IMG/VR virus record: IMGVR_UViG_3300046514_000361
Strand: one strand, 5' to 3'
Length of the DNA: 31,002 nucleotides
Origin: an uncultured virus (IMG/VR IMGVR_UViG_3300046514_000361)
Taxonomy: Duplodnaviria > Heunggongvirae > Uroviricota > Caudoviricetes
The translations under genes and the position numbers were made by a program. The notes beneath the pieces are model-generated. The model made no database searches, was not told where the DNA came from, and saw only the letters and a program-made list of their open reading frames with translations. This document shows, piece after piece, positions 1 to 31,002 of this stretch (its first letter is position 1; the number at the start of each line of letters is the position of its first letter).

Positions 1-406
1 CGAATGCTGTCTCTCAACGTTTGGAAGCGCCCTATGAGCTTGTCCTGCAGTACCTCACGCAAGATGGGACGCTGGGACGCTAGAAGGTAACTTGTCGGCA
101 GCACGTAGTCTCTCTTGCGCTTGGATCGGGATGACCGCTTGGCGATGCGTGTGAGCTTGCGCCCATACGCTTTGCTGTGCTCCATCTCGTACAACGAATG
201 CGGACGCACGAGTGTGAGTGCTTTGCCTAGACCTCTATATCGTTTTGTACCAGGACGATGGCGATGCATGTCTTGTGTTTGCCAATCGCTCAACATCGTG
301 CCGACTTCGACTTGCTTGATGTGCCGAAGACGACGCGTCATCTTCAATATTCGTTTGGTCACCTTCGTCGTATTGCATGTGACGTAGACGTGCATGGTGG
401 CGTTCC

Positions 407-745
407 TTATGCAGTACGATTGGCTGGATGGCGTGGGTCCGTAGGCCAGCCATCATTGTCCACATCGCATGTGTAGCCACGCTCATCGAGCACACGCTTG
501 TGTCTGTCATGGCAGGGCTTGCAGACAGACTGCAGCTTGCCGAGGCGAAACTTATTCCAGTCACCACCATGCGACTCGACGTGGTCAGCTACGGTAGCAA
601 GCGTGGTGACGCCCTGTGCCAAGCACATGGCGCAAAGGGGATGCTGCTGTAGCTGCAGGGTGCGACGTCGCTGCCAGATTGAGGTGCCGTACCAGTTCTT
701 GCGCCAGTCCTTGAGCGCAATGGGTGGCTGCAGCGGCTCAGTCAT
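407..745 (-). CDS. Phage packaging-associated HNH endonuclease
   Basis: PLCAMC...ATVADHVESHGGD...LQSVCKPCHDRHK and C-terminal DGWPTDPRHP, typical of terminase-adjacent HNH; ATG at 745 chosen as start. Confidence 0.85.
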   Translation of the reverse strand: MTEPLQPPIALKDWRKNWYGTSIWQRRRTLQLQQHPLCAMCLAQGVTTLATVADHVESHGGDWNKFRLGKLQSVCKPCHDRHKRVLDERGYTCDVDNDGWPTDPRHPANRTA

Positions 746-929
746 CGCTGACGACAGGCGCACTGTGTTCGAGCGTCCAGCCGTTGGCGCGACATTGCTC
801 GGCGACCTGTTGATCGGTCATGCCGATCAGCCTGCGCACGATGGGTGCAGCGGCGATCACCCGGTTGTCACGCGTGACAACGCCTGCAGTGAAGCGCGGC
901 GCTTTGATGCTGAAGACGATCTCGATCAT
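738..929 (-). CDS. Small hypothetical phage protein
   Basis: 63 aa ORF overlapping the HNH start; protein-like composition. Confidence 0.65.
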   Translation of the reverse strand: MIEIVFSIKAPRFTAGVVTRDNRVIAAAPIVRRLIGMTDQQVAEQCRANGWTLEHSAPVVSDD

Positions 930-1079
930 GGGAGGAAGCTCCCCAAAAGCAAACGCCGCCAGGGCGGAAAGCCGAGGCGGCGTGCATCGTTTGCGGGGTG
1001 ACCAACGAAAACCCAGGGAAGGAGAAAACCCGGATTCCGCGAATCTGATTTTTTTAATACGCTCATTTCATCCCATCCG

Positions 1080-1847
1080 TCAAGATGATCGAACCTTGGA
1101 CGATGGTCCCACTACCCGTTGTGCCTGCTGGCGCTCGTGGTTGGCCCTGGCGCGGTCGGCCTCGGCTTTGGCTTCGGTGTCCTCGCGTTCCAGGCCCACG
1201 GTGGCCATGCCGAGCTTGATCGCAATCATGGTCAGGCTTGCCGAGAACAGGAAGCCGCGCGTCCATTTGTCGGTTTTTGTGCGGTCTGCTGCGGCTGCGA
1301 GCGGCTTGCAGTCGATCAGGACGGTGCGGACGACGAACAGCCCGAGCGAGCCGAGATATTTCAGAATCGCAGCATCGATCATCCGCAGGCGGCGAGCAGC
1401 CCGGCGTTGGCGATCCGTGATGAGTTCGGCGAAGCGGCCACCCTGCACGTAGGGGCGGGATGGATCGGTGGCAGCGATGCGGCCGACTTGGCTGACGGTG
1501 TGGAGTTCCTGGTAGCTGCGGCCAGCGGCGTAGCGCACCGGATTGATCTGATGGCGAGCGAACATCTTGCCGAGCGGATCGCCGCGAATGGTTTGGGCGA
1601 CGATGATGGTGGGCCGCATCGGTGGCACCCATTCGTGTTCACCGCGTGGATGGGCGAGCAGCCCGTCGCGTCGCTGCCCGATCTCGCGGGTGGCTTGGTC
1701 GGTCGAGAGCAGGCCACCCGGTTCTTCGATGGTAAGCGCAGCCATCTGCGGCTGGCCTGGGATCGGGCCGTAGAGCGGTCGCAGATCGTGGACGCGTTGC
1801 GGCTTGGCTTTGCGCTGGCGAGGTCGGCGCTGTGTGTGCTTCGTCAT
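1080..1847 (-). CDS. DUF6456-like putative late-gene regulator
   Basis: DPLGKMFARHQI...YAAGRSYQE...DPSRPYVQGG motif; sits where lambda Q would, between replication and late genes. Confidence 0.6.
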   Translation of the reverse strand: MTKHTQRRPRQRKAKPQRVHDLRPLYGPIPGQPQMAALTIEEPGGLLSTDQATREIGQRRDGLLAHPRGEHEWVPPMRPTIIVAQTIRGDPLGKMFARHQINPVRYAAGRSYQELHTVSQVGRIAATDPSRPYVQGGRFAELITDRQRRAARRLRMIDAAILKYLGSLGLFVVRTVLIDCKPLAAAADRTKTDKWTRGFLFSASLTMIAIKLGMATVGLEREDTEAKAEADRARANHERQQAQRVVGPSSKVRSS

Positions 1848-3416
1848 TCAGTCATCCAGGGATTTGTAGGCGCAGGCTTCGACGTCGAAGCGAAATTTGA
1901 TGTGGCCTTTTGAGCCTGAGTCATCGAACCGAACTTTGCGGATGTACGCGGTCGCGGTGTTTGGCTCGTCGGTGTAGATCACGACGCCATGGTCGGGCTT
2001 GTTGTACCAGTGCGCGGACCCATCGATGTCGTACAGCGTCGGTGGTCGCGACTTGCCGTCCTTGCCGACGTCTTTGGTTGGGTGTGCGACGACGATGACG
2101 GCGACACCGTATTGTTTTCCCCATCGACGCAGCATGCGGATCGCCCGGCCGATATATTCCCCGGTTGATTCGTCCTTGCGTCTCGCGTGTTCGACCTCGT
2201 TCCAGGGATCGATGATCAGTAGGCGTATGCCATCACGCAACACTGCGTCGGTTGCACGGTCGAGAATCCAATCGAGCGTGAGGTCTGTATCGAGATCGTT
2301 GCCTGCTGGATCGTCATCGATGAATAGAAACCAATCGTTGATCCAGCCATCGACGCGGGCGATTTCGTTGAGATCGAGGTAGAACGGTCTACGCCCGAGC
2401 TTGATGCGGCGCAGCTTGTCGCGGAGGTGGGGGATGATCGACATTTCCGGCGAGTAGATCGCGGTGCGCCATTCGTGCTTGTCGGACATTTGTCGCGCGA
2501 TGTTGAGTACCCAAGTGCTTTTGCCGTGGCCTGGAATCCCGGTGACTACCATGAACTCGCCGGGAAAGATCGTGAGGTTGTGGTCAAGCATTCCGAGGCC
2601 GGTCTTGTAGGTGACGAGCGGCGGCAGATCGGGATAGTCGAACAGCCGATAGAGTCCGCGCACTGGGTATGGCTTGGCGTTATTGAGCACATCGCGCACG
2701 GCCTCTAATCCGAAATGCATACAGACTTCGTTGAGGTCTTTGCACGGGCGCAGCTTGCCGTTCTTGCCGAGAACTCTTGGCTCTTCCGGATACGTCACGT
2801 ACAGGCAGCGTGCTGCCGACAATCGGCGCACGAGTTCGGCGGCGAGACGTTGGCCGGGTTCGTCGTCGTCGCTGGCGATGATGAATCGTTTGATCGGCTT
2901 GAGGCGGTCGCGATTATTCCAGATGAACTGAAATTTGCTCGTTCGCTCAGCTTCGGGATCGAGAGGGTCAAGATCGTCAGGCTTACGGCCTTCGGGCACG
3001 GGTGGTGCGCCATCCGGCACTGAGACGGTGAGTGGCCAGCCGCTTTCGATTGCGGTCAATCCATCGACTTCGCCTTCGGTGATGACGAGCGGCATCCTGC
3101 CATCGGTGAGTGCGGGATCGTCCAAGACGTCGGAATTCCAGAATGTGCGGCGTCCGCCTTCACGTTGCCAGAAGCGCGGTCGGCCGTCCTCGATTTCCCA
3201 CGGCATGCGGCGATATTTTTCGGCGACGGTGGTACCGTGCTCGATAGTTGGAAAGACGATGATGTTGCCGTCTGGATCGGGCACGACTTCGCGTCTGCCG
3301 TTCGAATTTTGCACCGATCTAGCGGTATAGATTTCGAACCGCGCGGCCGTCTCGCAACTGATCCCGCGGGTTTCGAAAGCCTCGGCGGCCTTCATGCCGA
3401 GCACTTTGCTGTCCAT
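1848..3416 (-). CDS. TOPRIM primase-SF4 helicase (T7 gp4/Twinkle-like) lacking the N-terminal Zn finger
   Basis: ITEGEVDGL (TOPRIM E), SDDDEPG (DxD), Walker A GIPGHGKS, Walker B LIIDP, VVAHPTK; AAAGGAG RBS 9 nt before ATG at 3416. Confidence 0.9.
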   Translation of the reverse strand: MDSKVLGMKAAEAFETRGISCETAARFEIYTARSVQNSNGRREVVPDPDGNIIVFPTIEHGTTVAEKYRRMPWEIEDGRPRFWQREGGRRTFWNSDVLDDPALTDGRMPLVITEGEVDGLTAIESGWPLTVSVPDGAPPVPEGRKPDDLDPLDPEAERTSKFQFIWNNRDRLKPIKRFIIASDDDEPGQRLAAELVRRLSAARCLYVTYPEEPRVLGKNGKLRPCKDLNEVCMHFGLEAVRDVLNNAKPYPVRGLYRLFDYPDLPPLVTYKTGLGMLDHNLTIFPGEFMVVTGIPGHGKSTWVLNIARQMSDKHEWRTAIYSPEMSIIPHLRDKLRRIKLGRRPFYLDLNEIARVDGWINDWFLFIDDDPAGNDLDTDLTLDWILDRATDAVLRDGIRLLIIDPWNEVEHARRKDESTGEYIGRAIRMLRRWGKQYGVAVIVVAHPTKDVGKDGKSRPPTLYDIDGSAHWYNKPDHGVVIYTDEPNTATAYIRKVRFDDSGSKGHIKFRFDVEACAYKSLDD

Positions 3417-3627
3417 AGAACTCGGCTCCTTTCCAGTCGCAGTGGAAGCAGTGGTAGAGCACCGCATCGGTGGTGATCTTCACCGACAGGCAGCGATTGC
3501 GTTTTTTGCGCCGCAGATGCGAGCATTGCGGGCATATCGTGAGATACGCGCCGACGTTTTGACGTGGCACAACGATGTGCAGTTTTTGCAGTGCCTCATG
3601 TGCGCTGTCACAGCGCCCAGTCGCCAT
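3319..3627 (-). CDS. Primase zinc-binding domain as a separate ORF
   Basis: CPQCSHLRRKK...CLSVKI...YHCFHCDWKG Cys4 ribbon typical of the N-terminus of gp4/Twinkle-like primases. Confidence 0.75.
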   Translation of the reverse strand: MATGRCDSAHEALQKLHIVVPRQNVGAYLTICPQCSHLRRKKRNRCLSVKITTDAVLYHCFHCDWKGAEFYGQQSARHEGRRGFRNPRDQLRDGRAVRNLYR

Positions 3628-4453
3628 AGCCTTCGTCCATTTTGCTGGTTGGTTTTCGTTTTACGATTGCGCCACCGATGTACTCGCGCGGGTTTTCCTT
3701 CTTCGCGGCCATCTCGATGATTGTGAGGGCTTCAGCCCAGTCGCCGTTGGTGGCATTGACGAGTTTTTTGATCAGGGCGGCGGTATTGTCGCCGAGGATT
3801 TCTTTCCCTCGGCGATAGACCTGCGTTTCATGTGAAACGTCCGTTACGGATTCTTTCGCTTCGCCCCTCAAGGGCGAAGAATGCGTTTCGCCCTCTTCCC
3901 CGGAGGGGAAGAGGGAGTCTTCTTTTCCCTTACTGTCTCTGTCCCTGTCCCTTGGATTCCGTAACGGATGGTTCCTTTGATCCGTTACGTTGTCCGTTAC
4001 GTCCATTCTGCTGTCGTCCGTTACGGATGTGCGCCGCTCTTGGCGACGGCGTTCGGCTGCGGCATCCGTCGCCGCCTTAGTGCGTTGTCGCTGTTTCCTT
4101 TTTCGTTCCCAAGCATCAAGCGCCTTCTCGCATACGACCGGATGATAGTAACGCCCATCGGTACATGGACCGATCCAACCATCGAGCACCTGATCGGCAA
4201 TGCGACGCCAGACCTTCGGGGTGCTACCCGACATCCGGCCGACAGCTACCCGGTCGCCGGGCAGCGATCCGGCGGGCACTTGGTGCCATGCCTCGATCCA
4301 CAAATTGATGCACGCGTAAGCCACCCATGGGTCGGTTGCAGCACGCAACCAAGTGCGACTTTTGCGCAGCCGGTCACCCTCTAACGGCATGAACCCGAAG
4401 TCGCGCAAATCGACCTCGGGAGGGACTAGCGGAGCGGGGCGGGGATCGGTCAT
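3608..4453 (-). CDS. DUF1376/YdaU-like replication initiator
   Basis: APLVPPEVDLRDFGFMPL...LWIEAWHQVPAGSLP...DGRYYHPVVCEKAL; ATGA overlap at 4450-4453; internal iterons. Confidence 0.8.
   Translation of the reverse strand: MTDPRPAPLVPPEVDLRDFGFMPLEGDRLRKSRTWLRAATDPWVAYACINLWIEAWHQVPAGSLPGDRVAVGRMSGSTPKVWRRIADQVLDGWIGPCTDGRYYHPVVCEKALDAWERKRKQRQRTKAATDAAAERRRQERRTSVTDDSRMDVTDNVTDQRNHPLRNPRDRDRDSKGKEDSLFPSGEEGETHSSPLRGEAKESVTDVSHETQVYRRGKEILGDNTAALIKKLVNATNGDWAEALTIIEMAAKKENPREYIGGAIVKRKPTSKMDEGYGDWAL
3840..4027. repeat. Iteron-like repeats, probable replication origin inside the initiator gene
   Basis: TCCGTTACG at 3840, 3981, 3993, 4017 and an inverted copy (TCCGTAACGGA) at 3958, next to a pyrimidine tract (CTGTCTCTGTCCCTGTCCC). 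Confidence 0.7.
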
Positions 4454-4869
4454 GGCCCGCGCACTCCTGACGGAGGTGCCCACCGGTAGCCGTTCATCCG
4501 GGTGTGCCACGTCCAATGACACTTGCGGCATAACCAGGACGTCGGCCATTGGTCAAAATCATTGAACACCGCAAACGGTGCCCAGTGATGAAGCTCAGCC
4601 TCGGCTTCACCACACCGTGCGCACGCCTGCGCGGGGTTACCGACATCGATGCGTGAAGCGGCGCGCTGCACATCCTTGGAAAGCTTCGCGAGCGCAATCG
4701 AACCGCCACAGAGATGATCGCAGTCCATACATTGAAGCTGGAATCGTTCGATGCCATTTGCCTGCCGCTTCGCAACGATCCGATACCAAGGACCAGGGCA
4801 GGCGCACGGCAGCGTGAGATACATTTCGAGGCCATGCGCGCGTAGATCGGATCGGCCGCGATAGATCAT
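4450..4869 (-). CDS. Cys/His-rich HNH-like zinc-binding protein
   Basis: CMDC, CARC...ELHHWAP...LCRKCHWTWH; coupled to both neighbours. Confidence 0.65.
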   Translation of the reverse strand: MIYRGRSDLRAHGLEMYLTLPCACPGPWYRIVAKRQANGIERFQLQCMDCDHLCGGSIALAKLSKDVQRAASRIDVGNPAQACARCGEAEAELHHWAPFAVFNDFDQWPTSWLCRKCHWTWHTRMNGYRWAPPSGVRGP

Positions 4870-5180
4870 TACCGGCCTCCCGTCTCGGCATAGAAGAACA
4901 GTGTCCCGACCGTAATCGGTCGCCGCGTGTCGCTATTGTAGTTGCCCCACCGTTTGGAATATTTGCGGGTGTTCACCCACTTGCGCCAACATGCCCGGCG
5001 ACCTGGATACATGCCCGGCTTGCGCGCCGTCGCCGACCACGCATCGAAAAGATCGAAACCTTCGTCGCCCAAAGCGTCGTAGATCGCAGCGGCGACACGC
5101 CACCAAACGTCCTGCGAACAATCTGGCGAGATGCACTGCAATGCATCCTCGATATCATTCTTGGTGCGTTCCGGTGTCAT
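4869..5180 (-). CDS. Stand-alone PriCT-2 (primase C-terminal 2) domain protein
   Basis: ALQCISPD...WWRVAAAI...GFDLFDAWS...Y...KW...ITVGTLFFYA. Confidence 0.75.
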   Translation of the reverse strand: MTPERTKNDIEDALQCISPDCSQDVWWRVAAAIYDALGDEGFDLFDAWSATARKPGMYPGRRACWRKWVNTRKYSKRWGNYNSDTRRPITVGTLFFYAETGGR

Positions 5181-5512
5181 GCAGCATCGTCCGCCATTGC
5201 CCCCAGCCGCACTGAAAGCTCTGCACGTTCGTCCCCGATCTCCTTGCGTTTCGCGTGCGCACGCACGACGATGTAGGCGTACCGCTGGTCGCGTATGCGC
5301 CGCTGCAGCAGGAACGCAAAGCCCTTGTGCTCCCAGTTCCGCACTTGCCGCGCGACGACGTCGAGCGTCGTGGCCGGGTAGGTGCAGAACGCAGTCCCAC
5401 GATCACGCGCGAGATTGCCGCGTGCATAGATGAGCCGCGCGCCGGGCTGCGCTTCGGAAAACCAGGCTGTCAGCCCGGCAGGATCGATGTGCTCGGTGTC
5501 GCCGGTTTTCAT
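5177..5512 (-). CDS. Hypothetical phage protein
   Basis: GAGGT RBS before ATG 5512; AWFSEAQPGARLIYARGNLARDR motif; ATGA coupling downstream. Confidence 0.7.
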   Translation of the reverse strand: MKTGDTEHIDPAGLTAWFSEAQPGARLIYARGNLARDRGTAFCTYPATTLDVVARQVRNWEHKGFAFLLQRRIRDQRYAYIVVRAHAKRKEIGDERAELSVRLGAMADDAA

Positions 5513-5519
5513 GTGAACC

Positions 5520-5783
5520 TCACGCAGCAACCGCAGTCTTGAAGACCAAGCGGAAGCCCTTGCCGGATTTTCCCTTGATGCTGAAGCTCGTGTTGGCGAG
5601 CGCGACATTGATCTGGTGGATATGCGTGCGAACGTTGTCGTGTGCGGAATGCTCCTCGCGTAACGGGAACATGGTGCGTGCGATCTCGCGCGTGGTGATG
5701 CCCGGCTGGGTCACGATCAGGTCGAAGATGCGCAGCTTGATCGGGCCAAACGGCACGCCGCAGCGGGTCAAATGGTCGGTCAT
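5520..5783 (-). CDS. Winged-helix (OmpR/PhoB C-terminal-like) DNA-binding protein
   Basis: ITTREIARTMF...NVRTHIHQINVAL...IKGKSGKGFRL. Confidence 0.7.
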   Translation of the reverse strand: MTDHLTRCGVPFGPIKLRIFDLIVTQPGITTREIARTMFPLREEHSAHDNVRTHIHQINVALANTSFSIKGKSGKGFRLVFKTAVAA

Positions 5784-6388
5784 GCGGTCACCCTTCGCTC
5801 GTTGAATTTATCCACCTCGTTGCCCCAGCAATCCCAGCCGGGTCGCCGCTGCCGCGCGAACAGTTCGACGTAGGGGCCAGCGACCAGCCGCTCGATGCGC
5901 TCGTGGATGCAGTCGGGCTTGCGGCTGTGCTCGCGACGCGGCTCGATGATGCCCTGGCGCACGTCCGCGTTCAGACGCTTGGGACTTCCGCGCGTCGCAA
6001 GCAGACACACCTCGGAGTTGGCCCGCGTCCAATAGCCGTTGCCGATCTGCACCGGCACATCGTCATCGAACATCTGAAGCTGCGAGCCGTTGGCCTTCAT
6101 CCACGCGAACGCACACGTCTTATAGGTGAAGCCCCAGCAGTCGATGACGTTGAGCGCGCGATGCATCGTCGGCCAGACGATCCAGACCAGGAGCACGCAA
6201 TCGCGAGCAGCGAGGTCGCCAATCGGAAGCGCGGCAATCTCCGCAATGCTCATCGTCGCGTAGTAGCGATTGGCGTCAGTCGGTGAATTTGCTTGCGATC
6301 CCCACGTCTCGAATTTCCACGGCGGATCGGCCAGGATCACGCCGTAGCGTTCGCGCTGCAGACCAGCGAATGGTCCGTTTTCGATCAT
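5780..6388 (-). CDS. MT-A70 family N6-adenine methyltransferase
   Basis: ILADPPW motif, WGFTYKT, GYWTRANSE, HSRKPD, ELFAR, WGNE; ATG 6388 couples to the upstream stop (GTG 6394 is an alternative). Confidence 0.92.
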   Translation of the reverse strand: MIENGPFAGLQRERYGVILADPPWKFETWGSQANSPTDANRYYATMSIAEIAALPIGDLAARDCVLLVWIVWPTMHRALNVIDCWGFTYKTCAFAWMKANGSQLQMFDDDVPVQIGNGYWTRANSEVCLLATRGSPKRLNADVRQGIIEPRREHSRKPDCIHERIERLVAGPYVELFARQRRPGWDCWGNEVDKFNERRVTA

Positions 6389-6555
6389 CGCCACTTCTCG
6401 TCAGTCAGTGTGTTGTACGCCAGCGTTCTCAGGTCATCCTCGATGCAAAACGGCCTGACGATCTGTTCGCGTAGCAAGCGCGGAAGCTGCGAGCGTAATT
6501 TTTCGACCATCGCGTCAACTTCCTGCGGCGTATGGATTTCAACTGTGCGGATCAT
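6385..6555 (-). CDS. Small hypothetical protein (56 aa, MIRTVEIHTPQ...; below the ORF-track cutoff)
   Basis: Translated by hand; ATGA overlaps at both ends. Confidence 0.6.
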   Translation of the reverse strand: MIRTVEIHTPQEVDAMVEKLRSQLPRLLREQIVRPFCIEDDLRTLAYNTLTDEKWR

Positions 6556-6830
6556 GCGTGCCCCATCGGATGTGCAAGCGGATCGTCTTCATCGCGATAG
6601 TGGCGGCTCATGCCATAGAGATCGGTGAGAAATCCCCACGTCTCGAATTCGTTTGCTTCGGACAGGAAGCGTGCGAGCACTTCCGTCAAAGCCTCAACGC
6701 ATCGCTTGGCGTCGAGCGGCCCCTTGTTGTTCGAGGCAAGCTCGGCCGCGATGAGCGCCTGAGCAATCCGGCAGACATGGCAATCGCTGCCATTGGCCAA
6801 AGGTGCGTGACATTTGCCGACCTTCATCAT
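6552..6830 (-). CDS. Hypothetical protein
   Basis: ATGA-coupled to neighbours in the leftward operon. Confidence 0.6.
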   Translation of the reverse strand: MMKVGKCHAPLANGSDCHVCRIAQALIAAELASNNKGPLDAKRCVEALTEVLARFLSEANEFETWGFLTDLYGMSRHYRDEDDPLAHPMGHA

Positions 6831-7162
6831 TCGCGTGACTCCTCGCTGATACGATCCACCACCCGGCCCATCAGGCTTTGCGCCGTGCCATCCGCGTTGC
6901 GGGTGAGCGCATGCCGGATCGTGTCGAGCGGACAGCCGTGCTGCAGCGCCAGCGACATCAGGATCGCGGCGTCGCGCGCAATGGCCTCAAAGCTCGATCC
7001 GATCTTGCGCGAGGTGAGAAACACCTCGGCCACGCTGTACGGCGGCGGCGCATCGGGCGGCTCGAAAATCGAGTACGCGACAGTGAGGTCCGGACGGCCC
7101 GCCTCGTCGCACATGTCGAGCGTGAACGTTGGGCGGCGCTGCGGCAGGACGAGGCGGGTCAT
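6827..7162 (-). CDS. TSCPD-like protein (resembles class II ribonucleotide reductase C-terminal region)
   Basis: LPQRRP...EVFL...KIGS...DAAILMSLALQHGCPLDTI...S..G..VD. Confidence 0.7.
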   Translation of the reverse strand: MTRLVLPQRRPTFTLDMCDEAGRPDLTVAYSIFEPPDAPPPYSVAEVFLTSRKIGSSFEAIARDAAILMSLALQHGCPLDTIRHALTRNADGTAQSLMGRVVDRISEESRE

Positions 7163-7641
7163 TCTGCTGCCTCTTGCCGTTGCGGCTGCGGTTCGATTGT
7201 GAATTCGAGCAATTCACACTGCGGCACCCACCATCCGTTCTTGTCCTCGCGCCAGAAGTGAGCCTGCTTGGCATAGCCGCACAGACATGAACCGATGATG
7301 TGAAAAACCGGGACGTCACTGCAGATGACGAGCACGAATGTCTCGTGATCCTTCCTGTCGTTCGGTCTGATGATCAGGTGGCCTTCAAAATATTCCGTCG
7401 AGCGCACCTGATATACGCCCACGTCGGGCGCTTTGAACGTGCGCACGCCCGGCGTCCAATAGATGCCGAGCGCCTTCGCCACAGCACATTCGGCGCACGC
7501 GCCATCGATGTCGGTCTGCCAATTGCTGATCGGGGCGTGCTTGTACTTGTCGTAACCGCTCTTGATCGAAGACACGCGACGCATGCAGCCGACGTGGGAA
7601 GCGACCATCAACTCGATTTCATTGAGCACAACGTCGATCAT
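7159..7641 (-). CDS. Hypothetical protein, possibly nuclease-fold
   Basis: GACAECAVAKALG...PDVG..QVRST resembles a degenerate PD-(D/E)xK arrangement; ATGA-coupled. Confidence 0.6.
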   Translation of the reverse strand: MIDVVLNEIELMVASHVGCMRRVSSIKSGYDKYKHAPISNWQTDIDGACAECAVAKALGIYWTPGVRTFKAPDVGVYQVRSTEYFEGHLIIRPNDRKDHETFVLVICSDVPVFHIIGSCLCGYAKQAHFWREDKNGWWVPQCELLEFTIEPQPQRQEAAE

Positions 7642-8207
7642 TGCGCTCCCCCGACATTGAACAGCGGCTCGATACGTCGAACCAACTTTGGCTCGACTTG
7701 CGAGCAGCCCCAGGCCCACATGCCCGCAGCGTCAGCGGCGTTGTCGTCCAACTTTTCGGGATCGCCCCACTTGAGGCGGCGGCACATGCGCTTGGCGGCG
7801 AGCTTGGCCTCGTCGCGCCGCAGGTTGCCCATGCCGAGAAAATATTTGCGCCACGTCCGCGTCGGCGCTTCGATCACCGGCATCGGCCATTCCATCGCCA
7901 AGCCGATGAAGATCGCGTAGAGGCCGTGCAGGATGACGGTCGAGTCGTAGTTCGACTTGCCCCACAGGTCGCCCGGCGGGATCGGCGGCTCGATCACCAA
8001 CAAATGTGGTTGGCGTGTCTGCATTCGCATCCGCCACCACGCCACCGCGCGGCCGAACACGTCGGCCCGCACATCATGCTCTCTGGAGAATTTTACGCTG
8101 CCGATCTCAGGCGCGTCCGCGTCAGGCGCACCATAGGCAAAGCCGGTGGTGCTCGCCGGATCGAGGGCGAGCACGCGACCACCTTCGGGAAACACGATGC
8201 GCTGCAC
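7638..8207 (-). CDS. RuvC-like Holliday junction resolvase
   Basis: VLALDPASTTGFA, LVIEP, TWRKYF.G.G, DDNAADA acidic motifs. Confidence 0.8.
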   Translation of the reverse strand: MQRIVFPEGGRVLALDPASTTGFAYGAPDADAPEIGSVKFSREHDVRADVFGRAVAWWRMRMQTRQPHLLVIEPPIPPGDLWGKSNYDSTVILHGLYAIFIGLAMEWPMPVIEAPTRTWRKYFLGMGNLRRDEAKLAAKRMCRRLKWGDPEKLDDNAADAAGMWAWGCSQVEPKLVRRIEPLFNVGGAQ

Positions 8208-8309
8208 GGTTCGCCCCGTAGTGTCGGATTTCCGACAGGGTGTTTTTTGGTCGTCGGCGTTTCCCGCTCCGATAGGTTTCGGGGGCTTCGGTCGGAGCGG
8301 CCTTCTGAA

Positions 8310-8900
8310 TCAGTGCGCAAGCGGCGGCTCGGGCGCGGTGGGCGGATCGCCGTCATGGCCACGGCCGAGGCGAGCAAGCTCGGCCTCGTCGGCGCGTGGC
8401 GCAGGCTCGCTAGTCGTCGCCTCGGGCTGGCGCATGTGGCGCGGGCGCACGTCGCGCTCCTCGTCATCGCTGCCGCTGTTGTTGGTCGGGAGATAACCGG
8501 CGCGCTGCGCCGCTGCGAAGCCGAGCGGGCCGAGCGTCGAGACAAGCTGCGAGTAGGCGGCGGACTCATCGATGTCATCGAACGAAGCGGCGAGCTTCGC
8601 CTGCCGCTTCTCCAAGACGCGGTACTCGACCAGCGCCTTGAGCGCCTTCACCGGGATGCCGTGGTCTTTAGACTCACCGTAGATTTCTTTGATGTCCTCG
8701 CGCACGACCTTGCAGGCCGCCATGTACGCGCCGCGCTTCGAGTCCAGATCGTCCAGCTTCGTCTCGATGCGCTTGAGGAACGGCTGCGCCTTGCCTTCAA
8801 GCGTGTTGTCGCCGGGACGCGCAACGCGCGGACGCGCCGATGGTTTCGCTTTGCTGCTACGCGTGCCGCCGCTCCTTGAAGCCTTCCGCTTGGTCGCCAT
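8310..8900 (-). CDS. GapR-like (DUF2312/UPF0335) DNA-binding protein
   Basis: FLKRIE...REDIKEIYGESKDHGIPVKALKALV; GGAGG RBS. Confidence 0.72.
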   Translation of the reverse strand: MATKRKASRSGGTRSSKAKPSARPRVARPGDNTLEGKAQPFLKRIETKLDDLDSKRGAYMAACKVVREDIKEIYGESKDHGIPVKALKALVEYRVLEKRQAKLAASFDDIDESAAYSQLVSTLGPLGFAAAQRAGYLPTNNSGSDDEERDVRPRHMRQPEATTSEPAPRADEAELARLGRGHDGDPPTAPEPPLAH

Positions 8901-9135
8901 TGAATCCTCCTGGTGCGGTCGAAGCCGCGATGATCGAATCTGCCTTGCGCTGGAACGCAGCCATCGCCGCGTCCCGGCCGAGATTGGCGGTCAGCCATTC
9001 GGCGATGCCATTCATCGCGCCGCGTGCCACCGCGATGGCCTCGGCCCGACAGCCGCAAATGCGAAGGGTCTCAAGCGTCTGCACCACCGCGACATGCGAT
9101 CCGGCCGCCGTGAGATCGACCGAGTCGATGCTCAT
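8857..9135 (-). CDS. Hypothetical protein
   Basis: ATGA overlap with the cro-like gene. Confidence 0.55.
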   Translation of the reverse strand: MSIDSVDLTAAGSHVAVVQTLETLRICGCRAEAIAVARGAMNGIAEWLTANLGRDAAMAAFQRKADSIIAASTAPGGFNGDQAEGFKERRHA

Positions 9136-9392
9136 TGGTTGCCCCCGTGACCATTCATGGTGCGGCGCTTCTTGGTGCCCTTGCGCGGATGCCGGTCGAG
9201 CCAGTGGTGGACCCGCTGGTAGGTGCGCAGGGTGAAATTGCCGCCTTTCTCAAGCTTCTTGAAGAAGTTGGGATCGTTGATCGCGCGCTTGAACAGGATG
9301 CGGGGCGTGATGTCTGCGGTATGGCAGTATGCCGTCACGCGCTCGATGAGCGCGGCCCGGATTTCCTGCTCGGTCGGATAGGCGTGTGGCAT
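9132..9392 (-). CDS. Cro-like small HTH regulator
   Basis: Divergent from the cI-like gene; LIERVTAYC...RAINDPNFFKKLEKGGNFTLRTYQRV. Confidence 0.75.
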   Translation of the reverse strand: MPHAYPTEQEIRAALIERVTAYCHTADITPRILFKRAINDPNFFKKLEKGGNFTLRTYQRVHHWLDRHPRKGTKKRRTMNGHGGNQ

Positions 9393-9585
9393 GGTTTTGG
9401 AGCGTAGGAGGGTTTTATCCCTGCGTCAACCACCGTCGCATTTTTCGTTGGATGACCGAACGTCTAGCTTGCCAAGCGCAGATTGCACTTGCCACAGTAG
9501 AGGCGAGATGGATAAAACCATCGGCACAACCACCGCGCATTTCGGTCAGCAACGCATTAACTTTGAGTGGCAGACAAGACGACAA
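9393..9585. promoter_or_regulatory. Divergent cro/cI control region with candidate operators
   Basis: Inverted pair GGTTTTATCC (9411-9420)/GGATAAAACC (9510-9519); direct pair CAACCACCG(T)CGCATTT at 9427 and 9527. Confidence 0.6.
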
Positions 9586-10326
9586 ATGCCCGAGAAAAAT
9601 ACACCCAAGGCCAAACCGGATCGACCGCCGACGATCCTGCAGCAGCGTCTCGCCAAGATGATCGTGATGCGCCGCACGAAGGCGCAGATCGTATCGAAAC
9701 AAGCCGGATTTAACCCTGGACTGGTGCGCGACGTGATCGCAGGCAAAGTCTTGCAGCCGCGTCAAGAGGCGCTCGGACGCATCGCGGAAATTCTACAGAC
9801 AGATGTTGCATATCTGCTCGGGCAGCATGATGATGCGAGCGTGAGAGGAAACGGCCCGGTATCGCCAACCCCACCGGCGTTGCGACGCCACGGAGTGCGG
9901 CCCATCCGAGTCGTCGGATTCGCTCAGATCGGCGTATTTCAAGCCGACCCGTTCGACTGGAATAACGAGCAGATGATCGATGGCATCACCAATCGGATGC
10001 TGCCCGACGCACAGCATTTTGCGATTCAATTGCGCGACAATGCCGCACGCGACAACGCGCATGACCGCAAAGGCTACGCACTCTGCGTCGAGGCCGAGGC
10101 GATGCCGGTGGCGGACGGCAAGACCTACGCGATCCAGCGCAAGAACAGCGACGGCCAAGTCGAAGTCAGCGTGCGGGTCGCCAAGATACTGCCAGACGGC
10201 ATCGAGCTTCGCGACTACATCAACGGTAAGGATGTGCTGCGTGTCGGCCGCGATCTCGACTACGACACCAGCAAGCCGGTCGCCGTGGTCGGGCTGGCCT
10301 ACGCACATCTGCAGCCGCTTCTCTAA
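9586..10326 (+). CDS. CI-like repressor (XRE HTH plus degenerate S24-like C-terminus)
   Basis: VSKQAGFNPGLVRDVIAGK...LGRIAEILQTDVAYLLG; C-terminal IRVVGFAQIG...FAIQL...VVGL. Confidence 0.8.
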   Translation: MPEKNTPKAKPDRPPTILQQRLAKMIVMRRTKAQIVSKQAGFNPGLVRDVIAGKVLQPRQEALGRIAEILQTDVAYLLGQHDDASVRGNGPVSPTPPALRRHGVRPIRVVGFAQIGVFQADPFDWNNEQMIDGITNRMLPDAQHFAIQLRDNAARDNAHDRKGYALCVEAEAMPVADGKTYAIQRKNSDGQVEVSVRVAKILPDGIELRDYINGKDVLRVGRDLDYDTSKPVAVVGLAYAHLQPLL

Positions 10327-10513
10327 TCCAAATCTGCATCGCTGATCTGTTTTCCGCGCCCAGCCCCGGCATGGGTGCGCCAATTATTTTTGCTTTCGCT
10401 CTAACTCCATAGCGTGGAAAGATTATTTCTGCGCGCCGAGTCGCCGAGCCGTCGGCGCACGGAAAAAACCATTGCGCCGGGATTTGATCGGCGCTAGCCT
10501 CGTCGCCGCCTGA

Positions 10514-11452
10514 ATGGTGACTAGGCATTTTTCCATGGTTGTGGAGCGCATCCGGATCGAGTCTGCGCAGCAGTGGCACGAGCTTCGCCGCCGCGATCTG
10601 ACCGCGTCGGACGTTGCCGCTCCGCTCGGCCTGCACCCCTACAAGACGCCAGCCCAGGTCTATGCCGAGAAGACCGGGCGCGCGTTGCCGCCCAAGAAAA
10701 GCACGAACGTGCTGAGCCGAGGCAAGCGGCTTGAGCCGGTGTTCCTGCCGCTCCTGCGCGACCTGTTCCCCAACTGTCGCATCGAACCAGCCGACGAATA
10801 TCTGCGCGAGCCAGAGAACCGGCTCGGCTGCACGCCCGATGTCTACCTGCACCGGCCAGACAGCGCGCTGGTCACCGTTCAATTGAAGACCGCTGGTCGC
10901 GGCGCGTTCGCGCGCAATTGGGCCGATGGTCCGCCGTTCTGGATCATGCTGCAGGCGCTCACCGAAGCATCGCTCGCCAATGCCGTCGAGGCCATGATCG
11001 CGGTCCTGGTGGTCGATGAGTGGTCGCCACTCGATGAACTGGAAATCTTCACCGTGCCGCGCCACCCGGCATCTGAGTTGCGGCTGCGCTCGACGTCGCG
11101 CGAATTCTGGGCCGCCATCGCCGAACAGCGGATGCCGAATTTCGACTTCCTGCGCGATGCGAAGCTGATCGCTGCGCTGTGGCCGACCACGGTCGAGGGC
11201 AAGACGGTCGATCTCGGTGCCGACAACCGATTGCCCGAAGTTCTTTCGGAGCGCGAGCGGTTGATTGCCGAGATCAAACAGCGCGAAGAGCGCAAGAGCG
11301 AGATCGAGGCCGAAATTCGCAGCAAGCTGGAAGATGCCGAGATCGGGCTGGTCGGCGGCTGGCGCGTCACGCTGCGCGAGGTGATCCGCAAGGCGCATCA
11401 GGTGAAGGAAAGCACCTTTCGTCAACTGCGCATTTCGCGCGTCCTGTCCTGA
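10514..11452 (+). CDS. YqaJ/lambda-exonuclease family protein
   Basis: WHELRRRDLTASDV...G..LE...LGCTPD...QLKT; start 10514 or 10535. Confidence 0.88.
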   Translation: MVTRHFSMVVERIRIESAQQWHELRRRDLTASDVAAPLGLHPYKTPAQVYAEKTGRALPPKKSTNVLSRGKRLEPVFLPLLRDLFPNCRIEPADEYLREPENRLGCTPDVYLHRPDSALVTVQLKTAGRGAFARNWADGPPFWIMLQALTEASLANAVEAMIAVLVVDEWSPLDELEIFTVPRHPASELRLRSTSREFWAAIAEQRMPNFDFLRDAKLIAALWPTTVEGKTVDLGADNRLPEVLSERERLIAEIKQREERKSEIEAEIRSKLEDAEIGLVGGWRVTLREVIRKAHQVKESTFRQLRISRVLS

Positions 11453-11465
11453 GAGGAACAATGCA

Positions 11466-12257
11466 ATGAGCACAGAGGTCGCAATCGACCAGATCATCAT
11501 CGAGGATCGGCTGATCGACTTGAAGCCGAAGGTCATCGCCGCGCTCAAGGACAGCATCGTATCCGGTGTTGGCATCATCGAGCCGCCGGTCGTGCGGCGG
11601 GACGGCAAGGGATTTCGGTTGATCGCAGGGGCCAATCGCATCGAGGCAGCGCGCCAGCTTGGTCACAAGACCATTGGCGTCGAGATCAGATCAGGCAAGC
11701 CAGATCGGGACCGTGACGAGCTTGCGCAGATCGATGAAAACCTCGTGCGGATGAAGCTCACGCCGAGCGAGGAAGCAAAGGTGCTCAAGCGGCGCAAGGC
11801 GATCTATGAGGCCAAGCATCCCGAGACAAAGGGGGGCGTTGCTGGCGGCAAGGCCGGTGGCAACGGTCGAGCAGCAACGGCAAAAACTGCCACCGCTACT
11901 ACTCCGTGCTTCACCGCCGACACGGCCGCCAAGACCGGCCGGTCGGAACGGGCGATCAGACAAAGCGTGCGCCGCGCTGCCGCACTTGGCCTTCCGGTCA
12001 TCGACAAGGTGCGAGGCACATCACTCGATAAACCGAAGGAGTTGGATGCCCTCATCAAGATGCCAGAAACCGACCGCAGCGCCCTGGTCGAGCGCGCTGC
12101 AGCGGGAGAACACGTCAGCGCGGTCGCGGCGACGCAACCCGCAGTGCCGCTCGGCCTGAAACGTCTCAACCGCGCGTGGGATGTCGCCAGCCCGGCGGAG
12201 CGCGAAGCGTTCTGCCTGCTGCGTGGTCTTTTTCTGAGGGAGCAAAAAGCGTCATGA
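11466..12257 (+). CDS. ParB N-terminal domain protein
   Basis: LKDSI..GIIEPPVV...LIAGANRIEA...IDENLVR..LT..E. Confidence 0.85.
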   Translation: MSTEVAIDQIIIEDRLIDLKPKVIAALKDSIVSGVGIIEPPVVRRDGKGFRLIAGANRIEAARQLGHKTIGVEIRSGKPDRDRDELAQIDENLVRMKLTPSEEAKVLKRRKAIYEAKHPETKGGVAGGKAGGNGRAATAKTATATTPCFTADTAAKTGRSERAIRQSVRRAAALGLPVIDKVRGTSLDKPKELDALIKMPETDRSALVERAAAGEHVSAVAATQPAVPLGLKRLNRAWDVASPAEREAFCLLRGLFLREQKAS

Positions 12258-13378
12258 GTATCGTCATCTGCAACGCATCACTCGATGAGCGCATCGACGG
12301 CTACGGCAAACCGCAAGAGGTTTTGCGCGGCACGATATCGCCGACGTCGTTGCGCGCCATCGGCGTCGATATCTACCAACGCAAGCGGCACACGCCCTCG
12401 ACGCTGACGAGCATCATCAAGGGCTTTCAAGAGCGAACGCCGTTTCTCGACATCGCGCTGGGCATGCGCGGTGTCCGCTTCCGCGACGTTGACGAGAACA
12501 ATGTCGAATTGCTTGACGATGTTTACGTGATCGATGGCTATCACCGCATCGTCGGCGCGTTGATGACGATTGAAGACGACACCGAAGGCAAAATCCCGAT
12601 CCGGCTCGGCGCGCAAGTGTTTTTCAACACCACGCAGGAGATGGAGCGTGATTGGTTCAAGATTTGGAACACGACGCGAAAAAGCGTCTCGCCGAGCATC
12701 ATCATTCGCAACGAACGCGATCACAGTCGCGTCGCCGCTACGCTCTACGGCATGTCGCAAACCGAAAAGAATTTTGTGCTGTGCGATAGGGTCGCATGGG
12801 ACGACCGCCCCGGCAAGAACGCCGCCGGGCAAGACGAGCTTGTGCGTGGGATGATGTTGCTGCGCGTGAGCGGCTTCCTGCATGGCCACAAGTTTGGTCG
12901 GTCGGTGAGCGGCGGTGGTGATTGCCTTAAGTTGCTTGCTCGCATCGAGCGCAAGGTCAATCGCATCGGCCTTCCGATGCTGCGTCAGAACCTCGTGACA
13001 TTTTTCGGCACGGTCGAAAGTTGTTGGCCGTTTCTCGAAGAATCGGTCCACGCGCGGCGACTGCAAATGCGTGAGCCGTTCCTGTTCATGCTCGCGCGGC
13101 TGCTGTCCGATCATGAGGTGTTCTGGAAACAGCCAGATGAGAAAGAGTTGGTCGTGCCAGCACGCATCTTGCACGATCTGCGGCGCATCAGCCTCACCGA
13201 TCCAAACATCATGAACCTGCTGCATCGCGGCAGGGCCGCGACTGACATCCTGTACGAAACGGTGGTGCATAACCTCAACAAGGGCCGCAGCACGAACCGT
13301 CTCGTTGATCGTTGGAAGACCGGCAACGGTCTGCCGCCGAAGGACGACGAAGACGACGACAGCGAGGTGGCGGCGTGA
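12254..13378 (+). CDS. ParB/Srx-like (DGQHR-type) domain protein
   Basis: YVIDGYHRI motif, E..WF..WN; ATGA overlap at 12254. Confidence 0.65.
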   Translation: MSIVICNASLDERIDGYGKPQEVLRGTISPTSLRAIGVDIYQRKRHTPSTLTSIIKGFQERTPFLDIALGMRGVRFRDVDENNVELLDDVYVIDGYHRIVGALMTIEDDTEGKIPIRLGAQVFFNTTQEMERDWFKIWNTTRKSVSPSIIIRNERDHSRVAATLYGMSQTEKNFVLCDRVAWDDRPGKNAAGQDELVRGMMLLRVSGFLHGHKFGRSVSGGGDCLKLLARIERKVNRIGLPMLRQNLVTFFGTVESCWPFLEESVHARRLQMREPFLFMLARLLSDHEVFWKQPDEKELVVPARILHDLRRISLTDPNIMNLLHRGRAATDILYETVVHNLNKGRSTNRLVDRWKTGNGLPPKDDEDDDSEVAA

Positions 13379-13962
13379 GAGACGGCACGTATCGCTTCAG
13401 CCACGCTGACGTGGTGCGGACGCCCGGCGGGTCGGGCTTCCGCGTCAAGTGCTCGAAATGCGAACGCACCGAAACGATTCAGATGAATCGGGATCACACG
13501 CTTCCGCCGGAAATCGTCAAGAAGAAATTCACGATCATGCAATGGCACATCGACCGCAATCCGGCGTTTGACCTTTGCCCCGATCACGCGATTCCGACGA
13601 AGAAACGTGAGGCAAACAATCGTAATGCCAGCCCGAGCGAACCTGATCCCACGGCGCAAGGCATGTCGCTGATGATGAGCATTCGCGGTGGGCTTGCCCG
13701 TCTCGCGAAGACGGACCAGTCGATCCTGCGTGCCTTGCGCGAGTCGCTCGGCCCGGAAGACCCGAGAGAACAAGACGATCCACAGCTATGGGCGACGCAA
13801 GTGCTGCGCGTTTGCCTCAACAAGGTGATTCGTTCGCACGAAGCGCCGCCGGTTGTCCCGCAAGCCGAGCCGCCGCCACCGCCACCGCAAGGCATCCCCC
13901 AAGCGGCCATTGACCGCGCTCGCGCCAGCCTTGGCCTTCCTCGAAAGGAAACCACCCGATGA
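13375..13962 (+). CDS. Hypothetical zinc-binding protein
   Basis: GTGA overlap; CSKC...DLCPDH. Confidence 0.6.
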   Translation: MRDGTYRFSHADVVRTPGGSGFRVKCSKCERTETIQMNRDHTLPPEIVKKKFTIMQWHIDRNPAFDLCPDHAIPTKKREANNRNASPSEPDPTAQGMSLMMSIRGGLARLAKTDQSILRALRESLGPEDPREQDDPQLWATQVLRVCLNKVIRSHEAPPVVPQAEPPPPPPQGIPQAAIDRARASLGLPRKETTR

Positions 13963-15170
13963 ACAGCAGCAACGTCGCCAGAGGCACGACCGAACAGCAC
14001 CAGCCGGATTTTTCGCCGCAGGCCGGGGGCGTGCCGAGCGTGCGCCCGATGGCGGGCGTCGAGCGCGTGTTCGGCGCGCAGCAAGTTCAGGTCCATCGCG
14101 ACGAAGCGAAGGTGATGCAGAAGCTGAAGGTGCTCGCCAGCGCCGCCGGTGGCGAGTGGTACTACCGATTCCCGGTGCGCAAGAAGATGGTGGACGAGGC
14201 GACCGGCCGCGAGACGTGGGGTACCGATTTCATCGAGGGGCCGTCGATCAAGCTCGCGAACGATCTCTGCCGCATCTACGGCAACTGCGATGTGGACACG
14301 CGGGTGATCGATCTCGGCGACTCGTGGCTGTTCTACGCGCGCTTCATCGATCTCGAATCCGGCTACTCGCTCACGCGCCCGTTCCAGCAGCGGAAGGCGC
14401 AGACGAGCATGAACACGAAAGACCCTGGCCGGGCGCAAGACATCGCGTTCCAGATCGGCTGCAGCAAGGCGATCCGCAACGTCGCGGTGAACGCGCTGCA
14501 AACCTTTGCCGACTTCGCGTTCGAGGAAGCGCGTGATGCGCTCGTCAAGAAAGTCGGTGCCGATCTCGAAAATTGGCGCAGGCGCACCATCGAAGGCATC
14601 GGGAAAATTCCCGTCGATATCAAGCGCGTCGAGCGCGTGATGGGCCGCGCCTCGAAAGATTGGCTGGCACCGGACGTCGCGAAAATCATCTCGATGATGA
14701 AGGCGATAGCCGATGGGATGGCGACCGCCGACGAAACCTTTCCCGACCCGAACAAGCCCGAGCCGAAACCGGATCAGAGCGGCAGCGGACCCGCCACGGT
14801 GGACGAGAAGCTCGATCAGTTCGGGGCGGGTACGAGCGGGGGAGAGGGGGAGGAGTCGCCCGGTGCCACAACGCATGCGCATGAAGCAGACACGGCGGAC
14901 ACTCAGGAGTCCGTCGTCCGCCGCGCGGGCGAAGCGGCACCGGGCGGCGCTTCAGCGCCGACGCCGATTGATCCCGACACCTATGAGCAGCACGCGCGGG
15001 CGATCATCGATGCGGCGCAGGACCGCGCAAGTGCAGCCAAGCTTGAACCATGGTGGGCGTCGGACGCCGAGCGCAAGCTGCGCAACGCGTGCCACGTCGA
15101 TATGACGCTGTTCAATCAGATCAAAGACCTGATCGGGCAGAAGGTCGCGCAGTTCGACAAGAAAAAGTAA
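13959..15170 (+). CDS. Conserved phage protein, candidate single-strand annealing protein
   Basis: YYRFP...IEGPSIKLANDL..YGN...KAIRN core with acidic low-complexity tail; AAGGA RBS; same operon as YqaJ. Confidence 0.6.
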   Translation: MNSSNVARGTTEQHQPDFSPQAGGVPSVRPMAGVERVFGAQQVQVHRDEAKVMQKLKVLASAAGGEWYYRFPVRKKMVDEATGRETWGTDFIEGPSIKLANDLCRIYGNCDVDTRVIDLGDSWLFYARFIDLESGYSLTRPFQQRKAQTSMNTKDPGRAQDIAFQIGCSKAIRNVAVNALQTFADFAFEEARDALVKKVGADLENWRRRTIEGIGKIPVDIKRVERVMGRASKDWLAPDVAKIISMMKAIADGMATADETFPDPNKPEPKPDQSGSGPATVDEKLDQFGAGTSGGEGEESPGATTHAHEADTADTQESVVRRAGEAAPGGASAPTPIDPDTYEQHARAIIDAAQDRASAAKLEPWWASDAERKLRNACHVDMTLFNQIKDLIGQKVAQFDKKK

Positions 15171-15182
15171 CGGAGGAATCGC

Positions 15183-15419
15183 ATGGCCATCCTGATCAGC
15201 TTCCTGAACCTGCTGCTCTACATCGCGGTCATCGTCTTCATCGCGTTCTGCCTCGTGTGGGCGTTCAGATGGTTCGCCGAAAGGGAGATCGATCCCGACG
15301 TCTACAAGTGGGGCAAGGTCATCGTCGCTTTGCTCTGCCTGATCGCCATCGCCACATGGCTCGCTGGACTGTTGGGGGCAGGCCCCGGCCTGCCGCACTT
15401 TCTACCCGTCTACCGATAA
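15183..15419 (+). CDS. Small membrane protein
   Basis: GGAGG RBS; two hydrophobic helices. Confidence 0.75.
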   Translation: MAILISFLNLLLYIAVIVFIAFCLVWAFRWFAEREIDPDVYKWGKVIVALLCLIAIATWLAGLLGAGPGLPHFLPVYR

Positions 15420-15498
15420 CGAGAGCCAGATCGAGCGGCTGCAGCCCTATCCGCCGCCGCCGCCGTCGATCTGCAAGGGCAGGGACTGCTGACGAACC

Positions 15499-16332
15499 GT
15501 GGACCCTTTCTATCGAACGTCTTACTCAAGAGCATGCTTGAAGGCCGTCAACAACGGGTTCTGGGCACGTTACCTCGATGCTGATGATCTCGACTTCCTC
15601 GAATATGTGAAGAAGCGCGGAGTCGCGAACGGTGATGTGCAAAGCACCACAAGCGTCCTGCTGGAGGAACTGGAATTCTGGCGCACGCCCTACACGGTCG
15701 CGCCAGACGTTGTGCGCAGGATCGGACGACCGCCGCGCAGTCCGAACGTCGAGACGCCAGAGCAACGCGAGCTTCGATTGGCGCGTACCAGTGCATGGCA
15801 TGCACGGCGGGCGCTGCGAAGGGCCGAAAAGGAAATCGCCGACAAAGAGTTGGAGCGCGAACGCATCGAATGGGAAGTGGCCGATAAGCGTCGCAGGTTG
15901 CGCGATTTGATTGGGGACAGAGAGTGGGAGGATGCGGCCCCGGTAAAGCGAGCTTTCGGCAAGACCCACAAGCGACACTACGTTCCGCAATGGAAGCTCG
16001 ATGAAGAGGGCGTCGAGAAATATGAAACCAACGACGAGCGGTACGCGCGTCTGAACAGAAACGAGCGGTTCGCGCGCGCAAAGGCCGAGGCTGAAAGCCG
16101 CTTGGCCGAGGCCGAAAAGGCAAAAGCTGAATTGCATGCGCAAACCGAACCGGCAACCGGGAAAGCAAATGAGCAAACCGAGGCGGCAATCAAGCAGGCG
16201 AAAGAGACTATCGACCATGCGCTGCGTTACGCGCTCGAACTTGGCCCCAACTTCGGCAAGCCTGTCGCCGTCCGCAGCTTGTGCTCGTCAAGCAACTCCT
16301 TCACGCATACCCTGATCCGATCCACATCGTGA
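15499..16332 (+). CDS. Hypothetical coiled-coil protein (3' end possibly disrupted by an inversion)
   Basis: Long ORF with helical E/R/K-rich centre; see finding at 16271-16441. Confidence 0.65.
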   Translation: MDPFYRTSYSRACLKAVNNGFWARYLDADDLDFLEYVKKRGVANGDVQSTTSVLLEELEFWRTPYTVAPDVVRRIGRPPRSPNVETPEQRELRLARTSAWHARRALRRAEKEIADKELERERIEWEVADKRRRLRDLIGDREWEDAAPVKRAFGKTHKRHYVPQWKLDEEGVEKYETNDERYARLNRNERFARAKAEAESRLAEAEKAKAELHAQTEPATGKANEQTEAAIKQAKETIDHALRYALELGPNFGKPVAVRSLCSSSNSFTHTLIRSTS

Positions 16333-16600
16333 CAGCCGAGCGAATTGCAGATTCTCCCTTCGGTCCAAACATACGGAGCGGTGCCCTCGATCAGCTTCAG
16401 GATCGCGCGCTTTAAAGTATCGTTGTCCCGCTCGCACCGGATGATGGTGAGCGTTGTGGATCGTGTCGGCCGATACTGAGCGAGCATGCGCGCACTGTCG
16501 GCGAGGCGCGGCGGCGAGAACGTGAAGAGATGAAACTGGCAGAGCTTCGCATCCGAGGTGTTGAATTCCTGATCCGGCGACTGAAGAGGAGAATTGCGCG

Positions 16601-16849
16601 ATGAGCATTCCGGCGACTGCAATCAAGGACACGGCTGATATTCGGGCCAAGCTGTTGGATATCTGGAAACAGGTTGACGACAAAAAAATCACGTCATCGG
16701 AGGTGCGGCTGCACGTCGGTCTTGCGCGCGCAATTCTCGATACGCTCAAGGTGGAGATGGCCGCCGCGCATCTTGCACAACAGACAATTCCATCAGTCCC
16801 GATCCTCACCTCCACGGGCGTGCCACTTCGACGCGGACGCGAACAATGA
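16601..16849 (+). CDS. Hypothetical protein
   Basis: GAGGAG RBS; ATGA coupling. Confidence 0.7.
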   Translation: MSIPATAIKDTADIRAKLLDIWKQVDDKKITSSEVRLHVGLARAILDTLKVEMAAAHLAQQTIPSVPILTSTGVPLRRGREQ

Positions 16850-17103
16850 CCCAATCCGAACTGCACAACGAACTCGCGGGCAAGATCGTCGCCGCCATCG
16901 TCAAGCCGCCGCTGGAATCGGGCGGACAAATCACCGACGTGCTCGTGCTCCTCGAAACCGTCGTGCTCGGCGTCATCCTGTTTGCTTTGAAACAATCTCG
17001 CGATGAAACGCTGGACGTCGTGGTCGATGGCGAGAAGGTGCTCACCATCCTGGCCGATGGCGTCAAGCACCGCCTCGCCGAACACCGGGGAACGCGTCAA
17101 TGA
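16846..17103 (+). CDS. Hypothetical protein
   Basis: ATGA coupling at both ends. Confidence 0.65.
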   Translation: MTQSELHNELAGKIVAAIVKPPLESGGQITDVLVLLETVVLGVILFALKQSRDETLDVVVDGEKVLTILADGVKHRLAEHRGTRQ

Positions 17104-17342
17104 GTTGGCTGCGCGCGATCCTGCTGGTGTTGCGGGCGCTGATCCTGCTGCCGTTCGCGTCGCATCATGACGGCCGCCGTCTGCGCTGGCGCTGGGAAGA
17201 GGCAGGGTCCGCGATGTTTCTCGCGCTAATGCTCAGCGTTGCCGTAATCGTCGGCATTCTGATGTTCCCAGCGTTCCGCTCCGACACTGCATGCGTGCGG
17301 CCATCGCTTGGGCCGTCCTGGTTGTGGGGGTGTCCACCATGA
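17100..17342 (+). CDS. Hypothetical membrane protein
   Basis: Hydrophobic segments; ATGA coupling at both ends. Confidence 0.55.
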   Translation: MSWLRAILLVLRALILLPFASHHDGRRLRWRWEEAGSAMFLALMLSVAVIVGILMFPAFRSDTACVRPSLGPSWLWGCPP

Positions 17343-18004
17343 GAGAAACGAACATTGCCACGCTGACCAGCACGATCAAGGTGCTGATCGAGAAGGGCGA
17401 CCATGCCGCCGAGAAAGCGGAGCAGTTCTACGTCGCTGCTGGCCGCCATCTCGCCACCTTGCGTGCGGGCAGAACCAAGACCGAATGGGAAAAGATCGTG
17501 CACGAGCGTTGCAGCCTTCGCAAGACGCGGGCTTACGAACTGATGAAACTCGCGGACGGGACGCGCACGGTCGAGCAGACGCGGGCGCTTCGGGATCAGC
17601 GGGACAAAAAAGCCAGAAAAAACAAGAGGCGTCCGCCGCACGGCGGACGAACTAACGGTGGCGCGCCATTAGAGGCCGATGTCGAGACTATAGAGGATCA
17701 CACCGAGGAAGTCGTTGACCGACTGGATAAGGAAAATCCGGACTCGCCATTTCTCGCCCTTACGATTCGCGCGAGCGACGCATGGCAACTGGCGCAACAA
17801 GCAGCCGCTTGCCTGCCCGGCGTCGTCAATCAAACGAAACCGTGTCCAGCCGACTGGACGACGATGATCGAACTGGTGCGAAGAGCCGCAGACGAGTGGA
17901 CGAAACTCGCAACCGATGTCGAGGCGATAACGGCCCCGGCGACGCGACGGACCAAACCCATCTTGGCTAAAGAGGACAGCCATGACCAAGCGCAGATCAA
18001 GTAA
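17339..18004 (+). CDS. DUF3102-like DNA-binding phage protein
   Basis: AAGRHLATLR...WEKIV...SLRKTRAYELMKLA; ATG 17339 overlaps the upstream stop. Confidence 0.6.
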   Translation: MRETNIATLTSTIKVLIEKGDHAAEKAEQFYVAAGRHLATLRAGRTKTEWEKIVHERCSLRKTRAYELMKLADGTRTVEQTRALRDQRDKKARKNKRRPPHGGRTNGGAPLEADVETIEDHTEEVVDRLDKENPDSPFLALTIRASDAWQLAQQAAACLPGVVNQTKPCPADWTTMIELVRRAADEWTKLATDVEAITAPATRRTKPILAKEDSHDQAQIK

Positions 18005-18572
18005 ATACGCTCCCGTGCGCCATCCATTCCTTTACAAGGTCACGCTTCCTGATGGGAGTGTGATCGTCAAACAGAAGATGGCGCGAGTGATCAAGGCCAG
18101 AAAGCCCGTCATTCTCACATTGACTGCCGAGCACGTCAAAAGATCGATGGAGCTTAAAGGAGTTGGCAATACCGCGACATGCGCGGCTGCGATTTGCACC
18201 TATGATCATGCCGCGTCGTTTGCGCCTTATCATCCGGTCGTTGGCTATACTGACTGGACTTATTCGCGCGTCTTCATCGCCTCGCGGCTTGATAGCCACG
18301 GATTGCCAGATGTCTGCTACGCCTACGAGCATGACGACGAAATTGCGAGACTGAACGATACAAGGGATGGCCAACGTCGGCTGCTTGCTCGAATCGAAAG
18401 AGATGGACCGATCACCATTAAATTGCATCCGTACCGGCAGCGTTCTGAAGAAGGACGCAGTGGCGGTTCGCGCAAGGCGACCGGCGTCCGATCAGCAAAA
18501 AAAACAGGGGCCAATCAGCGTTTGCTGACGGCATTTCAGACCGGTGCCCTGCCAACGCCGCCAAGGACATAG
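17982..18572 (+). CDS. Hypothetical protein
   Basis: AGAGGA RBS, 196 aa. Confidence 0.7.
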   Translation: MTKRRSSKYAPVRHPFLYKVTLPDGSVIVKQKMARVIKARKPVILTLTAEHVKRSMELKGVGNTATCAAAICTYDHAASFAPYHPVVGYTDWTYSRVFIASRLDSHGLPDVCYAYEHDDEIARLNDTRDGQRRLLARIERDGPITIKLHPYRQRSEEGRSGGSRKATGVRSAKKTGANQRLLTAFQTGALPTPPRT

Positions 18573-18578
18573 GTTTTG

Positions 18579-18806
18579 ATGCGCACGAAGCCACCTCAAG
18601 CTAACTGGATTCGGCAGTCCACCATGATGAAGCGCGCTCACCACTTCGATCTCACGCAATGCAGCGACCCGGCCTGCGGGCCGCACATCATCGCATACGA
18701 CGATGACAGCAAACCAATTTGCGAAATAGTTGTCGCCCGCGCCATGGTGCCAACCATCATCGCGGCGATGCAAGCGATGCTCTACCGCAAAGTCACAGAG
18801 GAATGA
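18579..18806 (+). CDS. Hypothetical protein
   Basis: CSDPACGPHI motif; in operon. Confidence 0.6.
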   Translation: MRTKPPQANWIRQSTMMKRAHHFDLTQCSDPACGPHIIAYDDDSKPICEIVVARAMVPTIIAAMQAMLYRKVTEE

Positions 18807-18937
18807 ATTGAGTTGGCTGAAGCTGCCCGCCCGGCCACGGCCGACGCGGGACCGGACAGTCGGAAGCCAGAGGGCACGACCAGTGACCGGACCCGGCCGG
18901 TAGGTACGGCCCTCACAATTTCGAAGGAGCAAACGCC

Positions 18938-19933
18938 ATGACGTCACGTTTCGCCGATCTGCCGCTGCCGACGCTGCGCGAAGGCGACGAAGGCCCAGCG
19001 GTCGCCTACATGCAAACCTTGCTGCCACACTCCCACGACGGCGATTTTGGTCCGATCACCGACGACGAAGTGCGAGATTTCCAGCGCACGCGCCGCCTGC
19101 CGGTGACCGGCATCGTGGACGACGCAACATGGGCCGCGCTTGAAGCCCACATGCCGCCGGTCCTTCCGGCGCTGCCGACCAGCACGATGGCTGGCGTGAT
19201 GATGATCGCGAGCATGTCGGAGATCGCTTCATACCAATGGCGCGATAGAGGCACCGCGCCGACCGGATACATGTGGGGCATGGCGCTGAGCTTCGCCCAA
19301 TCGTACCTGCGGCTGCAGGCCGGGCATCACGCGGTGGTCGAGATGGCGAAGGCCAACACCCACGACGACGACACCGATGCGCTCTCCTGGCTCAACTCGG
19401 ATTTCGTTGAGGTCGGGCTGACCAATGAGGAATTCGGGGCCGATACGCTGCGCCATCTCTATGTGCTGCTGCTCGGCCTCGGCATGCGCGAGACGAGCGG
19501 CGAGCACTGTTGCGGACGCGACACCTCGGCCGAGAACACCACCAGCGACACTTGCGAGGCTGGCCTGTTTCAGACGAGCTACAACGCGCATAGCTGTCAT
19601 CGCACGTTCGATCCGCTGATGGACGAGTTCGCGGCGGGCGAGACTGTCGCTGGCTTCTCCCAGGCGTTCGCGCGCGAAGTCGAATGCTCCGACTCTGACT
19701 GGGACTGCTACGGCAGCGGGCGCGGCAAAGACTTTCAGGAGTTGTGCAAGCACGAACCGGCGTTCGCGGTCGAAAGCTGCGCGCTCGTGCTGCGCAATTT
19801 GCGCCAGCACTACGGGCCGATCAATCGCCGCGAAGTCGAAATCCGCCGTGACGCCGACGACATGTTCCGCGCGGTGCAGCGATACATCGACGGGATTGAA
19901 ACGCAGGCGGCTGTCGCAGAGGCCAAGGCATGA
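18938..19933 (+). CDS. Peptidoglycan-binding domain protein with lysozyme-like domain (putative lysin)
   Basis: LREGDEGPAVAYMQ...DGDFGPIT...FQR...TGIVDDATW (PG_binding_1); MRETSG...AGLFQ; AAGGAG RBS. Confidence 0.8.
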   Translation: MTSRFADLPLPTLREGDEGPAVAYMQTLLPHSHDGDFGPITDDEVRDFQRTRRLPVTGIVDDATWAALEAHMPPVLPALPTSTMAGVMMIASMSEIASYQWRDRGTAPTGYMWGMALSFAQSYLRLQAGHHAVVEMAKANTHDDDTDALSWLNSDFVEVGLTNEEFGADTLRHLYVLLLGLGMRETSGEHCCGRDTSAENTTSDTCEAGLFQTSYNAHSCHRTFDPLMDEFAAGETVAGFSQAFAREVECSDSDWDCYGSGRGKDFQELCKHEPAFAVESCALVLRNLRQHYGPINRREVEIRRDADDMFRAVQRYIDGIETQAAVAEAKA

Positions 19934-20124
19934 CTCAACGCGGGTTGCGCAAACGTGAATTGTTGAGTCACGCCACGATGCCGCCGCGCGTGATAATGGT
20001 CAATCTGAGCGCACGCTTGCGTGCATTCTATGATGCGTTGGCAGAGATCGAAAGCCACAAGCGCGGCCGAGTCATAACGAGGCAAGAACTGATGCGCAAA
20101 ATGCCGACGGGGAAAAAACCATGA
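19930..20124 (+). CDS. Hypothetical protein
   Basis: ATGA coupling at both ends. Confidence 0.55.
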   Translation: MTQRGLRKRELLSHATMPPRVIMVNLSARLRAFYDALAEIESHKRGRVITRQELMRKMPTGKKP

Positions 20125-20342
20125 GCACGAAGAACCGACCCGGCCAATTCGACTGCTATGCCAAGCTCGATCCGGATGAGCCGTTCTTCATCTTGCGTGG
20201 GCAGGATTCGGAAGCAGCCGACTTCGTGGAAATGTGGGCGATCCGGGCTGGGTCGCTCGGATGCGATCACGACAAGGTGCTGGAAGCCCACGCGTGCGCC
20301 GAGGAAATGCGGCGATGGCCGAAGCGAAAGGCGCCTGACTAG
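20121..20342 (+). CDS. Conserved small phage protein (DEPFFILRGQD motif)
   Basis: Motif recurrent in phage accessory ORFs; ATGA coupling. Confidence 0.7.
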   Translation: MSTKNRPGQFDCYAKLDPDEPFFILRGQDSEAADFVEMWAIRAGSLGCDHDKVLEAHACAEEMRRWPKRKAPD

Positions 20343-20368
20343 AGGATTCGCACATCGGAGATGAAGCC

Positions 20369-20731
20369 ATGACGCATTCAGGTGGCAAGCCGCACGAGAA
20401 CGTCGGGGATCGGGGCCAGCGATACGAGGTCCGCGCCACCGGCTATCCGAAGGAAGAGCAGACCGTCATCGGCTGGGCCGACGATGTCTACGTCGCCAAC
20501 GAGATGGCGAACGCGATTCGCAAAGCGCCAGGATGCAGAGCGACCGCGATCTTCGACCGCCAAGAAGGCCACGTCGTGCGCGGCTGGCGCGCGCCGGTAT
20601 GCGATCCGGCTTGCCTGACACTGGCCGAGCACATGCTGCAGAACGAGCCGACGCTGCAGCCGCGCGCCGAAGACCTTGCCGTTGAGTTGGAGCGAGCAGC
20701 AACGGACTGGATCACGTTGGAGAAGGACTAA
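20369..20731 (+). CDS. Hypothetical protein
   Basis: GGAG RBS-like sequence; 120 aa. Confidence 0.65.
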   Translation: MTHSGGKPHENVGDRGQRYEVRATGYPKEEQTVIGWADDVYVANEMANAIRKAPGCRATAIFDRQEGHVVRGWRAPVCDPACLTLAEHMLQNEPTLQPRAEDLAVELERAATDWITLEKD

Positions 20732-20793
20732 CAGCGACACCACTCCACGCTGACGGTTGTAAAAAAATGGAGTGAAACATCGAGAGGCCGACA

Positions 20794-21609
20794 ATGACCA
20801 AAGCACCGACGACGAAAAAGGTTGAAGACAAGCCAGAGGCCAGGAAGATCGCGACCGCAATCGTGAAGCCTGCGGAAAAGATCATCACCAGCAAGACCGG
20901 GATCATGATCATTCCCGGCGTCAAGACCATGACGCTGACCACACTGATTGTCGGGACAGCGCCAATGATCGCGCACCAGTTCGATCAGAAGGTGATCGGC
21001 TCAATCCGCGACAAGCACATGGGCAAGGCGAGCGAGGGTCGCGAGGCGAAAGACCCGGAAGCCAATTTCGAGGCGGCGCGCTATCGCCTCTCGGACGGCA
21101 GCGATGGCGTCCCGGCAGGCGGCATCAAGGCGGCGATCACCAACGGATTCCCGAAGGGCAGCGGCGTCACGCAAAAATCCGCGAAGGGCTTGCGCGTCAT
21201 CGCCGACGATCCTCGCATCAATCTGGTGCGCATCATCGGGCCAAGGCTGAGCGCCGAACAAATGAAGTTGCCGGTCGATGCGCCGGGTCAATGGCCGCGC
21301 ATGCGTGAGGACGTCGTGCGAAATCAGACCGGCGTCGTGGATATCCGTCATCGTCCGGAATACTGGCCGTGGGCGATGGCGATCTCCGTTCAATATCTTC
21401 CGAGCATGATCTCGGCGAACCAATTGCTGCAGGGCATCGCGATGGCCGGGCACATCGATGGCTTGTGCGAATGGCGGCCGGGCAGCAAGGAATCGAAGAG
21501 CGGCACCTATGGCACTTGGCGGCTCGCGACCGCCGAGGAGGTTGAGCTTTTCGAGAAAGGTCTTTTGTTTGGTGGTGTGCAGCAGGCTCTTCGCGAAGCC
21601 GCCGAATAA
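20794..21609 (+). CDS. Stand-alone Cas7/RAMP-like RNA-binding protein
   Basis: First strand TTLIVGTAPMIAH, GVPAGGIKAAI (P...K helix), DIRHRPEYWPWAMAISVQY, and C-terminal Gly-rich loop AGHIDGLCEWRPGSKESKSGTYGTW; GAGAGG RBS; directly followed by the repeat array. Confidence 0.75.
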   Translation: MTKAPTTKKVEDKPEARKIATAIVKPAEKIITSKTGIMIIPGVKTMTLTTLIVGTAPMIAHQFDQKVIGSIRDKHMGKASEGREAKDPEANFEAARYRLSDGSDGVPAGGIKAAITNGFPKGSGVTQKSAKGLRVIADDPRINLVRIIGPRLSAEQMKLPVDAPGQWPRMREDVVRNQTGVVDIRHRPEYWPWAMAISVQYLPSMISANQLLQGIAMAGHIDGLCEWRPGSKESKSGTYGTWRLATAEEVELFEKGLLFGGVQQALREAAE

Positions 21610-21620
21610 AACATTGTGAT

Positions 21621-23140
21621 TGGCGCGGGTCGGTTGCGTACCGGCCCGCGTTCGGAGCGGCTGGGCTGGCACAGGCAGGGATGGTACCGGGATGGCTCGT
21701 ATGGTCACGGCAAGCAGTGGCAGGAGCGGAAAGCAAGGCATCGAAACGGTGCGGATGGTCCCGGCACGCACAGCAGTGGAACGGCAGGAGCGGACAGGCG
21801 AGCAACGTCTCGGCGTGCGGGGCGAGGCATGGAGAGGTTCGGCCACGCATAGGCTCGGCGCGGCAGGAGGGGCGTGGATCGGCGGGGCAGGGATCGCGAG
21901 GGCGCGGCGTGGATTGGCGCGGCGCGGCAGGAGCGGAGTGCATCGCATCGGCAAGGCGTGGAGTGGAGCGGCAGGAGAGGCACGGCGCGCATGGTCGGCG
22001 AGCATAGGAGCGGCGCGGCGAGGACTGGAACGGCAGGAGTGGAGCGGCCCGCATCGGATGGCGAAGGAACGCAAAGGTACGGCGGGCAACGGCAGGAGTG
22101 GAACGGCACCGCACAGCAGAGCGCAGGAATGTAACGGCCAGCAGTGAAGGGGAGCGGCAGGAGTGGCTTGGAAAGCAGTGGCTCGGACAGTCTGGGACCG
22201 TAGAGGAAGGCAACGGCAGGAGCGGATAGGCATGGACCGGCGCGGACGGTAGAGGCAGGCAGCGGTGCGGCTAGGCCCGGCGAGGTTTGGAACGGCAGGA
22301 GTGGAGCGGATGGCAGCGGCACGCGTGGGATCGGCGAGCATAGGAGTGGCACGGAGCGGCGCGGAGCGGCGCGGCAGGACCGGAGCGCAACGGCCCGCAA
22401 TGGCATGCATCGGCGAGGCGGGGAAGGGCGAGGCGAGGAGTGGCAGGAGCGGATGGCGGCGGCACGAAACGGCGCGGACGGCAACGGCAAGCACTGGACG
22501 GGTCTGCATCGGCGCGGCGCGGCAGGAGCGGCACGCATCGGCTCGTCGGGACATGGACGGCAAAGGCTTGGAAAGCCTGGGATAGGAACGGCAGGAGTGG
22601 ACGCGGCGAGGACTGAAACGGCAGGAGCGGATCGCAATGCAACGGCTTGGCGCGGCTCGTCATGCACGGGCAAGGAGTGCGATGGCTCGGATCGGCGCGG
22701 GTTGGCAGGAACGGCGGGGATGGTCGTGCATGGGCCAGGATCGGCCCGCAACGCATAGGCGCGGCAGGAAAGGAAAGCAGCGGCACGCATGGGCCTGGAC
22801 GGCACAGGTCGGCAATGCACCGGCGCGGCAGGAGCGGAGCGTACTGGCGTGCATCTGAATGGAACGGCAAGTGAGGGACCGGCAGGGCAGGAACGGCTCG
22901 CACCGCAGAGGCGCGGACGGCCAAGCACTGGACGGGCGAGCAACGGAGCGGATCGGCAGGAGCGGAGAGCAACGGCAGGGGTGCGGAAGGGATGGCAAGA
23001 GGCGAGGAATGGCGAGCATTGGCAGGAGCGGCACGCATAGCAAAGGCGAGGAGCGGACGGGCGAGGAATGGCGCGGCGCGGCAGGAGCGGAGTGCATCGC
23101 ATCGGCAAGGCGTGGAGTGGAGCGGCAAGGAGCGGAATGG
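21621..23140 (+). repeat. Non-coding pentamer-periodic array (G(G/C)(C/A)NN)n with GGCAGGA delimiters; putative guide-RNA array
   Basis: GGCAGGA at 21719, 21783, 21862, 21926, 21970, 22032, 22091, 22156, 22215, 22294, 22373, 22442, 22521, 22590, 22620, 22704, 22763, 22827, 22886, 22955, 23021, 23080; 5-nt periodicity between them; strongly G-rich and T-poor on +. Confidence 0.9.
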
Positions 23141-23174
23141 TTCTTTTTTACACCAAACAACAGGAGCAACTTAG

Positions 23175-23744
23175 ATGGCTAAATACACATGGACGGAAGG
23201 CCCAAAACCGGCAGTATCTGCCGACGTCTTTGGCGAAATTGTCGAAGAACTTGCGGCCGGTGCTGCGCCAGGATCGGTGCAGCCAGAATTGATCGTAGAG
23301 AAAGCGCGTCCGCGATCCAGCCCGATTCATCTGGCGTTTGATTGGCGCGACAAGGAAGCGGCGCATCTTTATCGGATCGAGCAAGCGCGTCACTTGGTTC
23401 GCCGCCTACAGATCGTTCGCGTCGAAGTCAGGCACAATCCCACGATCTCAAGCCGCGCATTCTATTCGGTTCGCACGCCGGATGACCGACAGGGATATGT
23501 GCCGCGAAGCCGCGTCCTGTCCGACCGCGATCTGCGTGGGCAAGTCATCGCCAGGGCGAAACGCGAACTCGAATCTTTTCTCAAGAAATATGCCAGCGTG
23601 CTCACGTTGAGCCGCGCGCTTCCCCATCTCAACGATGCAATCGACGCGATGCGCGACGAGATCGACCAACTGGAAATCGATGCCACGCGACGGCGCGATC
23701 CGCCGAAGCCGGGTGGAAAGGATGAGAGGGTCGCAGCCGAATGA
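23175..23744 (+). CDS. Conserved phage protein, putative accessory of the Cas7-like/array locus
   Basis: CAGGAG RBS; PELIVEKAR..SSPIH..FDWRD.EAA..YR..QAR.LVR motif. Confidence 0.8.
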   Translation: MAKYTWTEGPKPAVSADVFGEIVEELAAGAAPGSVQPELIVEKARPRSSPIHLAFDWRDKEAAHLYRIEQARHLVRRLQIVRVEVRHNPTISSRAFYSVRTPDDRQGYVPRSRVLSDRDLRGQVIARAKRELESFLKKYASVLTLSRALPHLNDAIDAMRDEIDQLEIDATRRRDPPKPGGKDERVAAE

Positions 23745-23914
23745 GCGCGTTGCAATTCGCGGCCAACTACCGGGCGTGGGCCATCGGCCGCCAGCAGCGC
23801 AACGGCTTCCACGTTCGTCGGGTCGTATGGGGCCGCCTGATGGCGCAAACGGAAAAGCGCAAGGACGAGACGATCAGGCGAGCGAACATCATGGTCGAGA
23901 GAAAACATGAGTGA
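23741..23914 (+). CDS. Small hypothetical protein (57 aa, MSALQFAANY...)
   Basis: Translated by hand; ATGA overlap with the upstream gene. Confidence 0.45.
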   Translation: MSALQFAANYRAWAIGRQQRNGFHVRRVVWGRLMAQTEKRKDETIRRANIMVERKHE

Positions 23915-24015
23915 GTGATCATCAAAATCGAATCGGGCTTGCCGCCAATCACCATCCCCGAAACGACCCGCTGCTGGGGCGAGCGGCAGCGGACCAAAAA
24001 TGATGGAGACAGGAC

Positions 24016-24609
24016 ATGGAAACCGTCAGCGTGAAGATGCCGCCCAGCGAGGCGCGCGATCTCTATCGGAAGTACAAGCAGCACCTCCACCATTCTGAGC
24101 GGATCGATCACGAGTGCCTGCGCGCCTATCAGTTGCTGGCGCAGGGGCGGCTGCTCATCAAGGCATTGGAGAGCATCAAGGCGGCGGGCCTCAACGCCGA
24201 AGGCTTGCCCAGGCTCGCCATTGCGCCGATGAACGCGACGACGTGCGACTGCCGCGTCTATGCGAGCGGGGCGGCGGTGTTCGATGGGCGCAAGGAGAAG
24301 GGCTACAGGGGCGGCGACGACACGCGCGAGTGGCTGACGCAGCGCGCCTACTTCCGCTTCCCGCGCGGGTCGTTCGCCGCCACGCGCGAGATATGGCGCG
24401 CCACCGCGCTGGTGCCGGGCGTGCCGGTGCATCTGCGCCCGGCGCGCGGTCAGGCCAACTATCACATCCTGTGGGAAGCCGAGTGGACCCGCATCGCGCC
24501 GCGTGACCCGTACCTGCTGCGGCGGATCGGCAAGGGCGATCTGTGGGTGATCTGCGCGATGTGGAATCTCACCGAGGTCGAGCGCGCGGCGCTCTCGACG
24601 CGGCTCTAG
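24016..24609 (+). CDS. Conserved hypothetical phage protein
   Basis: GGAG/AGGA RBS; HILWEAEW...DPYLLRRIG...W.LT.VE. Confidence 0.75.
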   Translation: METVSVKMPPSEARDLYRKYKQHLHHSERIDHECLRAYQLLAQGRLLIKALESIKAAGLNAEGLPRLAIAPMNATTCDCRVYASGAAVFDGRKEKGYRGGDDTREWLTQRAYFRFPRGSFAATREIWRATALVPGVPVHLRPARGQANYHILWEAEWTRIAPRDPYLLRRIGKGDLWVICAMWNLTEVERAALSTRL

Positions 24610-24623
24610 ATCGGGGAACAGCC

Positions 24624-24836
24624 ATGCCGAACAACAATCACGAGCCGATGCTGCAGTTCTTCACGTTCGAGCACTTGAAGCCAGAATTGCGCGAGATCAG
24701 TGCGCCGTTCGCCGGGCTTGCCAAGCAGATCGTAGACACGCTGCCGCGCAATCCCGAGCGCACCGTCGCGTTGCGCAAGCTGCTTGAGGCGAAAGACTGC
24801 GCTGTTCGCGCCAAGCTGTTTCGTGCCGAGGGATGA
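24624..24836 (+). CDS. Small helical-hairpin phage protein
   Basis: LQFF.FEHL...LPRNPERTVALRKLLEAKDCAVRA; GGGGA RBS. Confidence 0.75.
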   Translation: MPNNNHEPMLQFFTFEHLKPELREISAPFAGLAKQIVDTLPRNPERTVALRKLLEAKDCAVRAKLFRAEG

Positions 24837-25064
24837 GGCGAGGTTACCTGCTGCCGACTTCACCCGCAGCCGCGATGGCAACGGGCGAGCGTGCAAGGCG
24901 CTACAAGCCGCGATTCCGGAGGGCAGCAGGTTCGAAGATGCATCCGGTGAAATCGCGGAAGCCATCAAACGGCCAAGTCGGCCAAGAGTTGAGCCATGGT
25001 TCGGCAACGCATGGATATTTCCATCTCAACGACTCGCATGGTATCAATGTGAGGGAGTAGGCCG

Positions 25065-25436
25065 ATGGCGGCACGCGCCCGAGAGCCAGCGTTGTACGGG
25101 ACCGAAGACCAGATTTCGGAAATGGTCCTTGGTCCCGGCCACCTTCGCGATTGGCGCGAGAAAGCGGTGCTGCTTGAACGCGAGGGCTTGCCCAAGATCG
25201 ACCCGCTCATGGGCGGCCGATATCTCCCGGCGGTTCGCATGTTCTTCGACCGGCGCAATGGATGCGCGCCGGGCAACACTTCACTCAAGGTAGACGGACC
25301 TGAAAGATGGCCAAAGCAGAAACCAAGACTGCCACCGAAGCCGACGCCAACACCCTCGACGCCCCAGGACTTGAGTGGCGCGAGCGGGCAGGAGGAAAAC
25401 GTATTCCCATTTGGGTCGCCGCCAAGAAAGCCGTGA
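25065..25436 (+). CDS. Excisionase-like protein
   Basis: LEREGLPKIDPLMGGRYLPAVRMFFD; directly upstream of and overlapping the integrase; GGAG RBS. Confidence 0.65.
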   Translation: MAARAREPALYGTEDQISEMVLGPGHLRDWREKAVLLEREGLPKIDPLMGGRYLPAVRMFFDRRNGCAPGNTSLKVDGPERWPKQKPRLPPKPTPTPSTPQDLSGASGQEENVFPFGSPPRKP

Positions 25437-26638
25437 AGGCTGGCTACCGGCCCAAGTCGGTGAAGCTCGCCGACGACGCCAAGCCCGAGGCGCTCGCTGC
25501 GTTGTGCCGTCACCTGACCAACACGATGCGCGAGTGGCAGGGATCGGCCGACCGCGCGAACGTGAAAGTGGCCGCGCGTTGCGACGGGACGGTCGCGGGA
25601 CTCATTCGGGCCTACGAGACAAGCCCGGCGTCGCCGATCAATCGACCGTACAATCCAGACTCGAAGACGCCGACTGGCGTGAAGTTCAACTCGCGCAAAA
25701 TGTATCTCGACCAGAACAAGATACTTTACGATTTCGTCGGCCCGCGCGTGCTCGTCAACATCACGGGCGAGCAAATCTGGCAATGGTACGACCATTTGAT
25801 CGAGCCGGATCGAGAGGGCGGTCCTGAGCGGATCGCGCGTGGCAAGAACGCGATGGGGCAGTTCACGCGGCTGGTGAAGTTTGGCCTCACGGTCGGGATC
25901 GAAGGCTGCGACAGGCTAGCTTTGATTCTGACCGGTGGCGGCCTAGGGAGTCCGTTCCGCTTCCCCAACCCGGAGCGCCGCGACGAGCAACTCACACACA
26001 AGCAACTGCTAACGTTCTGCGCAGCGGCTGACAAAATGCGATGGAATGGCAAACCGTATTTTTCGCTGGCGCTCGGCACGGTCCTGCAATTCGAGGCGGG
26101 CGTGCGGCAGGCCGACATCATCGGCCAGTGGTGGCCGGTCGAGAAGTCTGCGAACGGCACGCTGGTGCGCGACGGCTACCAATGGCGCGGGCTGACCTGG
26201 GGCACACACCTCGATCCGGTGACGTTCGAGTTAAAAAAGCCGACATCGAAGAGCAAGGGCAAGAAGACCGCCATGGCCTACCTGAATGCGTCGCCCCTGG
26301 CGAAGGCGTGGCTGGAACGGATTCCGCGCGAGCAACGCATCGGGCCGGTGGTGATCAACGAGATGACGGGGCGTCCCTATGACCGTTCTGCGTACCATGA
26401 AAAATGGCGACGGGTGGCCAACGCGGCTGGCATTCCCAAGGCCGTGCAGAACCGGGATGCCCGCGCGGGCGCGATCACCGAGGCAGACGACGCTGGCGTC
26501 GAGAGCGGGCGCACCCAAAGGGTCGCCACGCATGGCACTGCCGAACAGACGCGTGGCTACAAGCGCGAGCACATGGAGAACGCCAAGCATGTGCTCACCA
26601 AGCGCGTTGCGGCGCGCAAAAAGGCGAGTCCGGATTAG
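25307..26638 (+). CDS. int: Tyrosine recombinase/integrase
   Basis: FEAGVRQADI (R), K in KSKGK, NRDARAGAITE (x-x-x-R box II), THGTAEQTRGY (H...Y). Confidence 0.85.
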   Translation: MAKAETKTATEADANTLDAPGLEWRERAGGKRIPIWVAAKKAVKAGYRPKSVKLADDAKPEALAALCRHLTNTMREWQGSADRANVKVAARCDGTVAGLIRAYETSPASPINRPYNPDSKTPTGVKFNSRKMYLDQNKILYDFVGPRVLVNITGEQIWQWYDHLIEPDREGGPERIARGKNAMGQFTRLVKFGLTVGIEGCDRLALILTGGGLGSPFRFPNPERRDEQLTHKQLLTFCAAADKMRWNGKPYFSLALGTVLQFEAGVRQADIIGQWWPVEKSANGTLVRDGYQWRGLTWGTHLDPVTFELKKPTSKSKGKKTAMAYLNASPLAKAWLERIPREQRIGPVVINEMTGRPYDRSAYHEKWRRVANAAGIPKAVQNRDARAGAITEADDAGVESGRTQRVATHGTAEQTRGYKREHMENAKHVLTKRVAARKKASPD

Positions 26639-26659
26639 TCCGGATTAGTCCGGATTAGT
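26627..26659. repeat. Tandem repeat AGTCCGGATT x3 spanning the integrase stop
   Basis: Read directly. Confidence 0.9.
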
Positions 26660-26767
26660 TGAGAGAACGCGGACGTCACTGAGATCATTGGGAGAAACAC
26701 GAAGTGAGACAACTCCTAGGAGTCTCCTAGGAGTCTCGTCGGAGTAGGACGGAAGGGGGAACACGGG

Positions 26768-26894
26768 TTTCCAACGGATTTCCAACGGAGCAAGATTCTC
26801 TAGATGAATCAAAGGCCCAGCCAAATCGCCAATTTGGACTAAGTCTTTGAAAAATCTAGCCGCCGTTGGCCCGTTGGAAAGTCGAATTCCAACG
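26768..26894. other. attP-like region: imperfect palindrome with arm-like repeats
   Basis: TTTCCAACGGA x2 (26768, 26779), inverted CCGTTGGAAA (26871), inner imperfect inverted repeat 26800-26859, IHF-like TAAGTCTTTGAAA. Confidence 0.55.
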
Positions 26895-26952
26895 TTTTTC
26901 CCCCTTTCGTTCTCCCGCTCAACGGGTTCACACCAGCGAAGGAGGACTGCCA

Positions 26953-27504
26953 ATGTCGATGCTCAGCTTAGGCCGCAATGGCAACGGGAAGGCCGCCCAG
27001 GCGCGTGTCGAGCCGCCGCCCTATCCGCCCGCCCCACCGCCCGAGGTGCAGCACTACGCGCCAAAGCCTCACGCAGGCCCGCACGAGCTTGGCACCCACA
27101 CCCTGCAGAACGTGGACGACATCACCTCGATGTCGGCCGAGCAGATCGAGCGCACCGCCGACCAAGTCGAAGAGGCCGGGCGCGAGGTAGCCGACGTCCT
27201 GCGCGAGGCGGCGAGGCGGGTGCGCCATTCTGGCGTGGTCGCCAACGAACGGCTGGCCAACTACGTCAGGGTCGTCACGACGTGCGCCGAGGCCGCCAGG
27301 GTGATGCAGCGTTCGGTCGAGCATCGCGACCAGCCGCAGCCCCCGCCGCCACCCCAGGAGGTCGAGACGGCCGCGCACGTCCATGCCGAGACGGGCGAAC
27401 CGACGCCCGCCGCGACCCCTGATCTCGACGCCATCGCCGAGCAACTCGGAACGCTCGCCCGCCGCGAAGGAGCTACCGCGCACAGCGACGGTGTCGCCAG
27501 TTGA
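26953..27504 (+). CDS. Hypothetical protein
   Basis: AAGGAGG RBS before ATG 26953; helical core with Pro-rich flanks. Confidence 0.75.
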   Translation: MSMLSLGRNGNGKAAQARVEPPPYPPAPPPEVQHYAPKPHAGPHELGTHTLQNVDDITSMSAEQIERTADQVEEAGREVADVLREAARRVRHSGVVANERLANYVRVVTTCAEAARVMQRSVEHRDQPQPPPPPQEVETAAHVHAETGEPTPAATPDLDAIAEQLGTLARREGATAHSDGVAS

Positions 27505-27516
27505 TGGAGTGGGGCG

Positions 27517-28065
27517 ATGTCCCGCTCCCGCACCGATCAGCGGTTGGTGCTCGCGCTGTTCTACGCGAGCATCGCCGCCGAGGTGGTCGCCTGGATCGCG
27601 TTCGCCATGGTGATCGTGATCGTGGCCAGCTTGCTCAACCCGCAGCTTGCGCACGGCGGTCCAATCGAGGACCGCTGGCCGCACGATCTCGCCGCACCGA
27701 GCGCGTTCGACGCGGCGAGCTTCGTCAACGCCTGGGCGGCGGCCGACGAGCCGCCGCCGACGCCGCCCAGGCCGGTCCCGCTGCAACCGCCGATGCCGAA
27801 GCTCAAGCCGCCAGCACAGAGTCACCCGATCATCTGCGCGAGCGGCCCCGACAAGAGCACTGTTCGGTGGATGTGGCGCGAGATCGATGGGCGGCGCTGT
27901 TGGTACGTCGGCACGGCATTGGTGGACAAGTCGCGGCTGCGCTGGCCACGCGCGCCGGTGCATGTCGATCCGGTCCCGGCCAAGAACACCTACGCGGCCC
28001 ACGGCGGCGGGCAGGTCCGCCGCGTGGGCCACTACCCACACGGGACACCGGAGTGCTGCTGGTGA
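27517..28065 (+). CDS. Membrane-anchored or secreted hypothetical protein
   Basis: N-terminal hydrophobic helix, Pro-rich linker, W.WREIDGRRCWY.G. Confidence 0.65.
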   Translation: MSRSRTDQRLVLALFYASIAAEVVAWIAFAMVIVIVASLLNPQLAHGGPIEDRWPHDLAAPSAFDAASFVNAWAAADEPPPTPPRPVPLQPPMPKLKPPAQSHPIICASGPDKSTVRWMWREIDGRRCWYVGTALVDKSRLRWPRAPVHVDPVPAKNTYAAHGGGQVRRVGHYPHGTPECCW

Positions 28066-28380
28066 TTACCGCCGTCGCTTTCGCGGGAGCGAAAACAGAT
28101 CGATGACCTCGACATGCAGAGCCTTGGCGACCTGTTCGAGTCGCCGGATCAATGGCGTAGCGCCGCGCTCCCAGCGGGAAACCGTCATCGGAGTAACCCG
28201 CAGAAGCTGGCTAAGCCGCGCCTGGGTCATGCCGCGCACGGCGCGCCACTCCCCGATGTATAGCCGTGTCTTGCCCACAATTTCGGCACCTCCCGCCGGA
28301 ATCGAAGGTACTCGGGAAGGAAATATCCATTCAATAGACATTATCTGGCTAGGCGCCACGCGGTACGTGGATGTTGGCAC
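28066..28380 (-). CDS. XRE-family HTH regulator
   Basis: IGEWRAVRGMTQARLSQLLRVTPMTVSRWERG...LEQVAKALHV; start uncertain. Confidence 0.8.
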   Translation of the reverse strand: MPTSTYRVAPSQIMSIEWIFPSRVPSIPAGGAEIVGKTRLYIGEWRAVRGMTQARLSQLLRVTPMTVSRWERGATPLIRRLEQVAKALHVEVIDLFSLPRKRRR

Positions 28381-28484
28381 AGCACACGTTTCGCGATATG
28401 AACATACAATGTTTAGGATGTTGATCTATCGCAATTGCGACGGCACGGAATTTGTTACCGACGCTCGTCTGTTTGGGGCGGCCA

Positions 28485-28871
28485 ATGGATATTCCCTTCC
28501 GCGAGCCGAGACTCGTTTATCTCCGCATGCAGGCGGACCTGCAGCGGAATGCGGCCAGCAGCTACTATCCCGAGTTGCCGCTGCCAGAAGCCATCGAAGT
28601 GTCGGCGATCTCCAACGCGATCTTCATCGCCGAAGCCGATGGGACGCCCTTCACCACGCCTGCGCTCGCCAAGCACATCGGTATCCCAATCAAGACGTTG
28701 CGGCGTCGGCTCGCCGGTCTCAGAGCAAAGGGATACGTCCGCTACATCGGGCGGCAACGCCTCGGCATCAACATGACGATTTTGTTAGAGCCACAGCACG
28801 CGGAGAATCTCGCGCGGGCCTGCAAGATCATCATCGATGCGGCGGCAGCGTTGTCCAAGCTGGAATGGTAA
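28485..28871 (+). CDS. Winged-HTH protein
   Basis: PFTTPALAKHIGIPIKTLRRRLAGLRAKGYV. Confidence 0.7.
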   Translation: MDIPFREPRLVYLRMQADLQRNAASSYYPELPLPEAIEVSAISNAIFIAEADGTPFTTPALAKHIGIPIKTLRRRLAGLRAKGYVRYIGRQRLGINMTILLEPQHAENLARACKIIIDAAAALSKLEW

Positions 28872-29020
28872 CGACTTCGCGGTCGGCGGGCCAAATTGGC
28901 CACCTGTCACGAAAAATTTCGCATAACGTGGAACGTGTGATGGATATAACCATTGCGCACAGACAACACTGTCGTAAGATTGTCATGCGGGGAAGTTGCG
29001 TCCAGAAGGGGAAATAACCA

Positions 29021-29695
29021 ATGACCGTCTTGCCGAGCACTCAGGCCACCAAGGACATCAACGGCGTTGCGCACGAGTCGGAGATCAAGTTCTCGACGCC
29101 GAAGAGCAGCGCCGGATATTTTTCCCTGCGTGCGGTGGTGCCGCGCACGCTGCTGGTGAAGCTCGATGAGCCGTCACGCATCGCGGTGCGCGGCTCGCCA
29201 TACGAGGGGTTCATCATCGAGCCGACCAAGAGCAAAGAGACGGGGACATACGCAATCAACTACCGGCAGTCGCCGCGCAGCATCGTGCTGACCCTCGCGT
29301 TCGTGCCGACCAAGCTCACCAAGGTTGAGCGCCGCACCGTCGCGGTGGCGGCGCGCGTCAAGGATGGCAAGATTCACGTCGGCGGGATGCCGCCAGAATG
29401 GATCAAGGCGCAATCGCCATGGGTCGATGGTCCGCCCAGCAGCACGGTGCATCGGCTTCCAGCCAATATGACCACTGGCGCTGTCGCCAAGACAGGCAAC
29501 GGCAGTCCGACCGCGCCACCCGCCAAGGCCGACAAGAGCCTGCAGATCGGCGCCGACGTCACCAACGATCAATTGCGCGTTCGGCTCGCAGTCATGCTGC
29601 GCCAAGTCAGCGCGCTCAAGACCGAGTTGGAAAAGCGCAGCGGCCTCAAGCTGCGCATCACCCGAGACATGCACATCGTCGTTGATTTGGAGTAG
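29021..29695 (+). CDS. Hypothetical protein
   Basis: AAGGGG RBS; 224 aa ORF. Confidence 0.7.
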   Translation: MTVLPSTQATKDINGVAHESEIKFSTPKSSAGYFSLRAVVPRTLLVKLDEPSRIAVRGSPYEGFIIEPTKSKETGTYAINYRQSPRSIVLTLAFVPTKLTKVERRTVAVAARVKDGKIHVGGMPPEWIKAQSPWVDGPPSSTVHRLPANMTTGAVAKTGNGSPTAPPAKADKSLQIGADVTNDQLRVRLAVMLRQVSALKTELEKRSGLKLRITRDMHIVVDLE

Positions 29696-29750
29696 GACCG
29701 CGCGAAGAGCCATCGGGCGACTGGCGAACACGCGCACAAGAACGCGACGC

Positions 29751-30260
29751 ATGACCATGCGGCAACGTCCACCCCCCACGCGCATTCGCGCGCTGCTCGA
29801 CTACGACCGGACCACAGGGCAGTTCAGGTGGAAGCGGCCGACCGTGCGCCAACCGAAGAGATGGTTCGCCGGGAACAAATCTGTACGAAATTATTGGCGG
29901 CTCTACATCGATGGCCATCATTATCTCGCTCATGTGATTGCATTTGTGATCGTCAGAGGTCGATGGCCGCGTCACGAGATTTCGAGGCGGGATCGCGATC
30001 AGACGAATAACCGGTGGAGCAACCTTCGGGAGCTTCCGCATTCGAAGGTCGTGCTCAACCGTCGCAAAGGCGTGAACAACACCACAGGCTATCGCGGTGT
30101 GTCGCAGTATCGGACGCCAGCGGGCCGTCTACGGTTCCGAGCCGCATTGGACATTCACGGCCAGCGCGTTGGCCTTGGACTCTTCGACACGGCCAAGGAT
30201 GCAGGCATGGCGTGGGTCAAAGCTGCGCAGGAAATTTACGGAGATGCGTATGTCGCGTAG
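29751..30260 (+). CDS. HNH (HNH_3-like) plus AP2 domain protein
   Basis: LLDYDRTTGQFRW...YLAHVIAF...NNRWSNLR...NNTTGYRGVS...LGLFDTAKDA. Confidence 0.82.
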   Translation: MTMRQRPPPTRIRALLDYDRTTGQFRWKRPTVRQPKRWFAGNKSVRNYWRLYIDGHHYLAHVIAFVIVRGRWPRHEISRRDRDQTNNRWSNLRELPHSKVVLNRRKGVNNTTGYRGVSQYRTPAGRLRFRAALDIHGQRVGLGLFDTAKDAGMAWVKAAQEIYGDAYVA

Positions 30261-30936
30261 GTGCGGGGAGTGTACCGCGTGCTGCAAGCTTCTGCCGATG
30301 CAAGGCGAGCGCAAGAGTCCGCTGGTTGGTGAAACAATCCCGGCGATGATCGGCGCGGGCCTCGCGACCGCCGATGATTTTGTCGGCATGGTCCCGGAAT
30401 TTCCCAAGCGCGCAGGCGCGCGGTGTCCGCATCAACGCGTCCACAAGGGCTGCATGATCTACTCCAACCGGCCGTTTTGCTGTCGGGTCTGGAATTGCCT
30501 CTGGCTGGTCAACGACGACACGGCCGATCTGCCGCGCCCGGATCGCTGCCACTACGTCATCGACATCATGCCCGACGTCGTGCGCTGCGTGCCGAACAGC
30601 GGTGGCGAGCCGTTCAACGTCCCGGCCATCCAGGTGTGGGTCGATCCCGGCTATCCCGACGCCCACCGCGATCCGGCACTGCGTGCCTACCTGGAACGGC
30701 AAAGCCAGCGAAATGGCGGCGTGGTCGCAATGATCCGCTACAGCGAAACCGATGGCTTCATTCTCTGGCCGCCATCGGCCAACGACACCGGCGGCTGGAT
30801 CGAGGCGCGCGGTGAGATGATGCATCGCGAGCACCACCTCGCACCACCCGAAGAGTGGACGAAGGAGCCAGGAGACAATCATGGGAAACGACAGCAACAA
30901 CATCGACTATCACATGCTGATGGAAAACACGCCTGA
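30250..30936 (+). CDS. YkgJ-like CxxCxxCC cysteine-cluster protein
   Basis: RRCGECTACCK...CPH...GCMIYSNRPFCCRVWNCLWL. Confidence 0.75.
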   Translation: MSRRCGECTACCKLLPMQGERKSPLVGETIPAMIGAGLATADDFVGMVPEFPKRAGARCPHQRVHKGCMIYSNRPFCCRVWNCLWLVNDDTADLPRPDRCHYVIDIMPDVVRCVPNSGGEPFNVPAIQVWVDPGYPDAHRDPALRAYLERQSQRNGGVVAMIRYSETDGFILWPPSANDTGGWIEARGEMMHREHHLAPPEEWTKEPGDNHGKRQQQHRLSHADGKHA

Positions 30937-31002
30937 GAGCAACGTTGGCTACATCGATTGTTTTGAGATGGTGCGCCGCGTTGTATGCCCGATCAGTGAG
31001 GT
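30881..31002 (+). CDS. Hypothetical protein, 5' part (runs off the window)
   Basis: AGGAG RBS, ATG 30881, open to the window end. Confidence 0.5.
   Translation, partial: MGNDSNNIDYHMLMENTPESNVGYIDCFEMVRRVVCPISE

Follow-up and report, generated by a model that had tools for sequence, protein, structure and literature searches.

VIPR, first described in 2026, is a CRISPR-related, RNA-guided DNA silencer (10.64898/2026.04.26.720920). In the text of that report, a stand-alone RAMP protein, Vipr, is encoded beside guide RNAs (vrRNAs) of 9–16 pentamers, each with a fixed GGY followed by two variable bases; there is one Vipr protomer to each 5-nt repeat, and the NN pairs read double-stranded DNA with one base skipped (10.64898/2026.04.26.720920). 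The same text describes the systems as mostly phage-encoded and directed at rival mobile elements, reports no self-targeting and gives NNNGG, YNNNG and NNNNG as other repeat forms (10.64898/2026.04.26.720920). Another paper mentions VIPR-like clusters whose fixed trinucleotides are non-canonical (10.64898/2026.10.21.760802). Type II systems are those of SUSP1 and P. fulva; SUSP1, as presented in the published text, has four vrRNAs of ~100 nt, each ending in a ~40-nt pseudoknot tail. A different arrangement is found in the 'staggered' arrays, in which neighbouring vrRNAs have 1 nt in common (fig. S18 legend, 10.64898/2026.04.26.720920); the text states sRNA-seq confirmation for the ribozyme-interspersed and single-vrRNA architectures and does not state it there for the staggered one (10.64898/2026.04.26.720920).

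The DNA analysed here (the window) comprises 31,002 nt of an uncultured Caudoviricetes virus, IMG/VR record IMGVR_UViG_3300046514_000361. It carries a long pentanucleotide tract that, judged by sequence, is very probably the vrRNA array of a phage-encoded VIPR system with staggered architecture. The locus is a large new example of VIPR and not a new kind of element; it does not have the type II form, and it leaves the overall picture of the VIPR system unchanged. Whereas the characterised VIPR examples carry four tailed guides, this soil-phage locus has ~23 tail-less candidate guides, and in its relatives up to 3.2 kb lie between vipr and the partner gene. It offers a compact, conserved test case for how staggered vrRNAs are delimited, for how the Vipr pocket takes A or C at the third fixed base and for what guide sets of this size are directed against among soil phages.

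Register and composition of the pentamer tract

Between 21719 and 23080, the + strand carries 22 copies of the heptamer GGCAGGA, against four occurrences on the + strand and two on the − strand in the rest of the window. In 2,000 mononucleotide shuffles of 21621–23140, its mean count was 0.71 and its maximum 5. The delimiters start at 21719, 21783, 21862, 21926, 21970, 22032, 22091, 22156, 22215, 22294, 22373, 22442, 22521, 22590, 22620, 22704, 22763, 22827, 22886, 22955, 23021 and 23080, with spacings of 64, 79, 64, 44, 62, 59, 65, 59, 79, 79, 69, 79, 69, 30, 84, 59, 64, 59, 69, 66 and 59 nt. Seventeen of the 21 spacings equal 4 modulo 5 (5n+4); the probability of at least 17 of 21 at p = 0.2 is 3.4e-9. 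A preliminary description of this DNA had listed the same 22 heptamers, spacings and 17 in-phase cases, all of which were reproduced exactly by our recount, and its example unit at 22215–22293 reads as it was given there. The period-5 peak that it expected from autocorrelation is present as well: the tract has a lag-5 identity of 0.470, compared with 0.261 elsewhere in the window, and lags 10 and 15 also form peaks, of 0.45. In a scan of the complete 61-kb virus record, of which the 31-kb window is a part and which is estimated to be 64% complete, one such tract and a single isolated 100-nt window (975–1075) passed the period-5 threshold.

The GC skew of the tract is ~0.3 (0.28–0.33 across 21501–23000), G-rich on the + strand, and its bases are 46% G, 24% C, 21% A and 9% T. 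Pentamer statistics were calculated on 207 pentamers, taken from the 18 in-register units only. Position 1 is G in 100% of these pentamers, position 2 is G (66%) or C (27%) and position 3 is A (53%), C (39%) or G (5%). The entropies of positions 1 to 5 are 0.04, 1.24, 1.39, 1.94 and 1.87 bits; near-maximal values are reached only at positions 4 and 5, and thus the variable information sits in the NN pair, where the preliminary description had placed it. The 58% of purines at position 3 is an observation that counts against a VIPR reading, the corresponding fixed part of SUSP1 being GGY.

What was taken at first for a 9-nt delimiter is better parsed as a 4-nt GGCA step followed by an ordinary pentamer, GGA(G/A)N. 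A spacing of 5n+4 would result if GGCAG and GGAGC share one G. With this parsing, the array comprises 22 GGCA-punctuated units on the + strand (21719..23143), candidate vrRNAs of the form GGCA + GGA(G/A/C)N + 6–15 pentamers G-[G/C]-[A/C]-N-N, which amounts to 7–16 pentamers per unit, and 8–16 in the in-register units, when the leading GGA(G/A)N is counted in. These units are preceded on the same strand by unit 0 (21654..21718), which consists of 13 pentamers starting from GGAGC, has no leading GGCA and is in phase with the first delimiter, so that there are ~23 units in all. The off-register units, of 62, 65, 30 and 66 nt, look like normal units with 1–2-nt indels inside one pentamer. Units 21926 and 23080 are the same guide, present twice. 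The range originally given for the whole feature, 21621..23140, stands for its array part, while positions 21621–21653 belong to a hairpin that lies outside the array.

Tandem Repeats Finder did not call the tract as a single array, and a gathering search of the whole window against Rfam gave 0 matches. A CRISPR array was rejected: the only repeated element is 7–9 nt long, Tandem Repeats Finder returned no period of 23–55 nt and the units are made of pentamers. A coding function was also rejected, the spacings not being multiples of 3 and the + strand ORFs being at most 175 aa long; two minus-strand ORFs of 520 and 467 aa, which lie on the complement of a T-poor strand and had no support, were discarded too. 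The initial judgement, which set aside both microsatellite slippage and a coding repeat of period 3, was correct.

The vipr cassette and its relatives

The vipr gene (P0001; 20794..21609, + strand) ends 44 nt before the first repeat unit and encodes a protein of 271 aa, compared with 202 aa for SUSP1 Vipr. Vipr proteins combine an RRM core with a G-loop and a thumb. Judging from profile and fold matches, the product of this gene is a Vipr homologue, that is, a stand-alone RAMP (Cas7-like) protein. We found 121 relatives at E <= 1e-3 in a large protein collection, none of which has a Pfam domain, and P0001 itself had no match in Pfam, NCBIfam or PADLOC; in PHROGs it corresponds to phrog_4652, to which no function is assigned there. 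A profile of 46 P0001 homologues matched PDB entry 36pp_D, 'SUSP1 Vipr protein', with an E-value of 6.6e-7 over RHRPEYWPW...GLCEWRPG, the significant sequence similarity between P0001 and SUSP1 Vipr being confined to 47 residues. The published account of the SUSP1 structure names H17, R138, D177, W178 and R179 as the residues that hold the fixed bases (10.64898/2026.04.26.720927). In the profile alignment, R138 corresponds to R187 of P0001, D177 to E226 (a conservative change), W178 to W227 and R179 to R228, and these four residues of P0001 are invariant or at least 90% conserved across its family. SUSP1 H17 aligns with the invariant H61, within a stretch that is non-significant on its own.

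An AlphaFold model of P0001 (pLDDT 85.4, pTM 0.79) was compared with the PDB using Foldseek, and every one of the 46 matches at E <= 1e-3 was a chain of a CRISPR effector complex. The best match was 8do6_E (E 1.6e-5, probability 1.00), the TM-scores across matches were 0.4–0.5, and the named subunits among them included Csm3 (5yjd_B), Cmr6 (4w8v_B) and Cas7-11 (7x7a_A). The modelled fold thus resembles that of the RAMP chains found in Csm, Cmr and type VII complexes. The 47-residue extent of the SUSP1 match, TM-scores of this order and the lack of a structured 3' tail in the units are features that speak against the VIPR reading. With Class 1 CRISPR backbones (Cas7/Csm3 on crRNA), the locus has the RAMP fold in common and would also share periodic protein binding along the guide, with bases flipped out at fixed intervals. 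However, 2 bases pair in each 5-nt period here, as against 5 in each 6-nt period in Class 1 CRISPR, and the direct repeats of 23–55 nt, contiguous spacers and other cas genes of those systems are all absent here.

The vipr stop codon is separated from the first repeat unit by a GC-rich leader hairpin (21620..21655, + strand), whose best 45-nt fold has an energy of −27.0 kcal/mol, against −18.8 ± 2.8 in shuffles. Of 19 loci that were examined, ~10 have a strong hairpin in this position that is not homologous to it, and the leader may act as an attenuator or a 5' stabiliser. The array closes on the + strand with a T-run (TTCTTTTTT, 23141..23149) that has no hairpin before it, and a similar T-run-like sequence, CCTTTTTT, follows the last GGCAGGA in the related loci L010/L129. 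The terminator scan did not call the closing T-run TTCTTTTTT; the promoter and terminator scan found no promoter-like site and one minus-strand terminator-like site within the next gene, fewer than in shuffles.

The gene that follows on the same strand (P0002; 23175..23744, 189 aa) is a candidate vipr-accessory, or vap-like, gene, proposed on the basis of its synteny with vipr. It corresponds to phrog_15946 in PHROGs, without an assigned function there, and had neither a Pfam match nor a PDB sequence match; in Atlas it falls among viral hypothetical clusters, with weak winged-helix-like structural leads (TM 0.35–0.40). Among the 40 loci L126–L165, all of which encode a Vipr homologue, a P0002 homologue was located downstream on the same strand in 29, at a distance of −9 to 3235 nt from vipr. 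At least 7 of the remaining 11 loci were judged by their length to reach the contig end within or soon after the array. In loci where the gap is small, the period-5 signal, often a single 100-nt window, is located after the second gene. Other phage genes nearby encode a primase/helicase, a RecE-like exonuclease, a ParB-like protein and an endolysin-like protein with a peptidoglycan-binding domain.

Related loci were gathered by flanking-protein and delimiter searches of viral, genome and metagenome collections. The vipr gene, the array and the 189-aa gene recur in related phages as one same-strand cassette; in distant relatives the array is found on either side of the 189-aa gene and always inside the vipr cassette. 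The register is retained in these arrays: 26 of 27 spacings are 4 modulo 5 in L010 (28 delimiters), 18 of 19 in L017 (20 delimiters) and all eight internal spacings are in register in L055, which was found by its DNA pattern alone and also encodes a Vipr homologue. The fixed part of the pentamer varies by phage, being GGC/GCA in L010, mostly GCA in L017, almost only GGA in L055, GTT in the AT-rich L155 and GGC in L153. The GGCA step is kept in relatives, including L155, and is replaced by GGCC in one sub-clade, although the junction count of GGCA and GGCC is rough, as GG doublets blur the exact position of the slip. Across 13 arrays with 165 guides, no run of five or more identical NN pairs is shared between arrays, which indicates that the scaffold is conserved and that the NN content is particular to each phage.

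Contig pieces from four soil or rhizosphere runs, of 2020 and 2023, showed no differing letter or gap over the part of the array that they cover, none of them spanning it whole, with breaks falling at the duplicated unit. At this unit (21926/23080), where the contigs of the four metagenome runs break, a 59-nt piece was recovered at approximately double depth. Hints at the host come from one related locus, whose contig carries the NCBI title of a Xanthobacteraceae MAG, and from the runs that match the array, which are of soil and rhizosphere; the listed runs that carry this DNA include none of RNA.

The variation of the fixed trinucleotide bears on a different explanation, in which the tract would be a long non-coding RNA that acts as a sponge or decoy without any guiding, titrating CsrA/RsmA through GGA, the 30S subunit through SD-like CAGGAG, or the Vipr of competitors. 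The tract has 22 CAGGAG-like motifs along with numerous GGA pentamers, much as the sponge RNAs CsrB and RsmZ, which are non-coding and G-rich, are full of GGA or CAGGA-like motifs; in L055, almost only GGANN pentamers are followed by a strong terminator hairpin; and satellite-encoded 'solo' vrRNAs that redirect phage VIPR have been described (10.64898/2026.10.15.759431). Nevertheless, we consider this explanation highly unlikely. GGA is not constant among related arrays (mostly GCANN in L017, GTTNN in L155 and GGCNN in L153), the Rfam search of the whole window, which included the Csr/Rsm families, gave no match, and an array always located beside its own vipr gene does not fit a solo decoy. 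A GGA sponge leaves the strict 5-nt phasing with free NN unexplained, and neither this phase nor a linked RAMP gene is a feature of Csr sponges.

Explanations at the level of DNA meet similar objections. A cluster of Chi-like or packaging sites, or an R-loop or G-quadruplex tract by the late genes, would agree with the strong G-strand skew (0.28–0.33 over 21501–23000), with an asymmetric motif confined to one strand and with the placement of the tract between a lysis-like gene and unannotated late genes. Such models explain neither the adjoining RAMP gene nor a tract in which G is fixed at 5-nt intervals while NN is free. Moreover, the array keeps within the vipr cassette in distant relatives, on either side of the 189-aa gene, and GG runs, on which a G-quadruplex would depend, are not conserved, L017 being mostly GCANN. 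A DNA-level element is therefore extremely unlikely in our assessment. CsrA or SD sponges, Chi/pac clusters and R-loop/G4 tracts, as well as a TRAP-like ring binding RNA at 5-nt intervals, were dropped as candidates once the RAMP gene and the VIPR papers were considered, GGA and GG not being conserved.

Probable staggered architecture and a proposed mode of action

The assignment to a guide array draws its support from the membership of P0001 in the Vipr family and from the conserved synteny. These support the joint reading put forward in the preliminary description (about 22 guides, the delimiter as a processing or assembly boundary, targets read as NN-x-NN-x and a skipped base that could fall on wobble positions), which matches by analogy the vrRNA grammar published for VIPR. 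As in the staggered VIPR arrays, a phage encodes a stand-alone RAMP gene beside a long intergenic pentanucleotide tract, each pentamer has a fixed part and two variable bases, and abutting units have a one-base overlap (5n+4); this likeness is to the arrays as they are described in the fig. S18 legend and the text. At the DNA level the overlap of 1 nt, i.e. a spacing of 5n−1, is found in 17 of 21 cases here, 26 of 27 in L010 and 18 of 19 in L017. With the type II systems of SUSP1 and P. fulva, so far as these are documented in the published text, the locus shares 5-nt repeats, about 9–16 per guide, and conserved base-contact residues; it differs in having ~23 tail-less units in place of the four tailed vrRNAs of SUSP1. 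Given that the units are separated by GGCA only and have no tail, the array fits the staggered architecture and is not filed under type II. The fixed trinucleotide differs as well, from GGY in the published description of SUSP1 to GGC, GGA or GCA here, with A common at position 3, and the base pocket of SUSP1 is said in the structure report to exclude purines (10.64898/2026.04.26.720927).

By analogy with the published work on SUSP1, the G-rich strand would be transcribed, and one Vipr protomer would bind each pentamer, locking the fixed G-[G/C]-[A/C] and leaving the two variable bases exposed. Double-stranded DNA could then be paired with by the exposed NN in an NN-x-NN-x register. The bound gene would be silenced; it probably belongs to a competitor in the same soil host, whether another phage, a prophage or a satellite. 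The repeat that is one base short, GGCA, may mark the end of one guide and the start of the next, in which case this mark would bound the units in the way that the ~40-nt pseudoknot tail does in type II vrRNAs. A more specific version is tentative and, in our estimation, rather unlikely: GGC(A/C) itself would be the ruler, halting one Vipr filament and seeding the next through a break in the 5-nt register, so that guides would be measured by a register slip and no Cas6-type hairpin or pseudoknot would be needed; the base pocket would have to be re-shaped to tolerate purines at the third position. The 1.5-kb transcript would then either be cut at GGC(A/C) or carry ~23 filaments as beads on a string.

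Searches for targets of the candidate guides

Local target scans were performed with rules that skip 0–3 bases, using guides with shuffled pairs as controls. Against the phage's own record, the 17 in-register guides scored 0.60–0.79, which is the level of the shuffles. With one skipped base and a score of at least 0.85, 5 of 95 guides and 21 of 950 shuffled guides had a match in a small database of 767 kb, and other skips gave similar results; for 146 guides against ~0.98 Mb of phage DNA (including the whole records G001 and G003–G005), likewise a small database, the corresponding figures were 9 of 146 and 24 of 584. The enrichment of NN strings over shuffled controls that the preliminary description had looked to as a check on its guide reading was consequently not observed under any skip rule, in databases of 0.77–0.98 Mb that are underpowered for this comparison. 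Searched at full length with at most three mismatches, guide 22215 had 0 matches in five records and was found in 0 of 401 genomes of the family to which the Xanthobacteraceae MAG belongs.

These searches also bear on whether the array is a decayed or inactive VIPR relic with non-functional guides. Four of the 21 units are off register through small indels, one guide is duplicated and the target searches yielded no established target, all of which could be expected of a relic. On the other hand, neither the vipr ORF nor that of the partner gene is disrupted, all 207 pentamers begin with G, and the contig pieces of the four metagenome runs agree with the array letter for letter wherever they cover it. 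Decay of the array is, in view of this, very unlikely.

Exact cores of four guides were also searched in IMG/VR, and no match could be extended convincingly. The core of guide 22620 (9 pairs) had 0 matches there, and that of guide 22442 (8 pairs) had four, the best of them in L182, with 21 of 24 interior positions and the skip at codon position 1. Guide 22215 (8 pairs) gave 38 matches in ~11 sequence families, the best with 22 of 30 positions, and guide 22294 (8 pairs) gave nine in ~5 families, the best being L228 with 24 of 30. When the pattern of guide 22294 was read backwards as a control, one match was obtained in IMG/VR. By our own arithmetic, partial matches of 21/24 or 23/28 are at chance level for a collection of this size, and the L228 match is not distinguishable from chance. 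This match lies on the sense strand of a DUF2800 nuclease gene, at the motif GWATCSDYV, and its skipped base falls on the wobble position; where guide 22294 would need T-A-A, N-A-N is retained in each of the 25 homologues that were examined. A test of the NN strings for coding orientation gave a weak signal, with a variance of 11.45 against a null of 9.67 ± 0.98 and shuffle fractions of 0.038 and 0.012.

Array organization in related loci

The punctuation of the array recurs in an AT-rich relative (L155, a metagenome contig), where, at positions ~644-842, pentamers of the form GTTNN are interrupted by the same GGCA step as in the window (...GTTAT GGCA GTTGC...). This shows conservation of the punctuation alongside a fixed trinucleotide that tracks genome composition. 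Another VIPR locus, L055, was detected from the DNA pattern alone (~2800-3450, reverse complement); nearly all of its pentamers are GGANN, a strong hairpin with a T-run lies ~100 nt past the array, and its Vipr homologue shares 28% identity. Long tracts were found in other relatives: in L143, L128 and L145, vipr and the partner gene lie 2.5-3.2 kb apart, with mostly period-5 sequence between them, and in L151 the period-5 signal extends over ~2.7 kb, up to the contig end. These arrays may hold several dozen guides, and in some of them the step is GGCC instead of GGCA. In the window itself, the units at 21926-21969 and 23080-23123 are two copies of one guide. Metagenome contigs from four runs have a breakpoint at this duplicated unit, and a 59-nt piece located there has about double depth.

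Hairpin and antisense frames

Directly 3' of the vipr stop codon, a strong, GC-rich hairpin (21620-21655, + strand) has a fold energy of -27.0 kcal/mol, compared with -18.8 +/- 2.8 for shuffled sequences. Hairpins, albeit non-homologous ones, also occupy the equivalent position in ~10 of 19 related loci. The hairpin of the window may control how much protein is made relative to array transcript, or serve in 5'-end protection.

Because the G-rich strand is poor in T, its complement keeps long frames open antisense to the array (21001-23169, minus strand; 520, 467 and 285 aa), and these may be annotated by gene-calling programs. In the related locus of a contig titled Xanthobacteraceae MAG, the vipr homologue bears the locus tag 04285 and the partner-gene homologue 04300, three steps of 5 apart; going by the numbering only, there would be room for two called features between them.

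A candidate target class

The first 10 interior NN pairs of guide 22294, named by the start of its delimiter, agree in wobble phase with positions 1495-1540 of an IMG/VR sequence (L228) at 18 of 20 bases, a match not above chance. The site falls within a DUF2800 (PF10926) nuclease gene, at its conserved GWATCSDYV motif, on a phage contig of 65% GC; named homologues are from Sphingomonas. DUF2800 nuclease genes are a candidate target class only.

Partner protein and downstream region

The 189-aa protein encoded downstream of the array (23175-23744) is conserved: 29 of 40 related loci encode a homologue, and W57, R72 and Y108 are invariant. Sequence searches of Pfam, NCBIfam, PADLOC and PDB returned no match, and the structural leads are weak and winged-helix-like only. 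The gene may be a vap gene, the accessory gene of published VIPR systems. Downstream of the cassette, four sizeable + strand ORFs of 197, 169, 443 and 456 aa (24016-29017) had no match in Pfam, PHROGs or NCBIfam, nor, for the first three, which were scanned, in PADLOC. Just past the 443-aa ORF, AGTCCGGATT is repeated x3.3 in tandem (26627-26659) and CTCCTAGGAGT x3 (26713-26745). Both tandem repeats are short and exact, and neither is related to the array.
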